This document shows positions 1 to 64,000 of a stretch of DNA of 64,000 nucleotides, piece after piece (positions within the stretch are counted from its first letter, which is position 1; each line of letters begins with the position of its first letter). The notes beneath the pieces were generated by a model that did not search any database, was not told where the DNA came from, and saw nothing but the letters and a program-made list of their open reading frames with translations. The position numbers and the translations under genes are program-made. Location of the stretch: positions 1 to 64,000 of the IMG/VR virus record IMGVR_UViG_3300023174_003154, one strand, 5' to 3'. The stretch is from a virus.

Positions 1-3000
1 AAGCTAGGAGCAATTAACGATGCACTATTCTGAATGATACGTGTACCGTATGGAACAAGATTTCCTAAATCTCTAAAGTTATTTGATCCAAACGCTGATC
101 CAGTTAAGGTATTAATATTGTTACAAATACTCTTAAAATGACCACGAATATCACCTAAGTTAATTTGTGATAATTGTCCATTGAATGGATTGTGGTCAAA
201 GTTACTAGGGATTTGATAATACCCAGTTTTACTTACTTGGTCACTATAAATCAAAACCTCTACCGGTGACCCAATTGCAGGAGGAGTTAGCAATGTAATA
301 GTTGTTGTGTTAGTTCCCTTAACATATACATAATCTGTTATCCGTTGGTTATCCTCATAAACAAAAATAACTGGCCAATTTGTACTATCTGAACTATTAA
401 CTGATATGTCACATACAATGTCCCGACCCTCATATATCAAATTAAATACTTGATATTGAATACTAGGTTCAATAGCTGTTTGCCAGCCTATTAACCTTGT
501 ATACTCAATGCCAGATTGATAAGAGTGTACATACCCTTCACTTACGTTTTTAGTAAAAGAATTACCATCAAATGAGTAATTGAATGTTTGGCTATTAAGA
601 GTAATACTAAAAACAATATCACCGATATTAGTAATAGAACTATAGTTGATAGGGAAAGGTAAAACGGTATCTACACCACCGGAACCAAGGGAGTATTCAA
701 ATAACGTGCATCCATCAAAATCACTTGCAGGATAATATTCTGTATCACCAAAACTTATACCGTTGCTATCAAATATGTCAAACTTAGGTGCTTGATTAGT
801 GATACTTTTGAATTGGGCTTCTTTCCAAACAGAGCCATCAAAATAAAAACTATGCCCACGATAAGTTTCACCCTTTAGAATTATTACTTGGGTATTATAA
901 AATATATCCCCGTCAGACGCCTTAGTTAAAGTTATGACTGGTTTAGTTAATGATCCAGAAACATATGAATATGATGCAACAAAAACTTTATTTCTTACTT
1001 CAACATCAGTATCATTTGCAAATATAATTCTTGCACCATCAAACAAATCAGTGTTGTTGCCATCGGGATGAAAGACAGTTGTTCCTGCAACTTGTGAGAA
1101 TGCATTAGTAACACCAAAATTAATAAAATCAATAGGTTCTCTGCCAATCGAACCTGAATTGAATAATTTTAAGTTTGAGTAAAATTCTAAAATAGGTCTT
1201 TTAGCTCTTGCATTGATATCAGCAAAGGCGTTTAATACTAAAGCCGCATTAGAATTTTGTGCTAGAGTTTGATTTAGTACTTCAATGTGAAACCAACGAT
1301 TACTACGACTCCATGCATTTTTACTATTGCTATTTCTATTGATTGTTAAGTAATCAGGTGTAGTGGCAATCAGTGTTGCACCACCGTAAGGCCCTGTATC
1401 AAATGCAATGTTATCTAACGGAGAAGTTTCTACTTCACTGAATGGTTCCGGAATTATTTGTTGACTAACAGGTAGTAACACAATGCTAGTACCAACACCC
1501 TCAACGTAGTATGCATCTTTTAAATATTCTGCTGGAGTAATATTACCGAAGAATTTAACTTTTAATCCATTTGTAAATTTTACCCCTGTTGGGCTGGTAT
1601 ATGTTTTTTTACCTAATATGTCATTGACGTTAATACTCAAATCTGTTATCTTATCCACTAATACTATTTTTCCAACTTGAGTTGAGTTTTTTCCATCTTG
1701 ATAATACAATATGTCGGATCTAGCAGTTTGTATTGGTATGATTAAAATTTCACCATATGCATTTCTTACAAAACTACGTGAAAGATATGCGTTACCATAT
1801 TTTACGTTGATGGTTTGGTCGTTAGGGATAATAGTTGATTCTTTTAAGTAAACAACCGGGTTTGAAGAATCTCCAACAAGGGTGATAGTATAGAATTGAT
1901 TATTAGGTCTAGTTATAATACCTTCTTCCCAACCACCGTTGTTTAGAGTTGCTATTAGTGGTCCACTAACAGTTGTTGTTCCGTCAGTTAATGTAACATT
2001 TGAACCGTCGATAGCCTCACTGATAGTAAAAGTAGTAGGGCTAATAATTGTTCCAACATAATATACCTTATCTTTATCAATACTACCAAAAGCTACACCG
2101 GAAAATGTTATCACATTATTAGGGACAAGTTGACTAGTTGAACTTGTATGTAACACATAGGTTGATCCAGAATGGCTTACTTCCGTAATTTCAAGGTCAA
2201 TTGGTATTATATTTTCTGGGTTATCAGCATCAAATTCACCCCCGTCAAAGAAAGTTCCTCTGAATGCAGATACCCCCGGAGCCGTACCATAAAATAAAAC
2301 TGTTTTACCATCTAGTTCGGCTACACCATCAATGTCTTTAATTTCGCTTAATAGTTTGCCATGCAACTCATTAAATTTTCTAGTAGTTACTAAGTCTACA
2401 GGAATATTACCTGGATATAAATCGTAATCTTGTGCATTAGCTAAAGGAACATCAAATACTATTGTACCTGAACTAATACCATTATCAGTAACACCAAGTA
2501 CTTCTCTAGTTGTTACATTGTTTCTTAATCTTTCTACACCATCTACTCCTGGTTCTGTTTGTATCCAAAAGTTAGTTGCTTGTTCTACGTTAAATTTATA
2601 CTGTCCACCTCTAACTAAAGTAAGAGTTGGATTTTCTGTTTCTAGTTTAACTAGCTTAGAAGTAAATTTATATTCAATATTGTTTGAGGTTACATCATAT
2701 TCTGCATTTTTGTAGATTATGTCAGTTGATACAACAACTTCATCAGGTCCTTCAGGTAGCCAGTAGTACTGGCTATAGTTCATAACCTTATCTAGGTCAA
2801 CAAAACTATCCCAAGAATAAAATTCATTTGTAAATAGTTTATTGTGGTCAGTAGTAATACCGCCTTCTAAATTGATTGCATCAATCAATTCAGGATATGT
2901 AATTGCATCAATGGCAGTAGATGTTTCTGTTTTAGTAAAAATTACTGCAGGTTCAAGTTGGTAGTCTGCTCTTAATTTAGTAGGCTCAACTACATACGAA

Positions 3001-3167
3001 TCCGAGGCTCTTACTCCATAACCAAATTTACTACCTATAAATCCCTGAACTCTATCGAACTTTGGTGGCTGAACTAAATGGTCAAGCGTTGCTGCCAAAA
3101 ATTGTTCGTTAACGTCTGTTCTGAAAATTTCTGGTAAGAAATCTATTGTTCTAACTGTTGTCGCCAT
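1..3167 (-). CDS. Very large virion/baseplate structural protein (5' part; continues beyond left edge)
   Basis: Not in the ORF track because it runs off the window. ATG at 3167 (minus) reads MATTVRTIDFLPEIFRTDVNEQFLAATLDHLVQPPKFDRVQGFIGSKFGYG; the same frame at the left edge reads ...LVPYGTRIIQNSASLIAPS. Directly downstream of the gp6-like gene, where T4 has gp7 (positional inference only). Confidence 0.75.
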   Translation of the reverse strand, partial: MATTVRTIDFLPEIFRTDVNEQFLAATLDHLVQPPKFDRVQGFIGSKFGYGVRASDSYVVEPTKLRADYQLEPAVIFTKTETSTAIDAITYPELIDAINLEGGITTDHNKLFTNEFYSWDSFVDLDKVMNYSQYYWLPEGPDEVVVSTDIIYKNAEYDVTSNNIEYKFTSKLVKLETENPTLTLVRGGQYKFNVEQATNFWIQTEPGVDGVERLRNNVTTREVLGVTDNGISSGTIVFDVPLANAQDYDLYPGNIPVDLVTTRKFNELHGKLLSEIKDIDGVAELDGKTVLFYGTAPGVSAFRGTFFDGGEFDADNPENIIPIDLEITEVSHSGSTYVLHTSSTSQLVPNNVITFSGVAFGSIDKDKVYYVGTIISPTTFTISEAIDGSNVTLTDGTTTVSGPLIATLNNGGWEEGIITRPNNQFYTITLVGDSSNPVVYLKESTIIPNDQTINVKYGNAYLSRSFVRNAYGEILIIPIQTARSDILYYQDGKNSTQVGKIVLVDKITDLSINVNDILGKKTYTSPTGVKFTNGLKVKFFGNITPAEYLKDAYYVEGVGTSIVLLPVSQQIIPEPFSEVETSPLDNIAFDTGPYGGATLIATTPDYLTINRNSNSKNAWSRSNRWFHIEVLNQTLAQNSNAALVLNAFADINARAKRPILEFYSNLKLFNSGSIGREPIDFINFGVTNAFSQVAGTTVFHPDGNNTDLFDGARIIFANDTDVEVRNKVFVASYSYVSGSLTKPVITLTKASDGDIFYNTQVIILKGETYRGHSFYFDGSVWKEAQFKSITNQAPKFDIFDSNGISFGDTEYYPASDFDGCTLFEYSLGSGGVDTVLPFPINYSSITNIGDIVFSITLNSQTFNYSFDGNSFTKNVSEGYVHSYQSGIEYTRLIGWQTAIEPSIQYQVFNLIYEGRDIVCDISVNSSDSTNWPVIFVYEDNQRITDYVYVKGTNTTTITLLTPPAIGSPVEVLIYSDQVSKTGYYQIPSNFDHNPFNGQLSQINLGDIRGHFKSICNNINTLTGSAFGSNNFRDLGNLVPYGTRIIQNSASLIAPS

Positions 3168-3182
3168 TATGTTTACCTAAAT

Positions 3183-6100
3183 TTAACTTGTTTGTAACTC
3201 TGCTGGAGTTAACGCTGATATTACCATTATGTCTGTTGCCTGAGCCGCGTTTAAAAATATTTCGTATGGAGCACTATGTATCTCATATAAATCTCCAAAC
3301 GACATTGATGGATCTTTTGGAACTAAAACGATTGAATTGATTAAATCACCTATAATAGAATGAATATACGCACTTAATTCTGTAAAGTAGAATGTGTCAC
3401 CAAAGTTCCAATTAGTAATATCAAAATAAGTATTAATAACCGATAATACGGACGAGCGTATTTCACTGTCACTAGCAGTAGTTGAATTTGATTTGATTAC
3501 TTTAAGTGTTGCTCTTAACTTAGGATCAGCTTTAGATCCAAATAATGGTTTAAATTTAACGCTATTCAAAATAATACTGTCTGTTAACATTTTGTAATCA
3601 TTGATTTTACTATAAGCAAGATTCAATTCATTAATTGTTGGCGGTGTGGGTTCTGATAGTTTATTAGTTGTGTCTTTAATCCAATTTGAATATTGTGTAT
3701 AGTATGATTGTGTCACAACATACATATCAATAATGTTAGTAGTTGCAGGATCGATTCTAGTTGTATTAGGCGAGTTATGTCTATATTGGAAAGACAATCC
3801 TTGACGACCAGTCTTAGCAACATAAGTGTTAATTTGTACTAACTCAACAACGTTTTTAACTGTTTGACTAGAGGTTGATTTATAAAAAATATTTTCTTTG
3901 TATGCATAAAACAATTGACCAGGGGCATATTCATATCTTACTAATGCTATTTCTGCTCTAGTACCATAGTTATAGTTTACAACCCTGTCTTCAACTAACT
4001 GATATCTAGTCAACATATTACTATCTGTTATCAATTCAAAGAAAGCAAAATTTTGAGTATTAGTTGTGCCTGTTTTATACCCGGTAATATGATAGAAGAA
4101 ATCAGGATCCTTTACTAATCCAGAAACATTTGGATCAGTATTAGCTACTTCAACACTATAATCATCTACATATCCATCAGCTTCAACTAGTTGACCAACT
4201 ACACTTAGCTTAGTATCAGTTGGGAATGGATAGTTACTATCAGGATAACTGTTAACTTTTAAAATATTAATAAAATCTTGTAACAGTTTACCAGTTGCTG
4301 GATCATATATTACTTTGTTTTTAGTAAATGCAAATCTTACGCTTGATGAACTACCAAAGTAATAAGCAATAGACCTGTATGTAACCATATATTGATTATT
4401 ACCTAAACTTTGAAATTTTACAAAGTAAGCACTATCCGTATATGTACTGACACTCCAGCGAGTTTGATTTGCTAACAAACTATTATCAAAAACTAGACTA
4501 AAACTTTGACCTAGTGAAATTTGTGTGATACAATCTTTAACTGTATCATTGGGTAACATATTTGTAAATGATGGTATAACTGATACAAGAACCACACCTG
4601 TTTGTATTGGATTGTTTAATACGACTGGACCAAACCCATTAGCCAAATTACCCTCACCGTTATTATTACCATCACCTCTTACTGAACTTACAGTAGTCCA
4701 AATGTAGTAACTATCTACTGTGCTTGGTAAGCCCTCAACTAATTTGTTGTACTGATTAAAATAATATCCACTTGGTGCTTTAAGTTGCAAAAGGGCACCT
4801 TCTGTAACAAATCTTAGATTGCCGGTGACATAGACACCAATTGGGCAAGGGCCATCATTGTTGTAAAAATATCCAGTAGATTCCAACTCATTAAATGAAC
4901 TTTGATGCCATTGTACATTACCATCACCGGTGGTTGAATCAATCTTATATCTAGTATAATGTTGTGTGTAGTATTGAAGTGAACGATGATTGATTAGTTC
5001 CGCATTCAGTGTTTCTGTTAAAAACGCAACAACGTCATTGCTTGAGTTGGCAGTAAATGTTAGATAGCCGTCATTACTATCTAAGTATAATCCACCGTCA
5101 GCGGCAAAATCATTAGTGCTTGAATATTTTGCACTTGGGTCTAACAAGTCGAAACTTCTACTAACACCTACACTACTACGGTTAAGTGCTTTACTTTTGA
5201 TTATACTATGGTAAAGAGTAAAAGGAAAATTATTATAATCTTCTCCATTAACCATACGATTTTGTGAATAGTAACGTTGTGGTGCACGTTCCTTAATATC
5301 TTGTAATGTTTCTCTTGCTTGTGCGGTATTGACTGGTAAGGTTAGTTCTAATGAAATGTTTAATGTCTCAACACGACCAACACGACTAACATAATTAATT
5401 GAAATAGTAGTGCCTTGTAGTTCATCTGGGTTGATTGAATAAGTCAGTGCATTACCTGTTCTCACATATGCTCTAAAATTACCAATTGGAATTTCACCAA
5501 AGATGCCATCTCCAAATGTATAACTTACTTGGTCATTGAATCTAGATACTACACTGAATAGTTTCTTATCGGTAGTAAGCATTTGTGTGTTGTTGATATT
5601 TTTATAGATACTTTCAACTTGAGACCACTTAGTCAAGTCATTATTAGACTCAATTTTATACAACCAGGTATCGTCATTATTGATACCTTGAAGGTTAATA
5701 TCAATTAGTTGATTACTAATTTGTTCATTTATATTGAAATCGTATGTTTGCAAACTACCTTGTTTAAAATAGAAATAAAATCCAGTATTTGGACTTCCGT
5801 ATCCTAATCTGTCATTACGATACAATATATTAAATATCCCATTTGGTCCCGGTGGTACTTCGTATATATTTTCTTCATTCAAACTAGTCACGCTTACGCA
5901 TTCAAAATTCATTGCTGAACCATTGACTGTTGCATTAAAAGGGGCGGTTGGTAATACACCATTAGGGATTCGTATGCTATACTCATCAGTTTTAATACCA
6001 AGAATTTCTTGGCTATTACCTGGACGACCTATACGCTGTGCATCTATCAATGCGGCATTGATGATACTATTAAATTGTTCTTGCCAGTTTGGATTTGCAG

Positions 6101-6539
6101 GATCATTCCATAAAATAGTTAAGTTACTTAAGTTTAAACCAGTGACATCTTTCACCTGTTCTGTGGTTTGGACAGCAGTTACCTTTAAATAACCCTGACC
6201 AGTTAAATTTCTTTTTGGATTGTATCCAACTAGATTTGCAAGTTTGATGACACTATCACGGCGTTCTGCTGTGTCAATAAAGTTTTCACGGGTATTCAAA
6301 TCATCACGGAAAGCCAGTGCTTGACCCATGAAGGCCATTACATCCAATAATGCTACATATTCACTGGATTCAACATAGTCATTAAAGGTCTCAGGATAAC
6401 TTGTTTGTAGATAATCCACAAAGGATTTACGCAAGGTTTCATAGTCATAGCTTTGAAAATCTGCTTGACTATAAGTTTTGTAGATTGATTTCCAATCATT
6501 TACTCCAAAGATTGATGATTGTCGTGAACTTGTGGCCAT
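3183..6539 (-). CDS. Baseplate wedge subunit, T4 gp6-like
   Basis: N-terminal DFQSYDYETLRKSFVDYL...FNDYVESSE...LLDVMAF...RENFIDTAERRDSVIKLANLVGYNPKR, FGDGIFG, and ETLQDIKERAPQRYYSQNRMVNGEDY are gp6/baseplate-J motifs; next to a gp25-like gene. Confidence 0.85.
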   Translation of the reverse strand: MATSSRQSSIFGVNDWKSIYKTYSQADFQSYDYETLRKSFVDYLQTSYPETFNDYVESSEYVALLDVMAFMGQALAFRDDLNTRENFIDTAERRDSVIKLANLVGYNPKRNLTGQGYLKVTAVQTTEQVKDVTGLNLSNLTILWNDPANPNWQEQFNSIINAALIDAQRIGRPGNSQEILGIKTDEYSIRIPNGVLPTAPFNATVNGSAMNFECVSVTSLNEENIYEVPPGPNGIFNILYRNDRLGYGSPNTGFYFYFKQGSLQTYDFNINEQISNQLIDINLQGINNDDTWLYKIESNNDLTKWSQVESIYKNINNTQMLTTDKKLFSVVSRFNDQVSYTFGDGIFGEIPIGNFRAYVRTGNALTYSINPDELQGTTISINYVSRVGRVETLNISLELTLPVNTAQARETLQDIKERAPQRYYSQNRMVNGEDYNNFPFTLYHSIIKSKALNRSSVGVSRSFDLLDPSAKYSSTNDFAADGGLYLDSNDGYLTFTANSSNDVVAFLTETLNAELINHRSLQYYTQHYTRYKIDSTTGDGNVQWHQSSFNELESTGYFYNNDGPCPIGVYVTGNLRFVTEGALLQLKAPSGYYFNQYNKLVEGLPSTVDSYYIWTTVSSVRGDGNNNGEGNLANGFGPVVLNNPIQTGVVLVSVIPSFTNMLPNDTVKDCITQISLGQSFSLVFDNSLLANQTRWSVSTYTDSAYFVKFQSLGNNQYMVTYRSIAYYFGSSSSVRFAFTKNKVIYDPATGKLLQDFINILKVNSYPDSNYPFPTDTKLSVVGQLVEADGYVDDYSVEVANTDPNVSGLVKDPDFFYHITGYKTGTTNTQNFAFFELITDSNMLTRYQLVEDRVVNYNYGTRAEIALVRYEYAPGQLFYAYKENIFYKSTSSQTVKNVVELVQINTYVAKTGRQGLSFQYRHNSPNTTRIDPATTNIIDMYVVTQSYYTQYSNWIKDTTNKLSEPTPPTINELNLAYSKINDYKMLTDSIILNSVKFKPLFGSKADPKLRATLKVIKSNSTTASDSEIRSSVLSVINTYFDITNWNFGDTFYFTELSAYIHSIIGDLINSIVLVPKDPSMSFGDLYEIHSAPYEIFLNAAQATDIMVISALTPAELQTS

Positions 6540-6559
6540 ATAATTTAATCTCTTTTATA

Positions 6560-6567
6560 TATTTATC
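6560..6567 (-). promoter_or_regulatory. T4-type late promoter (GATAAATA) for the gp6-like gene
   Basis: Near match to T4 late consensus TATAAATA, ~20 nt upstream of the ATG; the motif recurs in most structural intergenic gaps. Confidence 0.6.
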
Positions 6568-6585
6568 ACACAAAAAAACACCATT

Positions 6586-7029
6586 TTAAGACATAGATGC
6601 TTTTTTTGTATTCTGGTCTAACATTATAGAAAGAGAGATAGGATTGTTAAAGGGCTTAATGTACATCTCTAGCTCTACCCTAATTCCATTTTCATATGGG
6701 GTAGCCTGAATAGAAGCTAGGGTAAGTCTAGGATCATACGATGCTATTCTGTTTATTTCTTTCTGTAATTCCATTTGTACGTCTAACGTATTTGGCTCGA
6801 ATACAAAACTCCACAATGTGGTCCCAAAGTCTGGTTTACCTGGCTTTTCACCTTGATTGATGTTGAATGCATTAATCAAATCTCGTATAACTAATTCTTC
6901 ATCTAACGTTCTAAATTTGTTTTTAGATTTTAGAGGGGGATTTATTGACGGTGAACCGTCAGGACTATAATTAAGTGCTTTTCTCACTTGTGCTGTGTGT
7001 AGTGTACTAAAACCTATATAAGTTGCCAT
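6586..7029 (-). CDS. Baseplate wedge subunit, gp25/GPW-like
   Basis: DLINAFNINQGEKPGKPDFGTTLWSFVFEP...YDPRL fits the gp25 GER-x-x-x-P-x-FG pattern; 147 aa. Confidence 0.85.
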   Translation of the reverse strand: MATYIGFSTLHTAQVRKALNYSPDGSPSINPPLKSKNKFRTLDEELVIRDLINAFNINQGEKPGKPDFGTTLWSFVFEPNTLDVQMELQKEINRIASYDPRLTLASIQATPYENGIRVELEMYIKPFNNPISLSIMLDQNTKKASMS

Positions 7030-7044
7030 AATTTTTCCTATCTT

Positions 7045-10000
7045 TTAAATACCTAGTGAGTTTTTAAATGTTGATCCAATGTTTTCTACTGCGGCTTGAC
7101 CTGATCCACCCTTTTGCATTCCCAATGCGGCTGTTAAATTTTGATTAACATCAGTGGGTGCTGACGGACTAGTTCCGGGGGCAGGGGGAGGATTACCGGT
7201 TGTATTTGCGTACATTTGACCTTTAATTTCATCTATTTTCTTAACACAATCTTGCCAAGCAGTTTGTGCCGCAATTGTTTCTGATGCGTCTGCACCTTTT
7301 TTAGTTTTAGCATCAAAATATTTCTTACGCAAATCCCATTGCAAATCTTCTTGTATTTTTAACTCTGCTTTTAATTTATCATATTCTTTAGCTTGTGCGG
7401 CTGTAGGCATCTTAAATGCACTAGCAGGAATAGCACCAAAACTTACTCCTGGTATTTTACTATCTCCTAGCAATGATGATGCCTGTGCAAGTTGCGGACC
7501 AAAGTCAAATGTATCTGACGCCACAGTTGGTAATTTAACTTCAGTAGAACCACTTACGCTATTAATTGCTCCAGCTAATTTTGCATTGTCTGCTGAACTT
7601 AATTCACTGGATGCAAGATTTTTTATACTATCGTTGCCACCTTGTAATTTATCTTTTAACGTACTCACACCACTATTAGAATTTTGTTTGATAGCACTGA
7701 TAGCACCAGTCAGCGGTGAAGCTCCTGGAATATTTGGCTTGCCTGGAATATTGAGCCCAGTTAATAATGAATTAGCGGATGATACATCTGTTCCCATAAC
7801 AGCTTTGGCATTGTCCCCTAAGTTGACCATATTAGATACCGATGACATTCCACCGGGCAATCCATCAATACCTCCGGCATCACTACCAAAAAGTTGTGTG
7901 CCTGCAACAGCAATTGCTGCCGGTCCTGCAGCCATTAATGTTTTAGGATCTGTTGTATTAGATAACGATCCTTTTAATTGAGTACCCACACCCTCTATTG
8001 TTGTTCTTAATGAACCACCTGCTTGAAGACCCAAGCCATTGGTTAAAGATGCATTCAAATCACCATTATTTTTCTTCATCTGTGCTAATTCTGCATCACT
8101 AAAGTTTCTAACATCTCTACCTGTAACAGGATCCTTAACAAATGCCGGTTTAAAGTTAGGATCATTTTGTGTCGCTACTGATGTTGCTGTTTCTTCTTTA
8201 ATTTTTTCTTCAGTAGCTTGTGCTTTTATAGCAGTTAAATTTTGTGGCACACCCGGAGCTAAAGGTTTGAATGCTTTGGTAATTGCGGCAAATGCACTTG
8301 CGGCTGCACTTTTTAACTTATCAGTCAATTGAACTGAACTCAATGGACCTGTTGTTTGGTCGGCCATTTGAGTTGCTTTATTACCACCGGCTACCAAGTC
8401 TTTAGCTTTAGCTGTGTCCGTTGCAGTTAACGTAGGGGGAGTAATACTTCTCCCAGCAGTAGCAAATGGATTTTGAACTGATACTCCTGCCGGTGCTTCT
8501 GGTAATGTAGTTCCGCTAACTGCTGACTTAACAAATGATGCTGTCTTGTCTACCCCAAGAGTTACTGCACTTAAAATCAAACCACCTGTTTGAGTTGGAC
8601 TTTCTTTTCCAGTGAGAACTCCACTACTTACTAATCCTGATTGTGCTTTGTCAATTGACTCAGATACTGCACTCAACTGTGCCGGTACATTATTAACTAA
8701 ATCATTTACTGAACCTACACCGTTCTTACCTGTAAAGAAATTTTTAGGTAGTGCTTCTGTTATAGATTTACCAGAAGTCACTGCGGCTGCAACTACCTGA
8801 GCAGTACCCGGTTTAATCATACCTTGACTTTCCATTTGTGCAGGTGTTATTCCCAATGGGCCTACAGCAAGTGATTTGGCTCCCTCTTCAGAAGTAATTG
8901 CGGCTCCGGAAGCAACAGCATCCTTTGCAGGTCCAGTTGATGCGTTGACTGCCACTTGAGATACCATTGCACCCTTTGAACTATTATCAATTGTACCTTT
9001 ATTTTGTACTGGTGGAACGGTAGCGGCAACTGCGGGTGTTGTTGAAGCCGATGGATTTGGACTGGCTGCATTATTTGCCGCTTGAACTGCAGGGCTAGGT
9101 GCTGCCGGAAGAGTAGCTGAAGCACTAGATGTAGTTTTTACATTTACACCTTGATTAGCACTTGCCCACGGGCTATGTGCAGGTGCTCGACTAGTAACAC
9201 TAAGTAATGTTGCAGGTGCAGCCGCATATCCTTTTTTATCATCAAACAGTGTATCAGTATGTGCGACTTTTGGTATGGCTTTAACATCTCCCGGTACAAG
9301 CGGACTAGATCCAGTATTCAATTTAATATTTGGTCCGCCATTAAGATAATTTGTACCGCCACTCTTAATACTACTATCACCTTTGCTTGCAAAACTCATG
9401 CCACCGTCAACTTTTACAGTATGATTGCCTTTAGTTTGTTGTGTGAATGTAGTTCCTGAAAACTGTGTTGTTTCCATTGAACTTTCCATTTTGATGTTTT
9501 CAGCAGAGATGTTTAAATCTTTTTTAGCGTTGATGTTGATATTATTATCTGCATGTAAATTCAAATCGCCTTGAGTTCTAATGTTAACACTGTTTGTAGA
9601 GTACATATCGATTGTACCCTCTTTACCCATCTCAATATAACTTTGTCCATTAGCATGAATTATGAATAATGATTGGATGGTGTCATTCATCATAATCATA
9701 TGACCTTGGGCAGTTCTCAATCTAAATAACTGGTCTTTACCCTGTAAGTCCCCGTCATCCATGACCAGTGAATGTCCACCAATACGTCCTACAACTTTGA
9801 AATTTTTATCAGGGATGTTAGGATCTTTTACTGCTTCAGCAATAGTTTTTTGTCCTGCACCACCATAACCACCTTCATATATTGCTCTTCCTGGAGTGCT
9901 TATTCCAAATACTTTACTTGGACTTTCACGACTACTGCTACTACTAATTGTTCCTCTATCAGGATCACGTATCAATCCTTGTTTGTTTAATATTGCCGCT

Positions 10001-10566
10001 TGAAAACTATGCACTGGTCTTGGTTGGTCAATAAGAACAGAATTGTTATCTTGGGCTTTATTAGCATTATTAATTTCACCAACTGGCAATCTTGTTGCAC
10101 CACCGTAGCTATCTGATTCTCCTGCATTTGCAATGATGTTATCACTAGATCCTATCGCAGGAACCATATGCATCAGTCCTATTTTTGGAATACTCCCGAT
10201 ATAATATGTACTATTGATATCTCCATTCATGCAAATACAAACTACTTCTGTATTTAAATCAGGAGGAGTAAACCACATTCCATAACTCTGCGGATTACCT
10301 TTAAAAGAACCGTTATTTGTCGGACTACTTGTATTAGGTGTTGTTCCAAAGAAAGGGCTAAGATATCGTGCAGGTGTCCAATTGTCTGGGTTATTTTCAT
10401 CTCCTGCATCTAATCGTTGCAAGTATACTTTTATCATACCTGATCGCTTGTCATCAATGTTATGTTTAACAATTCCAATAACTGCACTAGGTATAAGGGC
10501 GGCACCACCTCTATCATCTTTATAGTTCTTGGTAGTGCCTGAAGTTTTTACTATATTATCGCTCAT
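7045..10566 (-). CDS. Baseplate hub/central spike, gp5/VgrG-like, with long C-terminal extension
   Basis: OB-fold-type N-terminus (IGIVKHNIDDKRSGMIKVYL...SYGMWFTPPDLNTEVVC), GGHSLVMDDG...RLRTAQGHMIMMND, then beta-helix-like repeats (VNIRTQGDLNLHADNNININAKKDLNISA); upstream of gp25-like as in T4 relatives. Confidence 0.75.
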   Translation of the reverse strand: MSDNIVKTSGTTKNYKDDRGGAALIPSAVIGIVKHNIDDKRSGMIKVYLQRLDAGDENNPDNWTPARYLSPFFGTTPNTSSPTNNGSFKGNPQSYGMWFTPPDLNTEVVCICMNGDINSTYYIGSIPKIGLMHMVPAIGSSDNIIANAGESDSYGGATRLPVGEINNANKAQDNNSVLIDQPRPVHSFQAAILNKQGLIRDPDRGTISSSSSRESPSKVFGISTPGRAIYEGGYGGAGQKTIAEAVKDPNIPDKNFKVVGRIGGHSLVMDDGDLQGKDQLFRLRTAQGHMIMMNDTIQSLFIIHANGQSYIEMGKEGTIDMYSTNSVNIRTQGDLNLHADNNININAKKDLNISAENIKMESSMETTQFSGTTFTQQTKGNHTVKVDGGMSFASKGDSSIKSGGTNYLNGGPNIKLNTGSSPLVPGDVKAIPKVAHTDTLFDDKKGYAAAPATLLSVTSRAPAHSPWASANQGVNVKTTSSASATLPAAPSPAVQAANNAASPNPSASTTPAVAATVPPVQNKGTIDNSSKGAMVSQVAVNASTGPAKDAVASGAAITSEEGAKSLAVGPLGITPAQMESQGMIKPGTAQVVAAAVTSGKSITEALPKNFFTGKNGVGSVNDLVNNVPAQLSAVSESIDKAQSGLVSSGVLTGKESPTQTGGLILSAVTLGVDKTASFVKSAVSGTTLPEAPAGVSVQNPFATAGRSITPPTLTATDTAKAKDLVAGGNKATQMADQTTGPLSSVQLTDKLKSAAASAFAAITKAFKPLAPGVPQNLTAIKAQATEEKIKEETATSVATQNDPNFKPAFVKDPVTGRDVRNFSDAELAQMKKNNGDLNASLTNGLGLQAGGSLRTTIEGVGTQLKGSLSNTTDPKTLMAAGPAAIAVAGTQLFGSDAGGIDGLPGGMSSVSNMVNLGDNAKAVMGTDVSSANSLLTGLNIPGKPNIPGASPLTGAISAIKQNSNSGVSTLKDKLQGGNDSIKNLASSELSSADNAKLAGAINSVSGSTEVKLPTVASDTFDFGPQLAQASSLLGDSKIPGVSFGAIPASAFKMPTAAQAKEYDKLKAELKIQEDLQWDLRKKYFDAKTKKGADASETIAAQTAWQDCVKKIDEIKGQMYANTTGNPPPAPGTSPSAPTDVNQNLTAALGMQKGGSGQAAVENIGSTFKNSLGI

Positions 10567-10569
10567 AAT

Positions 10570-13233
10570 TTAAAATAACTTTACTGGGTTTGGTGGATTT
10601 TTTGTACCGTTCTTATAACTTGGATTGAACTGTCTGTATTGGTCACGTAACGTAGTATCTGATTTTGGCGCCGCTTTAGAATTTCCCTTAGTGGCATCGT
10701 CATCTGCTACTTTTGTCACCGGATTAGCTTTTGGTGGGTTGGCTGCTCTATACGCAGCCGCGTTTCTTCTAGACGCATTAGCAAGAGAATCAGTTTTTTG
10801 ACTAGAATTGTCTTTTTTTGTTACTGCTGGTTTATTTCTTATAGAATTTCTACCTTCATTACTATAATTTTCATCTGGTTTTCTTTGTGTTCGTTTATCA
10901 CTGGTAGCAAATTCAGGAAGACTTCCAGTTATAGTTTGTTCGAATCTACCTTTACTAAATGAACTATTCACTTCATTTATCATGTACACTATCCCTTTTA
11001 TGTTTAAATCACTAGGGTAGTTAGAAAAGAAAATATCATGATTTGGCTTAAGTAAACCTGTTCCACTTTCGTAATCTTCTACTTGATTAAAGTCAATTTC
11101 AATAAAAACTTGACCTTGACTAGGATCTATTGTAAAGTCGGGACCATAAAAATTTCTTGCCGCTTCTATGTCTCTCATTGAATAAGTTGGCATTAAATAA
11201 TCTGGATCACCTAAAATTTTCAATTGAAATTTTTGTATATCACCCGGTGAATATAACCATGACTTAATAGTAGCAGGGATATCATTTGAACCGGGAGCTG
11301 TACCAGTAGTGTCTGCATTGATGCCTGATTTAGCAGATGCAGTTACATCTTGTGATTTACTATTATCAACTTTACCATCACTTGTTTTTGCCATATCGTT
11401 TTGATATAAATGATTGAATGTAACTTCATAACTTAGTATTTCAGAATTTTGACCTGTATACCAATAGTTGTATCTTTTATGAGGACCATAATAACGCATT
11501 GTCTTACTTGCATACACCGATCTGATATAAGGTATCTCATATTTGTTAATTATGTATGTGATACGGTGAGCAAAGTTTTTTGTTATAGCATCTCTACCAT
11601 TTGGTCCTGACCCTGAAGTTAACACTTTTACAAAAGGGATAACATTAAACCAACTAATATTTTTTGGGTTAGGATTAGGAACATTAGTATCATCTTGTTC
11701 GTTGTCTATTGAATTTAATGCTTTTTTAATATAATCACTTTGTGATATAACTAAATCTATAACTTTAAGAATATGCATTCCGCTAGTGATAGAAAGCTGT
11801 CTGATTTTTTTCTGTATTGAACCTAATTGATTTCTAAACGCAGTACGTTCATTTACATTGTCAGTTGAGGTCACTGGAATAAAGGGAGTCTTTTCTTTAT
11901 TAATCAAATCTCCGGGAACCATTAATGAATTTTTTATTTCATCACTACTGATAATAATTTCATATTCATTCTCTACTTCAATTTGCGGATTTTTTGATGT
12001 TCGTTGAGCTTTTTCATCATTGTTTAATATATCAACTAACCCCTTAACTGATTTATTTGCCGCATTTCCTAATAATATTTCTTCAATTGTTGTACCGGCA
12101 ATCTCTTTGTTTCCATTAATAATAGCTTTTGCAACTCCCAATCCAACGTTCACCACTTGGTCTTGTGCAACTATATCATAGACCACTAATTTATTTTCTA
12201 ATTTAAAGTTCAAACTTTTGAATGCAATTGCAAATCCTCTTTCAAAAACAGACTGTGGATCAGAGTTGTTATTAGATGTACCGGGTATATCACGACCGTA
12301 TACAATTTGACCATTTGCATCATATCCATAAAACTTAATCAATAAGAAAAATATACCTTTAGTTTTAGTTATGTCAGGGATAGGTTCGTTTAACGCATTT
12401 GCTAATTTATGTGTAAAACTAAATCCATACGGTTCGTAGATTTTGAACTTATATTCTTTATTAGATGCCGTAGGTGCCCCTGCCATTTTTGAAGTTATTG
12501 GAGTTTTAATTTGTAAATCATCAATATACAAATCTAAATCAAATCCCTTTGCTCTAGTTTCACTGTCTAGATTGGATCCTCCACTTCTTACTATTAATTT
12601 AAAATCTTTAATTGCACCCTTATCCCCATCCATGTATCTATTATATGCATCAGGGTTCATCACATACAAACTGATATTGTAAGTATAGCTACTAAATTTT
12701 GAAAGTGGGTTGTAATCTCTTAATCCAAGTTTAGTGGTATTATTTGCAATTTCATTACTACCTGCTTTACCGGCAATTGTAGTGCCGGAATTAGGTGCTT
12801 CACTTGTTGTTGTAGTTTTGGTTGCAGGAGCCGGTTTACTGTCGCCTAGTTTGTCACTATCTGCAATCGTAGGTGATGCTTTTGTGGGTTCTGCGGCATT
12901 TGCAGGAGGAGGTGGAGTGTTTTTTGCAGCCTCTGTTTTTTCTTTTTCTTCGGCTGCTTTATTTGTTCCATTCCAATAATCATTGACAATTGCTTGTGCG
13001 GCGGATAACTCACTGTTAGCTGTATCTAAATTACCCTGAGCAGTTGCCAATGCTTTTTGTGCGTTTGCTAAAGTTTTTTCAGTATATTTTGGATTGGGAC
13101 TTGCTAAATCAGCCTGTATTGTTTGTATGTCTCTTTGAATTTCTAAAACTTTAATTTGGTACCCTGTTACTCTACCCTGCAAGAGATTTACATCAGCTTG
13201 TGCTTGTGTATATTGGTCGTATGAGACAGCCAT
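10570..13233 (-). CDS. Baseplate hub protein, gp27/late-control-D-like, with N-terminal coiled coil
   Basis: C-terminal LKILGDPDYL and GIVYMINEVNSSFSKGRFEQTI resemble gp27/Mu44/GPD motifs; lies between gp53-like and gp5-like genes. Confidence 0.55.
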   Translation of the reverse strand: MAVSYDQYTQAQADVNLLQGRVTGYQIKVLEIQRDIQTIQADLASPNPKYTEKTLANAQKALATAQGNLDTANSELSAAQAIVNDYWNGTNKAAEEKEKTEAAKNTPPPPANAAEPTKASPTIADSDKLGDSKPAPATKTTTTSEAPNSGTTIAGKAGSNEIANNTTKLGLRDYNPLSKFSSYTYNISLYVMNPDAYNRYMDGDKGAIKDFKLIVRSGGSNLDSETRAKGFDLDLYIDDLQIKTPITSKMAGAPTASNKEYKFKIYEPYGFSFTHKLANALNEPIPDITKTKGIFFLLIKFYGYDANGQIVYGRDIPGTSNNNSDPQSVFERGFAIAFKSLNFKLENKLVVYDIVAQDQVVNVGLGVAKAIINGNKEIAGTTIEEILLGNAANKSVKGLVDILNNDEKAQRTSKNPQIEVENEYEIIISSDEIKNSLMVPGDLINKEKTPFIPVTSTDNVNERTAFRNQLGSIQKKIRQLSITSGMHILKVIDLVISQSDYIKKALNSIDNEQDDTNVPNPNPKNISWFNVIPFVKVLTSGSGPNGRDAITKNFAHRITYIINKYEIPYIRSVYASKTMRYYGPHKRYNYWYTGQNSEILSYEVTFNHLYQNDMAKTSDGKVDNSKSQDVTASAKSGINADTTGTAPGSNDIPATIKSWLYSPGDIQKFQLKILGDPDYLMPTYSMRDIEAARNFYGPDFTIDPSQGQVFIEIDFNQVEDYESGTGLLKPNHDIFFSNYPSDLNIKGIVYMINEVNSSFSKGRFEQTITGSLPEFATSDKRTQRKPDENYSNEGRNSIRNKPAVTKKDNSSQKTDSLANASRRNAAAYRAANPPKANPVTKVADDDATKGNSKAAPKSDTTLRDQYRQFNPSYKNGTKNPPNPVKLF

Positions 13234-13234
13234 C

Positions 13235-13534
13235 TTATAAACCTAACGCAGTTTTTAATATAGCTAATTGAGGAATATAAATTCCAGTTCCAGCAACAAA
13301 ATCAAACACAGGATCTTTCAATCTATTGGGATTTCTTTGTGCAAAAACCCACCATAGTCTACTATCATCATATAAGTCATACGCTAACAAATCAGGACGC
13401 ATGTGATATGTTTGAGTTATTTCCCAATATGAGTCATCACCATTCATTGGAATTGTTCTGTTTATCATTACATCTAAAAACTCATTATTGTATGTGTTAG
13501 TTAGATAATACGGACTTGTTTGTGGGTAACTCAT
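13235..13534 (-). CDS. Baseplate wedge protein, gp53-like (LysM-like)
   Basis: RPDLLAYDLYDDSRLWWVFAQRN is the gp53 signature. Start moved to ATG 13534, which overlaps the upstream stop (TAATG). Confidence 0.8.
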   Translation of the reverse strand: MSYPQTSPYYLTNTYNNEFLDVMINRTIPMNGDDSYWEITQTYHMRPDLLAYDLYDDSRLWWVFAQRNPNRLKDPVFDFVAGTGIYIPQLAILKTALGL

Positions 13535-14826
13535 TACCAAATACCTCCACCTTGACGTTTTGACCCTTGCAACAACTCACCGGTTGCATATTTTTGTAGA
13601 CTAAAATTCTGACTAATGTCTCTACGTGTTATCATTGGGGCTAGTGTCAATGAAATTTGTAACTTAGAAGGCACATATGTTGCTTGTTTATTAGACAATG
13701 ACTTAAACGTTGGTGCTGGTTTTTGTCCTCCGGGTTGTAAACCATTACTTTTAACTCTGAAAATCTTATTGATAAATCCTGTTATAGGATTTGTTGGTGC
13801 TTTAGCAGAAGTACTTCCAGTCAATGTAGAAATTGATGAACCTGCCCATGTATCTGATACACCTGCTCTGATATAATCAACGTCATTAGGCAAAGTATAT
13901 GAGAAGCTGGTTAATACTAAAGGATGGTTGTCATATTGATATGCTCCAAACCCACTTAGGTATAACAACGGCGGGGGTGTTCCGGGTTTAGGTTCAACAT
14001 CTTGTCCATAAAACATTTTTGTAGCAGTTTTAAAGAAATGCAATACTGCTAGTAAATAATTTGCTTCCACTGTATCCTGAGCAGTAAATTCTGCTGTTAT
14101 ACTCACATCTTCTACACTGCTATTTTTATAAAAATGTAATTTATAGTTGCTATGAGTTACGTCAGTTGTTTCGTAGTTAGCCTTATATCCCATTTGAATA
14201 GTAGGCGAATATGGGAATATAACACCGTTTGTTGCAATCAATGGTTCTAAAATACCAGGGTCTTCAGCATTGTAGAAATATTTTGATCCAGGTGCTAATG
14301 TTAGTCTAACTCTCCAATCTTCAGCTTTGGTAAATTTAATTTCAGGTGGTAAATTTACCGTAGATGGTGGTGCCGTTACACCTGTATTACCTGCTCTCGC
14401 TAATCTAGCTGACTCAGCCGCACTTTCATTTTGGCTTGCTGGTGCAATTGCGCTAAGTATACCTTGATTAGTTGCAGAATTAAAGTTTGCGGCTGCAACA
14501 GCGGGGTCAACTGCTTCAGGTTGTTTCTGTGCTTTGGCAATAGATTCTGCTGGGGTTAATAACGGTGCTTCAGAAGCGGTAGTAGGTTCAACTATTGATT
14601 GTGCTGGCGCAGCCGCACCTGCACCTGCGTATGGATTTTTTGTTAGATTTGCACTTGTTGTTGTTTCTTCTAATACTGGTTGTGCTGGCGCAGCCGCACC
14701 TGCACCTGCGTATGGATTTTTTGTTAGATTTGTATTTGTAGTTGTCTGCTCTACTACTGGTTGTTCAGGTGCGGCTGCACCTGCTCCTGCGTATGGATTT
14801 GTTGCTGTTGGTGAACCTGTAGCCAT
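13534..14826 (-). CDS. Baseplate-tail tube cap/initiator, gp48/gp54-like, with N-terminal repeats
   Basis: IFPYSPTI...ITAEFTAQ...GTPPPLLYLSGFG...PLVLTSFSYTLP resembles tube-initiator proteins of contractile systems. Likely start is ATG 14826 (AAGG SD, late promoter upstream) rather than 14862. Confidence 0.6.
   Translation of the reverse strand: MATGSPTATNPYAGAGAAAPEQPVVEQTTTNTNLTKNPYAGAGAAAPAQPVLEETTTSANLTKNPYAGAGAAAPAQSIVEPTTASEAPLLTPAESIAKAQKQPEAVDPAVAAANFNSATNQGILSAIAPASQNESAAESARLARAGNTGVTAPPSTVNLPPEIKFTKAEDWRVRLTLAPGSKYFYNAEDPGILEPLIATNGVIFPYSPTIQMGYKANYETTDVTHSNYKLHFYKNSSVEDVSITAEFTAQDTVEANYLLAVLHFFKTATKMFYGQDVEPKPGTPPPLLYLSGFGAYQYDNHPLVLTSFSYTLPNDVDYIRAGVSDTWAGSSISTLTGSTSAKAPTNPITGFINKIFRVKSNGLQPGGQKPAPTFKSLSNKQATYVPSKLQISLTLAPMITRRDISQNFSLQKYATGELLQGSKRQGGGIW
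14580..14805 (-). repeat. Three 81-bp (27-aa) in-frame tandem repeats, NPYAGAGAAAP...
   Basis: gtgctggcgcagccgcacctgcacctgcgtatggatttt at 14601 and 14682; a diverged third copy near 14763. Confidence 0.9.
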
Positions 14827-14846
14827 ATATGTACCTTTACTAAATA

Positions 14847-14854
14847 TATTTATC
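14847..14854 (-). promoter_or_regulatory. Late promoter (GATAAATA) driving the baseplate operon
   Basis: 20 nt upstream of ATG 14826; abuts a plus-strand ACTAAATA at 14839-14846. Confidence 0.6.
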
Positions 14855-14897
14855 GCTATCAAAAAGTGGTATTTTTACCTTTTCCACTCTCAAATTG

Positions 14898-14926
14898 TTG
14901 CATTTCTGCAACTAATGTGTTACAAT
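14898..14926 (+). promoter_or_regulatory. Sigma70-type promoter for the gp55-like gene
   Basis: TTGCAT-17 nt-TACAAT with extended -10 TGn; GGAG SD precedes ATG 14952. Confidence 0.7.
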
Positions 14927-14951
14927 GAGTACATCATAACAACGGAGATTT

Positions 14952-15851
14952 ATGTCTATAGCTGTCAAAAAACCTGTAAATTATCTTAATAATAAGGATA
15001 TTTTAAAAGAGATTCATTCAAGTAAAAACTCATACTGTACATTCTTAACCCCCGAGGATCATAGATACGATTTCATCGTGGACATGCCCACAGAGTCTAT
15101 TGAAAAAAGTTTAGAGTATGCGTTAAAACCAGAGAATATTCAACTAGCCCGAGAAACTAGGGCAATACGAATTGACTTAGAACAAGAACTAGGGAAAGGA
15201 ACTACTGACCCAGCAAGTATCCCAGTCACTGATTTAGTATTTCGTGTAATGACTTGGGATCATGTTCCGGTTGCACCCAAGCAACCCAGAAAATCAGATA
15301 AAAAGAAATCAGCCAAAGATATCTTTGAGTTTGAGGACGAAACTGATGAGTTGTTTGCTGAACTAGAAGATATTGTTACCAAAGCAGAAATTGACGATAT
15401 GGTACATGTTAAAGTTAACTTCCCTCCCTTCCAGCACTTCCGTGTTGATAAGACAAATACTTTCAAATGTATCGGAAAAAGTCATTGGAAAGGTGATTTG
15501 GTAAACGGAGAGTTTGGTAAGGATCACGGTAACATCACAAACAAACTTGCACGTATGTACATTATGATGTGTGAAAAATACGCTATGAAGTTCAATTGGC
15601 GGGGATACACATACAATGATGAAATGCGTAACAGTGCCATTCTTCAACTTACATATGTTGGACTAAGATTCAATGAAGCCAAAAGTGCCAACCCATTCGC
15701 TTACTATACAGCCGCTATTACTAATAGCTTTTGCCGTGTACTGAACACAGAAAAGCGTAATCAAAACATACGGGATGACATTTTAGAAATCAATGGTCTT
15801 AATCCATCGTGGTCTAGACAAAGTTCTAGTTCCACAATGTACGAAGAATAA
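14952..15851 (+). CDS. Late-transcription sigma factor, T4 gp55-like
   Basis: NYLNNKDIL, KFNWRGYTYNDEM and RFNEAKSANPFAYYTAAITNSF mirror T4 gp55 motifs (NYVNNKEL, NFSGYT, NPHAYIT); upstream of gp47/gp46 as in T4 relatives. Confidence 0.85.
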   Translation: MSIAVKKPVNYLNNKDILKEIHSSKNSYCTFLTPEDHRYDFIVDMPTESIEKSLEYALKPENIQLARETRAIRIDLEQELGKGTTDPASIPVTDLVFRVMTWDHVPVAPKQPRKSDKKKSAKDIFEFEDETDELFAELEDIVTKAEIDDMVHVKVNFPPFQHFRVDKTNTFKCIGKSHWKGDLVNGEFGKDHGNITNKLARMYIMMCEKYAMKFNWRGYTYNDEMRNSAILQLTYVGLRFNEAKSANPFAYYTAAITNSFCRVLNTEKRNQNIRDDILEINGLNPSWSRQSSSSTMYEE

Positions 15852-15865
15852 TTTAACCGACGGTG

Positions 15866-15894
15866 TTGCTTTGCGACACCATCTCCTATATAAT
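15866..15894 (+). promoter_or_regulatory. Sigma70-type promoter for gp47/gp46, probably leaderless
   Basis: TTGCTT-17 nt-TATAAT; ATG 15901 is 7 nt after the -10 and has no SD; inverted repeat ggtgttgc/gcgacacc overlaps the -35. Confidence 0.65.
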
Positions 15895-15900
15895 CAATAG

Positions 15901-16914
15901 ATGACTAACCTTTTTAAGAAAGCCGCAACCTTTACTGACATTCACTTCGGTTTAAAGAGCAACAGCTTACAACACAATCAAGACTGTTCCAATTTTGTAG
16001 ATTGGTTCATTGCTGAGGCAAAGAAAGAAAACTGCGAGACTTGTTTCTTCTTGGGCGATTATAACCATCATCGTGCAAGCATTAACATTCATACATTGCA
16101 GTTTGGTTTGCAAGCATTAGAAAAACTCAATAAGGCATTTGACCAAGTATATTTTATACCAGGTAATCATGACCTTTATTACAGAGACAAGCGAGACATT
16201 CATAGTGTAGAGTGGGCTAGACATTTACCTAACGTCACTATTGTCAATGATTGGTTTGTTAGAGATGATGTTGTTATTGCACCCTGGCTTGTACAAGATG
16301 ATTATAAAAAGATTCAAAAACTAAGTGGCAAATATATGTTTGGTCATTTTGAACTACCAAACTTCTACATGAATGCTATGGTAGAGATGCCCGATCACGG
16401 TGAGATTAGTGCTGAACACATGACAGGTTTTGATACTGTATTCAGTGGTCACTTTCACAAACGACAAGCAAAGAAAAACGTTTGGTATACAGGCAATGCT
16501 TTCCCACATAACTACGCAGATGCAGGTGATGATGCACGTGGTATGATGATATTAGAATGGGGTAAAGACCCAGAGTTTCGTAGTTGGCCAAATCAACCCA
16601 TGTATAGAGTTTATAAACTCAGTGATATATTAGAAAATCCTAAAGGATTGCTATTACCTGACAGTCATGTTAGAGTACATCTTGACATTGATATCAGTTA
16701 TGAAGAAGCAAACTTCATCAGGGAGACACTTATTCCAGAACATAAACTACGTGAAATGGCATTGATACCTATGAAGGTTGAACAAGTAGAACAACAGGCT
16801 AACGGTGGCTTGAAGTTTGAAAGTGTAGACCAAATCGTTATTGACCAGATTAACAGTATTGAATCAAACACATTTGACAAACGAATTTTGTTAGAGATTT
16901 ACAACAACCTATGA
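15901..16914 (+). CDS. Recombination nuclease subunit, gp47 (Mre11/SbcD-like)
   Basis: Metallophosphoesterase motifs TDIHFG, LGD, PGNHD, GHF and SGHFH. Confidence 0.92.
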   Translation: MTNLFKKAATFTDIHFGLKSNSLQHNQDCSNFVDWFIAEAKKENCETCFFLGDYNHHRASINIHTLQFGLQALEKLNKAFDQVYFIPGNHDLYYRDKRDIHSVEWARHLPNVTIVNDWFVRDDVVIAPWLVQDDYKKIQKLSGKYMFGHFELPNFYMNAMVEMPDHGEISAEHMTGFDTVFSGHFHKRQAKKNVWYTGNAFPHNYADAGDDARGMMILEWGKDPEFRSWPNQPMYRVYKLSDILENPKGLLLPDSHVRVHLDIDISYEEANFIRETLIPEHKLREMALIPMKVEQVEQQANGGLKFESVDQIVIDQINSIESNTFDKRILLEIYNNL

Positions 16915-17132
16915 AGTCACCCAAAGAAGTTAAAGAATTAGAATCATTGATTAAAGTAAACAAACATCTGGGTATTGCTTTATCTGAGTTAACTCATACT
17001 CATTCCTATATAGGTAGCTTACGTGAACAAAAGAGTTTGATTAAAGTTAAACTAAAATTAGAAGGTATAATAGAACGGACATTGAAGGAAGAGAAATCAT
17101 CCAAAGACAGTTTTTTTAGAAAATTAAAATGA
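16911..17132 (+). CDS. Small hypothetical protein between gp47 and gp46
   Basis: 73-aa ORF with ATGA overlaps at both ends, suggesting translational coupling. Confidence 0.6.
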   Translation: MKSPKEVKELESLIKVNKHLGIALSELTHTHSYIGSLREQKSLIKVKLKLEGIIERTLKEEKSSKDSFFRKLK

Positions 17133-19201
17133 TATTATTAAAGAACATTACACTACGAAACTTTCTATCGATCGGACAAGTCACGCAAGCAGTTGACTTT
17201 AACCGACAAGACTTAACACTTATTCTAGGTGAGAACTTAGACTTAGGTGGTGACGGTGCTCGTAATGGTACAGGTAAGACTAGTCTTATTCAAGGTCTAA
17301 GCTATGCATTGTTTGGTGTGCCCATTAACTCAATTAGAAAAGATAATTTAGTTAATCGTACAAATGGAAAGGGCATGTTAGTCACACTTGAGTTTAGTGT
17401 AAATGGTATTGACTACAAGATTGAGCGTGGTCGTAAGCCAAACCTATTGAGATTTTATGTAAACAGTGATTTACAAAAAGGTACAGACGATGCACAGGGT
17501 GAGAACAAAGAAACACAGATAGCAATTGAAAAAGTTCTGTGTATGTCTAGTAGCATGTTCCGCCATATCGTAGCATTGAATACATATAGCGAACCGTTCT
17601 TAGCACTTAAAGCAAACGAACAACGTGAAATCATTGAACAGTTATTGGGTATCACATTACTATCTGAGAAAGCAGAGACAATTAAGGTACTGTTAAAAGA
17701 TACCAAAGATAGTATTCAAGGTGAAGAATTCAAAGTCAAAGCTATTGAAGAAGCCAATAAGCGAGTAAAAGAACAGATTGAAAGTTTGAAACGCAGACAA
17801 GGTCTTTGGCAAAAGAAACACGAAAGTGACTTAGCATACCTAGTTGCACAGTATGATGAACTAGGCAAGATTGACATTGAAGTTGAATTATTAGCGCACA
17901 AAGAATTAGTCATTTGGAATGAGAAGAAAAAGCAACAAGATGCATACAATTCATTATTGGCTAGACAAACTGCTTGGAAACAAAAGCAAGAAAAAGACAT
18001 ATACGATTTAGAGAAAAACGGTATCAAGATGAGCCAAATTGATATCGTACAAGAAATATTAGCACATCGTGCTTTGGCTGAATATAACAACAAGTTAAAA
18101 GAAATTGCAGACAGAGACAAAGAAGTTGCAAGAATCGATAAGGACATTGAAAAAGAAAACAAGTTAATTGAGAAATTAAATGTTGAAATTTTAAAACTGT
18201 TAGCACATCAATGCTATGCTTGCGGGCAAGACTTCCATGATGAACAACATTCTAAGGTGTTGGCTGACAAAGAAAAGATGTTGGAAGATGCACAGTTTCA
18301 TGTCACTACGTTGTTGAATCAACTTAAAGAATTGAGTGACAAGGACATTGTATTGGGTGATAAACCCAAGACACATTACAAGACAGAAGCAGAAGCGATT
18401 CGTCATGGTAGCGATGCAGAAAATATTCGCACAAAAATACTTGAAAAAGAAAAAGAAGTTGATCCATATGCTGAACAACTAGCAGAATATAAACCAGTTG
18501 AGATTGGTGTTATGCCAGTCACTCATTATGATACAGAAACGCAAGCGATTGAACATCGTAGTAAAGTATCTGGGTTATTACAACAGATTGAAACAAAAGC
18601 AGTTGAGTCTGATCCATATGCTGAACAAGTAGTTGAGATGGAGTCAAATGCGTTACAAGCAATTGACTTTGAAGCAATCAACAAACTAACAAAGACTATG
18701 GAACATCAAAAGTTTCTATTAGATATTCTAACTAGCAAAGATAGCTTTGTTCGTAAGAAAATCATTGACCAAAATTTGAGTTATTTGAATAGTCGGTTGA
18801 CGCATTACTTAGACAAGATTGGTTTACCGCATCAGGTTATCTTTCAGAATGATTTGAACGTTGAGATTACAGAGTTGGGTCGTGAACTTGATTTTGATAA
18901 CTTAAGTCGTGGTGAACGTAACAGATTGATTCTTGGCTTAAGTTTTGCTTTCCGTGATGTTTGGGAGAACTTATATGCACCAATCAATACACTATTCATT
19001 GACGAATTGATTGACAGCGGGCTAGATACAATGGGTGTTGAAAACGCTATTGCTATTCTCAAAGATATGTCACGTAAGAGACAGAAATCAATTTGGCTTG
19101 TAAGTCATAGAGAAGAATTAGCAGGGCGTGTTCCTAGTGTGCTAAAAGTAGTTAAGGAGGGAGGCTTTACTTCTTATTCAAGCGCATCTGATATGGTGTA
19201 A
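17129..19201 (+). CDS. Recombination ATPase subunit, gp46 (Rad50/SbcC-like)
   Basis: Walker A GARNGTGKT, central CYAC zinc hook within coiled coil, signature LSRGE, Walker B LFIDE, H-loop VSH. Confidence 0.93.
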   Translation: MILLKNITLRNFLSIGQVTQAVDFNRQDLTLILGENLDLGGDGARNGTGKTSLIQGLSYALFGVPINSIRKDNLVNRTNGKGMLVTLEFSVNGIDYKIERGRKPNLLRFYVNSDLQKGTDDAQGENKETQIAIEKVLCMSSSMFRHIVALNTYSEPFLALKANEQREIIEQLLGITLLSEKAETIKVLLKDTKDSIQGEEFKVKAIEEANKRVKEQIESLKRRQGLWQKKHESDLAYLVAQYDELGKIDIEVELLAHKELVIWNEKKKQQDAYNSLLARQTAWKQKQEKDIYDLEKNGIKMSQIDIVQEILAHRALAEYNNKLKEIADRDKEVARIDKDIEKENKLIEKLNVEILKLLAHQCYACGQDFHDEQHSKVLADKEKMLEDAQFHVTTLLNQLKELSDKDIVLGDKPKTHYKTEAEAIRHGSDAENIRTKILEKEKEVDPYAEQLAEYKPVEIGVMPVTHYDTETQAIEHRSKVSGLLQQIETKAVESDPYAEQVVEMESNALQAIDFEAINKLTKTMEHQKFLLDILTSKDSFVRKKIIDQNLSYLNSRLTHYLDKIGLPHQVIFQNDLNVEITELGRELDFDNLSRGERNRLILGLSFAFRDVWENLYAPINTLFIDELIDSGLDTMGVENAIAILKDMSRKRQKSIWLVSHREELAGRVPSVLKVVKEGGFTSYSSASDMV

Positions 19202-19205
19202 TTCG

Positions 19206-19249
19206 TATAAAACTTACATTAAAAGATAAATAAATATGTAAGTTTTATA
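19206..19249 (+). promoter_or_regulatory. Perfect 14-bp hairpin with a late promoter (GATAAATA, 19225-19232) in its loop, adjacent to the endonuclease SD
   Basis: tataaaacttacat (19206-19219) / atgtaagttttata (19236-19249); AAGGA follows immediately. Confidence 0.75.
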
Positions 19250-19260
19250 AAGGATTTAAC

Positions 19261-19896
19261 ATGTGGTATGTATACATTTTGTATGACCCTAGAAATAATA
19301 CACCATTTTATATAGGTAAAGGTGTCAAAAGAAGAATGACAGCAACTATCAATATAAATCAAACGGGTAATGGATTAAAACGCAAGTTTCTTAAAGAAAT
19401 TAAAGATATTGGTTTAAAACCAATAGTTACTGTAGTAGCAGAGTATGACTCAGAAAAAGATGCGTTAGAAAAAGAAAAAATACTAATTTCAGAATTTGGT
19501 AGAATTATTAAAGGAGACGGGTGTTTGACAAATTATTCTGAAGGTGGGGACTTAAGTAATGCAGGTTGGATCCCATCGGATGATACTAGAAAATTATGGT
19601 CTAAGCAACGCAAGGGTATTAAACAGAGTGAGAATCATGTTTCCGCTAGGGTCGCAAAAACCAAAGGCCTAACTCGGTCGGATACTCAAAGAAAAAATTA
19701 TATTCTTGCTAGTATTAGGCGTACTAATCCAGAATTAAAAGCAAACATTATACACGAATTAGAAAGTAATTTGATACAGCACGGTACATTAACTACGATA
19801 GCTAAAAAATTCAATTGTAGCATTGACTTGATAAGTAGAATACACAAAGATATTAATTTATACAAAGAGGCATTAAATGAGTGGATCAAAAAGTAA
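19261..19896 (+). CDS. Free-standing homing endonuclease, GIY-YIG-like with NUMOD3-like DNA-binding repeats
   Basis: WYVYILYDP...FYIGKG..R motif pair, ALEKEKILI helix, LTN motif, NUMOD3-like SDDTRKLWSKQRKG / QSENHVSARVAKTKG, C-terminal HTH-like TTIAKKFNCSIDLISRI. Confidence 0.75.
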   Translation: MWYVYILYDPRNNTPFYIGKGVKRRMTATININQTGNGLKRKFLKEIKDIGLKPIVTVVAEYDSEKDALEKEKILISEFGRIIKGDGCLTNYSEGGDLSNAGWIPSDDTRKLWSKQRKGIKQSENHVSARVAKTKGLTRSDTQRKNYILASIRRTNPELKANIIHELESNLIQHGTLTTIAKKFNCSIDLISRIHKDINLYKEALNEWIKK

Positions 19897-20452
19897 GAAT
19901 AAAGGTAACGCATTTGAGCGTGAAGTTGCTAATTTTTTATCTAAAACATACAATGCCTCTTTTGTTCGGGCAGCACATAGCGGTGCATTTATAGGTGGGA
20001 CAAACAATCACCGAAAAGAATATCTAAGTGAGAATCAAGTTAAATCATTCAAAGGTGATATCATACCACCTGATGATTGGAAACATTTCAATGCCGAAGC
20101 GAAAAGTTACGCTGACTTTCCGTTTCATCTGGTACTAACAGGTGAATGCAAACAACTTGATTCGTGGTTAGCACAATTACTTGATGTAGAAGATACTGAC
20201 GATTTAAATATTCTTTTTATGAAGTTTAATCGTAAAGGTCAATATGTCGCTGTACAAGGTAAACTAACATGGAAAGCAGATAATTGTCTTTTATATAGTA
20301 GTCCTACACACGGCGACTGGGTCATCATGGAACATTCTAGCTTTTTTCAAAACAATGCAGAATTAGTAAAAACATATTCAAGCACAACAATCGACACCAC
20401 GTCAACTCTTAATACAAATATAAACGAATTTCATAAACAATTAGTCGGCTGA
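19877..20452 (+). CDS. Hjc-like PD-(D/E)xK nuclease (putative Holliday junction resolvase)
   Basis: SKNKGNAFEREVA...SGA...GDI...EAK is the Hjc-type catalytic arrangement; overlaps the upstream ORF by 20 nt. Confidence 0.75.
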   Translation: MSGSKSKNKGNAFEREVANFLSKTYNASFVRAAHSGAFIGGTNNHRKEYLSENQVKSFKGDIIPPDDWKHFNAEAKSYADFPFHLVLTGECKQLDSWLAQLLDVEDTDDLNILFMKFNRKGQYVAVQGKLTWKADNCLLYSSPTHGDWVIMEHSSFFQNNAELVKTYSSTTIDTTSTLNTNINEFHKQLVG

Positions 20453-20800
20453 GTTGTCAGTCCTCCTTGAGATTGTACAGATTGTGCTGTGCCGTCAGAT
20501 TCTGGAGTATGCATGTTAGCAATAACATGGAACACCGAGAAGGCTCTCGTCAAAGCGAACCTTCAATGAGTCTATAGCTACTCCATTTTGATGCTATAGA
20601 ACATGCGTTGCAGAATGAAACACTAGAGTGCGTAATTCAACTACAGACCAATAAACCCTACAGGGCAACCGGTGGCGAACAATAACATAAAAACGTTGAT
20701 TGTTCGGGTAAAGATGGCAAGGATGACGGTCATGGCATGTCACCATTGGTAGTGCTTAAATAGCACTACCATGGCTTCTAATCGGCATGATATATCCGAT
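20447..20800 (+). ncRNA. Candidate large structured non-coding RNA, family not recognised
   Basis: Gap with no ORF of 60 aa or more, GC-richer than flanking intergenics, with multiple nested helices, a GCAA tetraloop, G-U pairs favouring the plus strand and a 7-bp pseudoknot (see findings). Confidence 0.65.
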
Positions 20801-20928
20801 GAGTAATTAGATAAAAACAATAATTAAGAATAGATAAGAGTACAACCAAGAACGAGTGATAACGAGTTCTTAGAAGAACGAAGTTCTTCTCCATAAGAAA
20901 CAACAACTTGATAAATGAACCTTTCCGT

Positions 20929-21117
20929 TTAAAAGAATGGCAATTTCGTATTCTTTGTAGTTTCTAAGTTACTTTCAATAATAGCAGTTATGGCATTTCT
21001 TTCGTCATTGCTCATATTGAGTATATCCTCATAGGATGCTCCTCCCCTCATATACCATGACATTTTAAGTGCTCCTTTTCTTATATCAGAGCACTCCTGT
21101 TCCATACCATCTATCAT
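20929..21117 (-). CDS. gp51-like baseplate hub/tail assembly chaperone; probably C-terminal part of a -1 frameshift product
   Basis: WYMRGGASYEDILNMSNDERNAI resembles gp51 and P2 E' short chaperone domains; the frame stays open upstream to the slippery site at 21159-21165. Confidence 0.65.
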   Translation of the reverse strand: MIDGMEQECSDIRKGALKMSWYMRGGASYEDILNMSNDERNAITAIIESNLETTKNTKLPFF

Positions 21118-21119
21118 TC

Positions 21120-21165
21120 GCTTAATCCCCTCGGAACCAAGGAGAAGAAGCCTTAGTCGAAAAAA
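21120..21165 (-). other. Putative programmed -1 ribosomal frameshift signal (U UUU UUC, 7-nt spacer, hairpin)
   Basis: Minus strand: GAT TTT TTC GAC TAA G GCTTCTTCTCCTTG-GTTC-CGAGGGGATTAAGC; the -1 frame is that of the 62-aa ORF. Confidence 0.65.
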
Positions 21166-21980
21166 TCAGATATATTGATGTTTAGTGATTGTTGATGTGT
21201 GTGACTGCAATGACTACATGTAATATCTAAAGGTTTTAGTTCCGTTGTTTTACGCAATTCAATATTCTTTTCTTTGATAAAGTTATGAGTATTTTTATCA
21301 CATTGTTGTAGGAATTCATTTATAAATTCTTTATCAAAAACTGTTGCATCTGGGGTTTTGATATACTCAATGGTTTCTATCAACAATTCAGTAGTGAGGT
21401 CATTAATGCTTGCTATTAATTGACTTGTTTTTGTATTCTTTAAATCAACATCTTCAATTCTGTCTATATCCAATAGAGTACGTTGAATCTCAAATTGCTT
21501 TTCATTTGCTTTACTAACTTCTTTATACGTCAGAGGTCTAAATTTAATTTTTAACTCACCTATTGTCACTGGAGTGTTATAGTCACCAGGTGTAAAAGTT
21601 CCCAACAATCCTGACAGGTTAACATCAAACTTACTTTCTTCCTTACATTCTGGACAAGTAGAATCAATCTCCATTAATTGACCATTAGTAGCAATTTTAA
21701 TAGCAACTAATATTGGATCTAAATCAATGTTCAGTAATTCCCAGGGTCTTTTGATTGATGGAACACAACTTTTGATGATTTCTGTTACTGCTACCCCATT
21801 GAAAAGTGCATCAGGAGTTCTGCTTGTTATCTCATCAATAGCAGACATTGGGTATATTGGTAATTCTCCGCTCTCGGGGAATTCAATAGCACCTTCACTA
21901 TATCCTACACCCCCGCTTGGTAGTTTTAAATACAATGCTGGGCGGCGAAAGAATTGTCGTAATGGATTATCTTGAGTCAT
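21153..21980 (-). CDS. Baseplate hub subunit/assembly chaperone, gp26-like
   Basis: YLKLPSGG, IYPMSAIDEI, CPEC and CSHC zinc-knuckle pairs, IKFRP and a C-terminal DFF are typical of T4 gp26-family proteins. Confidence 0.75.
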   Translation of the reverse strand: MTQDNPLRQFFRRPALYLKLPSGGVGYSEGAIEFPESGELPIYPMSAIDEITSRTPDALFNGVAVTEIIKSCVPSIKRPWELLNIDLDPILVAIKIATNGQLMEIDSTCPECKEESKFDVNLSGLLGTFTPGDYNTPVTIGELKIKFRPLTYKEVSKANEKQFEIQRTLLDIDRIEDVDLKNTKTSQLIASINDLTTELLIETIEYIKTPDATVFDKEFINEFLQQCDKNTHNFIKEKNIELRKTTELKPLDITCSHCSHTHQQSLNINISDFFD

Positions 21981-22013
21981 TTGGGTTCCTAAAAAAATGG
22001 TAAGATTATGAAT

Positions 22014-22045
22014 ACTAAATACAATTAGTACCGAAAGTATTTATA
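22014..22045. promoter_or_regulatory. Face-to-face late promoters: ACTAAATA (+, 22014-22021) and TATAAATA (-, 22038-22045)
   Basis: One late motif per strand in the 75-bp gap between the divergent gp26-like and tape-measure-like genes. Confidence 0.6.
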
Positions 22046-22055
22046 ACTCAAAAAT

Positions 22056-24815
22056 ATGGCTACAAATAATCCAATGACACAAGAGCAAATGGAACAGTTT
22101 GCTCAATCGCTAGCAAGATTAGCGTCCCAGGTTGACACTACCCGTCAAGGATTCGGTCCCTTTGCCGATGCACAGCGTGAGGCAGGTGATGAGTTAAAGA
22201 ACGGAATGAAGCAGGCTGCACAGCAGTTAGGTAATTCAGTTGTTAGTTTAACTAAAGCAATGGATCCACTTAGTGGGCAACAGGGTCTAGGAAAGTTTTC
22301 AGGAGCAGTTTCAGGCGCTGCCGACGCTGCAGGTACAGCGGCTCAAACAATGCTTGCGTCATTTGGGCCTTTGGGATTAGTAGTTGGTACAGTCATAAAA
22401 TTATTTGGCCAGTTAGCAGGAGCTAGCTTAAAGCAAAATGATGTAATGATGAAAGCATACAGGGATCTGGCTGAAACAGGTTCTGTTAGTGGTAGTTTAG
22501 AAAAACTTAATACTGATTTACATAGAGTAGGATTAACATCTGGGGAAGCTGAAAAGTTTGGTCAGATGATTGGAAAAGTAACACCAGACCTTGCGGCTTT
22601 TGGTGGTAGTGTTACTGCTGGTAAAGATAAGTTTATCAAAGTATTTGAGGGAATGATTGGTGTCGGTAGCAAAACCGAAATGCAATTAAATCGTTTAGGG
22701 TATAGTACTGACACGATGCGTGAAGCAACTGCCGATTATATTGCAAGACAGTCAAGGTTAGGATTAACACAAGGTAAAACTACTGAACAGTTACGCGGTG
22801 AATCTGTAAACTACATGAAAACTCTGCGTGAGTTACAAGAAGTTACAGGTATGAGTCGTGACGAAGCACAAAAGATACTAGACCAACAGCAGAAAGACGC
22901 ACGTTGGGCAATGACATTACGTGAGATTGAAGCTACTCAAGGACACGAAGCTGCCGAAAGAGCAAGAATGGGTATGGCTGCGTTCTCTCAAACTTTCGGT
23001 TCAGAAGCTGCCGCTGATTTGATGGAACAAGTTGCTAATAAGGGTGCAATTGTTGGTGAAGCTAGCGCACGTAGCGAAAGAGCAACATTAGGTCAGGGGT
23101 ATAAACAACTGCAAGCTGTTATTGATGGTCAAATTACATCAGGTCAAATGGTTGTTGGTGTAAGTCAAGCAGTATCGAGAAATATGGATGCGCTTGGCCC
23201 AGCTTATAAAATTTCAGGTGATGGCCTGAAAGATATGACAGGTTCTATGGGATTGGTTACCGGAGCATATGCTAATGCTAACAAGAAGTACGAAGATGTA
23301 AACAAAACATTAGGAGACAAGACAAAAATAGCCGGTGATAGACTGCAAGAAAACGTTGAAATTGAACAAAAACAAAGAGTTATGCGTATAGCGGCTGATA
23401 AAGCTATATGGGAAATAGGTAACGTAACTGTTGGCATGTTCCAAAAGTTAAATGATATCATGTTTAAGTTTGCTAAAACTCTAGCAAAATTAGTTGATTG
23501 GGTAATGGATAAAGTCTTTAATAAGAAAACTAATTATGCTGACATGTTCAAAGACCAAGATGATTTTAAACAGGATCAAACAGCCGCACTAAAAGATAAG
23601 GCTGCGACCGAGGAAGAAATTGCTAGGGTTAAAAAACAGTATGCAGAACTTGAAGGTGATGCTACAGGTAAAATATTTGAATCTAAATTGGCAGCACTTA
23701 AGAAAACTGTAGCTGAAACTAATAATTACCAAGACGTTGAAGGTAATGTACAAGACTCTGCAATGATGGAGAAAAATTTAATTGCTAGACAAGAAGTTGC
23801 ACGATTAGAAGAATTAAAGAAACAAGCAGTCAAACAAGATGGCACAATTGACTTACAAAAATTAAATGCTTTAAAACAACAAAAATTACAAGCATTACAA
23901 GAACAGATTGCAAAAGAAGATTTAAGACTACAAGAAGCTGAGAAAAAATTAAAGAATTTTCAAGCTGAAGGTGGTGCTGGTAATGCTACATTAGAGGAAG
24001 CAAGACAACGAACTTCAAGTGCGTCAAAAGGAACAGCCTTTACTACTGATGAAAAAGGTAATCAAGTATCACAACAGAAATTTGAACAACGTTCAGGGGC
24101 ACAAGCTAACTTAGCCGCCCGAGCAGCCTCAGTGGATTCTTCTGAAATTTTAAACAAACTTAATTTTAAAAATAAAGGAGAAAATACAGGAGGCGGAGAA
24201 GCAGATCCTAAGTTACTTGCATTAGCTGAAATGGTACAAAAAGAATTTCCAGGTGCAACATTTACTGCATTGAACGATGCATTCCATAAAAATAATAGAC
24301 CAAATAGTAAGCACACGGTAGGAAGAGCATTAGATTTCGTTCCCGGCAAACCACCGAAGAGTGTTGATGAAGCGGCACTAATGAAAGAAAAGTTAAAAGA
24401 TTTAGGTGCTAATGTAGTTAGAGATGAGTTCTTTGCTGACAAAGGTGATAGTACTACTGGTGGACATTTTCACTTAGAAGTTGCTAGAGAAGGTGGGCTG
24501 TTTACTGGTCCAACATCAGGTTATCCAGTTGAATTGCATGGTAAAAATGAAAGTGTTTGGCCTGAACCAAAATTACAAGGTCTACTAAAAGAGGTAGAGA
24601 AGTCAAGTATTGAAAAATACAAACAAGAACTGATGGATCAAATGGGTTTATCAGATTATAACAAATCTAACCAAACTACAAGTTCATCTAGTAGTGATCC
24701 TAAGCAAATGGAAGATTTGTTCAATCGGATGATTACTAAATTTGATACATTAATAGCATTACAAGACAAGTCTAATAACATATCTGATGAATTATTAACC
24801 TATACACGGGCTTAA
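22056..24815 (+). CDS. Tape-measure-like protein (gp29 analogue) with C-terminal M15-type Zn peptidase domain
   Basis: Long Ala/Gln-rich helical region; SKHTVGRALD...HFH is an M15 (LAS) zinc motif; AREGGLFTGP..GYPVELHG..E.VWP resembles tape-measure C-terminal motifs. Confidence 0.65.
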   Translation: MATNNPMTQEQMEQFAQSLARLASQVDTTRQGFGPFADAQREAGDELKNGMKQAAQQLGNSVVSLTKAMDPLSGQQGLGKFSGAVSGAADAAGTAAQTMLASFGPLGLVVGTVIKLFGQLAGASLKQNDVMMKAYRDLAETGSVSGSLEKLNTDLHRVGLTSGEAEKFGQMIGKVTPDLAAFGGSVTAGKDKFIKVFEGMIGVGSKTEMQLNRLGYSTDTMREATADYIARQSRLGLTQGKTTEQLRGESVNYMKTLRELQEVTGMSRDEAQKILDQQQKDARWAMTLREIEATQGHEAAERARMGMAAFSQTFGSEAAADLMEQVANKGAIVGEASARSERATLGQGYKQLQAVIDGQITSGQMVVGVSQAVSRNMDALGPAYKISGDGLKDMTGSMGLVTGAYANANKKYEDVNKTLGDKTKIAGDRLQENVEIEQKQRVMRIAADKAIWEIGNVTVGMFQKLNDIMFKFAKTLAKLVDWVMDKVFNKKTNYADMFKDQDDFKQDQTAALKDKAATEEEIARVKKQYAELEGDATGKIFESKLAALKKTVAETNNYQDVEGNVQDSAMMEKNLIARQEVARLEELKKQAVKQDGTIDLQKLNALKQQKLQALQEQIAKEDLRLQEAEKKLKNFQAEGGAGNATLEEARQRTSSASKGTAFTTDEKGNQVSQQKFEQRSGAQANLAARAASVDSSEILNKLNFKNKGENTGGGEADPKLLALAEMVQKEFPGATFTALNDAFHKNNRPNSKHTVGRALDFVPGKPPKSVDEAALMKEKLKDLGANVVRDEFFADKGDSTTGGHFHLEVAREGGLFTGPTSGYPVELHGKNESVWPEPKLQGLLKEVEKSSIEKYKQELMDQMGLSDYNKSNQTTSSSSSDPKQMEDLFNRMITKFDTLIALQDKSNNISDELLTYTRA

Positions 24816-24816
24816 T

Positions 24817-24824
24817 GATAAATA
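24817..24824 (+). promoter_or_regulatory. Late promoter for the portal gene
   Basis: GATAAATA 7 nt before ATG 24832; no SD. Confidence 0.6.
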
Positions 24825-24831
24825 TATAACT

Positions 24832-26595
24832 ATGTCATATAAAAAGCGTTTCCAAGCCCCAAATCTAACCGGTGCAGTCAGTCCTATCTCAGGTGCAAAC
24901 AGTAATCGTGGTGCCTGGAATAGTCAAGTAACCCCATCAGGTGGTTATAACAATACAGACTTTGGTTATAAGAACTATCAAAGTCGTTTACCAGAAGTTT
25001 ATACTGGTCATCCAAATCGTGTTGAACGATATAATCAATATGAAATGATGGATGTAGATGCTGAAATCAATGCATGTTTAGACATTATTGCTGAGTTCAG
25101 TACACAGAAAAACGAACAGAATAATACACCTTTTGAGATAGAATTCTCAGAAGATCCAACCCCCCATGAAGTTGAATTGATTAAAAAGCAATTACAGCAA
25201 TGGTGTAAACTCAATGAGTTTGATACTAGGTCATTCAAAATCTTCCGTAATACTATCAAGTACGGGGATCAGGTTTTTGTACGTGATCCAGAAAACTTCA
25301 AGTTATATTGGGTTGACATGACTAAAGTTACTAAAGTCATTGTTAACGAAAGCGAAGGTAAAGCACCAGAGCAATACGTTATCAAAGATATTAACGTTAA
25401 CTTACAGAATCTAAGTATTGCTGAAAAGACAACAACAGACTTTATGACACCTCAGGGCCCTGGTGGATATCAAGGTACCTCAAACTACAGCGTACCAAAC
25501 GGTGGTAGCGGTAATAGTGGTAGTCGTTTTACATTGGGTATGAACGAAGCAGCCATTGATGCAAAGCATGTTGTTCATCTAAGTTTAACAGAAGGTCTAG
25601 ACCGTTATTGGCCTTTTGGACAAAGTATCTTAGAAAACATTTTCAAAGTCTATAAGCAGAAAGAATTGCTTGAAGATGCTATTCTTATCTATCGTGTACA
25701 ACGTGCACCAGAACGTAGAGTCTTTAAGATTGACGTTGGTAACATGCCAAGTCATATGGCTATGGCATTCGTTGACCGCATTAAAAATGAAATTCATCAA
25801 CGTAGAATTCCAAGCGTAAGTGGTGGACAAAGCGTAATGGATGCAACATATAATCCATTGTCAATGAACGAAGATTACTTCTTTCCAGTCACAGCAGATG
25901 GTCGTGGTAGTGATGTAACTACATTACCCGGTGGTGATAACTTAGGTCAAATTGATGACTTGCGTTATTTCAACAACAGATTAGCACGTGGATTACGTGT
26001 TCCAAGTTCATACTTACCTCAAGGTCCAGAAGACAGTCCTACTCCATTAGCTGATGGTAGAGTTGGAACTGCTATGATTCAAGAGTTCCGTTTTAATCAA
26101 TATTGTGAACGATTACAGAAGTACATTAGCCAAAAGTTCAATGACGAATTCAAACTATTCATGCGTTGGAGAGGCTTCAATATTGATTCAAGTTTATTTG
26201 ATATCAAGTTTAATGCACCGCAAAACTTTGCCGCTTATCGTCAAAGTGAATTAGATACATCACGTGTAACAGTATTTCAAACAATGGAAGCATTTCCTTA
26301 TATTAGTAAACGTTTTGCTATGACACGTTTCTTAGGATTGACAGAAGAAGAAATCGAAGAAAATCAACGATTGTGGTTTGAAGAACGTGAAGCTCCTGAA
26401 GATAATGAAGCTAAAGGTAGTGACTTACGTAGTATCGGTATCAGTACTGGCGACTTGGAAACTGATGCAGAAGCAATGGATGAGATTCCGGATGAGAATG
26501 CAGAAGAAATGCCAATGGACGATATGGCAGGTGCTCCGGCAGTAGCGGCTCCTGCAGGCTTAGGTAACGCAGCCGCCCCTCCCCCACCGGTATAA
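24832..26595 (+). CDS. Portal protein, T4 gp20-like
   Basis: LLEDAILIYRVQRAPERRVFKIDVGNMP, EDYFFP...GRGSDVTTLPGGDNLGQIDDLRYF...LRVPSSYL. Confidence 0.95.
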   Translation: MSYKKRFQAPNLTGAVSPISGANSNRGAWNSQVTPSGGYNNTDFGYKNYQSRLPEVYTGHPNRVERYNQYEMMDVDAEINACLDIIAEFSTQKNEQNNTPFEIEFSEDPTPHEVELIKKQLQQWCKLNEFDTRSFKIFRNTIKYGDQVFVRDPENFKLYWVDMTKVTKVIVNESEGKAPEQYVIKDINVNLQNLSIAEKTTTDFMTPQGPGGYQGTSNYSVPNGGSGNSGSRFTLGMNEAAIDAKHVVHLSLTEGLDRYWPFGQSILENIFKVYKQKELLEDAILIYRVQRAPERRVFKIDVGNMPSHMAMAFVDRIKNEIHQRRIPSVSGGQSVMDATYNPLSMNEDYFFPVTADGRGSDVTTLPGGDNLGQIDDLRYFNNRLARGLRVPSSYLPQGPEDSPTPLADGRVGTAMIQEFRFNQYCERLQKYISQKFNDEFKLFMRWRGFNIDSSLFDIKFNAPQNFAAYRQSELDTSRVTVFQTMEAFPYISKRFAMTRFLGLTEEEIEENQRLWFEEREAPEDNEAKGSDLRSIGISTGDLETDAEAMDEIPDENAEEMPMDDMAGAPAVAAPAGLGNAAAPPPPV

Positions 26596-26604
26596 AGAGT
26601 AATA

Positions 26605-27186
26605 ATGCACTCATCAGCTAAAGAAAGTGGTAAACAGTTTTTTGAAATATATTGCAAATCATTCCCAGAAGATAATTTAAAAATTGTTGAAGTTGGATCA
26701 CAGAATGTTAACGGTAGTTTAAAAGAAGTTGCACCAACAAGATTTCAATATATAGGATTAGACTTTGCAAAAGCAAACGGTGTAGATATTGTATTGGAAG
26801 ACGCTTATTCATTCCCATTAGAAGATAATTCAGTAGACATAGTAGTCTCAAGTTCTTGTTTTGAACATGCTGATATGTTTTGGCTAACTTACTTAGAGAT
26901 AATGAGAATTCTAAAGCCAAAAGGTATATTCTACTTGAATGCTCCTACTAAAGGACCACATCATAGATACCCTGTTGACTGTTGGAGATTCTACCCAGAT
27001 GCAGGTAAAGCACTTACTAATTGGGGAAAAAGAAACAATTATAATAACATCTTATTAGAATCGTATATATATAACGCTGATACTTGGGGTGATTTTGTAG
27101 GAGTTTTCTTAAAAGATGAGTCATATAAACATGAGTTCACTACAAGAATTATTGATACTAAACAGAATATAAATCATAAGAGATAA
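26605..27186 (+). CDS. Class I SAM-dependent methyltransferase
   Basis: IVEVGS, YIGLD, FPLEDNSVDIVVSSSCFEH, RILKPKG and HRYPVDCWRF motifs. Confidence 0.85.
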   Translation: MHSSAKESGKQFFEIYCKSFPEDNLKIVEVGSQNVNGSLKEVAPTRFQYIGLDFAKANGVDIVLEDAYSFPLEDNSVDIVVSSSCFEHADMFWLTYLEIMRILKPKGIFYLNAPTKGPHHRYPVDCWRFYPDAGKALTNWGKRNNYNNILLESYIYNADTWGDFVGVFLKDESYKHEFTTRIIDTKQNINHKR

Positions 27187-27189
27187 ATA
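27182..27189 (+). promoter_or_regulatory. Late promoter for the 75-aa gene
   Basis: GATAAATA overlapping the methyltransferase stop codon, 5 nt before ATG 27195. Confidence 0.6.
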
Positions 27190-27194
27190 TTAGT

Positions 27195-27422
27195 ATGAGA
27201 TTAATGGAAATGTTTGATTCACCCGTTCAAGGGTTTCAAGATGTTGAGAAAGACAGCAGTAGACCTAAGTGGAAACAATTCCGTAAAAGTAAATTAACTT
27301 TACGCCAAATTCGCAAATTACGTAAGATGAATGATGTACGTAACTATGAAAAAAATCAAAACTTAAAGAAAATTCGTAAACAATATCAACCGGCACCAGC
27401 GGAAGGTGCACCGGCAATGTAA
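27195..27422 (+). CDS. Small basic prohead-associated protein (gp68-like position)
   Basis: Basic 75-aa ORF between portal and protease genes; the assignment is positional. Confidence 0.45.
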   Translation: MRLMEMFDSPVQGFQDVEKDSSRPKWKQFRKSKLTLRQIRKLRKMNDVRNYEKNQNLKKIRKQYQPAPAEGAPAM

Positions 27423-27458
27423 CAATATTGACATAAAATTAAGAAAAACGCAAAAAAT

Positions 27459-27481
27459 GAGCACTTATTGTGCTCTTTTTT
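27459..27481 (+). terminator. Rho-independent terminator
   Basis: GAGCAC-ttatt-GTGCTC followed by T6. Confidence 0.75.
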
Positions 27482-27531
27482 ATGATACTTGCTAAGTATA
27501 TAACAAGCCATTAATCTATAGGAGACCAACA

Positions 27532-28371
27532 ATGGACAATAGAAAATTTGAACAACTTATTGATTTGATTATCAATGAGAACGAAGAACAAGCTAAAGCA
27601 TTGTTTCATGATATCGTAGTTGAAAAAAGCCGCGAAATCTATGAATCAATGATGGATGAAGAAAATTTAGAAGAATCTGAAGATGACGAATCTAAAGACG
27701 CAGATAAAGAACCTGTTGAAGAAGGTTTTGATGAAGTTGGCGGTATGCTAGACGAAATCGATGCTGAAGAACATGGTATGATGGAAGAAGAAGATGAATT
27801 TGCTGATATCGATGTTGATGCAGAAGATGACGGCGAAGCTCCAGAAGGTGACTTAGAAGACCGCGTAGTCGAACTAGAAGATAAACTAGACGAACTAATG
27901 GCTGAGTTTGAAGAACTAATGGCCGGTGAAGAAGGTGAAGAGCACATGGGCGGTGACGAAGAAGGTATGGGCGATGAAGAAGGCTCAGAAGATTTCGGCG
28001 GCGAAGAAGGTATGGATGACGAAGATGCAATGATGGAATCTACAAACCTAATCGCTGTTAAGAACCCAGTACATGGTGATAACGGTACAAACACAAAAAG
28101 CCCAGTAAGCAGTGGACCAAAAGTTCCTGGTAACGGTGCAAAAGCTGTTTCAATGGGCGGCGGTGAGTCAGGTGGTAAGGGTGGTACACAAGGTGGACTA
28201 TTAAACCCAGCTACTAAAGATGTTAAGGGTGCAGGATCATTTAAAAATGCTCCAGGACAAAAAGGTCAAGACTTGTCAGCAGCCCCAAAGCCAACACACG
28301 GTGACAACGGTGTAAACACTAAGTCAATCGTTGGTGAGTCTAAAAAGACTGTTAAGAAAATTGTTAAGTAA
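27532..28371 (+). CDS. Highly acidic prohead core/scaffold-like protein (gp67-like position)
   Basis: Glu/Asp-rich, strong AGGAG SD, upstream GCTAAGTA late-like motif (27491-27498), immediately before the gp21-like gene. Confidence 0.5.
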   Translation: MDNRKFEQLIDLIINENEEQAKALFHDIVVEKSREIYESMMDEENLEESEDDESKDADKEPVEEGFDEVGGMLDEIDAEEHGMMEEEDEFADIDVDAEDDGEAPEGDLEDRVVELEDKLDELMAEFEELMAGEEGEEHMGGDEEGMGDEEGSEDFGGEEGMDDEDAMMESTNLIAVKNPVHGDNGTNTKSPVSSGPKVPGNGAKAVSMGGGESGGKGGTQGGLLNPATKDVKGAGSFKNAPGQKGQDLSAAPKPTHGDNGVNTKSIVGESKKTVKKIVK

Positions 28372-28385
28372 GAATACCTAAGATA

Positions 28386-29030
28386 ATGGCTTTGTATCTT
28401 AAAGAACACCTAACTTTCGACCGTGCTAGCATGGTAGTAGAAAGTACCGGTGAAGGTAGTTTGAAGTCTCTTTATATGAAAGGGATCTTCATTCAGGGTG
28501 GGGTCAGAAACGCCAATGAGCGTGTCTACCCCGTGTCTGAAATTGAAACTGCTGTAGAAACTTTGAACAAACAAATTACTGAAGGGTATTCAGTTCTAGG
28601 TGAAGTAGATCACCCAGACGATTTGAAAATCAATTTAGACCGTGTATCACATATGATTAGTTCTATGTGGATGGATGGAGCAAATGGATTTGGCAAATTA
28701 AAGATTCTACCAACTCCAATGGGACAGTTAGTATCTACAATGTTGGAGAGTGGTGTTAAACTAGGCGTAAGTAGCAGAGGTAGCGGTAACGTTAATGATG
28801 CTAATGGCCATGTTAGTGACTTTGAAATAGTCACTGTCGATATTGTCGCACAACCAAGCGCACCTAATGCATATCCCAAAGCAATTTATGAAGGCATGAT
28901 GAACATGAAGCATGGACATAAAATGTTAGGTATTGCACAGGACGCCCAGAGTGACAAAAAAGTACAGAGATACCTGAAAGATGAAGTGGTTCGTCTTATC
29001 AAGGATCTCAAAATCAATAAAGGGGAATAA
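28386..29030 (+). CDS. Prohead core protease, T4 gp21-like
   Basis: GIFIQ..RNANERVYP, LGEVDHP, GVSSRGSG and DIVAQPSAPNA motifs. Confidence 0.93.
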   Translation: MALYLKEHLTFDRASMVVESTGEGSLKSLYMKGIFIQGGVRNANERVYPVSEIETAVETLNKQITEGYSVLGEVDHPDDLKINLDRVSHMISSMWMDGANGFGKLKILPTPMGQLVSTMLESGVKLGVSSRGSGNVNDANGHVSDFEIVTVDIVAQPSAPNAYPKAIYEGMMNMKHGHKMLGIAQDAQSDKKVQRYLKDEVVRLIKDLKINKGE

Positions 29031-29032
29031 GC

Positions 29033-30130
29033 ATGTTAGATGCTATCAAACCATTACTTGAATCTGGAATCATCAACGAAGAAACTAGCATCGCCATAAA
29101 CGAAGCATGGAAATCAAAGTTGAATGAAGCCAAAGAGCAAGTACGTGCAGAATTGAGAGAAGAATTTGCACAACGTTATGAACACGATAAGAACGTAATG
29201 GTCGAAGCCCTAGATAAAATGGTTACAGATGGTCTATCAGAAGAAATTTCCGAATTTCAACTAGAAAGACAAGCAATGAACGAAGACCGCGTTGCCGCTA
29301 AACGCAAGCTACATGAAAATGCAGCCAAGTTCAACAATTTCATGGTTACTAAACTATCCGAAGAAATCAAAGAACTACGCAGTGAGCGCAAACTACAAAT
29401 GGAAAGTCAGCAAAAGCTAGAACAGTTTATCGTTCATGCACTTGCACGTGAAATTAAAGAATTCGCACAAGACAAACAAGCAGTAGTTGAAGCAAAGGTT
29501 AAGTTAGTTGCAGAAGGTCGTAAACAACTTGAAGCATTGAAGGCGAAATTCGTCACAGAAAGTGCTAAGAGAATGAACGAATCTGTAAGCAAGCATCTAA
29601 AGGGTGAAATGAGCCAATTGAGAGAAGATATTAAGACCGCACGTGAAAACGATTTTGGTCGTAAGATTTTCGAATCTTTTGCAAGCGAATTCAGCACAAC
29701 CTATCTACAGGAAAAAGCTGAGACACGCAAGTTGTACAACCAACTAATGCAAAAAGATGCACAGTTAGCCGAATCCATTAAATCAGCCAAAGACGCACAG
29801 AAATTGGTTGAAAACAAAGAACGTGAAATTCGTATTATCAAAGAATCCACAAGCCGTCAAAAAACTATGGATGAATTGCTAGGAACTCTAAATGAGGAAA
29901 AAGCAACTATAATGCGTGATTTACTAGAGAGCGTCCAGACACCTCGTCTACAGGCCGCATTTGAAAAGTATCTACCAGCAGTTCTAAATAACATCAATGA
30001 AAGAAAAGAAAATAAAAAATCTGTTCTATCAGAAAGTGTTAAAGAAGTTACTGGTGATAAATCTGTTAAACAAGCTGAAGTTGAGCCGCGTGATAACGTG
30101 ATCGACCTAAGACGTTTGGCAGGGCTTTAA
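29033..30130 (+). CDS. Prohead scaffolding protein, gp22-like
   Basis: Coiled-coil, Glu/Lys-rich; lies between protease and major capsid genes. Confidence 0.8.
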   Translation: MLDAIKPLLESGIINEETSIAINEAWKSKLNEAKEQVRAELREEFAQRYEHDKNVMVEALDKMVTDGLSEEISEFQLERQAMNEDRVAAKRKLHENAAKFNNFMVTKLSEEIKELRSERKLQMESQQKLEQFIVHALAREIKEFAQDKQAVVEAKVKLVAEGRKQLEALKAKFVTESAKRMNESVSKHLKGEMSQLREDIKTARENDFGRKIFESFASEFSTTYLQEKAETRKLYNQLMQKDAQLAESIKSAKDAQKLVENKEREIRIIKESTSRQKTMDELLGTLNEEKATIMRDLLESVQTPRLQAAFEKYLPAVLNNINERKENKKSVLSESVKEVTGDKSVKQAEVEPRDNVIDLRRLAGL

Positions 30131-30162
30131 ATAAAAAAGACATAATTTAGGAGAATATAAAA

Positions 30163-31362
30163 ATGTCACAAGTTCTATTAGAAAGTCGTTGGGATGAGAC
30201 TAGAGAAGCCCTACTTGAAGGTCTTAAAGGTAATCGCCGCTCAACAATGGGTGTTATTTTAGAAAACACTCGCAAATCATTATTGTCTGAATCTTCAGCC
30301 GGTACAACAATGGCAGGTAATATCGCTACATTAAATCGTGTGATTCTACCAGTTATCCGTCGTGTAATGCCAACAGTTATCGCTAACGAGTTGGTCGGTG
30401 TTCAGCCAATGACAGGACCAGTTGGTCAAATTCATACTCTACGTGTTCGCTACGCAGAAACATTGAATGACACAAGCGGTGCAGGTACATCAACAATTGC
30501 TGGTGAAGAAGCACTAAGTCCATTCAAGATTGCTCAAGCATACTCTGCAGGTACAGGTACATCTAACCAGTCTAACTATACAGCTACTTCAACAGCAGCT
30601 TTAGAAGGTCAAGGCGGTCGTCAGATTTCCGTACAAATTCTACGTCAAGCTGTTGAAGCTAAGTCACGTAAATTGCAAGCACGTTGGACATTCGAGGCAG
30701 CACAAGATGCTCAGTCTCAACATGGTATTGACGTAGAAGCAGAAATCATGGCAGCTTTAGCACAAGAAATTACTGCTGAAATTGACCAAGAAATTCTATT
30801 GTCATTAAGCACATTAGCTACTTCAGAAGAAACATATAACCAAGCTACAGTATCTGGTACAGCTACATTCGTTGGTGACGAACATGCCGCATTGGCAGTT
30901 CTTATCAATCGTGTTGCTAACAAGATTGCTCAACGCACACGTCGTGGTGCTGGTAACTGGGCAGTTGTTTCTCCAGCAGCATTGACAGTTCTACAATCAG
31001 CTACAACATCAGCTTTTGCTCGTACAACAGAAGGTACATTCGAAGCACCTACAAACACTAAGTTTGTTGGTACATTGAACGGTGCTATGCGTGTATTCGT
31101 AAACAGCTATGCGGCTGATGACCAAGCTGTTCTAGTTGGTTACAAAGGTACAAGTGAAACAGATGCGGCAGCTTTCTATTGCCCATACATCCCATTGATG
31201 TCATCTGGTGTTGTTCTAGATCCAGCAACATTCGAACCAGTCGTATCATTCATGACACGTTATGGTTATATCGAATTGACAAACACTGCATCATCTTTTG
31301 GTAATGCGGCTGATTATGTTGGTGAAATCGATATCAACAGTACTACACTATCATTCTCTTAA
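30163..31362 (+). CDS. Major capsid protein, T4 gp23-like
   Basis: VGVQPMTGPVGQIHTLR, AKSRKLQARWTFEAAQD, RRGAGNW, FYCPYIPL, FEPVVSFMTRYG. Confidence 0.96.
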   Translation: MSQVLLESRWDETREALLEGLKGNRRSTMGVILENTRKSLLSESSAGTTMAGNIATLNRVILPVIRRVMPTVIANELVGVQPMTGPVGQIHTLRVRYAETLNDTSGAGTSTIAGEEALSPFKIAQAYSAGTGTSNQSNYTATSTAALEGQGGRQISVQILRQAVEAKSRKLQARWTFEAAQDAQSQHGIDVEAEIMAALAQEITAEIDQEILLSLSTLATSEETYNQATVSGTATFVGDEHAALAVLINRVANKIAQRTRRGAGNWAVVSPAALTVLQSATTSAFARTTEGTFEAPTNTKFVGTLNGAMRVFVNSYAADDQAVLVGYKGTSETDAAAFYCPYIPLMSSGVVLDPATFEPVVSFMTRYGYIELTNTASSFGNAADYVGEIDINSTTLSFS

Positions 31363-31396
31363 TCAGAGAGTAAATCTACCCAAGGGATGGGAAGGT

Positions 31397-31425
31397 AAAA
31401 AAAGGGCACTTAGGTGCCCTTTTTT
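31397..31425 (+). terminator. Rho-independent terminator after gp23 (potentially bidirectional)
   Basis: A7-GGGCAC-ttag-GTGCCC-T6. Confidence 0.85.
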
Positions 31426-31491
31426 GTTAGAGAGGCATAAATAATATTATGCATTCTCTATATGAAGTGCAACAATTTAAAGGAAATTATT

Positions 31492-31860
31492 ATGCCATTC
31501 GTAACACGTTCACATGGTGACTTAAAACCAGTAGCAAACTTTGACACACCAGACTATACAGTTGGTGCAGTTAACGCTGTAACATCAGCCGCAACAGTTC
31601 AACCACAAGGTCCAAAATTAGACTTTGCAACTATCACTAAAGGTAGTGGTGCATGGACAGCAACACAAGTAAAAACTATTGTTGATGTTATCCAACAAAA
31701 AGCAGTTGTTTATATCTATGAATATACAAACTCTTCACCAGACACATTAGCAGTTGCTTACTACCCAACAGGTGCATGGACAACTAGTGATTTAGATGAT
31801 GCAGTTACAGCCGCTACAGCCGCATGTACAGTTGCCGCAACAGCAACATTCACAGGTTAA
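31492..31860 (+). CDS. Small putative virion protein (capsid decoration candidate)
   Basis: Own late promoter (CATAAATA 31436-31443), AAGGA SD before ATG 31492 (better start than 31462) and own terminator; directly after gp23. Confidence 0.5.
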   Translation: MPFVTRSHGDLKPVANFDTPDYTVGAVNAVTSAATVQPQGPKLDFATITKGSGAWTATQVKTIVDVIQQKAVVYIYEYTNSSPDTLAVAYYPTGAWTTSDLDDAVTAATAACTVAATATFTG

Positions 31861-31880
31861 TCAGTAAACTGATTAAAAAT

Positions 31881-31907
31881 AAAGAGCACTTCGGTGCTCT
31901 TTTTTTT
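31881..31907 (+). terminator. Rho-independent terminator with cUUCGg loop
   Basis: AAAGAGCAC-TTCG-GTGCTC followed by T8. Confidence 0.9.
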
Positions 31908-31939
31908 GGATATAGTCATTATTAGTATCTCTCAATATT

Positions 31940-31947
31940 GATAAATA
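31940..31947 (+). promoter_or_regulatory. Late promoter opening the fibre gene cluster
   Basis: GATAAATA; further copies at 42656-42663, 47097-47104 (CATAAGTA) and 54186-54193. Confidence 0.6.
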
Positions 31948-31977
31948 AAGAATAAAATATTATTTGGAAGAATAAAC

Positions 31978-32676
31978 ATGTCAGATCCCTTTAATTCACC
32001 CGGCGGTTACACTGTAGGAATTCCACCTATTCAAGTAGTTGCAGCCAATGGTGCTATTACTTCAGATAAAGCAAATTTTGGTAACGTTGCAATGTCAGGT
32101 AATCTGGCTGTCTCAGGTGCAATTACTGCAACAAATTTTTATGGAAGTTTAGTCGGTAATATTAATGCTAATATTACTGTTTCAGGAAGTAATGGGGCTG
32201 TTCTTTTCAATGATAACGGTTTAGCTGTAGGTGCTGACGGTGTAGTCTATAATAAAGGAGATAAATCACTAACTGTAGAAAATGATTTATCGGCTACAAC
32301 ATTTACATTAGGTTTAGCACCTAGTCAATTTTATGAAATTTCATCTCAAATTGCAACTACCAGTAGTACATCTGCAAATCAAGTTTTACACAGAACATAT
32401 GCAAGTAGTGTGATTGCAGTAGATTATACTATCATTGCAACAAACACAGTTTTAAATTATCGGCAAGTAAGTAAATTAGATTCAGCTATTTTAGGTAGTA
32501 TAGTTGAATATGCTGAATTTGGAACTGTTGATTTACCACAGTCAAGTCCAGGAGTAGCAGATTTTAGAGTTAGTTTTGAATCCGGTGGTGGTGCAGGAAA
32601 TGTAGTTTTAACTGCAACACCTGTTGCATCAGACTTAACAGAATACAAAATTTTGATTACAAAATTTAAAGAATAA
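31978..32676 (+). CDS. Fibre-like structural protein
   Basis: N-terminal FNSPGGYTVG motif and C-terminal beta domain shared with 32689 and 40053. Confidence 0.55.
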   Translation: MSDPFNSPGGYTVGIPPIQVVAANGAITSDKANFGNVAMSGNLAVSGAITATNFYGSLVGNINANITVSGSNGAVLFNDNGLAVGADGVVYNKGDKSLTVENDLSATTFTLGLAPSQFYEISSQIATTSSTSANQVLHRTYASSVIAVDYTIIATNTVLNYRQVSKLDSAILGSIVEYAEFGTVDLPQSSPGVADFRVSFESGGGAGNVVLTATPVASDLTEYKILITKFKE

Positions 32677-32688
32677 GGATAACAAGAA

Positions 32689-35673
32689 ATGGCTATTCGC
32701 ACGTTTAACTCAGTTGGCGGCTTTTCAGTAGGGGAAATCCCAACCAGTGTCATATTACCCAACGGCGATGTAACTACTGGTAATGCAAGACTAACATCAA
32801 ATGTTATAGTTGGTAACATTATAACAGGTAGTGGTAATATTACTGTAGGTAACACTATACTTACTGGTAATCTAAGAACAGATAACTTACTATACGCTAA
32901 TGGTGTTACTTGGGATTTACAACAGGCTGCTGGAAGTAACAATCAAATTCAATATAACGTTGGTAATGATTTTGGTGCAAGTACTAACCTAGCATTTTAT
33001 CCTGCCAATGGACAATTTATTACATCAAACATCAATGTTTCTGGAAACATTGTTGCAGCCAACTTATTATCAAATACATTAACAAGTGGTAGACTTGTTA
33101 TATCTAATTCTAACCTACTAACTGATGCCCCTAATCTAAAATATGATACTGCTACTCAGAAATTAACAGCGGTAAATTTTGAAACATTAGGTGATACAGT
33201 TATCGGTGGTAACTTAACTGTTCAAGGTACATTAACAAGTTTAGAAACAACAAATACAACGATTGAAGATAATACAGTTTTACTTAACAAAGGTGAAACT
33301 GGATCGGGTGTTTCTAGTGGTACATCCGGTCTTGAAATTGACAGAGGAACAAGCAATAATACTACATTGCTTTGGACTGAATCTTCTAACGCATGGGTGT
33401 TTAAATACGGTAATGCAAATGCAAGTATAGTTGCCGGCAATGCATCATTATCCGGTGACGTTAGTATAGGCAATAGTCTATCCGTTACTGCTAATATTAA
33501 TGCTGGTAATGTTAGCGGTAATATTTATGGTAACATCTATGGTAATGTTAATGCTAACTTAACAGCACCAGGATCAAACACACAAATTCTTTTCAACGAT
33601 GCAACTGCCATTCAAGCCGCATCTGGTCTAACATATAATAAGACAAGCAATCTAGTAACTCTATCAGGTAATATCAGTGTAAGTAACGTTACTAGTGTAT
33701 CAAATATTGCGTTCTCTAATGGTGGCTATTTTAATCAATTGGGCAATGTTATCAGCATTGCTACATCAGGTACAACAAGCAAAGTTGAATTAAAAACAGT
33801 AGACGGTGCAAATACAACAACTGTTTCAGCTAATGCGAATGGTGTAACTTTTGTCGCTGGTACAGGGACATTAACATTCAGTACAAATGGCAATTTGATA
33901 ACATCAGGTAACATTTCTGCAAGTGCAGGATTAATTACCGGCAACTCATTATATATAAACACAACAGCTAATGTTCGCGGAGATACGACATTAGGTGGTA
34001 ATCTATCAGTATCTAGTCAAACTACAATTGGTGGTAATGTTACTATTGGTAACGTATCAGCCACTGCAAATGCAAACATCTCAGGTAACTTATATGTTGG
34101 TGTAGATGCAAACATTGTTGGTGCATTGACAATTGGTAATCTAAATGTTAGAAATTATGTCAACTCAAATCTAATTCCAGGAATAGCAGGTAACGGGGAT
34201 GCTAATACAGGTTATAGTTTAGGAACTCAAGTATTTCCTTGGAAAGACTTATGGTTATCAAGTAATGCTATTCATTTGGGAACAGCAAATATTAATGCTA
34301 ATAGTTCCGGAGTAGTATTCACATCTAATCAAGCAATCACACAAAACTTATACGCCGGTAACATTCAAACAAGTGGATATGTATTCATTGGTAATGCAAG
34401 TATCCCTGCTAACTTAGTAGCATACGGTACTGGTAACATTGCAAATACAACTGTTTCTACAAACACAACAACAGGTGCATTTATTGTAGCGGGTGGTGCT
34501 GGTGTTGGTGGAAATTTAAATGTAGGTGGCGCAGGTAGTATTTTAGGTAATTTACTTGTAGGAAATTCTACATCACCTAAGAGTGCAAATATTACACAAG
34601 ATATTACTATAGGAGGAGATGGCTCAGTTACAGGTAATTTTTCTATTTCAGGAAACTTACTAGTAACCGGTACAACCACTTATCTTAATGTTCAAAGTAT
34701 AGATTCAAAAGATTCTATCATATCTTTGGGTGGTAAAGGAAGTGCAACTAATTTAGATACTTCAACAACAAATGACAGTGGTTTATTCTTACGAAATTAT
34801 TACAGCGGTTCCCCATCTAATCAGTTTATGGGATGGTCAACATCTGGTAAAGAATTTCAATTACTATCATCAGCATCACTAACTAATGAGGTTGCAACAG
34901 GTACTTTTGCAAACTTACATATTGGTCTATTGAATAGTTCAAACATTTATGGTAGAATAGAAACATCTAGTCAGCCAAACGTCACTACAATGTCAGGTCT
35001 AACTGATATTGCTGTTTCTAATGTTGCTAATATTAATATTGCTACTATAGGTAATTTAATAGCAAGTGGATTGCGTTATCCATTAGCAGACGGAACAAAT
35101 GGTCAACTATTAACAACGTATGGTAATGGTACATTATATTTCTCATCAATTAGTCAAACTAGTATTTCAAATGGTTCTAGTAGCATAAATGTTGCACAAA
35201 ATTCAAACATATCATTTACAGCTAACGGAAATACTTCATTAGTAGTTACTAGTACTGGTGCAAATGTAATTGGTAATTTAAATGTTACTGGATCAGTAAC
35301 ATTAGGTAATATTTCAGTTGGTGAGATTTCTCCAACTACAATTAAAATTGGTAACTCATCAATTAGGTCAAGTACAGTTACTACAACATCTACTACACCG
35401 GGGCAAATACTTGCAGAAGTAAGTGCAACTGGAGTTCGTGGTATTGAATTCTTTATTAAAGGTGAAGATACTACTGGATTAAAATACTCTATTGCAACAG
35501 TGGCAGCAGTTCATAACGGTACTGATATTGCATATGATGTATACGGTACTGTTAATATAGGTGGTTACGTTGGGAAACTTAGTGCTAGTTATGCAGGTGG
35601 AAATGTTCAATTGATAGTAACACCTTCTAGTACTAATCCAACAGTTTGGACAACACAGTTTAAGACTATCTAA
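32689..35673 (+). CDS. Long fibre-like virion protein (Asn/Gly/Thr-rich beta repeats)
   Basis: GNxxVxGN repeats, AAGSNNQIQYN-type modules, PWKDLWLS motif, shared C-terminal domain. Confidence 0.65.
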   Translation: MAIRTFNSVGGFSVGEIPTSVILPNGDVTTGNARLTSNVIVGNIITGSGNITVGNTILTGNLRTDNLLYANGVTWDLQQAAGSNNQIQYNVGNDFGASTNLAFYPANGQFITSNINVSGNIVAANLLSNTLTSGRLVISNSNLLTDAPNLKYDTATQKLTAVNFETLGDTVIGGNLTVQGTLTSLETTNTTIEDNTVLLNKGETGSGVSSGTSGLEIDRGTSNNTTLLWTESSNAWVFKYGNANASIVAGNASLSGDVSIGNSLSVTANINAGNVSGNIYGNIYGNVNANLTAPGSNTQILFNDATAIQAASGLTYNKTSNLVTLSGNISVSNVTSVSNIAFSNGGYFNQLGNVISIATSGTTSKVELKTVDGANTTTVSANANGVTFVAGTGTLTFSTNGNLITSGNISASAGLITGNSLYINTTANVRGDTTLGGNLSVSSQTTIGGNVTIGNVSATANANISGNLYVGVDANIVGALTIGNLNVRNYVNSNLIPGIAGNGDANTGYSLGTQVFPWKDLWLSSNAIHLGTANINANSSGVVFTSNQAITQNLYAGNIQTSGYVFIGNASIPANLVAYGTGNIANTTVSTNTTTGAFIVAGGAGVGGNLNVGGAGSILGNLLVGNSTSPKSANITQDITIGGDGSVTGNFSISGNLLVTGTTTYLNVQSIDSKDSIISLGGKGSATNLDTSTTNDSGLFLRNYYSGSPSNQFMGWSTSGKEFQLLSSASLTNEVATGTFANLHIGLLNSSNIYGRIETSSQPNVTTMSGLTDIAVSNVANINIATIGNLIASGLRYPLADGTNGQLLTTYGNGTLYFSSISQTSISNGSSSINVAQNSNISFTANGNTSLVVTSTGANVIGNLNVTGSVTLGNISVGEISPTTIKIGNSSIRSSTVTTTSTTPGQILAEVSATGVRGIEFFIKGEDTTGLKYSIATVAAVHNGTDIAYDVYGTVNIGGYVGKLSASYAGGNVQLIVTPSSTNPTVWTTQFKTI

Positions 35674-35685
35674 TTGAGAGAATAA

Positions 35686-38600
35686 ATGGCATCAATACTT
35701 AAAAAATTCAACTCAATCGGCGGATTCTCGGTAGGTGATGAAACACCTATTGACGTAATTGACGCTAATGCTAATGTAACTGCTAATAACCTATCAGTAT
35801 CAGGTGATGCTTCTATCACAGGTAACTTAAGTGTTTTGGGTACTGTTTCATATATTGAAACCAGTACTACTTACATTACTGATCCTATAACAGAAACAGG
35901 TGGTGGACCAAACGGTAATGTATTAACTACTGATGACAATATGGATCGCGGTTCGTTGCTACATTACTATGATGGTAAAGCAATTGATGCGTTTATTGGT
36001 TGGGACAGCAGTAATTCAGAATTTACACTTGCTAGTAATGTATCAGTAAACAACAATGTTGTAACAGTTAATGACCTTGGTAATATAAGATTAGGTAACA
36101 TAATTGCTAGCAATGTCGATGTTACTGGATATGTTAATTCAAATTTGATTCCAGGTATTCCGGGTGATGGATTAACTCATGCTGGGTATGATTTAGGATC
36201 AGAAGCTAATCCTTGGAAAGACTTGTGGTTATCTGGTTTTAGTATTAAGTTAGGTAATACAACAATTACTTCAGGAGCCGCAAATTCTCTTAGTACAGCT
36301 AACGCAAATATTCCCGACACATTACTAGTAGGAAATATCAATGCAACTGGTTTTGCCAACATTACAGGTAACATCACTGGTGCAAATGCTAATCTTGGTA
36401 ACTTAGTAACAGCTAATTTTGTAAGTATTACTGCTAATCTAACATCCGGTAACGCAAGTTTAGGTAATTTAGCAACAGCTAACTACTTCAATATAACATC
36501 TAACTTAACATCTGGTAATGCGAGTTTAGGTAATTTAGCAACAGCAAACTATGTCAACGTTACTGCTAACATAACATCCGGCAATGCAAGTTTAGGTAAC
36601 TTAGCTACTGCAAATTACGTTAATGTTGCTAATAATTTAACAGTATCAGGTGATGCATCTATTGCAGGTAACTTGAATGTTATGGGTACAGTTTCTTATA
36701 TAGAGACTACTACAACTTATGTGACTGATCCGCTATTTGAATTAGGTGGTGGTGCAAACGGCAATGTTCTAACAAGCAATGACAGTATGGACCGTGGCAC
36801 TGTGTTGCATTATTACACAACTAAACCAGTAGATGCATTTATTGGATGGGATAATTCAAATGCTGAATTTGCTTTAGGAAGCAATGTAACAGTTGATTAT
36901 GCTAACAATATAGTAGGGTTCAATGAATTTGGTAATCTACGTGCAGGTAATATAACTACTCAAGGTGATATAACTACCTCAGGCAATATAACAATTACCG
37001 GTAATATTAATGTTACTGGTAGTATTAGTTCAGGCACCGGTGGTGCAGCCATCAACGGAAATTCGATACCATTAGGGTATCCAACTGACGGCAATCTCGT
37101 ATCCCCAGGAGCGCTAGCTATTTGGTCAAACACTACCACTGTAACTGATGCTATTGATGATTTAAATGAAGTAATGTTAAATGTTGTAAAAGGTACTTTT
37201 GTTGGAAATGTAGATTTTACAGCCAACATTGTAGCAGGGCCTAGTCCATTGGCTCTATCATTTAGTAGAACGTTTACTGGTACTGCTACTAATTATCTTT
37301 GGGATTTTGGTGATGGTACAACAAGCACAAGTTCAACACCCACAAAAACATATTCTAATGTATCAGGTGGTCAATTTACAGTTGCGTTAACTGTAAGTAA
37401 TTCCGGTGGTTCTGGGTCAGGAGCTAGCGATACTAAAACTAGAACAAATTATATTACTCTATATACACCAACCCCAATTGCAAGTTTTACTTTAGATAAA
37501 ACTACTATTGATACCGGTTCTGTTATAAGTTTAACAAATACAAGTCAGTACGCACAGAGTTATGTTATATACTGGGGTGATGGAACATCAGATACTATTG
37601 TTTCCAATAGTGTAGCCGGTGGTGTTGGAGGCGGGGCAAAAACACATACATATACTGTTACTGGATCAGCAGACACACGTTATCAACCCTATATTGTCGC
37701 AACCAGTACAACTGCAGGGGCTAGTCCAACAAGTGTAACTAGTTCTACACAGAATGTTTATGTTTACAAAACACATAGTCCGGCATTCACTTATAGTAGT
37801 ACAACAAGTTATGTTTCTCAACTTGAAGGTAATGACCAATATGACACCGTCGGTGGTCATGGATTTAATATAACTTTTACAAACACAACACCTGCAGGTG
37901 TTGGAGCTACAACTACATTCTCAGGTAACTATTATAAATGGACATGGGGTGATGGTACAACAACTTCAGTAAATGCAGGTTCTGGTAGTGCCGGAGATAG
38001 AAGTGTTGCTATTACTCATAAATTTAGTTTAACTAACGTTTTGGTAGGACAAACATTCACTGTAAAATTAGAAGTTTACAATGGATATTCAACTAGCCCA
38101 TTCAGTTCAAGCACAGTAACAGTAACAGTACATCCTGATCCACAAGCCATCTTTACTGGCAATTTAGTTACATTATCAGACAGAACAGGTGATACATCAC
38201 AAACTGGTTATTACTTTACTGATTTGAACGGAGTTGATAGGGCAATTGTAAGATTTACAAATAGCTCATTAAATGCCAATTCATACAAATGGACATGGGG
38301 CGATGGTAGTAATAGCGGAGTGATAACAACTGGTGCAGGAACTCCAGGATCTACTATAGACCATACATTTGCTAGTATTGGAAATTATACTGTTGCTTTG
38401 TTAGCAACAGGTACATATAGTGAATCTGCAAGTGATGATACAAATACAAAAACAAATTATATTTCGATTAATGCGGCTCCTACAGCACCAGCTGGATTAA
38501 GTTCTAAAACTTTGACTATGAGTACTTCTAGTGTTGGAACAAGTCCTTATTTGGCAGCACTCGCAACTGATAATTCTGGCGGTAATATACCGGCAGCAGG

Positions 38601-40053
38601 TACAAGCGTAACACGTTATACTACTGGTACAGTAGTAACCAACACTGTTACTGATGTATATAATTCATATACCGGAACATTAGGTACACGATTTAACGGA
38701 TCAGATGATGGTAATATTGCTTTTACATCAAGTGATGATTCAGGTACTTATGGTAATTTGGTAGTTACTTCTGATAGAGATGCTCATGTACCTAGTCCAG
38801 CTACATACCCTAGTAATTTTTATAAAGTATTTTCAGCATACGCTACTAAAGCAATTGGTAGTATAAGCACAGGTTATAACGAAATCAAATTAACTCATTC
38901 TACCACTGGAAATACTAACCCGGTTGGTTATGTAAAAGACGATGTTACTTCTGTACCAACAATTGACGTTACCAGTGCTACTCTTACTACCGGAACAGCG
39001 GGTACTTACTTATATGTTTCTGGTATCCCGTATTTTAACACAGGAAGTCCTACTGTCGTATTAGCTGGAGCACAAATTTATAATTGGATTGGTCAAACAT
39101 ATCAAAATACAACTACACCTTTCACTATTTCACCTGATACAAATGATGAAAGTACTAGTGGTAGTGTTATTACATCTCAAACCAAAACTTACAGTAATCT
39201 AGATGGAGCTACAACATTCTTATCTAGTGGTATTCCTAAAGCAAATACAGGTAAAGATTCTGGTAACAAATATACAATAGGAAATCAAACTATAAACGTA
39301 GCACCAGCTAGTACAATGGCAGTTCAAACTATTAAGTATAGCATAACTAACGTAAATGGTACAAGTGCGACTGCAACAGTAGCAAAGAAAATTCAAGTCT
39401 TTACATCTACTCCAAGTGGTTTCGTAGAGACAAGTATTACTGCTCCAGCAGGAGCAACAACTGCAAAACGCATTGCAATCACCGGAGCAACTGGTGCAAA
39501 CCCAACATTCAGTAACAGCACTAACTATTATACAGGTAGTGCATGGACGGGGGCAGTAACAATTGCAGGTACTGACGAAGCGGTAGTTCGATGGAATCAA
39601 CTTAAGTGGTTCAACACTGATTTAAGTACAGGTTATCTACCGGTAGGACCTAATCTCAATTCAGGAAGAACTAGTGGTAATCAATATTTCCGAGGTGCAT
39701 TTACTAAAGGATCACTACAAAATTTTAATGTAACATTTACTGGTAAAATATCTGGATTGTTTTTTGCGGCACCTGGAACAGCAATTAGTACAGCAAGCAC
39801 ATTGAACGGATGGATTAATGCATCATTATCGTATGCTGGCAGTGGTGTACCGGGTGCAGGAACCGGTGGCAATGGCAGCAACGGTTGTGCTATTACAGTT
39901 GCAGATAGAGTACCTACTGGAAGTGTTGTTTCAGGAACAACATATCGTTTTACATTGGGTAGCGAAAATCTAGCAAATGCATATGGCAATCAATTGTTAT
40001 TCTGCATAGTTTTAGCTTCTGGCGACTATATAACAGCATGGAGTTTTAGCTAA
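35686..40053 (+). CDS. Fibre/structural protein with four PKD-like domains
   Basis: WDFGDG / YWGDG / WTWGDG (x2) at ~37270-38300; two DRG-x-LLHYY modules; 22-aa repeats. Confidence 0.7.
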   Translation: MASILKKFNSIGGFSVGDETPIDVIDANANVTANNLSVSGDASITGNLSVLGTVSYIETSTTYITDPITETGGGPNGNVLTTDDNMDRGSLLHYYDGKAIDAFIGWDSSNSEFTLASNVSVNNNVVTVNDLGNIRLGNIIASNVDVTGYVNSNLIPGIPGDGLTHAGYDLGSEANPWKDLWLSGFSIKLGNTTITSGAANSLSTANANIPDTLLVGNINATGFANITGNITGANANLGNLVTANFVSITANLTSGNASLGNLATANYFNITSNLTSGNASLGNLATANYVNVTANITSGNASLGNLATANYVNVANNLTVSGDASIAGNLNVMGTVSYIETTTTYVTDPLFELGGGANGNVLTSNDSMDRGTVLHYYTTKPVDAFIGWDNSNAEFALGSNVTVDYANNIVGFNEFGNLRAGNITTQGDITTSGNITITGNINVTGSISSGTGGAAINGNSIPLGYPTDGNLVSPGALAIWSNTTTVTDAIDDLNEVMLNVVKGTFVGNVDFTANIVAGPSPLALSFSRTFTGTATNYLWDFGDGTTSTSSTPTKTYSNVSGGQFTVALTVSNSGGSGSGASDTKTRTNYITLYTPTPIASFTLDKTTIDTGSVISLTNTSQYAQSYVIYWGDGTSDTIVSNSVAGGVGGGAKTHTYTVTGSADTRYQPYIVATSTTAGASPTSVTSSTQNVYVYKTHSPAFTYSSTTSYVSQLEGNDQYDTVGGHGFNITFTNTTPAGVGATTTFSGNYYKWTWGDGTTTSVNAGSGSAGDRSVAITHKFSLTNVLVGQTFTVKLEVYNGYSTSPFSSSTVTVTVHPDPQAIFTGNLVTLSDRTGDTSQTGYYFTDLNGVDRAIVRFTNSSLNANSYKWTWGDGSNSGVITTGAGTPGSTIDHTFASIGNYTVALLATGTYSESASDDTNTKTNYISINAAPTAPAGLSSKTLTMSTSSVGTSPYLAALATDNSGGNIPAAGTSVTRYTTGTVVTNTVTDVYNSYTGTLGTRFNGSDDGNIAFTSSDDSGTYGNLVVTSDRDAHVPSPATYPSNFYKVFSAYATKAIGSISTGYNEIKLTHSTTGNTNPVGYVKDDVTSVPTIDVTSATLTTGTAGTYLYVSGIPYFNTGSPTVVLAGAQIYNWIGQTYQNTTTPFTISPDTNDESTSGSVITSQTKTYSNLDGATTFLSSGIPKANTGKDSGNKYTIGNQTINVAPASTMAVQTIKYSITNVNGTSATATVAKKIQVFTSTPSGFVETSITAPAGATTAKRIAITGATGANPTFSNSTNYYTGSAWTGAVTIAGTDEAVVRWNQLKWFNTDLSTGYLPVGPNLNSGRTSGNQYFRGAFTKGSLQNFNVTFTGKISGLFFAAPGTAISTASTLNGWINASLSYAGSGVPGAGTGGNGSNGCAITVADRVPTGSVVSGTTYRFTLGSENLANAYGNQLLFCIVLASGDYITAWSFS
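36380..36630 (+). repeat. About four 66-bp (22-aa) in-frame repeats, NASLGNLATANY...
   Basis: ggtaa(c/t)gc(a/g)agtttaggtaatttagcaacagc at 36448 and 36514, plus diverged flanking copies. Confidence 0.85.
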
Positions 40054-41219
40054 TGGCTTTATCTACTACAGAACAACTTGACTATCTTTGGAAAAAGCTA
40101 GGGTACGGTGTAACTAAAACTGATACCGCGGCAAATAAGTTAGCGTATAATGAGGGTATACCTAGTCCGTTATTATTACGTGCTGATAAAATATGGGCGC
40201 AGGCTGCTGATATACCAAATTCTAAACCAAGTACAACATCTTCGGTTGTTCAAGTTTATAAAGACGGTACAGGAGCTTGGTCACCCACTGTTAAATGTAC
40301 TGAAGATTTGGGTGCAAGTGATAATAGAACTTGGAAAACTAATGTTACTGATTGGATCCCACCTGAATTTGGTGCAACCTATCTGGTTAGTGTTTATATC
40401 GATAATGATAATGCAACAGCACCGCAAACTACAGGTACACAAATCTTTGCCGCAGGCGCAAGTGCAAGCAGTAATGATGAATGGTTTTTTGACTATCAAT
40501 CAGGTGTCTTACACTTTATAGGAATTAGTTTACCAACTGCCATTACAACCGGCGTTACAGGTAAGAGTATTTTCATAAGTGGTGCAAGATATATTGGTTC
40601 TTTTGGTTTTAGCGAAACTGCAAATATTTCAAATGCTAGTATCACAACTGCAAATATCACAACTGCAAATATTACCACTGCAAACATTACCACTGCAAAC
40701 ATTGGTAATCTTAATATTACTGATAATATTGTTTCAAGTACCAATGCTAACGCTAATATTACTCTTCAACCAAATGGAACTGGAAACGTAACTTTAGCCG
40801 CTAATACTGTTGTTACTGGTAGCTTTACTGTACAAGGTAATGTAATTCTTAGTGGTGGCTCGCAGTCAGATAAAGTAACAGCGAATATAGTTACAACACC
40901 AAAGATTGAGAGTAGCACCACAAATATAGCAGTTGGATCAATGACACTAATTGACTCTTTCTTACCAACAAATTACAGAACGGCTAAATATGTTATAAAG
41001 GCTAGTGATAACACCGGGTACGAATCAGTTGAAGTGTTATTAGTGCATAATGGGTCAGAGAGCTATATTACAGTATACGGAGCAATTAGTTCTACAGACG
41101 ATGATATCATCTCAATTTCTAGTAACATAGGTGGCGGAAACGTAAATCTATATGCATCTAATGTATCAGGAAGAACAAACACGATAGTAAATTTTGTAGG
41201 AACTTACGTCAAGGACTAA
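40053..41219 (+). CDS. Fibre-like structural protein with ANITT pentapeptide repeats
   Basis: TAATG overlap with the upstream gene; 15-bp repeats at ~40620-40705; C-terminal YRTAKYVIKA...EVLLVHNG domain. Confidence 0.6.
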   Translation: MALSTTEQLDYLWKKLGYGVTKTDTAANKLAYNEGIPSPLLLRADKIWAQAADIPNSKPSTTSSVVQVYKDGTGAWSPTVKCTEDLGASDNRTWKTNVTDWIPPEFGATYLVSVYIDNDNATAPQTTGTQIFAAGASASSNDEWFFDYQSGVLHFIGISLPTAITTGVTGKSIFISGARYIGSFGFSETANISNASITTANITTANITTANITTANIGNLNITDNIVSSTNANANITLQPNGTGNVTLAANTVVTGSFTVQGNVILSGGSQSDKVTANIVTTPKIESSTTNIAVGSMTLIDSFLPTNYRTAKYVIKASDNTGYESVEVLLVHNGSESYITVYGAISSTDDDIISISSNIGGGNVNLYASNVSGRTNTIVNFVGTYVKD

Positions 41220-41228
41220 AAATAGGAT

Positions 41229-41726
41229 ATGGCAAACAAATATTTTAATGTAAAAACAGGAATTAGAACCGGTAACATTGTCCTTGATGCCGATAGTGGT
41301 AATGCCAATGTAGGTAACATAAATGTATCCAGATATGTTATGTCGAACCTACATCCCGGAATAGATGGTGTTTTGAGTTTGGGTAACGCAACTAATAGAT
41401 ATCAAAATGTCTTTATAGCTAACCAATTAAATATAAACGGTCAGAGTATTACTGCTAACGCTACTACCACTACTTTCTCCGGAAATATAGATGCAAATGG
41501 TATTTTTGCTAACACTGTAACAGTTAATAATCAATTAATCATAAATAGTAGTACAGATTCCAATACTACGGCTTCGGGAAGTCTTATAACTCAGGGCGGT
41601 GTAGGAATAAAGAAAGATTTGACTGTAGGTGGGAATATAAATTTAGCTAACGCTGCAGGTAATGCAAAAGGTGTTATAAATTATAATGATACCTCAGATA
41701 GTATAGATTTTAAATTTAACGGATAA
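41229..41726 (+). CDS. Short fibre segment protein
   Basis: GSLITQGGVGIKKDLTVGG repeat; C-terminal NDTSDSIDFKFNG shared with 42712. Confidence 0.55.
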   Translation: MANKYFNVKTGIRTGNIVLDADSGNANVGNINVSRYVMSNLHPGIDGVLSLGNATNRYQNVFIANQLNINGQSITANATTTTFSGNIDANGIFANTVTVNNQLIINSSTDSNTTASGSLITQGGVGIKKDLTVGGNINLANAAGNAKGVINYNDTSDSIDFKFNG

Positions 41727-41737
41727 GGAAAAACAAA

Positions 41738-42640
41738 ATGGTAGCACCAAGAACGATAGCGGCAAGATTAGAACACGACGGTACATTATTAGCCCGTACA
41801 GAATTTGATGAAGTTACACTCACTTATAATTCTATTGAAAAGACAGGCCATGTATATTCAGAAGAATTTGATGAACTAACATTGTCTAGTAATACCCCAA
41901 GTGGTGGTTCATTTTTATTAAATGGAACATCAGACAGAGTTTATATAGCAGGTAGTTCCGACTTAATGTTTGGATCCGCCGCATATACAATTGAAGGTTG
42001 GTTTAACACAAGTTCTACATCGTATCAACGTCTTTGGGACTTTTCAAACGGAGATAGCGTAGATATTAATGGATCTACTATCTACTATTGGAATGGTTCT
42101 GGAACTAGTTCTAGCGGATCGGGATTGATTCCGCAGAATCTATGGTTTCATGTTGCATTAGTTAGAAATAGTTCTACTGATGTAAGATTGTATGTGAACG
42201 GTGTCGAAAGAATACATGATACAGCCCCTTCATATAACTCAACAGCATCTAGACCATTAGCAATCGGCGGCGAAGTATTGACAAATGCTGATGGCAATTT
42301 TGCTGGAAATATTGCACAATTTCGTATTGTTAAGGGACTAGCAATATATACTGGGACATTCTCTACTGCAATTCGCCCATTGGCAGCAACACAACCTCCT
42401 ACACTAAACACACGTGCTATTACTGGTACAGAGACAAAATTGTTACTAAGTGTAGCAGATTCAGGACATCTTACAACTGATTCTGGAAACGGATCAGCAA
42501 AAACGATAACAACAACCGGAACTTATTCTGGTTCTACCCCATCTACCCAAAATTTTAATGGTAAGATGAAGCAACGAAGTACTGGAGAATTGTTAGTAGC
42601 TAACGAATTTGACGAGTATAATACAGCCGCTCTACAGTAA
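41738..42640 (+). CDS. LamG/ConA-like lectin domain inserted in an adaptor-like frame
   Basis: YTIEGWF, WFHVALVR, LYVNG, LAIGG, FAGNIAQFRIVKGLAIY; both termini homologous to the 77-aa ORF at 46868. Confidence 0.75.
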   Translation: MVAPRTIAARLEHDGTLLARTEFDEVTLTYNSIEKTGHVYSEEFDELTLSSNTPSGGSFLLNGTSDRVYIAGSSDLMFGSAAYTIEGWFNTSSTSYQRLWDFSNGDSVDINGSTIYYWNGSGTSSSGSGLIPQNLWFHVALVRNSSTDVRLYVNGVERIHDTAPSYNSTASRPLAIGGEVLTNADGNFAGNIAQFRIVKGLAIYTGTFSTAIRPLAATQPPTLNTRAITGTETKLLLSVADSGHLTTDSGNGSAKTITTTGTYSGSTPSTQNFNGKMKQRSTGELLVANEFDEYNTAALQ

Positions 42641-42711
42641 TTAATGTAGATAAGAGATAAATATAAGCATCGGCTAGATAAAAAATCACCAAACTATAAG
42701 GAAAAGATAAA

Positions 42712-45700
42712 ATGGCACAGTTAAAAGACAGTACGGTACATGGTAATTTAGACGTTACTACAGCACTTACCGCAGTTGATGTTACAATTAGCGGTAACTT
42801 GATTATTAGAGGTACAACAACTACTGTTGATACTACCACTTCACGAATCGAAGATTCAGTATTAGAATTAGGTGGCGGACCAGACGGTAATGCACTTGTC
42901 GGAGATGACGGGCATGATCGTGGTACGTTATTGCATTACTATGACGGTAGTGCAAAAAATGCATTTATTGGTTACAAAGACGGTGAGATTGTTCTTTCTG
43001 CAAACGTAACTTATACTGATAATGACATCACATTAGGTGCAAATAATGTATCAAAGGGTAATATTGTTGGTGGATATTTTGTAGGTAATGGTGATTATCT
43101 AACTAACTTGACTGGTAGTGAAGTTACTGGTACAGTTGCATTAGCAAACTATGCAACATATTCTGGTACTGTTTTAACTAATGCTCAACCTAATATTACT
43201 AGTGTTGGTACATTAGAATCATTGACTATAGGTAACGCAACATCAAACTCAGTTTTTGGTAATGGTACAATTCTAACAACTGGCTTAGCTAACTTATATC
43301 AACTAGTAGTTCGAAATGGTGCTAACATCACTGGTGATTTGAATGTGACTGGTGGAAATATTTACGGTAATTTTTCAGGAAATATTTCCGCTAAAGGTAG
43401 TGATACACAAGTTCAATTTAATGACGGTGGTTTAACAAATGCTACTTCTGGACTTACATTCACAAAAGCAAACAGTGGCTTGTATGTAAATGGTGAAGTC
43501 AACGCAGGCAGCTTCTATACATTAGGTGGTGCTACTATTGGCACAACTGCAAACGTTGGTAATTTAGTAACTCTTGGTTATGCTAACATTGCAACAGGTA
43601 ACATTGGAAACTTAACTGTTACTGGAACAGCAGAAATTGCCGGAACAGCAAACGTAGGTAATCTAAAAACATTGGGTTATGTAACTTCTAATGCAAATGT
43701 TACTGGTGCTAATTTAGTATCAAATGCAGACGTAACTACAGTTACATTATCCGCTTCTGGTAACGTAAGTACTCAAGCTAATTTAGTTGCTTCCGGATGG
43801 GCAAACATAACATTAACTGCTAATGTTGGTAATCTAGAATCAGCAGGTAATATTTACTCAACTGGTTGGGCTAACGTCAATCAATTATTCAGTCGCACAC
43901 ATGCTAACGTAACAGGTTATGCAAATGTTGGTAACTTAGTTACTGGTGGATTTGTTAATGCAGTAGGTAATGTTGTTGGTGGTAATGTAATAGCAAATAC
44001 TTTAGCTGAAGTCGGTAACCTAAAAATTCAAGCAGGTGGAACTGTTACAGGTGATTTGATCCCAGCAGTAAACGTCAATCAAGATTTAGGTAATGCAACA
44101 AATGCATGGAAAGATTTATGGTTAAGTGGTTCTAGTATTAAATTAGGAACACAGACAATTACATCTAACGCATCAGGTATTACACAATCAAATACTATTT
44201 TTGCTGTTGATTTTGTAGCTTCAAACAGTATTGTTGGAAATAGTATCTATGCCGCAGTTGAATTAAAGGGTGCAAACGTATTTGCAAATAACTTAACATC
44301 AACACGTGTTACATTTGCTGGTACAGATGGTAAGTTAGTTGATGATGCTAACATGACATTTGCTACAGATACTTTATCCGTTACAGGTAACGTTAACGGT
44401 ACTAAGAGTGTAGTTGGTGGCAATGTTTATTCAAACAATTTGACTGACACACGTTTAGTATTCTCAAATGCAGACCACAAATTAGTAGATGACGCAAAAC
44501 TTACATTTAATGGTACTACATTTACAGTTGATGCTATTGCAAACGTTACAGGTAACTTAACAGCAGCCAATGTTACAACAGGTGGAAACATTGTTGCAAA
44601 CGATGTAACTGCTAATGGTAACATAATTACAAATAATATTAGTGCTAGAACAACAGGTGATATTACTATCTCCGGTGGTTCAGCAAATGGTAATGTTATA
44701 TTAGCTCCTCAAGGTAATGGTACAATTAGTGCTTCTAATTTCCGTATCACTAATATTGCTTCTCCAGATGCATCTACTGATGCGGCTACAAAAGGTTATG
44801 TTGATGCTAACTCACAAGGTCTTGATATTAAGGCAAGTGTTCGTTTAGCAACAAGTGGCGACAGAGCATTGTCTGGATTAACAGCAGTTGACGGAGTTAC
44901 ACCAGTAGACGGTGATCGTATTCTTGTAAAATCACAAACTCTAGGTAGTGAAAACGGTATCTATGTTGCACATAGCGGTGCGTGGACTAGAGCAACTGAT
45001 GCAGTACAAGATAGTATTACTGGTGGTTCTTTCACATTCGTTGAAGAAGGTACAAATTATGCTGATACTGGTTGGGTTGTTTCTACAAATAATCCTATCA
45101 CTGTTGGTTCAACATCTATTGTTTGGACACAGTTCAGTTCAGCTGGTACAGTTTCAGTCAACGTAGCATTAAGCAAAGTTGGTAATGAAATCAATGTAAA
45201 GTTTGACACTACTACACTAGCAGTTAGTGGTACAAATGAGTTAAAAGTTGCAGACAGTGCAAGTTTCGTAACACCAAACATTGGTTCAGCAACTGGTTCA
45301 AGTTTAGATTTAGCTACTGGTAATATCACAGCAGGTAATGCTACAATTGGTACAGGTTCAGGTGGTTCTATTACTGGTGCAAACTTGGTAAGTGCTACAT
45401 ACTTCACAGGTACATTAACAACAGCGGCTCAGCCAAATATTACTAGTGTTGGTACGTTAGCTAACTTAACTGTTTCAGCAGACATTAATGCTAACGGTAA
45501 TATTCGTATCTCTAATACTCCTGGTGCGGCAAATGGTATCTTCAGTGATAACTATTACTACGCTAACGGTGTTGCAATTGACTTCCAAACAGCGGCAGGT
45601 AATGCATATGAAATTCAATTCAAGTCTGGTTCAGGTGATAACTTGGCTGCATCTGGAAACTTATCATTTGATACTTCTGGTAACACATTAACTACTGATA

Positions 45701-46854
45701 ATTTAGGTTTATATGGTACAGCAAACGTAAATGATGCAGTTGTTAGAACACTAACAGATACACATATCCCGTTTGCTAACGCAGGTCATGCATTGGTAGG
45801 TAGTTCTAGTTTAACATTCAGTTCAGTTAATAACGAACTAACAGTTACTAACGCTAATGTTACAACTACATTAAAAGCTGGTAACATCATTGATGACCAC
45901 TTAACTGCTGGCCGTATTACTTTTGCTGGTATAAGTAAAGAATTAGCTGATTCTGCAAATTTAGTTTATGATACAGCAGGTAAAGAACTACAAGTAGATA
46001 ATGCTAACATTGCAGGTGATACTAAAACAGGTAACGTAATAGTTTCTGCACTAACAACTATTGGTGGTATTCCTTACGCAGTATCAGGTAAATTAACTAA
46101 TGTTTCTACTCTATATTATGAGTCAACATCTAAGCAAGTTTACATGCCAAATGCAAACGTTACAGGTGCTATTGTTGCAAGCACAACTATAACAGCAACT
46201 GGAAATGTTGATGGCGGTAACATTACAACAGGTGGTAATATTGTTGCAACAGGAAATATTTCTGGTGGAAACATCTCTGGTACATTAGTCGGTGGTACAT
46301 TAACAACAGCAAGTCAACCAAACGTAACAAGCGTTGGTACATTGTTGGGAGTTACTGTTAACGGAGTTGCAAACTTAGGACCAATTGGTAATGTTTACAT
46401 CTCCGGTGGTTCTGATGGTCAGTACTTAAAGACTGATGGTGCTGGTAATCTAAGTTTTGGTACAGTTAACCAAGATAAAATTGCAAATGGTACAAGTAAC
46501 GTAAGCATCCCAACATCAAATGGTAACATTAATTTAGTTGTCGGTGGCACACAAATAATTGCTGTTACTGGTACAGGTGCTAATGTAACAGGTTACGTTG
46601 ATGTTACAGGTGATATTAATGCTAACAACATTACTGCAGGCAATGTATTAACAGTTGGTGCTCTTGCAGTATCAGCAGTTGATTCAACAAGTAGTATTAC
46701 TGGTGCATTAAAAGTAACTGGTGGTATTGCGGCTACAGGTAACATCTATACTGGTAAATCAGTTGGATTTGCAGATAACAACGGTGGTTCATCAAGCAAG
46801 GCTTACATTCAATTTAACTCTACTTCTAATAGTCTAGATTTCATCTTCAATTAA
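42712..46854 (+). CDS. Long fibre-like virion protein
   Basis: ANVGNL repeats; DAATKGYVD...LDIKASVRLAT...GDRILVK...ENGIYV phage fibre module; AQPNITSVGTL motifs. Confidence 0.7.
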   Translation: MAQLKDSTVHGNLDVTTALTAVDVTISGNLIIRGTTTTVDTTTSRIEDSVLELGGGPDGNALVGDDGHDRGTLLHYYDGSAKNAFIGYKDGEIVLSANVTYTDNDITLGANNVSKGNIVGGYFVGNGDYLTNLTGSEVTGTVALANYATYSGTVLTNAQPNITSVGTLESLTIGNATSNSVFGNGTILTTGLANLYQLVVRNGANITGDLNVTGGNIYGNFSGNISAKGSDTQVQFNDGGLTNATSGLTFTKANSGLYVNGEVNAGSFYTLGGATIGTTANVGNLVTLGYANIATGNIGNLTVTGTAEIAGTANVGNLKTLGYVTSNANVTGANLVSNADVTTVTLSASGNVSTQANLVASGWANITLTANVGNLESAGNIYSTGWANVNQLFSRTHANVTGYANVGNLVTGGFVNAVGNVVGGNVIANTLAEVGNLKIQAGGTVTGDLIPAVNVNQDLGNATNAWKDLWLSGSSIKLGTQTITSNASGITQSNTIFAVDFVASNSIVGNSIYAAVELKGANVFANNLTSTRVTFAGTDGKLVDDANMTFATDTLSVTGNVNGTKSVVGGNVYSNNLTDTRLVFSNADHKLVDDAKLTFNGTTFTVDAIANVTGNLTAANVTTGGNIVANDVTANGNIITNNISARTTGDITISGGSANGNVILAPQGNGTISASNFRITNIASPDASTDAATKGYVDANSQGLDIKASVRLATSGDRALSGLTAVDGVTPVDGDRILVKSQTLGSENGIYVAHSGAWTRATDAVQDSITGGSFTFVEEGTNYADTGWVVSTNNPITVGSTSIVWTQFSSAGTVSVNVALSKVGNEINVKFDTTTLAVSGTNELKVADSASFVTPNIGSATGSSLDLATGNITAGNATIGTGSGGSITGANLVSATYFTGTLTTAAQPNITSVGTLANLTVSADINANGNIRISNTPGAANGIFSDNYYYANGVAIDFQTAAGNAYEIQFKSGSGDNLAASGNLSFDTSGNTLTTDNLGLYGTANVNDAVVRTLTDTHIPFANAGHALVGSSSLTFSSVNNELTVTNANVTTTLKAGNIIDDHLTAGRITFAGISKELADSANLVYDTAGKELQVDNANIAGDTKTGNVIVSALTTIGGIPYAVSGKLTNVSTLYYESTSKQVYMPNANVTGAIVASTTITATGNVDGGNITTGGNIVATGNISGGNISGTLVGGTLTTASQPNVTSVGTLLGVTVNGVANLGPIGNVYISGGSDGQYLKTDGAGNLSFGTVNQDKIANGTSNVSIPTSNGNINLVVGGTQIIAVTGTGANVTGYVDVTGDINANNITAGNVLTVGALAVSAVDSTSSITGALKVTGGIAATGNIYTGKSVGFADNNGGSSSKAYIQFNSTSNSLDFIFN

Positions 46855-46867
46855 TTGGAGGTGATTA

Positions 46868-47101
46868 ATGGCTACTATTGCGGCGAGATTAAATAATTCC
46901 GGCACACTCTACGCTAACTCGCAAGGTAGCGTAGGGTTTGATGAAGTAAGTCATAGTGAAATAAGCATTACCCCGGAAGGGGTATTTGCTTATACTTTGG
47001 ATGAATACTCAGGCACCCAAAATAGCAAGGCAATGCAACAGCTAAATACGGGTGTACTTAAAATTTCCGGAGTTTTTGACGAGGTGTCAGGAATTACATA
47101 A
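46868..47101 (+). CDS. Small adaptor-like protein, paralogue of the 41738 termini
   Basis: MATIAARL...GTL.A...FDEV...MQQLNTGVLKISGVFDEV; GGAGG SD. Confidence 0.65.
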   Translation: MATIAARLNNSGTLYANSQGSVGFDEVSHSEISITPEGVFAYTLDEYSGTQNSKAMQQLNTGVLKISGVFDEVSGIT

Positions 47102-47122
47102 GTATATGTAAGGCAAAAAACT

Positions 47123-49858
47123 ATGGCACTATTACGCTCCGAAACACGAATATACGGTAATGCTACAGTCGATACTTTCTTAAAGATTGACGGTAACAAT
47201 ACCGCTTTTCCTGCCACAAGTAATAGTACAGGGGCATTAAGAGTTGCTGGTGGTATTGGCGTAAAAGGTAATGTATTCAGTAGTGGAAACATTACTGCAT
47301 TGAACGCAGACCTTGGTAATTTAGTAGTAGCAAACTATGTTACTGGAACATTAACAACAGCAAATCAATACAACATTACTAATGTAGGAACATTGGGTAA
47401 TGTAACAGTCACAAACAGTGCCAACGTAGGTACATTAAACTCAGTAGATGGTGTATTTACTGGTAATTTAACAGTAAGTGGAAATTTTGTATACGCAAAC
47501 GTATTAACGTTAAACATCAAAGACCCTATAATTGAACAGGGTGGCATCACTGATGGATCTCCATTAACGACAGATGATAACAAAGACCGTGGTTCATTAC
47601 TTCATTACTATGATGGTACAGCAATTGATGCGTTCATGGGTTGGGATAATAGCAATTCTGAATTTGCATTTGGTAGCAATGTAAGCGTTTCCGGTGAAGT
47701 AGTTACATTCAATTCATATGGTAACATTAGAGCAAATTACTTTTTAGGAAATACACTAGGTTCTTCCGAAACTGCATCAACCGTAACAGGAAATGCACAA
47801 CCAAACATTACAAGTGTTGGTACATTAAATTACTTAAATGTATCTAATCTTAATGGCGGTAACGGAACAGTTACTGCTAACTATTTTACTGGTATAGTAA
47901 CTACCAGTTATCAACCAAATATTAATAGTTTAGGTGTATTATCTAATTTAACAGTCACTGGCCCTGTTAACTTAGGTAATGTAGCTAATCTAACTGTCTA
48001 TGGCGGTAGTGTTGGGCAATATTTAAAAACAGATGGCAATGGTACTTTATCTTGGTCAACTGTAACAGCCGGTAATGCAAACATATCCGGTAGCAATACA
48101 CAGTTATTTTTCAATGATGCTAATAGTAATACATTAGGTACGAGTGCAAACTTAACATTCAATAAGTCATCAAATACGCTTACTGTTGATAGTATTGTTG
48201 CTAATGGATCATTACTAACTAATATCAATGGTTCAAATATAGTAGGTAATGTTGCTAGTGCAGTACAATCTCACTATGCTAATATCGCTAACTCAGTTAC
48301 ATTTGCTAATGTTTCAAATACACCAACATCAATTAGTGGGTATGGTATTACTGATGCATATAGTAATACAAATACTGCCTCATACTTAACAACATACACA
48401 GGTAATTTAACAGCAGGAAATGCTAATTTAGGTAATGCAGTTGTTGCAAACTATTTTGTTGGTAATGGTAGTCAATTAACTGGAGTGGCAGCATCATCAG
48501 CATCATCCGCAAATACTGCTGGTACAGTAACAACAAATGCACAACCTAATATTACAAGTGTTGGGACACTAACAAGTTTAAATGTTTCGGGAAATGTTAA
48601 TTTCACTGGTCCTAATGTAAGTTTGGGTAATATTAGTAATCTACATATTACAGGTGGTACAGCAAATTATGTACTACAAACAGATGGGTCGGGTAATTTA
48701 GCTTGGGTAAGCGCAGGAACTGCACTTGCACAGGCAGGTGGTATTAATATTATATCAAATATTTCTAATGTTATTGCAGGATCGTCACTTGACTTTACTG
48801 TTAGTTATGCTGATCCGGCATACCCGGGTGGAACTTTCTATTTAGATTCTGCAGGACCGGTATCATTCACAACTACAGACGCATGGTCAACTGGTGGATT
48901 GAGTAAAAATGCATATGCTAATTATATTGCCGGTACAGTTAATACAGCAAACGCATCAATCACTCTGACACTTGCTAATGCAACATTTAATATTCAATCA
49001 AGTGATACTATCACTATTGGTGGAAGTTCAGTAACAGGGGCAAATCTTACTGGATTAGGTATTACTGGCACAGGCGGCACTTACACGATTCCTAATACAT
49101 ATTTAAATGCTAACGTACAGACAAATGCAACTAACAGCGTAACTACAAGTTTAACAACAAGTCGAGGTGTAAAAACATCATCTGGTTCTACACTTACGAA
49201 TAATCAACCAGTACCGTTCAACGTGACTGCACTAAGTGGGTCATTTGGTAGTGCAACAGTTCCATATTGGAGCTTGAATCAAACATTCAACTGGAATGCA
49301 TCTACAACATCTGGCGCAACAGTTTCAAGCGGTAACGTCACTTATGCCAATACAGCTAATAGTATTTCTGGGACATTGACAAGTATAGGTGCAACAAGTG
49401 GAACAAGTTCTTCATTGGACAGTACTATGAATTATACTATCACTTCTAGTGATTATTTTGGTTCTGGAGCATTTGGTGCAGGCAGTAGAACAATGACTGC
49501 AACTGTAAATGGTACAGTAACTGCGGCAACTAAATATTATCCATTGTTCTATCAAATTACATCTAATAGTACAGTTCCTTCATTTACTACAAGCACTACT
49601 CGTTTATCAGTCAATGTTGCAGTAGGAACATCTGCAACATCGTCTGGCACAGCAAGTAATTATTTGTGGATGGCAACACCATCTACAAACACCGGAACTT
49701 TATCTGGGGCAAATCGAACATTTAAGCACATATTTTTAGGGTCAGATATTATTGATACTCCTGATGTAACAAGCAGTACAACAATTTCCGGACAACCTTA
49801 TAATATATACGGCTTTACTAATTTTAGTACAGCAACAGCAATATTGGTAACGGGGTAA
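47123..49858 (+). CDS. Fibre-like virion protein
   Basis: GALRVAGGIGV, DRGSLLHYY module, AQPNITSVGTL repeats. Confidence 0.65.
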   Translation: MALLRSETRIYGNATVDTFLKIDGNNTAFPATSNSTGALRVAGGIGVKGNVFSSGNITALNADLGNLVVANYVTGTLTTANQYNITNVGTLGNVTVTNSANVGTLNSVDGVFTGNLTVSGNFVYANVLTLNIKDPIIEQGGITDGSPLTTDDNKDRGSLLHYYDGTAIDAFMGWDNSNSEFAFGSNVSVSGEVVTFNSYGNIRANYFLGNTLGSSETASTVTGNAQPNITSVGTLNYLNVSNLNGGNGTVTANYFTGIVTTSYQPNINSLGVLSNLTVTGPVNLGNVANLTVYGGSVGQYLKTDGNGTLSWSTVTAGNANISGSNTQLFFNDANSNTLGTSANLTFNKSSNTLTVDSIVANGSLLTNINGSNIVGNVASAVQSHYANIANSVTFANVSNTPTSISGYGITDAYSNTNTASYLTTYTGNLTAGNANLGNAVVANYFVGNGSQLTGVAASSASSANTAGTVTTNAQPNITSVGTLTSLNVSGNVNFTGPNVSLGNISNLHITGGTANYVLQTDGSGNLAWVSAGTALAQAGGINIISNISNVIAGSSLDFTVSYADPAYPGGTFYLDSAGPVSFTTTDAWSTGGLSKNAYANYIAGTVNTANASITLTLANATFNIQSSDTITIGGSSVTGANLTGLGITGTGGTYTIPNTYLNANVQTNATNSVTTSLTTSRGVKTSSGSTLTNNQPVPFNVTALSGSFGSATVPYWSLNQTFNWNASTTSGATVSSGNVTYANTANSISGTLTSIGATSGTSSSLDSTMNYTITSSDYFGSGAFGAGSRTMTATVNGTVTAATKYYPLFYQITSNSTVPSFTTSTTRLSVNVAVGTSATSSGTASNYLWMATPSTNTGTLSGANRTFKHIFLGSDIIDTPDVTSSTTISGQPYNIYGFTNFSTATAILVTG

Positions 49859-49859
49859 T

Positions 49860-51458
49860 ATGGCATCATTAACGTTCCCCTCACCAACGCAACTGAAGAA
49901 TATTTCTGACCCTTCAGCTAATTCAGATGCGGCTACAAAATATTATGTAGACACGCAACTTACGAGTGGAGCCGCTGTAGCAAACGCAGCCGGTAGTAAT
50001 ACACAAGTACAATTTAATAACGCTAATGTATTAGGTGCAAGTGCTAATTTTACATTCAATAGCGCAACTAGCCTACTAACAGTCACCGGTAACATTGTAT
50101 CATCTAATGCTAACTTAGGCAATGCAGTTACTGCTAATTACTTTATTGGTACATTAACAACAGCTATACAACCTAATATTACCTCAGTTGGTACATTAAG
50201 TAATTTAGCAGTAACCGGTGATATATCTGGCGGTAACTTAACGTTAACAGGTAACTTACTAGTCGGCGGTACATTAACTACAGTAAATTCTACAACCACA
50301 CGTGTAGTTGACCCAATAATGGAACAAGGCGGTGGCGCAAATGGCGCGGCACTAAGTTCTAATGATGGTAAAGATCGCGGTACATTATTACATTATTATA
50401 GTGGTAGTAGTGCAGTTGATGCGTTTATGGGTTGGGATAATTCAAATGCAGAGTTTGCATTTGGTAGTAACGTTACAGTAGCTAGTGAAGTCGTAACATT
50501 TAATACATTTGGTAATATACGTGCAGGTAATGCTGTATTCAGCAATACAGTAACTGCTAACTACTTCACCGGTACATTAACAACAGCATCTCAACCTAAC
50601 ATTACTTCAGTTGGTACATTAACTAGTTTATCAGTTACCGGTAATATATCTGCTGGAAATGCTAGTTTAGGCAATTTAGTAACCGCAAATTATTTTAGCG
50701 GTGATGGTAGTTTATTAACTGGTATTACTGGTTCTTATAGCAATACAAATGTATCCTCTTATCTATCAACATATACCGGCAATCTGTCTGCAAGCAATGT
50801 ATCATTTACTGGTGCAAATGTAAGTTTAGGTAGTGTCAGCAATCTACACATTGACGGCGGAACAAGTGGTTATTTCTTAACAACAGATGGCTCAGGTGGA
50901 TTGAGTTGGGCAGCACAAACTGCACTAACTGCCACTGTAGATGAGTTTACTGCTAACGGTACATATACTACATTTACATTATCTACTACACCGTCAAGTG
51001 AAAATGTTACAATGGTTGCCGTTCAGGGTGTATTGCAACCTAAATCGTCTTATTCATTAATGGGACCTCAACTAACATTTGACGCACCTCCCCCGGCATC
51101 AGCGTTTATTGAAGTAACAACATTTAGTGGTGGCGCAGGCGGAGCTGGTGGTGGCGGTAGTTCTGCACTAACTTGGAATATTGCAAGTAGTAATGCTACT
51201 ATGAGTGCAAATAATGGATATTTTGTTGATACATCAAGTGCCGCAAAGACAATGACATTACCAAGTAGTGCAACATTAGGTGATACTATTCGTATCAATG
51301 ATTTAGCTGGAACATTTAATACAAACAATTTAACAGTAGCACGAAATGGTCATAAGATTCAGGGTGTTGCACAAGATTTATTAGTAGATACGGATCAAAG
51401 TAGTTTTGGTTTAGTATACAGTAACAGCACATATGGCTGGAAAGTATTGGAGTTATAA
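49860..51458 (+). CDS. Fibre-like protein with a C-terminal module resembling T4 gp9/gp10/gp34-type beta-sandwich repeats
   Basis: DAATKYYVD start; C-terminal YFVDTS...TLPSSATLGDTIRINDLAG...LVYSNSTYGW. Confidence 0.6.
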   Translation: MASLTFPSPTQLKNISDPSANSDAATKYYVDTQLTSGAAVANAAGSNTQVQFNNANVLGASANFTFNSATSLLTVTGNIVSSNANLGNAVTANYFIGTLTTAIQPNITSVGTLSNLAVTGDISGGNLTLTGNLLVGGTLTTVNSTTTRVVDPIMEQGGGANGAALSSNDGKDRGTLLHYYSGSSAVDAFMGWDNSNAEFAFGSNVTVASEVVTFNTFGNIRAGNAVFSNTVTANYFTGTLTTASQPNITSVGTLTSLSVTGNISAGNASLGNLVTANYFSGDGSLLTGITGSYSNTNVSSYLSTYTGNLSASNVSFTGANVSLGSVSNLHIDGGTSGYFLTTDGSGGLSWAAQTALTATVDEFTANGTYTTFTLSTTPSSENVTMVAVQGVLQPKSSYSLMGPQLTFDAPPPASAFIEVTTFSGGAGGAGGGGSSALTWNIASSNATMSANNGYFVDTSSAAKTMTLPSSATLGDTIRINDLAGTFNTNNLTVARNGHKIQGVAQDLLVDTDQSSFGLVYSNSTYGWKVLEL

Positions 51459-52609
51459 TGGCAACAACAAGTTTAAAATCAGTTAAAGCGACTGCACTTT
51501 CTCCTGTTATAACTATTGCAGGAGTCTCATCAAGTCCTAAAATAACAAGTTTAACTTATCCTAATAACAGTGGTAATGGCGGCACACCTGCAGGTAGTGA
51601 AACAATTACAATCACCGGAAGCGGATTTAATACTGGTGCAACAGTTTATGTTGATACTATAAGTTGTTCAACCACCTATGTAAGTGCAACTAGTGTAACA
51701 TTTACTAGTCCTGCAAAATCGTCAGGATCATATCATATATTTGTTTATAATACTGATGGTACTTTTGCAATGAAACCTGCAGGAATGTATTATGTTCCTG
51801 GAGCACCATCAACAGTTGAATACCTAGTAGTTGCAGGTGGCGGTGGTGGTTCTGGTGGTGCTAACGGTGGTTCTGGTGGAGGTGCTGGTGGCTATAGAAC
51901 TAATACAGGATTTGCAATAAGTTCCGGAGTAGCAATTACTGTTACAGTTGGTGCCGGCGGTGCAGGAGCCTCAGCTTCAAATGCTTCCGTAGGTTCCAAT
52001 AGCGTATTTGATACTATAACAAGTTCAGGCGGAGGTAGAGGCACAATTGGAGCAGCCGGCGGTAGTGGTGGTAGTGGTGCAGGTGCACCAGCATCAAGTA
52101 ATAGTTATGGCGGCGGTTCTGGAAATCTAGGTGGATATACACCAGTAGAAGGATATGCAGGCGGCGCCAATAGTACAGGTTATCCGTATCCTGGTGGCGG
52201 TGGTGGTGGCGCCGGCGGTTTAGGTGGTAGTGGTGGGGGTAGCCAATCAGGAGCCGGCGGTATTGGACGAGCAAGTGCTATTTCAGGATCATCAGTAGAT
52301 TATGCTGGTGGAGGTGGAGGTGGAGGAACAGGTCAAGGTGCAACCGCAGGCAGTGCTAGCTTTGGCGGTGGCGCAGGTGGCGGTGGAAATTCTAACGGTA
52401 CTAGTGCTACTGTAAATACCGGTGGTGGCGGTGGTGGTGCTGGCAATAGTTCTGGAAACACCGGTGGTACTGGTGGTTCCGGTGTAGTAATCATTCGCTA
52501 TTCAGATGCATATTCAGCCGCAGTGACAACAACAGGTAGTCCAACCATAACAGTTGCTGGTGGCTATAGAGTATACAAATTTACTGCATCAGGCAGTATA
52601 ACATTCTAA
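51458..52609 (+). CDS. IPT/TIG domain plus glycine-rich (polyglycine) adhesin-like protein
   Basis: ETITITGSGF...TFTSPA...VYNTDG; VEYLVVAGGGGG...GGSGVVIIRY...YRVYKFTASGSITF. Confidence 0.7.
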   Translation: MATTSLKSVKATALSPVITIAGVSSSPKITSLTYPNNSGNGGTPAGSETITITGSGFNTGATVYVDTISCSTTYVSATSVTFTSPAKSSGSYHIFVYNTDGTFAMKPAGMYYVPGAPSTVEYLVVAGGGGGSGGANGGSGGGAGGYRTNTGFAISSGVAITVTVGAGGAGASASNASVGSNSVFDTITSSGGGRGTIGAAGGSGGSGAGAPASSNSYGGGSGNLGGYTPVEGYAGGANSTGYPYPGGGGGGAGGLGGSGGGSQSGAGGIGRASAISGSSVDYAGGGGGGGTGQGATAGSASFGGGAGGGGNSNGTSATVNTGGGGGGAGNSSGNTGGTGGSGVVIIRYSDAYSAAVTTTGSPTITVAGGYRVYKFTASGSITF

Positions 52610-52618
52610 GAGAACAAC

Positions 52619-53797
52619 ATGGAATTCAATAACATTACATTCTCTAATTTAACTGTACTACCCCCTCCACCTATATATACTTTTGGTACAATACCAAGTA
52701 GCATCGATGAAGGTTCATCTGGAACTTTCAATGTTATAACTTATAATGAAGTACCAAACGGTACTACTTTGTATTGGACTATTGATAATGTTTCAACTGC
52801 TAATGCTGATTTTTTAGCATCATCCGGATCATTTACTATTACCAATAATGCAGGTTTATTTTCAATTACTCCAACCACTGACTTATTAACTGAAGGTAGT
52901 CAAACATTTACAGTTTCTATAAGAACAATCTCTGTTTCAGGTAATGTAGTTGTAACAAGTAGTTCAGTTGCAGTAAATGATATTAGTACTACTCCTGCAT
53001 CAGTTGCAGGTTTGTATTTAGTAGTCGCTGGTGGCGGCGCAGGCGGAATAAGTGGAGCGTCAACTAATTATGGAGGTGGCGGCGGAGCCGGTGGTGTATT
53101 AACTGGTGCTGATCTTAGCATTGATTCAGGAAATTCTTACACAATTACTGTTGGTGGCGGTGGTGCATCAGTTGCGGCAAACGGCAGTAATTCAATATTA
53201 TCCGGTGCTGGATTTGCGACAAAGACTGCAATAGGTGGCGGTGGAGGTGGATTGACTTCAACTTCAGGTGGAAATGGTAAAGCAGGTGGTTCAGGTGGTG
53301 GTGCATCATTTAATTCAGGCTTTGTTGGTGGTTCAGGAACTGCTGGCCCTCCAAGACAAGGTTATGACGGTGGCGGACCTGGAGGCGGAGCCGTTGCAAG
53401 AACTGCTTCTGCTGGTGGAGGTGGCGGAGCTACCCAAGCAGGAACTAAAGGTAGAGGGGGTTTTGGTGGTAATGGCGGTAATGGATATTTATGGGTAGAC
53501 GGCAATTATTATGGCGGCGGCGGCGGTGGTGCATCAGCACTTGGTAAAACAACTTATGCTTCCGGCGGCCTTGGCGGCGGCGGCCAAGGGTCGATCGGAG
53601 GAGTAGGTGAGGTTGCAGGTACTTCAAACACCGGTGGTGGCGGTGGCAATCAGACTACTGGAGGTAGTGGAGTTGTAATTATTCGTTATGTAGACTCATT
53701 CCCAGCCGCATCATCAACAACAGGAAGTCCAACATACACTGTGTCAGGTGGATATAGGACATATAAATACACTGCATCAGGCAGTATAACATTTTAA
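52619..53797 (+). CDS. Calx-beta/Ig-like domain plus glycine-rich adhesin-like protein
   Basis: SIDEGSSGTF...TLYWTI...DLLTEGSQTFTVSIR followed by the same Gly-rich domain. Confidence 0.65.
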   Translation: MEFNNITFSNLTVLPPPPIYTFGTIPSSIDEGSSGTFNVITYNEVPNGTTLYWTIDNVSTANADFLASSGSFTITNNAGLFSITPTTDLLTEGSQTFTVSIRTISVSGNVVVTSSSVAVNDISTTPASVAGLYLVVAGGGAGGISGASTNYGGGGGAGGVLTGADLSIDSGNSYTITVGGGGASVAANGSNSILSGAGFATKTAIGGGGGGLTSTSGGNGKAGGSGGGASFNSGFVGGSGTAGPPRQGYDGGGPGGGAVARTASAGGGGGATQAGTKGRGGFGGNGGNGYLWVDGNYYGGGGGGASALGKTTYASGGLGGGGQGSIGGVGEVAGTSNTGGGGGNQTTGGSGVVIIRYVDSFPAASSTTGSPTYTVSGGYRTYKYTASGSITF

Positions 53798-53818
53798 CAT
53801 TTAACAAGGAGATATAAA

Positions 53819-54172
53819 ATGGCACATTTTGCACAAATCGATGGTAATAACATCGTAACACAAGTTTTAGTAATAGAACAAGACGTAGTTAATACAGGTT
53901 TATTCGGAGAACCAAGTTCTTTCGTACAAACAAGCTATAACACATATGGTGGAGTACATAAATTAGGTGGTACACCATTAAGAAAGAATTACGCTGGTAT
54001 AGGATATACTTACGATTCAGTTCGTGACGCATTCATACCACCAAAACCATACAATAGTTGGGTTTTGAATGAAACTACATGTCTATGGGATGCACCAGTT
54101 GCAATGCCAACAGACGGTAAACATTATTCATGGGATGAAAATTCTACAAATTGGGTAGAAATCACCGAATAA
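53819..54172 (+). CDS. Conserved small phage protein associated with Gly-rich genes (possible chaperone/adaptor)
   Basis: MAHFAQID...QTSYN...RKNYAGIGYTYD..RDAFIPPKPY.SW; strong AAGGAG SD. Confidence 0.6.
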   Translation: MAHFAQIDGNNIVTQVLVIEQDVVNTGLFGEPSSFVQTSYNTYGGVHKLGGTPLRKNYAGIGYTYDSVRDAFIPPKPYNSWVLNETTCLWDAPVAMPTDGKHYSWDENSTNWVEITE

Positions 54173-54215
54173 TTATCGTAACTAAGATAAATACATTCTG
54201 TAAAGGGTATAAACC

Positions 54216-57200
54216 ATGTCATTATTAAAAATTCGCCAATTCAGTATCGATCAAACCGATACATTCACGTTTGCTAACGCTAACGTTACCGGAAACTTAA
54301 TTTCCGGAAATGCTAGTTTAGGCAATCTTGCTTCTGCTAACTTCTTTCAAGGTAATGGTAGCTTATTAACAAGTTTAACTGGTGGCAATGTCACTGGGCA
54401 AGTTGCTAATGCGTTGCTCGCAGGCACTGTTTACACAAATGCACAACCCAACATTACAAGTGTTGGTACCTTGTCAGGTATAACTGCTACCGGAGTTATT
54501 GATTTTATTGGGACTAGTAACGTAAGTTTAGGCAATGTTGCTAATCTAAAGATTACAGGAGGCACTGCTGGACAAGTACTACAATCAAGTGGTAGCGGAG
54601 TAGTAACATGGTATACCCCAACATCTGGTACTGGTAATGCGAATATCAGTGGCAGCAATACTCAAATATTTTTTAATGACAATGGTAGTACAGATTTAGG
54701 CGCAAGTGCAAACTTAACATTTAATAAAGGCACTAAAACTCTTACAGTAGATAATATCACTGCAAACGGTGCAGGTATAACATATATTACTGGCGCTAAT
54801 GTATCAGGTAACGTAACAAGTGCAGTACAAGCACATTATGCTAATATTGCTAACTCAGTAACTGGCGCTAATGTATCAGGTAACGTAACAAGTGCAGTAC
54901 AAGCACATTATGCTAATATTGCTAACTCAGTAGCCGGTGCTAATGTATCCGGTAATGTTACATGGGCAATAACTTCTAATTATGCTAATACAGCTAATAG
55001 TGTTTCTGGAACTAATGTATCAGGTAACGTTGCATACGCAGTAACAAGTAATTGGGCTAATATTGCTAATTCAGTAACAGGTGCTAATGTAACCGGTGAA
55101 GTTGCGTATGCAAATACAGCAAATAATGTTGCGGGCTCTAACGTATCAGGTAATGTAAACTGGGCAATAACTTCTAATTATGCTAATACAGCTAATAGTG
55201 TTTCTGGAACTAATGTATCAGGTAACGTTGCATACGCAGTAACAAGTAATTGGGCTAATATTGCTAATTCAGTAACAGGTGCTAACGTATCGGGTAATGT
55301 TGCATGGGCTTTAACTTCTAATTACGCAAACACAGCTAATGCAGTAGCAGGTGCTAACGTATCAGGTAACGTAAACTGGGCTATCACTAGTAATTACGCA
55401 AATACAGCAAACGCTGTAGCCGGTGCTAACGTTAGTGGTAATGTAGCATATGCAGTAACAAGTAACTATGCTAATACAGCAAACGCAGTTTCTTGGAATA
55501 ACGTATCAGGTACACCAAATACAATCAGTGGTTATGGCATCACAGACGCATATAGTAATTCAAATGCAGGGGCATATTTATCAACACATTCCGGCGATTT
55601 AGCTGGAGCTAATTTAACATTGACTGGCAACTTAATTATCAGTGGAACAACAACGTCAGTTAATTCAACTGTAACACGTGTAGTCGATCCACTCTTTGAA
55701 TTAGGCGGTGGTGCAAACGGTGCGGCATTATCAGCAGATGATAATAAAGACAGAGGTTTAATACTACACTATTACAACGGCGGTGTAGTTGATGCATTCA
55801 TGGGTTGGGATGATTCTAATGTAGAATTCGTACTAGCAAGTAATGTGTCAGTACTAAATGAAGTAGTAACATATAATACATTTGGTAACTTACGTTTAGA
55901 AAATATTTTTGCTAATAACGCTAACTTTGGTGGTGTTGTTTTTGCTAATGGTAACATTTCAACATCAGGTAGTTTTACTGGTAATTTAATTGGTAACGTT
56001 CAGGGTAATATTTCTGGTACAGTTACTGTTACCGGTGGCGCAGGTGCATTGCAATTCTCAAATGCGGCAAATGCATTGACATCGACGGCAAATTTAAACT
56101 TTGACACTGCAACAAACACATTGACTGCAAATTACTTTAAGGGTGATGGCAGTAAACTAACAAGTATTACTGGTGCTAATGTTACAGGTAATGTACCCTT
56201 TGCTGGTACAGCAAATTATGCAAATACTGCTAATTCAATTGACGGTGCTAATGTTTCTGGTAATGTAAACTGGGCTATCACTTCTAATTATGCAAACACT
56301 GCAAATGCAGTAGCAGGTGCTAATGTTTCAGGTAATGTAAGTTGGGCAATTACAAGTAATTACGCAAACACAGCGAATGCAGTAGCAGGTGCTAATGTAT
56401 CAGGTCAAGTAGGTAACGCATTAATCGCTGGAACTGTATATACAAATGCACAACCAAATATCACATCAGTTGGTACATTAACAAGTTTAGCAGTATCAGG
56501 TACAACTAACTTAGGTGCTGTGGGTAATGTAACTATCACCGGTGGTTCAGCAGACTATTATCTTAAAACAAACGGCAGCGGCACATTAAGTTGGGCAGCA
56601 GTTCCAACTACAACATTGAATGTAGATACGTTTACCGGTGATGGTAGTTGGACAATGAAAACATTGACAGCAACACCAACAAGTATTAATTATACACTTG
56701 TTGCAATTGGTGGTGTCTTTCAACCAAGAGATGCATATTCGTTATCAACAAATGTTGTAACATTTGATGATCCTCCCCCAAATGGCGCTATTGTTGAAAT
56801 TACAACAATAGTAGCCGGCGCAGGTGGCGGCGGCGGTGGCGGTGCGAGTGTATTAGATGATTTGACTGATGTAACTATAACTAGCCCTGCAACTAATCAA
56901 GTATTGAAATACAATGGTAGTGCTTGGGTAAATGGTACAGGTGGTGCAAGTTGGACATATTCAGCAGTAAGTGCAAATACAACTGCGGTTGCTGGTTATA
57001 GATATATTGTTGATACATCTACTGCTAATATAACAATTACATTACCGGCATCAGCTACATTGGGTGATGAAGTTATGATTATTGATGGTACTGGAAATGC
57101 AAGTTCACATCAAATTACTGTTGACAAGAATGGTCATAGTAAGATTGCAGGTAGTGCTAGCAACATGACAGTAACTACTGACAGAGCCGCATTCACACTA

Positions 57201-57245
57201 GTATATTATAACAGTACACAAGGTTGGATATTGACAAACGTATAA
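54216..57245 (+). CDS. Fibre-like protein with 24-aa tandem repeats and the same C-terminal module as 49860
   Basis: GANVSGNV..A.TSNYANTAN.V repeats; C-terminus homologous to that of 49860. Confidence 0.7.
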   Translation: MSLLKIRQFSIDQTDTFTFANANVTGNLISGNASLGNLASANFFQGNGSLLTSLTGGNVTGQVANALLAGTVYTNAQPNITSVGTLSGITATGVIDFIGTSNVSLGNVANLKITGGTAGQVLQSSGSGVVTWYTPTSGTGNANISGSNTQIFFNDNGSTDLGASANLTFNKGTKTLTVDNITANGAGITYITGANVSGNVTSAVQAHYANIANSVTGANVSGNVTSAVQAHYANIANSVAGANVSGNVTWAITSNYANTANSVSGTNVSGNVAYAVTSNWANIANSVTGANVTGEVAYANTANNVAGSNVSGNVNWAITSNYANTANSVSGTNVSGNVAYAVTSNWANIANSVTGANVSGNVAWALTSNYANTANAVAGANVSGNVNWAITSNYANTANAVAGANVSGNVAYAVTSNYANTANAVSWNNVSGTPNTISGYGITDAYSNSNAGAYLSTHSGDLAGANLTLTGNLIISGTTTSVNSTVTRVVDPLFELGGGANGAALSADDNKDRGLILHYYNGGVVDAFMGWDDSNVEFVLASNVSVLNEVVTYNTFGNLRLENIFANNANFGGVVFANGNISTSGSFTGNLIGNVQGNISGTVTVTGGAGALQFSNAANALTSTANLNFDTATNTLTANYFKGDGSKLTSITGANVTGNVPFAGTANYANTANSIDGANVSGNVNWAITSNYANTANAVAGANVSGNVSWAITSNYANTANAVAGANVSGQVGNALIAGTVYTNAQPNITSVGTLTSLAVSGTTNLGAVGNVTITGGSADYYLKTNGSGTLSWAAVPTTTLNVDTFTGDGSWTMKTLTATPTSINYTLVAIGGVFQPRDAYSLSTNVVTFDDPPPNGAIVEITTIVAGAGGGGGGGASVLDDLTDVTITSPATNQVLKYNGSAWVNGTGGASWTYSAVSANTTAVAGYRYIVDTSTANITITLPASATLGDEVMIIDGTGNASSHQITVDKNGHSKIAGSASNMTVTTDRAAFTLVYYNSTQGWILTNV
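54790..55495 (+). repeat. In-frame 72-bp tandem repeat array with a higher-order 198-bp duplication
   Basis: Identical 72-bp units at 54791 and 54863; identical ~120-bp blocks at 54963 and 55161; a second smaller array at ~56165-56410. Confidence 0.9.
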
Positions 57246-57268
57246 CATAGATAAGGGAAAATATTGCT

Positions 57269-59008
57269 GTGGCAAACTATCATAATTTAAAAAACGCGGC
57301 AATATTAACGCCGACTACAGGTACAGATTTAGGTAGTGATAGTAATCGCTATTCAAACGTCTTTATGTCAGGTAATATTGTTATGAGTAATGGCGTTACT
57401 GTTACATCAAGCAATGTTATCGCACCTAGGGTTGCTAGTTTAACATATCCGGGAACTGAGACAGCTACGGATACAGCAGGTGGAGAAACTATCATTGTTA
57501 CTGGTTCTGGATTTAATAATACAGGCGGAACACCTTCAGTGATTGTGGGAAGTGCTGTAGCTCCAGTAGTAACTTATATCAGTTCTACTAGTGTTAGTTT
57601 TACTGCCCCTGCACTAAGTGCCGGTACATATGTATTATATGTAATCAATGCAGATGGTGGTACAGCAACATATCTCACTGGTATAAGTTATAGCGGTACA
57701 CCTACTTGGACAACAAGTGCAGGTAGTTTGGGTAATGTACCTACATCAACATCTGCTAATCTTAGTGTAGCCGCAACTGGTGATGCACCAATTACATATG
57801 CAGTTAAAGCAGGTAGTAGTTTACCAAGTGGTTTAAGTTTAAATACTAGTACAGGAGCTATAACAGGCACTGCACCCACAGTTGGTAGCCAAACAACATA
57901 TAGTTTTACATTAACTGCAAAAGATGGTCAAAATCAAACAACTGACAGAAATTTTAGTATTACTGTAATCACTACTGTAACCGCAGTGGAATACCTAGTA
58001 GTAGCTGGTGGAGGTGCAGGTGGTAATACTGTTGGTGGCGGTGGCGGTGGCGGCGGATACAGAACTAATACTGGTTTCGCAGTGACTGCTGGATCACCAA
58101 TAACAGTTACTGTTGGTGGAGGTGGAACTACTGCTGCCACGTACGGAGCTAGTGGAACAAATTCAGTATTTGGCTCAATAACTGCATCAGGTGGCGGTGG
58201 CGGAGGATCCATATCACCTACTTCTGCTAGAGCAGGTAGAGCAGGTGGTTCTGGTGGCGGCGGCGGCGGTTATGCAACAGCAGGTGACACAACTCCAGGC
58301 ACGGCAGGCGCAGGTAATGCAGGTAGCTATACTCCAGTAGAAGGATATGCAGGCGGAAGTGCGCTTCAATTTGGTGGTGGAGGTGGTGGAGCCGGAGCTG
58401 TAGGCGGCAACGGTGGTTCAGGTGCTGCAGGTGCCGGAGGTACTGGCGCATTGAGTACTATCACTACCAACTTTGCAGGTACTGCATCTATTGCATCAAG
58501 TACAACATTAACTGTAACGGCAGTTTCTGCTGGAGTAATTGGAATAGGTACCCAAGTGACTGGAACAAATATTCCAGCTAGTACATATATTATTGCATTA
58601 GGTACTGGTACAGGTAGTACAGGCACATATATAATGAGTGCGGCAGCTACTTCTACTACTTCAGGTGTGTCAATCACCAGTTCAGGTGTGTACTATGCAG
58701 GTGGAGGCGGATCTAGCGGTGATGGTTATGGTGGGTCAGCAGGTGGCGCCGGCGGCGGCGGTGCAGGCCAAAGTTCTAGTGGTGGCAAAGCCTATGTGAA
58801 TGGTGGAACTAATTCTGGTGGTGGTGGCGGTGGCGGTGGTGGACAATCAGGTGCTGGACAATTTGGTCAAGGTGGATCTGGAGTAGTAATTATTCGCTAC
58901 GACAGTACATATCCGGCAGCAACATCAACAACGGGTTCACCCACAGTTACAACAGCAGGTGGATATAGAATTTATAAATGGACTAGTTCTGGTAGCATAA
59001 CATTCTAA
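57269..59008 (+). CDS. Gly-rich adhesin-like paralogue 1 (N-cap, IPT/TIG, Ig-like, polyglycine domain)
   Basis: GTG start; MANYHNLKNAAILTP cap, LPSGLSLNTSTGAITGT Ig repeat, Gly-rich domain. Confidence 0.75.
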   Translation: MANYHNLKNAAILTPTTGTDLGSDSNRYSNVFMSGNIVMSNGVTVTSSNVIAPRVASLTYPGTETATDTAGGETIIVTGSGFNNTGGTPSVIVGSAVAPVVTYISSTSVSFTAPALSAGTYVLYVINADGGTATYLTGISYSGTPTWTTSAGSLGNVPTSTSANLSVAATGDAPITYAVKAGSSLPSGLSLNTSTGAITGTAPTVGSQTTYSFTLTAKDGQNQTTDRNFSITVITTVTAVEYLVVAGGGAGGNTVGGGGGGGGYRTNTGFAVTAGSPITVTVGGGGTTAATYGASGTNSVFGSITASGGGGGGSISPTSARAGRAGGSGGGGGGYATAGDTTPGTAGAGNAGSYTPVEGYAGGSALQFGGGGGGAGAVGGNGGSGAAGAGGTGALSTITTNFAGTASIASSTTLTVTAVSAGVIGIGTQVTGTNIPASTYIIALGTGTGSTGTYIMSAAATSTTSGVSITSSGVYYAGGGGSSGDGYGGSAGGAGGGGAGQSSSGGKAYVNGGTNSGGGGGGGGGQSGAGQFGQGGSGVVIIRYDSTYPAATSTTGSPTVTTAGGYRIYKWTSSGSITF

Positions 59009-59017
59009 GAAAAGAAC

Positions 59018-60724
59018 ATGTCAAATTACAATCAACTAAAAAACGCGGCAATATTAACGCCGACCGCAAATCAAGATTTAGGTAGCGATGCAAATCGCTA
59101 TGGTAATGTATACATGACCGGTAACATTGTTATGAGTAACGGAATTACTGTTACATCAACTAACGTTGTTGCACCTAAAATTGCTAGTCTAACATTACCG
59201 GGTACTGTAACAGCAGTTGATGTTGCAGGTGGTGAAACAGTTATTATAACTGGTTCAGGATTCTCTAATTCTGGCGGAGTACCTACAGTTACAATAGGAA
59301 GTACGCCGGCATCATCAGTAACATACAATAGTTCTACTAGTATTACTATTACTACACCCGCATTGAGTACGGGAACATATTTTCTATACGTAGTTAATAC
59401 TGACGGTGGAACAGCAACGTATGCACCGGGTATCTCGTTCAGCGCCACACCAATTTGGACTACTGCATCAGGTAGTTTAGGTACTGTTGGTTCAAGTGCT
59501 TCTGCAAGTTTTACAGTGGCTGCAACTGGCGATCCAACAATCACATATGCAGTTAAAGCAGGTAGTAGTTTACCAAGTGGCTTAAGTTTAAATACCAGTA
59601 CCGGAGCTATTACAGGCACTGCACCTTCAGTTGGTAGTCAAACTACATACAACTTTACACTAACCGCAACAGACGGTCAAAATCAACCTACAGACAGATC
59701 ATTTAGTATCACGGTTGCAATCGCACCAACATCAGTTCAATACATGCTTATTGCAGGCGGAGGAGGTGGCGGCGGCTATAGCGGTACCTATGGCGGTGGC
59801 GGAGGAGGAGCCGGTGGGTATCGTTCATCAATTACGGGTGAATCTTCTGGTGGTGGAGCCTCAGCCGAATCTGCACTTAGTGTAAGTGGTGGCGCAACGT
59901 TTACAGTAACTATCGGTGCAGGTGGTACAGGTTTTGGTGGTGAAGAACAAGCCGGTCTCAGTGGAACAAATAGTTCAATTAGCGGAACATCTATATCAAC
60001 ACTTACTGCGATTGGTGGCGGCGGTGGTGGCGGAAATAGTGTTACTGGTAAGAACGGTGGTTCTGGTGGTGGCGGTGGTAACACTCCAGGTACCGGAACT
60101 GCGAATCAAGGATATGACGGTGGATTACCATCAGGTGGATTAACGGGAGGTGGAGGTGGAGGTGGTGCTGGAGCAGTAGGTGGAAGAGGTGAAGGTGGTG
60201 CCGGTGGGGCCGGTGTAAAAACTGGTGTTTTATTATTTACAGGTACGGCTTCTATTGCATCAAATACAACATTAACGATAACAGCAGTATCAGCAGGATC
60301 AATAATAGTAGGTACACAAGTTACTGGTACAGGAATTCCTGCAGGAGCTTATATTATTGCATTGGGTAGTGGCGCAGGCGGTATAGGAACATACACAATG
60401 AATACAGCCGCAACTGCTACTAATTCAGGTGTAGCAATTTCTAGTACAGGTAGATATCATGCAGGTGGCGGTGGTGGCGCAGGCGGCACTCCAGGTATAG
60501 GTGGCGCCGGTGGCGGCGGAGGCAGCGGTAATCCAGTTAATGGAACTACAAACACGGGCGGTGGAGGCTCTAATTATTTAGGTAATGGGGGTTCGGGTGT
60601 AGTATACATAGTCTATTCATCTACTTATCCGGCATTAACGTCAACAACAGGTAGTCCAACTTATACAGTTGAAAATGGATATAATGTTTATAGATTTACC
60701 GCATCTGGAAGTTTTACAATTTAA
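59018..60724 (+). CDS. Gly-rich adhesin-like paralogue 2
   Basis: Same architecture as 57269. Confidence 0.75.
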   Translation: MSNYNQLKNAAILTPTANQDLGSDANRYGNVYMTGNIVMSNGITVTSTNVVAPKIASLTLPGTVTAVDVAGGETVIITGSGFSNSGGVPTVTIGSTPASSVTYNSSTSITITTPALSTGTYFLYVVNTDGGTATYAPGISFSATPIWTTASGSLGTVGSSASASFTVAATGDPTITYAVKAGSSLPSGLSLNTSTGAITGTAPSVGSQTTYNFTLTATDGQNQPTDRSFSITVAIAPTSVQYMLIAGGGGGGGYSGTYGGGGGGAGGYRSSITGESSGGGASAESALSVSGGATFTVTIGAGGTGFGGEEQAGLSGTNSSISGTSISTLTAIGGGGGGGNSVTGKNGGSGGGGGNTPGTGTANQGYDGGLPSGGLTGGGGGGGAGAVGGRGEGGAGGAGVKTGVLLFTGTASIASNTTLTITAVSAGSIIVGTQVTGTGIPAGAYIIALGSGAGGIGTYTMNTAATATNSGVAISSTGRYHAGGGGGAGGTPGIGGAGGGGGSGNPVNGTTNTGGGGSNYLGNGGSGVVYIVYSSTYPALTSTTGSPTYTVENGYNVYRFTASGSFTI

Positions 60725-60741
60725 TTAAGAAAAGAATAAAA

Positions 60742-62499
60742 ATGGCAAATTATCACCAATTAAAAAACGCGGCAATTTTAACGCCTTCTACTGCTACTGA
60801 TTTAGGTAGCGATGCAAATCGCTATTCAAACGTCTTTATGAGTGGTAATATCCTTATGAGCAATGGTGTTACTGTTACATCATCCAATGCTATTACACCT
60901 AGAATTGCTAGTATAACATATCCCGGTATTACGACTGCAATATCAACTGCAGGTGGTGAAACTGTTTCTATTACTGGTTCTGGGTTTTCAAATCAAGGCT
61001 CATTGCCCACAGTTTTAATTGGTAGTACACCTGTATCATCAGTAACTTATAACAGTTCTACTAGTATATCTTTCGTGACTCCTGTAAAAAGTGCAGGAAC
61101 ATATGTATTGTATGTAATTAATGCAGATGGTGGAACAGCAACATATGTTTCAGGTATTTCTGTTAGCGGTACACCAACATGGTCTACTGCTGCCGGTAGC
61201 TTAGGTTCTGCTGGTTCGGCTGTTTCTGCAAGTTTTACAGTATCTGCAACAAGTGATTCAACTATTACATATAGTGTGACAAGTGGAAGTCTACCTACTG
61301 GATTAACATTAAATTCTAGTACAGGTGCCATTACCGGTACGATGCCATCGTTTGCTAGTGCAACTACTTATAATTTTACAATTACAGCAACAGATGTAGA
61401 AAAACAAGCTACTGCACGTGCTTTTAGCATTAATGGTGTGTTAGCTCCTAGTACAGTTGATTATCTAGTAGTAGCAGGCGGCGGCGGTGGCGGTGGATAT
61501 TATTATTCTGGCGGCGGCGGCGCCGGTGGATTATTACAAGCTACAGGATTTTCAATATCAGCTGGCGTTACTTACACAATAACAATTGGTGGCGGTGGCT
61601 CAAATGGTGCACCTAGTGCAAATGGTGTTAGTGGATCAAATTCCGTATTCTCATCAATAACATGCTATGGCGGAGGAGGTGGTGGAGGCGGTAATTGGTC
61701 AGCACCAAACGGAGGATCTGGTGGCGGTGGCTTAGCCGATCTAGTAAATGCAGGTGGTAAGGGTGTTTATCCAGGCTCAACTTATATAAGTGCAACAAGA
61801 CAAGGATATGATGGTGGTTCTTCATCAAGTGGTGGTGCTGGTGGAGGTTCAGGAGGAGGCGGCGGCGCTGGTGGGGTAGGTGGTGCAGGATCTGGTGTGA
61901 ACGGAGGAAACGGTGGTATTGGATCATTACAAACAATGACAGTTTCTTTCGTAGGTACAGCAACAACTAATTCAACCACTACATTGAATATAACAGCGGT
62001 ATCTGCTGGTGAAATTCTAGTAGGTACCCAAGTTACTGGTACAGGAATCCCTGCAGGAGCTTATATCAAATCATTAGGTACAGGTATTGGTGGGGTAGGT
62101 ACATACATAATGAGTGCAGCCGCAACTGCTAGTAGTTCAGGTGTAGCAATTACAAGTTCAGGTAGATATTTTGCAGGTGGTGGCGGAGGAGAAAGTTTCC
62201 AAGGTACTAATGGTACTGGTGGCGCTGGTGGCGGGGGTCAAGGTGCTCAATATACTCCAAATAACATAATAGGTGGAACTGGCGCAACTAATACCGGCGG
62301 AGGTGGAGGCGGTGCTAGTCATAGTGCTGGTAGTAATGCCCAATATGGTGGGTCAGGTGGTTCCGGGGTAGTGATTCTTCGCTACTCAGATGCATACCCG
62401 GCAGCTATAACAGCAACAAACGTAGCATCAGGATATCCAACAACCGGTGGTGGATATAGAATATATAAATGGAATAGCTCCGGTACCATAGCTTGGTAA
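60742..62499 (+). CDS. Gly-rich adhesin-like paralogue 3
   Basis: Same architecture as 57269. Confidence 0.75.
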   Translation: MANYHQLKNAAILTPSTATDLGSDANRYSNVFMSGNILMSNGVTVTSSNAITPRIASITYPGITTAISTAGGETVSITGSGFSNQGSLPTVLIGSTPVSSVTYNSSTSISFVTPVKSAGTYVLYVINADGGTATYVSGISVSGTPTWSTAAGSLGSAGSAVSASFTVSATSDSTITYSVTSGSLPTGLTLNSSTGAITGTMPSFASATTYNFTITATDVEKQATARAFSINGVLAPSTVDYLVVAGGGGGGGYYYSGGGGAGGLLQATGFSISAGVTYTITIGGGGSNGAPSANGVSGSNSVFSSITCYGGGGGGGGNWSAPNGGSGGGGLADLVNAGGKGVYPGSTYISATRQGYDGGSSSSGGAGGGSGGGGGAGGVGGAGSGVNGGNGGIGSLQTMTVSFVGTATTNSTTTLNITAVSAGEILVGTQVTGTGIPAGAYIKSLGTGIGGVGTYIMSAAATASSSGVAITSSGRYFAGGGGGESFQGTNGTGGAGGGGQGAQYTPNNIIGGTGATNTGGGGGGASHSAGSNAQYGGSGGSGVVILRYSDAYPAAITATNVASGYPTTGGGYRIYKWNSSGTIAW

Positions 62500-62518
62500 A
62501 AAAGAAAGAAAAATAAAA

Positions 62519-64000
62519 ATGGCAGACTACAATCAATTAAAAAATGCGGCAATATTAACTCCAACTACGACTACGGATTTAGGTAGTGATGCTAATCGCT
62601 ATTCAAATGTATACATGAGTGGTAACATTGTCATGAGTAATGGGGTTACTGTCACATCAACTAATGCTGTTGCACCTAGAATTATTAGTTTGGCATTGCC
62701 CGGTACAGAAACAGCAGTTGATATTGCAGGTGGTGAAACTATTTCTATTATTGGATCCGGATTTACTAATGTCGGCGGAACACCGTCAGTTTTAATTGGA
62801 AGTACATCTGCACTATCAGTAACTTATATCAGTTCTACTAATATATCTTTTGTGACCCCGGTGTTAAGTGCAGGAACATATACTGTATATATAATTAATT
62901 CAGACGGTGCTACAGCAACATATGCCCCGGGTATATCTTTTAGTGGTACTCCTACTTGGACTACTGCTGCCGGTAGTTTAGGTAATATGGGTAGTAACGT
63001 TTCTGTAAATTTATCAGTAGCCGCAACTGGTGATGCACCAATTACATATGCAATTAAAGCAGGTAGTAGTTTACCCGGTACCTTAAGTCTAAATACTAGT
63101 ACTGGCGCTATAACTGGAACTGCACCAACGTTTGCTAGTGCAACAACATATAATTTTACCATTACAGCAAAGGATGGTCAAAATCAACTAACTGATCGCT
63201 CTTTTAGTATTAACGGAGTCTTAATTCCTAGCACAGTTGATTATCTAGTAGTAGCAGGTGGAGGCGGAGGTGGCGGATATTATTATGCTGGTGGCGGTGG
63301 TGCGGGTGGATTACTATCTGCTACTGGATTTTCGATATCACCAAATACATATACTGTTACAATAGGCGCAGGCGGCCCAGGTGGTGCACCTAGTGCAAAT
63401 GGTGTTAATGGTGGTAATTCGGTATTCTCGTCAATAACATGTTATGGCGGCGGTGGCGGTGGCGGTGGCGGAAATCGTCCAGCACCAAACGGAGGATCAG
63501 GTGGTGGCGCCATGTCTGACCAAGTAAATGCAGGTGGTAAAGGTGTTTATCCAGGTTCAACATACATAGACGGACCTAGACAAGGCTACGATGGAGGAGC
63601 CTCATCTTCCGGAGCGTCAGTTGGTTCTTCAGGTGGTGGTGGAGGCGCAGGAGGTGTAGGTGGTGCTGGGGTATACATGTATACTGCGGGACCCGGTGGT
63701 ATTGGATCATTACAAACACTGACAACTTCTTTTATTGGTACAGCAACAACTAATTCGACCACTACATTAAATATAACAGCAGTAATTGCCGGTGAAATTC
63801 AAGTAGGTACACAAGTCACTGGTACAGGAATTCCTGCAGGAGCCTACGTTAAATCATTAGGTACAGGTACTGGTGGCACAGGCACCTATATATTAAATGC
63901 AGGAACTGGTTCTGGTAGTGGCATTGCAATTACTAGTTCAGGTAGATATTTTGCAGGTGGCGGAGGTGGACAAAGTTTGCAAGGTGGTGCCGGTGGTGCA
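62519..64000 (+). CDS. Gly-rich adhesin-like paralogue 4 (partial; runs off right edge)
   Basis: Not in the ORF track; ATG 62519 reads MADYNQLKNAAILTPTTTTDLGSDANRYSNVYMSGNIVMSNG and the frame still reads Gly-rich at 64000. Confidence 0.8.
   Translation, partial: MADYNQLKNAAILTPTTTTDLGSDANRYSNVYMSGNIVMSNGVTVTSTNAVAPRIISLALPGTETAVDIAGGETISIIGSGFTNVGGTPSVLIGSTSALSVTYISSTNISFVTPVLSAGTYTVYIINSDGATATYAPGISFSGTPTWTTAAGSLGNMGSNVSVNLSVAATGDAPITYAIKAGSSLPGTLSLNTSTGAITGTAPTFASATTYNFTITAKDGQNQLTDRSFSINGVLIPSTVDYLVVAGGGGGGGYYYAGGGGAGGLLSATGFSISPNTYTVTIGAGGPGGAPSANGVNGGNSVFSSITCYGGGGGGGGGNRPAPNGGSGGGAMSDQVNAGGKGVYPGSTYIDGPRQGYDGGASSSGASVGSSGGGGGAGGVGGAGVYMYTAGPGGIGSLQTLTTSFIGTATTNSTTTLNITAVIAGEIQVGTQVTGTGIPAGAYVKSLGTGTGGTGTYILNAGTGSGSGIAITSSGRYFAGGGGGQSLQGGAGGA

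What the first reader, a model, noticed from the sequence alone, without database searches (positions are those of the whole stretch)
20447..20800. Candidate large pseudoknotted ncRNA directly behind an Hjc-like nuclease gene
Seen in sequence: the only long ORF-free interval in a densely coding window folds by eye into a mutually compatible nested structure. Outer helix GCCGUCA 20491-97 / UGACGGU 20724-30. Hairpin CAUGUUA-GCAA-UAACAUG 20512-29 (GNRA loop). Long-range CACCG 20533-37 / CGGUG 20670-74, enclosing GAAGG/CCUUC 20539-64, UCUAUAGC/GCUAUAGA 20571-600 and GUUGC 20607-11 / GCAAC 20665-69. Hairpin CGAACAAUAAC/GUUgAUUGUUCG 20676-706. A 10-bp UGGUAGUGCU/AGCACUACCA stem 20747-71, and AUCGG/CCGAU 20781-800. 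The loop of the 20571-600 hairpin (UACUCCA 20579-85) is perfectly complementary to UGGAGUA 20503-09, giving a 7-bp pseudoknot. G-U pairs favour the plus strand. Established knowledge: it lacks the hallmarks of tmRNA, RNase P and group I introns. Inference: a large phage RNA I cannot assign to a family, co-transcribed with gp47-gp46-endonuclease-Hjc. Possible roles are an RNP partner or guide scaffold for the PD-(D/E)xK nuclease, an R-loop primer RNA at a replication origin (as with T4 origins or ColE1 RNAII), or a ribozyme.
Basis: partly seen in the sequence, partly recalled or inferred. Interest (0 to 1): 0.88.

Follow-up and report, generated by a model that had tools for sequence, protein, structure and literature searches.

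The report
Knotted twin-box RNA of lake phages
The gene-free stretch behind a small nuclease gene of this uncultured freshwater T4-like giant phage encodes a real, expressed, roughly 345-base RNA with a doubly knotted fold; hundreds of related phages keep it, it is a distant sibling of an orphan catalogued motif (Polynucleobacter-1), and its job is unknown.

Summary
Window 20445-20790 (+ strand) is a conserved structured non-coding RNA, not chance folding. About 200 related viral contigs carry it in the same slot: gp46, small nuclease, RNA, then a convergent baseplate gene. No ORF is conserved. A 97-pair model on 130 distinct copies is 92.5% paired, and 75 pairs show compensatory changes. G-U outnumbers A-C 271 to 9, which fixes the + strand. 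Metatranscriptome contigs from four studies cover it contiguously with the nuclease gene.

Covariation gives different knots instead: 20583-87/20713-17, 20647-49/20707-09 and 20581-82/20645-46.

No Rfam model matches. However, my model of the central domain hits directly 3' of Polynucleobacter-1 (RF01718) matches, and an RF01718-type RNA fills the same slot in another phage. I therefore call this a new variant of a known orphan family.

The oddest feature is two 7-base boxes (20730-38 and 20782-88) flanking a near-invariant hairpin. They change together so as to stay alike.

The function is unproven. A guide RNA for the nuclease is unlikely. This scan found the same family earlier on other DNA.

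The parts
20445..20790 (+). Whole conserved RNA, about 345 nt. The 5' limit lies 0-10 nt after the nuclease stop codon. The 3' limit is where conservation ends, after GCGGCAAU.
   Evidence: blastn and nhmmer conservation in about 200 loci; alignments A1 and A2; an RNA-library contig ends at 20797
20447..20462 (+). P1 hairpin. In this phage it overlaps the nuclease stop codon TGA at 20450-52.
   Evidence: Many pair types per position. In most relatives the stop codon lies just upstream.
20463..20507 (+). P2 (CUCC 20463-66 with GGAG 20504-07), which encloses the P2a hairpin (20471-73/20494-96 and 20475-80/20487-92).
   Evidence: C66-G04 becomes U-A in three distinct copies of the 130, at least two of them clearly separate lineages (L005, L147, L197). 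A72-U95 covaries.
20512..20529 (+). P3 hairpin with a GNRA loop
   Evidence: Compensatory changes. Loops read GCAA, GUAA, GUGA or GCGA.
20533..20674 (+). Central domain. P4 (20533-37/20670-74) encloses P5 (20539-64), P6 (20566-604), P7 (20607-12/20664-69) and the variable P8 (20615-37).
   Evidence: These helices are 96-100% paired with many compensatory changes. Model R1 was built from this domain.
20581..20587 (+). Loop of P6. 20581-82 pair with 20645-46 (T1). 20583-87 pair with 20713-17 (pseudoknot PK1).
   Evidence: All 7 pairs show compensatory changes and are 99% paired.
20647..20649 (+). 5' strand of pseudoknot PK2, pairing with 20707-09
   Evidence: UA 86, CG 17, AU 16, GC 5 at 20647/20709. 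All 3 pairs are compensated.
20676..20706 (+). P9 hairpin
   Evidence: 10 pairs, all with compensatory changes, 88% paired
20707..20717 (+). 3' strands of PK2 (20707-09) and PK1 (20713-17)
20730..20738 (+). Box A of the twin boxes (UC-AU-GGCAU here)
   Evidence: Identity to box B exceeds every one of 1000 shuffles at 7 of 8 positions. Word pairs are listed.
20743..20774 (+). P10, a near-invariant hairpin (UGGURGUGC, loop, GCACUACCA) with a 3-bp extension
   Evidence: Present in all copies. The main change, A to G at 20751 in 15 copies, gives G-U on the + strand; three other stem pairs change in one or two copies each.
20782..20788 (+). Box B of the twin boxes (UCGGCAU here)
19877..20452 (+). 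Upstream gene: 191-aa PD-(D/E)xK nuclease (Pfam PDDEXK_15). Cultured-phage relatives are annotated as T5 D14-like protein or Holliday-junction resolvase.
19261..19896 (+). GIY-YIG endonuclease-like gene between gp46 and the nuclease gene. The Pfam match is weak: 20.4 bits, below the 22.6-bit cut-off.
20929..21980 (-). Convergent downstream genes: a 62-aa ORF and a T4_baseplate-family gene. These are the constant right-hand neighbours of the RNA.
   Evidence: A convergent baseplate gene lies downstream in 177 of 177 loci with enough DNA.

Best explanation
Shown:
- 20445-20790 (+) is a genuine gene for a structured non-coding RNA of about 345 nt.
- It belongs to a large family in uncultured freshwater T4-like jumbo phages.
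- It is a distant sibling of the orphan Polynucleobacter-1 motif (RF01718).
- It folds into a 5' arm (P1-P3), a compact central core (P4-P9) locked by two pseudoknots plus a two-pair tertiary contact, and a 3' module. In that module an almost invariant hairpin (P10) is flanked by two 7-nt 'twin boxes' that evolve so as to stay alike.

Inferred from weak evidence:
- It is made as the tail of the gp47-gp46-nuclease transcript.

Inferred only (my committed mechanism):
- It is then kept as a stable RNA and acts in trans as a scaffold.
- The knotted core gives a fixed shape.
- P10 with its two look-alike boxes offers two equivalent docking sites for one sequence-specific partner. That partner could be a protein dimer, or two copies of one nucleic-acid sequence.
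- The small nuclease genes next to it are there for two reasons. The PD-(D/E)xK gene belongs to the same recombination module. Free-standing GIY-YIG homing-type genes settle beside highly conserved sequence. Neither needs the RNA as a guide.
For: - Conservation without an ORF: 70-96% nucleotide identity in loci whose nuclease is only 56-90% identical in protein.
- Structure: 97 pairs, 92.5% paired, 75 pairs with compensatory change, covariation score 0.398 against 0.165 shuffled (0 of 500) and 0.06-0.08 when slid.
- Pseudoknots: every pair of PK1, PK2 and T1 is compensated.
- Strand: G-U to A-C is 271 to 9.
- Expression: RNA-library contigs from four studies cover 20114-20797. These include a 490-nt contig spanning 20308-20797 at depth 112. 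Depth falls to 0-10 beyond about 20800.
- Fixed slot: gp46 upstream in 115 of 116 loci and a convergent baseplate gene downstream in 177 of 177.
- Independence from the nuclease type: L143 and L253 have a SegE GIY-YIG gene instead, and a gene follows the PA5oct nuclease gene directly.
- Twin boxes: identity is above all 1000 shuffles at 7 of 8 positions. Word pairs include UCGGCAU/UCGGCAU, GCAAGUA/GCAAGUA, CGGAAAG/CGGAAAG, GUUGAA/GUUGAA and AAGCAG/AAGCAG, and GUGUCAAGU twice in the RF01718-type RNA of L253.
- Kinship to RF01718: central-domain model R1 hits immediately 3' of the RF01718 (L211, L212) or Polynucleobacter-profile (L253, L327) matches, E = 9e-5 to 0.018. L253 holds that RNA in the same slot.
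Against: - No partner has been identified.
- Contigs give no ends, no strand and no proof of processing, and DNA carry-over in RNA libraries is possible.
- Identity between the boxes could partly reflect shared ancestry of the sequences.
- No complement of the box word was found elsewhere in the 64-kb window, and no other column within the aligned RNA stood out as covarying with the box positions in the MI screen.
- A purely cis-acting role at the end of the operon is not excluded.
- The 5' domain shows no detectable likeness to RF01718.
Confidence: 0.4

Rival explanations
1. Cis-acting operon-end element. The fold sits at the 3' end of the recombination-gene transcript. It would protect that transcript from 3'-to-5' exonucleases, or stop or insulate transcription where it meets the convergent late baseplate operon. 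It would have no trans function.
For: It always lies at the junction of two convergent gene blocks. It starts within 0-10 nt of the upstream stop codon. RNA-library contigs bridge gene and RNA.
Against: - No terminator-like site was found (0 found).
- Two pseudoknots, tertiary pairs and many invariant junction bases are far more than a protective hairpin needs.
- In L143 and L253 a spacer of 105-140 nt separates the RNA from the upstream gene.
- A related RNA occurs in small bacterial genomes without a co-oriented ORF directly upstream in the one locus I inspected (L210).
Confidence: 0.2
2. Replication or recombination signal. The P10 palindrome with flanking direct repeats would work like the iterons and hairpin of an origin, read as DNA or as single-stranded + strand DNA. 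Alternatively the transcript primes DNA synthesis, as at T4 R-loop origins.
For: - Direct repeats kept identical within an element but differing between lineages are typical of iterons bound by one specific protein (established knowledge of rolling-circle and geminivirus origins).
- The element sits beside the gp46/gp47 and resolvase-like genes and next to baseplate-hub genes. From memory, T4 oriF lies near uvsY-25-26.
- G-T wobble would also be tolerated in a single-stranded DNA fold.
Against: - The boxes are only 7 nt and number only two.
- The rest of the element shows RNA-type features: GNRA loops, long-range helices and pseudoknots with G-U.
- No AT-rich unwinding region is conserved next to it.
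- The GC-skew change around 20.3-22 kb follows the change of coding strand.
Confidence: 0.12
3. Ribozyme. The compact knotted core with invariant junction bases is a catalytic RNA, either self-cleaving to free itself from the mRNA or with another activity.
For: Its size, its double pseudoknot and its invariant unpaired bases (ACCGAGA, CAAUGAG, AUGCGUUGC, CACUACAG, UUACAGG, GGAUGACGG) resemble known ribozyme cores in style.
Against: No match to any Rfam ribozyme, even at E up to 10. The helix order does not fit a group I intron (P3/P7/P8 order). No cleavage site or exon is evident, and no end data exist.
Confidence: 0.08
4. RNA cofactor or guide of the neighbouring nuclease. The RNA would bind the PD-(D/E)xK enzyme and aim or control it, with the twin boxes as guide segments.
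For: Adjacency to a small nuclease gene in every locus with enough upstream DNA. The boxes vary between lineages, as guide segments do.
Against: - The neighbouring nuclease is of an unrelated fold in L143 and L253 (SegE GIY-YIG).
- The PDDEXK_15 homologue of PA5oct is followed directly by another gene, and R1 found no copy in that genome.
- The conserved part of the nuclease ends at residue 165, and the extra tail is variable.
- L210 in a bacterial genome has no recognisable nuclease beside the related RNA.
Confidence: 0.07

Closest known systems
Polynucleobacter-1 RNA motif (Rfam RF01718; Weinberg et al. 2010, Genome Biol 11:R31, PMC2864571, Additional file 1)
   Same: - It is an orphan structured RNA of freshwater samples, described as lying downstream of a small gene with a cyanophage homologue.
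- My central-domain model R1 matches directly 3' of the RF01718 or Polynucleobacter-profile matches in two bacterial and two viral loci.
- In viral contig L253 the RF01718-type RNA sits in the same slot: small nuclease gene, RNA, convergent small ORF, T4_baseplate gene.
- It also has twin boxes around a hairpin (GUGUCAAGU twice).
   Different: - The 141-position Rfam model does not match this RNA or 14 diverse relatives, even at E up to 10.
- My 5'-domain model does not match RF01718 loci.
- The central domain is shorter in the RF01718-type RNAs: 25-29 nt against 57-59 inside P7, with P4 not formed.
- The hairpin between the boxes has a different sequence.
- The Rfam entry covers only the 5' third, and no function is known.
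Large 'ornate' RNAs of unknown function, partly phage-borne (GOLLD RF01998, ROOL RF03087, OLE, raiA)
   Same: Large size, many helices, pseudoknots, strong conservation, occurrence in phages and no known function. This resemblance rests on established knowledge, not on a test.
   Different: No sequence or structure match to any of these Rfam models. This RNA is smaller than GOLLD and ROOL and is not next to tRNA genes (no tRNA in the window). Homo-oligomer formation was not tested.
Group I introns, RNase P RNA and tmRNA
   Same: Size range and the presence of long-range pseudoknots and GNRA loops.
   Different: No Rfam or ARAGORN match. PK2's 5' strand lies inside an extra helix (P7), unlike P7/P3 of group I. 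There is no downstream exon on the + strand.
Iterons beside an origin hairpin (rolling-circle replicons, geminiviruses)
   Same: Short direct repeats next to a hairpin that stay identical within one element and differ between lineages.
   Different: This is a DNA-protein system. Here the surrounding element behaves as a folded RNA, and no Rep-like gene was seen beside it in the genes I scanned.

Membership tests
Polynucleobacter-1 (RF01718) | Match to the Rfam covariance model at or above 37 bits | tested here: not met
   No match at gathering score or at E up to 10 in the window. None in 14 diverse relatives at gathering score or in 6 at E up to 5. The model does find 3 bacterial loci at 67-82 bits.
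Polynucleobacter-1 (RF01718) | Homologous sequence and structure beyond the Rfam-defined part | tested here: met
   R1 (central domain, 152 positions) hits L327, L253, L212 and L211 at E = 8.8e-5, 5.9e-4, 4.7e-3 and 0.018. Each hit lies immediately 3' of the RF01718 or Polynucleobacter-profile match. L210 was not hit. Scores are low (15-24 bits).
Polynucleobacter-1 (RF01718) | Same genomic position (downstream of a small gene, in phage-like DNA) | tested here: met
   L253 has a SegE GIY-YIG gene, then the RNA, then a convergent 75-aa ORF and a T4_baseplate gene. This is the same order as window 19877-21980.
Polynucleobacter-1 (RF01718) | Homologous 5' domain | tested here: inconclusive
   R2 (5' domain) gives only E > 1 noise on RF01718 loci, but R2 carries only 7 base pairs. 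A shared GACGGA..UUCUGG stretch seen by eye is not a test.
GOLLD / ROOL / OLE / raiA / HEARO | Match to the family's Rfam model | tested here: not met
Group I intron | P3-P8 / P4-P6 core order, flanking exons, Rfam model match | tested here: not met
   No Rfam match. The helix order from covariation differs. There is no + strand ORF downstream.
tmRNA / tRNA-like | tRNA-like domain and tag reading frame | tested here: not met
   ARAGORN finds nothing in the window.
Guide RNA of an RNA-guided nuclease (omega-RNA type) | Obligate pairing of one RNA family with one nuclease family | tested here: not met
   The RNA occurs with PDDEXK_15 or with SegE GIY-YIG. The PA5oct nuclease gene is followed directly by another gene, and R1 found no copy in that genome.
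Intrinsic terminator / simple 3' stabiliser | G+C-rich hairpin followed by a U run at the 3' end | tested here: not met
   0 terminator-like sites in 19000-22200.

The most novel reading that the evidence does not exclude
The twin boxes are two identical recognition segments. Through them the RNA holds two copies of the same nucleic-acid sequence together, for example two homologous DNA or RNA sites during recombination-dependent replication. Alternatively they link RNA copies into a homo-oligomeric assembly. Either way it would be a new kind of phage RNA acting in DNA transactions rather than in gene regulation.
Probability: 0.12. Interest if true: 0.9.

Novelty: new variant of a known kind. 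Interest (0 to 1): 0.7.

Why it matters
Large RNAs with intricate, pseudoknotted folds and invariant junctions are rare, and nearly all of them turned out to be ribozymes, riboswitches or cores of RNA-protein machines.

- **Abundance.** This one is kept at one fixed place in hundreds of uncultured freshwater jumbo phages, and it appears in RNA libraries from lakes.
- **Catalogue gap.** It extends an orphan motif catalogued in 2010 into a full-length RNA more than twice the size of the Rfam entry. It also shows that the Rfam model misses a whole clade.
- **Twin boxes.** Two short words that change together so as to remain alike rather than complementary are not explained by ordinary RNA pairing. 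They give a concrete handle for experiments: mutate one box, both boxes, or swap them.
- **Annotation.** A covariance model of the full RNA would let phage and metagenome pipelines label this gap.

Tried and rejected
- Rfam at gathering score and at E up to 10 gave only noise (snoRNA, Sphinx).
- ARAGORN found nothing.
- blastn of the region against 50,697 cultured-phage records gave no match.
- The idea that the conserved CCUCCUUGA is the Pro-Pro-stop end of the nuclease ORF fails. That frame is closed 2-37 codons upstream in all 130 copies.
- An anti-Shine-Dalgarno role for CCUCC is unlikely, because it pairs internally with GGAG.
- Eight bacterial contigs match the P10 pattern exactly. They do not match the RNA profile. 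Five were aligned and look like a conserved protein-coding stretch of Gammaproteobacteria, so the match is chance.
- The pattern TCACTATCC..GGACG in viral contigs gave mostly chance hits. Only L253 and L327 are RF01718-type.
- Melnitz-3 is the nearest cultured phage by the SegE-like protein. The gap behind that gene is only 148 nt, too short for the RNA. The single weak R1 hit in its genome lies inside a CDS.
- I looked for a cis or trans complement of the box word. There is no second copy or complement of TCGGCATG in the window, and no other column within the aligned RNA stood out as covarying with 20730/20782 in the MI screen. UGCCG at 20490-94 is complementary to CGGCA, but this does not hold in lineages with other box words.
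- A longest-common-word test of the boxes was uninformative because one box type dominates.
- One nhmmer run with --max returned an empty pipeline and was repeated without that option.
- RNA-library depth says nothing about parts upstream of 20103, where the relatives are too diverged to be laid.
Full report
**Setting**

The window is part of a 76-kb IMG/VR virus record, estimated about 21% complete. It comes from a T4-like phage. Pfam finds:
- a gp47-like phosphoesterase (15901-16914);
- a gp46-like SMC/AAA protein (17129-19201);
- a weak GIY-YIG match (19261-19896; 20.4 bits, below the cut-off);
- a PDDEXK_15 nuclease (19877-20452), all of these on the + strand;
- on the - strand, a 62-aa ORF and a T4_baseplate-family gene (20929-21980), then the portal further on.

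Cultured-phage relatives of the nuclease are annotated as T5 D14-like protein or Holliday-junction resolvase (PA5oct group, Campylobacter T4-like phages). The finding therefore sits between two convergent gene blocks.

**Is it more than chance?**

Folding energy alone does not decide. The z-score is -2.8 on the + strand and -5.0 on the - strand. Comparison with relatives does decide.
- The nuclease protein retrieved 80 related viral loci. The DNA just behind the gene is 70-96% identical in nearly all of them, although the protein is only 56-90% identical.
- No reading frame is conserved there.
- A pattern from the most conserved hairpin found more than 119 further viral contigs. Wherever enough upstream DNA was present, the element lay directly 3' of the nuclease gene, with one exception, L143.
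- Synteny is fixed. gp46 lies upstream on the same strand in 115 of 116 loci. A convergent T4_baseplate gene lies downstream in 177 of 177, at a median distance of 370 nt.

**Structure**

RNAalifold on 57 copies predicted 64 pairs, 40 of them with compensatory changes. I then aligned 130 distinct full-length copies.
- 20583-87 with 20713-17 (PK1; for example UA 79 / CG 49, AU 78 / GC 48, CG 98 / UA 29);
- 20647-49 with 20707-09 (PK2; UA 86, CG 17, AU 16, GC 5);
- 20581-82 with 20645-46 (T1).

The full model has 97 pairs in 21 helix segments.
- It is 92.5% paired.
- 75 pairs show compensatory change.
- The covariation score is 0.398, against 0.165 for shuffles (0 of 500) and 0.06-0.08 when partners are slid by 1-3 columns.

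- The loop's real partners are the ones that covary with it.
- GGAG 20504-07 instead pairs with CUCC 20463-66. C66-G04 changes to U-A in three distinct copies of the 130 (L005, L147, L197), at least two of them clearly separate lineages.
- A further contact, 20467-69 with 20736-38, is tentative (6 double changes at one pair).
- Position 20674 covaries with both 20533 and 20657. I cannot explain this. It may be a base triple or an alternative pairing.

**Strand and limits**

In the 61 pairs that are at least 95% paired, G-U occurs 271 times and A-C 9 times.

Conservation begins a few bases before P1 and ends after GCGGCAAU at about 20790. In most relatives the nuclease stop codon lies 0-10 nt before P1. 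In this phage it lies inside P1. The conserved CCUCCUUGA is never in the nuclease frame.

**Expression**

Six metatranscriptome runs hold about 30% of the sampled words of the region. I laid contigs from four of them, from four studies. They cover 20114-20797 at 85-99% likeness.
- One 490-nt contig spans 20308-20797 at depth 112.
- One 267-nt contig spans 20462-20728 at depth 35.
- One 637-nt contig bridges the nuclease gene and the RNA.
- Summed depth drops to 0-10 beyond about 20800.

Contigs cannot show strand, ends or processing, and DNA carry-over is possible. This is therefore weak support for transcription together with the nuclease gene and for a 3' end near 20797.

**What it is not**

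- No Rfam family matches, either at gathering score over the whole window or at E up to 10 over 20300-21000.
- There is no tRNA or tmRNA.
- There is no terminator-like site.
- The helix order does not fit a group I intron, and no exon follows on the + strand.

**Relation to the neighbouring nuclease**

- In L143 the order is gp46, a radical-SAM gene, a SPASM-domain gene, a SegE-type GIY-YIG gene, a 105-nt spacer, then the RNA. No PDDEXK gene is present.
- In PA5oct the homologous nuclease gene is followed at once by another gene, and the central-domain model R1 finds nothing in that genome.
- The conserved part of the nuclease ends at residue 165, and the tail beyond it varies.

The RNA is thus not tied to one nuclease family, which argues against a guide or cofactor role. 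Free-standing GIY-YIG genes of the Seg type are known to settle beside conserved sequence. That would explain their presence next to a highly conserved RNA gene. This is an inference.

**Kinship with a catalogued motif**

Notes from earlier runs of this scan on other genomes named Polynucleobacter-1 (RF01718) as a relative and mentioned 'twin boxes'. I tested both leads.

For the RF01718 lead:
- RF01718 does not match the window, 14 diverse relatives at gathering score or 6 relatives at E up to 5.
- It does match three small Burkholderiales genomes at 67-82 bits.
- A covariance model of my central domain (R1, from alignment A3) hits four loci at E = 8.8e-5 to 0.018 in a 34-kb search. Each hit lies immediately 3' of the RF01718 match or of the Polynucleobacter profile match.
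- It recovers the P5 and P6 hairpins and the GCGUU...AACCG helix P7. P4 is not formed there, and the insert inside P7 is shorter.
- One of these loci, viral contig L253, has the order SegE GIY-YIG gene, RNA, convergent 75-aa ORF, T4_baseplate gene. This is the same slot as in the window.
- A model of my 5' domain (R2) does not match RF01718 loci, but it carries only 7 pairs.
- The 2010 paper describes the motif as freshwater-derived, lying downstream of a small gene with a cyanophage homologue, with a 3' half that is 'not always detected', and absent from purified phages sequenced at the time. No other paper in the library mentions it.
- A 2023 survey predicted 10,006 viral structured RNAs from IMG/VR (PMC10690425). 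Its tables are not held as text, so I could not check whether this RNA is among them.

I conclude that this RNA is a sibling clade of a longer, still undescribed full-length Polynucleobacter-1-type RNA.

**The twin boxes**

Position 20730 and position 20782 covary as G/G 76, U/U 28 and C/C 7. They covary by identity, not by complementarity. In register, box A (20730-31 and 20734-38) and box B (20782-88) are identical more often than in any of 1000 shuffles at 7 of 8 positions.
- Lineages carry different words in both boxes at once: UCGGCAU, GCGGCAA, CGGCAG, GCAAGUA, AGUAAU, GAUAAU, CGGUAA, GUUGAA, CGGAAAG and AAGCAG.
- L253 has GUGUCAAGU twice around a different hairpin.
- The boxes flank P10. 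Unlike every other helix, P10 is almost invariant in sequence.
- The window holds no second copy or complement of the box word, and no other column within the aligned RNA stood out as covarying with the box positions in the MI screen.
- Relatedness of the sequences inflates such tests, but near-identical sequences differ in both boxes together (for example L072 against L062). The changes have therefore recurred.

Two equivalent sites for one specific partner is the simplest reading. An iteron-like DNA signal is the main alternative.

**Verdict**

It is a new variant of a known but unexplained kind. Its function is unknown.

I commit, at modest confidence, to a stable trans-acting scaffold RNA made from the tail of the recombination operon, whose P10 and twin-box module docks a sequence-specific partner. 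The same family was found earlier by this scan on other DNA.

Noticed in passing
window 19261-19896 and 19877-20452: A GIY-YIG-like ORF (weak Pfam match, below cut-off) overlaps the start of the PDDEXK nuclease gene by 20 nt. It looks like a free-standing homing-type gene inserted between gp46 and the nuclease gene.
   Followed up: partly
L143:5786-7290: In this relative a radical-SAM gene, a SPASM-domain gene and a SegE GIY-YIG gene replace the PDDEXK nuclease between gp46 and the RNA. The 105-nt spacer before the RNA holds two G+C-rich hairpins and the word AAACAGACACCAAGTCA twice.
   Followed up: partly
window 20533, 20657, 20674: Position 20674 covaries in Watson-Crick fashion with both 20533 (its P4 partner) and 20657, through three states (U/A, C/G, A/U). 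This may be a base triple or an alternative pairing.
   Followed up: no
L201-L206 (bacterial contigs): Exact matches to the P10 pattern in Pseudomonadales and Alteromonas MAGs. Five of these contigs were aligned and look like one conserved protein-coding stretch. They are unrelated to the RNA and match by chance.
   Followed up: yes
window 27187-27531 and 62500-62823: Two further gaps of about 330 nt without any ORF of 80 aa or more. I did not examine them.
   Followed up: no
L143 and L161 P2a loops (A2 columns 42-69): In some divergent lineages the loop of P2a contains a word like that lineage's twin boxes: GUUGAAAG in L143, AGUAAC in L161. A third box copy is possible. This was seen by eye only.
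   Followed up: no
L210:458-2263: In a small Burkholderiales genome the RF01718-type RNA is flanked by a divergent DUF6641 gene and followed by a co-oriented 224-aa ORF without a Pfam match. No nuclease gene was recognised beside it.
   Followed up: partly

Follow-up and report, generated by a model that had tools for sequence, protein, structure and literature searches.

A probable programmed -1 frameshift in the gp26/gp51-family hub gene of an uncultured giant phage

Why does a gene of the T4 gp26/gp51 family end in a run of six uridines, with an open -1 reading frame starting at that very run? The question is raised by a locus of an uncultured giant phage known from a 76-kb record; because these 76 kb are estimated to make up only ~21% of the genome, the complete genome must be giant. 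The analysis was based on a 64,000-nt stretch drawn from this record (hereafter, the window). Frameshifting of the G-T type is described as conserved among long-tailed phages 'except T4' (review, Atkins 2016, PMC5009743). In T4, gp26 and gp51 are listed as hub assembly chaperones, and gp51, although assembly requires it, is not found in the particle (Leiman et al. 2010, PMC3004832, Table 2). For fifty years the two proteins have been 'hub assembly' factors of obscure mechanism.

The record was matched in public runs from freshwater and lake metagenomes. Its closest cultured relatives are the Rak2-like jumbo phages PBECO4/121Q, XaC1, Atu_ph07, and Phosso (~33% identity), and a blastn comparison of the region with GenBank phages returned no match.

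The frameshift site and its predicted products

The zero-frame gene (minus strand, 21153..21980) encodes a 275-aa protein that matches PF12322 ('T4_baseplate') over residues 62-274 (58.5 bits, cutoff 24.5, E 1e-15) and phrog_150 ('baseplate hub', E 3e-20); the 76-kb record contains no other PF12322 gene. In the alignment of homologues, two CxxC pairs (C109 and C112, C255 and C258) and the FF pair near the protein end (F273, F274) are invariant. The gene ends with ...TCT GAT TTT TTC GAC TAA, which contains the slippery heptamer U UUU UUC (X XXY YYZ; 21159..21165) in zero-frame phase, three codons before the stop. A 7-nt spacer, GACUAAG (21152..21158), holds most of the zero-frame UAA (21155-21153) and is followed by a putative stimulatory stem-loop, GCUU-(CU)-UCUCCUUG-GUUC-CGAGGGGA-(UU)-AAGC (21120..21151).

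In the -1 frame, a TGA (21168-21166) lies directly before the heptamer, from which the frame reads FFRLRLLLLGSEGIKR-MIDG... and stays free of stops to 20932. This -1 window (20929..21165; 78 codons plus stop) would encode the C-terminal extension of a 350-aa form, composed of 274 zero-frame codons plus 76 and predicted to read ...SDFF-RLRLLLLGSEGIKRMIDG...PFF. Its 3' part contains a 62-aa ORF (20929..21117) without a match in Pfam, whose ATG at 21117 is confined to close kin. The first-pass annotation had described the heptamer within the gene end GAU UUU UUC GAC UAA, a stem-loop 7 nt beyond it, a -1 frame opening at the heptamer and running into the 62-aa ORF, and products of 275 and about 350 aa. 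Each of these elements was recovered: the heptamer is read exactly off the minus strand, the stem-loop has the right coordinates and folds at -16.6 kcal/mol, the -1 frame is stop-free over 78 codons, and the two products compute to 275 and 350 aa.

Conservation of the heptamer and the -1 frame

Homologous loci were gathered into a main set of 89, comprising the window, 84 IMG/VR contigs at 47-99% identity, and four GenBank phages (~33% identity), with 78 distinct junction contexts. TTTTTTC was present in phase in all 89, with an open -1 frame of 72-79 codons in every untruncated locus. The in-phase run and an open -1 frame were likewise found in 74 of 74 further frameshift-type loci, a second set retrieved together with in-frame homologues, and in 82 of 82 cyanophage/KVP40-type IMG/VR loci; all of the counted loci are phylogenetically related, so the counts do not represent independent events. 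GenBank phages that carry the site are PBECO4, Atu_ph07, XaC1, Phosso, S-PM2, and KVP40. Two observations that would have spoken against a frameshift were searched for among the homologues: there were no -1-frame stops between the heptamer and the downstream ORF, and no frameshift-type homologue had synonymous codons in place of the U-run. Phe and Asp codon usage in the rest of these genes predicts 0.16 for the codon triplet NNT TTT TTC, which was observed in 78 of 78 contexts, and their other FF pairs use other codon pairs. The heptamer signal together with the open -1 frame is far beyond chance.

The position of the zero-frame stop is also fixed. It lies three codons past the first TTT of the heptamer in 88 of the 89 jumbo-type loci (the exception, XaC1, has it at 13) and in all 82 cyanophage-type loci, and consequently sits in the spacer just before the hairpin; such constancy could make the stop a component of the signal in its own right.

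Some sequencing chemistries tend to make errors in homopolymers, and a chance overlap or an assembly error in the T-run, devoid of biological meaning, was therefore weighed as an explanation. Against it, the identical architecture recurs in well over 200 loci, in many samples and six cultured phages, and independent metagenome contigs agree in keeping T6 without indels. This conservation effectively refutes an artifact, the likelihood of which we regard as virtually nil. A contig from another lake metagenome study (run X6) that covers 21083-21233 carries eight substitutions relative to the window over its 151 nt, 21188 A>C and 21199 G>T among them; with the T-run kept and no indel, it represents a co-occurring variant strain. 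The PF12322 gene of Salmonella phage ViI, of the Ackermannviridae (NC_015296: 46764-47522), the only one detected there, lacks a slippery heptamer and ends ...TEIFI*.

The two reading frames could also be independent genes, with the small ORF translated from its own start at ATG 21117, perhaps by translational coupling if a terminating ribosome melted the hairpin and exposed GAGGGG. This proposal, made in the first-pass annotation as the alternative to frameshifting, finds support in the 3' arm of the window hairpin, where GAGGGG precedes ATG 21117 by 9 nt, and in the separate small CDSs annotated in GenBank. Both GAGGGG and ATG 21117 are, however, confined to the closest kin, which shows that independent initiation is not a conserved mode of expression. 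Elsewhere the first ATG of the -1 frame falls at codon 3-4, 8-17, 20, 32-38, or 50 depending on the locus, with none conserved; the frequent 'Met' at codon 20 alternates among M, Y, L, and F, and the N-termini chosen by gene callers are ragged. The -1 peptide, in contrast, is conserved from its first residue (FFR[LIMV]xLL..PE.[IV].KL...SWYMRGG.SYEDILNMS..ER...NLETTKK..PFF), that is, upstream of all those ATGs, and independent genes leave the nucleotide-level invariance of TTTTTTC unexplained. Independent genes are thus very unlikely as an account of the locus, even though some separate 62-aa product may be possible in this phage, with GAGGGG as a plausible Shine-Dalgarno sequence.

A conserved hairpin downstream of the slippery site

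The window hairpin is far more stable than same-length segments of the locus (-16.6 vs. -4.3 +/- 2.7 kcal/mol) and lies below every control (rank 0.00). Among the 78 distinct contexts, the 46-nt segment that begins 4 nt past the heptamer has a mean folding energy of -13.8 kcal/mol (z about -3), and in 81% of loci the hairpin region is among the lowest 5% of its own control segments. The spacer between the heptamer and the first paired base measures 4-7 nt in 76 of 78 contexts and is most often 6 nt long. RNAalifold returned no consensus structure on a fixed 77-sequence alignment, owing to register shifts of the inner stem, and was replaced by folding each sequence separately and by a defined structure consisting of an outer stem GCUUCU/AGAAGC and a variable inner stem. 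In this structure, 77.9% of cells were paired, compared to 40-52% when the partners were slid, and double-sided changes numbered 68 vs. 34 +/- 7 in shuffles (0 of 500 shuffles reached the observed value). Within the stem, Leu is almost always encoded as CTT CTN, a constraint at the nucleotide level beyond that on the protein. The cyanophage/KVP40-type loci have a hairpin of different sequence at the same place (z -3.4). The position of the hairpin is therefore kept among homologues and covariation is present, in line with what the first-pass annotation had proposed to check.

The same features bear on transcriptional slippage, in which RNA polymerase would add one U in the U6 run and ribosomes would not slip at all. 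The homopolymer at the site is compatible with such a process, and the protein would be identical if translated from an mRNA carrying an additional U. Productive polymerase slippage usually needs 9 or more A/T, for which a run of six is short. The site bears hallmarks of ribosomal -1 frameshifting: its X XXY YYZ is completed by an invariant C, the codon phase is fixed, and a hairpin that covaries follows at 4-7 nt. DNA contigs showed no length heterogeneity, an observation that applies to DNA and is silent on RNA. On balance, polymerase slippage is highly improbable. Given a conserved in-phase U-run, an open -1 frame, and a conserved, covarying hairpin, the programmed -1 frameshift first suggested for this locus holds up, and it is very probably real, with products of 275 and 350 aa.

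Natural in-frame long forms

An extension profile built from 71 of the -1 peptides was searched against 1.84 billion representatives and matched 408, the majority of them ORFs of 40-98 aa whose starts are ragged. Among the best 150 of these 408 matches, about 20 were proteins of 319-351 aa that carry the extension at their C-terminal end, aligned from profile position 2. All 20 are PF12322 proteins, with a junction of the form ...D.D....FR.(K/R)LI..EEI, and no fused forms turned up when lengths of 483-2000 aa were searched. That these natural fusions run through the junction from profile position 2 is a further point against a small gene with its own start. The fusions show that the architecture is functional, and no more than that.

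The six in-frame loci from IMG/VR have no slippery run, and their junction codons include CAA TTT AGA, TAT TTT CGG, ACT TTC CGA, CGT TTT CGT, and ATA TTC CGG. In all six, a second, short PF12322 paralogue directly adjoins the long form. The two forms share 42% identity in locus L091 (long form 350 aa, short form 283 aa) and 24-32% in the other five. Copy number followed the mode of expression: 72 frameshift loci had one PF12322 copy and two had two copies, whereas all six in-frame loci had two and none had one (Fisher p 9e-8, with kinship among loci ignored). The two exceptional frameshift loci, L115 (4040-5759) and L128 (3911-5768), contain tandem PF12322 paralogues of which the downstream copy retains TTTTTTC and the -1 extension, and they are plausible intermediates linking the single frameshifted gene with the in-frame gene pair. 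These loci show that the recoding signal is evolutionarily interchangeable with a two-gene solution, and the in-frame two-paralogue arrangement is that of T4, gp26 plus gp51.

AF2 modeling of the 350-aa long form that L091 carries naturally (45% identity with the window protein) reached pLDDT 93.9 and pTM 0.90. In this model the junction (F274|R275) lies within a helix (270-279), and three more helices, likewise predicted with confidence, make up the extension. A BFVD fold search with a long form 45% identical to the window protein retrieved gp26/gp51-family hub proteins (E down to 1.8e-21).

Relationship to T4 gp26 and gp51, cyanophages, and KVP40

T4 gp26 (208 aa) and gp51 (249 aa) are both full-length PF12322 proteins, and in gp51 the domain covers residues 1-201 and is followed by a 48-residue C-tail. 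The 62-aa ORF had been called gp51-like; it does correspond to the gp51 C-tail, but T4 gp51 itself is a full-length paralogue of gp26 (PF12322 over 1-201) and not a small partner. Like the window, T4 gp26 and gp51 combine PF12322 with phrog_150 and a short form that ends FF-x(1-3)-stop: gene 26 terminates in EFFELL*, with no T-run, and gene 25 comes next. Gene 51 is divergent, and its product reads ...VF at 199-200, so that, as in the predicted long form of the window, an extra helical C-terminal tail comes directly after the same F. The systems differ in how the two forms arise, since T4 makes them from separate, divergently transcribed paralogous genes without a slippery run, whereas the window has one gene and a frameshift.

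S-PM2 and KVP40 have a single gp26 ending in ..SFFA* and ..DFFV*, respectively, with TTTTTTC three codons before the stop. Their -1 ORF is the GenBank 'gp51' or 'baseplate hub assembly catalyst' (phrog_634), and the KVP40 record notes the small ORF as similar to the last 40 residues of T4 gp51. These small phrog_634 ORFs of KVP40 and cyanophages are placed just as the window extension is, in the -1 frame behind an identical TTTTTTC. They differ in being annotated as free-standing, with no ribosomal slippage given in the records inspected, and in length (59-68 codons, compared to 78 in the window).

Profile comparisons connect the extensions with the gp51 tail stepwise. The profile of cyanophage -1 peptides matched residues 200-244 of T4 gp51 (E 6e-8), and the jumbo-phage extension aligned to the cyanophage extension profile in the same register (P 0.0014). 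Directly compared to gp51 222-246, the jumbo-phage extension gave a weak match (hhalign E 0.037); of the 71 extension peptides, none matched phrog_634 and four matched phrog_150 weakly. By its PF12322 body and related C-tail, the long frameshift product is thus the counterpart of gp51, and the short product is that of gp26.

Gene neighborhood

The window and its Rak2-like relatives share a gene order of portal, a virion protein of 700-930 aa, and then a divergent hub gene with the small ORF. Downstream in the window are a T4-type portal, a prohead protease, and a major capsid protein. The 919-aa neighbor (22056..24815, plus strand) is divergent from the hub gene and is the positional counterpart of a PBECO4 'virion structural protein'. 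It is Cys-free, rich in Ala, Gly, Lys, and Gln, and like gp29 in composition, and its look-alikes by ESM-Atlas protein-language-model features are tape measure clusters (scores 0.94 and 0.92). The protein has no Pfam, PHROG, or PDB match, its BLASTP comparison with T4 gp29 was non-significant (E 0.11), and a search for phrog_1283 across the record found no match. A tape-measure-like gene had been reported as adjoining and divergent; adjacency and divergence were confirmed, and on position, composition, and look-alikes the neighbor is only a candidate tape-measure protein.

A match to the T4 late-promoter consensus, TATAAATA (22038..22045, minus strand), is situated 57 nt upstream of the hub ATG. 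The motif occurs in only two copies in the 64 kb (9.4 +/- 3.2 expected), and the copy 5' of the hub gene is a possible late promoter. Elsewhere in the window, an SbcC/gp46-like gene (17129-19201) is followed by a GIY-YIG homing-endonuclease-like ORF (19261-19896, plus strand; phrog_314, 4e-10), which in turn overlaps a PDDEXK/RusA-like resolvase gene (19877-20452) by 20 nt.

Comparison with lambda-type tail chaperones

In lambda, frameshifting yields gpG and gpGT, and a -1 frameshift is reportedly conserved in the tail assembly chaperone genes of long-tailed phages (Levin 1993; Xu, Hendrix, Duda 2004; reviewed in Atkins 2016). The window resembles this system in that ribosomes slipping by -1 shortly before an assembly-chaperone gene ends would yield a short and a C-terminally extended product. 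The slip site of P2 E/E' is a T6G run, and P2 and the window thus share a U-rich site. In S-PM2 and KVP40, the order of tail-tube paralogue, gene, -1 ORF, and large protein matches V-G-T-H of lambda, and the large protein that follows the -1 ORF in S-PM2 is tape-measure-like (phrog_9570, 5e-21). Unlike lambda, the window has its tape-measure candidate divergent and upstream, with no tube gene adjacent. Its body is also larger (275 aa vs. about 90-140 aa in G/GT-type chaperones) and carries a four-Cys zinc-ribbon-like site.

Membership in the Phage_TAC/P2 gpE families was not detected: Pfam scans of the window protein and 43 relatives, with E up to 10, gave PF12322 and zinc ribbons only. A PDB sequence search returned nothing specific, Foldseek against solved structures in the PDB reached a best E of 0.34, and a wide fold search (VIA) found only helical-hairpin matches of a generic kind (residues 149-205, Z up to 8.4). 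Of the earlier proposal of a lambda G/GT-type tail chaperone, the frameshift logic and the gene order of S-PM2 and KVP40 are in agreement, and a sequence or fold link to known chaperones was not found; the likeness to lambda G/GT is accordingly a functional analogy only.

Proposed mechanism and implications

In the mechanism that we propose, most ribosomes would read ...D-F-F-D-stop and release the 275-aa short form. On U UUU UUC, with the mRNA entrance meeting the hairpin 7 nt further on, both tRNA-Phe would move back by one base in a fraction of ribosomes, which would then decode CGA (Arg) and add 76 residues to give the 350-aa form ...SDFF-RLRLL...PFF. The two forms would work together as chaperones of hub/tail-tube assembly, like the short gp26 and the long gp51 of T4, a function that we infer for the window protein from T4 genetics, and the frameshift would set the short/long ratio by the logic of lambda gpG/gpGT. 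Conjecturally, the shared body might hold the tape-measure/hub complex and the extension might recruit a further partner. Taken as a whole, a ribosomal slip at U UUU UUC aided by the hairpin and producing a short/long pair of hub/tail assembly chaperones is a highly likely explanation of the locus.

A broader evolutionary proposal is that the gp26/gp51 family is the T4-superfamily counterpart of G/GT, with the frameshift present in most of the group (Rak2-like phages, cyanophages, and KVP40), and that T4 is derived, duplication having replaced the frameshift; we consider the case for it to be evenly balanced. If true, gp26 and gp51 would gain a concrete role in chaperoning the tape measure and hub and in starting the tube at a set ratio, and two essential, mechanistically obscure T4 proteins would have a testable model. 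T4 has been quoted as the exception (PMC5009743), and yet our results point to an equivalent recoding signal in its superfamily, carried by a different protein family, with T4 genes 26 and 51 as the duplicated, frameshift-free version. The same need for a fixed short/long ratio would have been met by either recoding or gene duplication, with intermediates still present.

The inspected GenBank records give two separate CDSs at the locus, and slippage in gp26/gp51 genes was not mentioned in the literature that we searched, which covered few of the subscription journals. The frameshift reading would correct the annotation of many genomes that list a free-standing 'gp51' or a hypothetical small ORF. 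In Acinetobacter phage Octan (GenBank MT409116), a gp51 homologue is labeled 'tape measure protein assembly chaperone', the only database label we saw that gives the family a chaperone role of the lambda kind.
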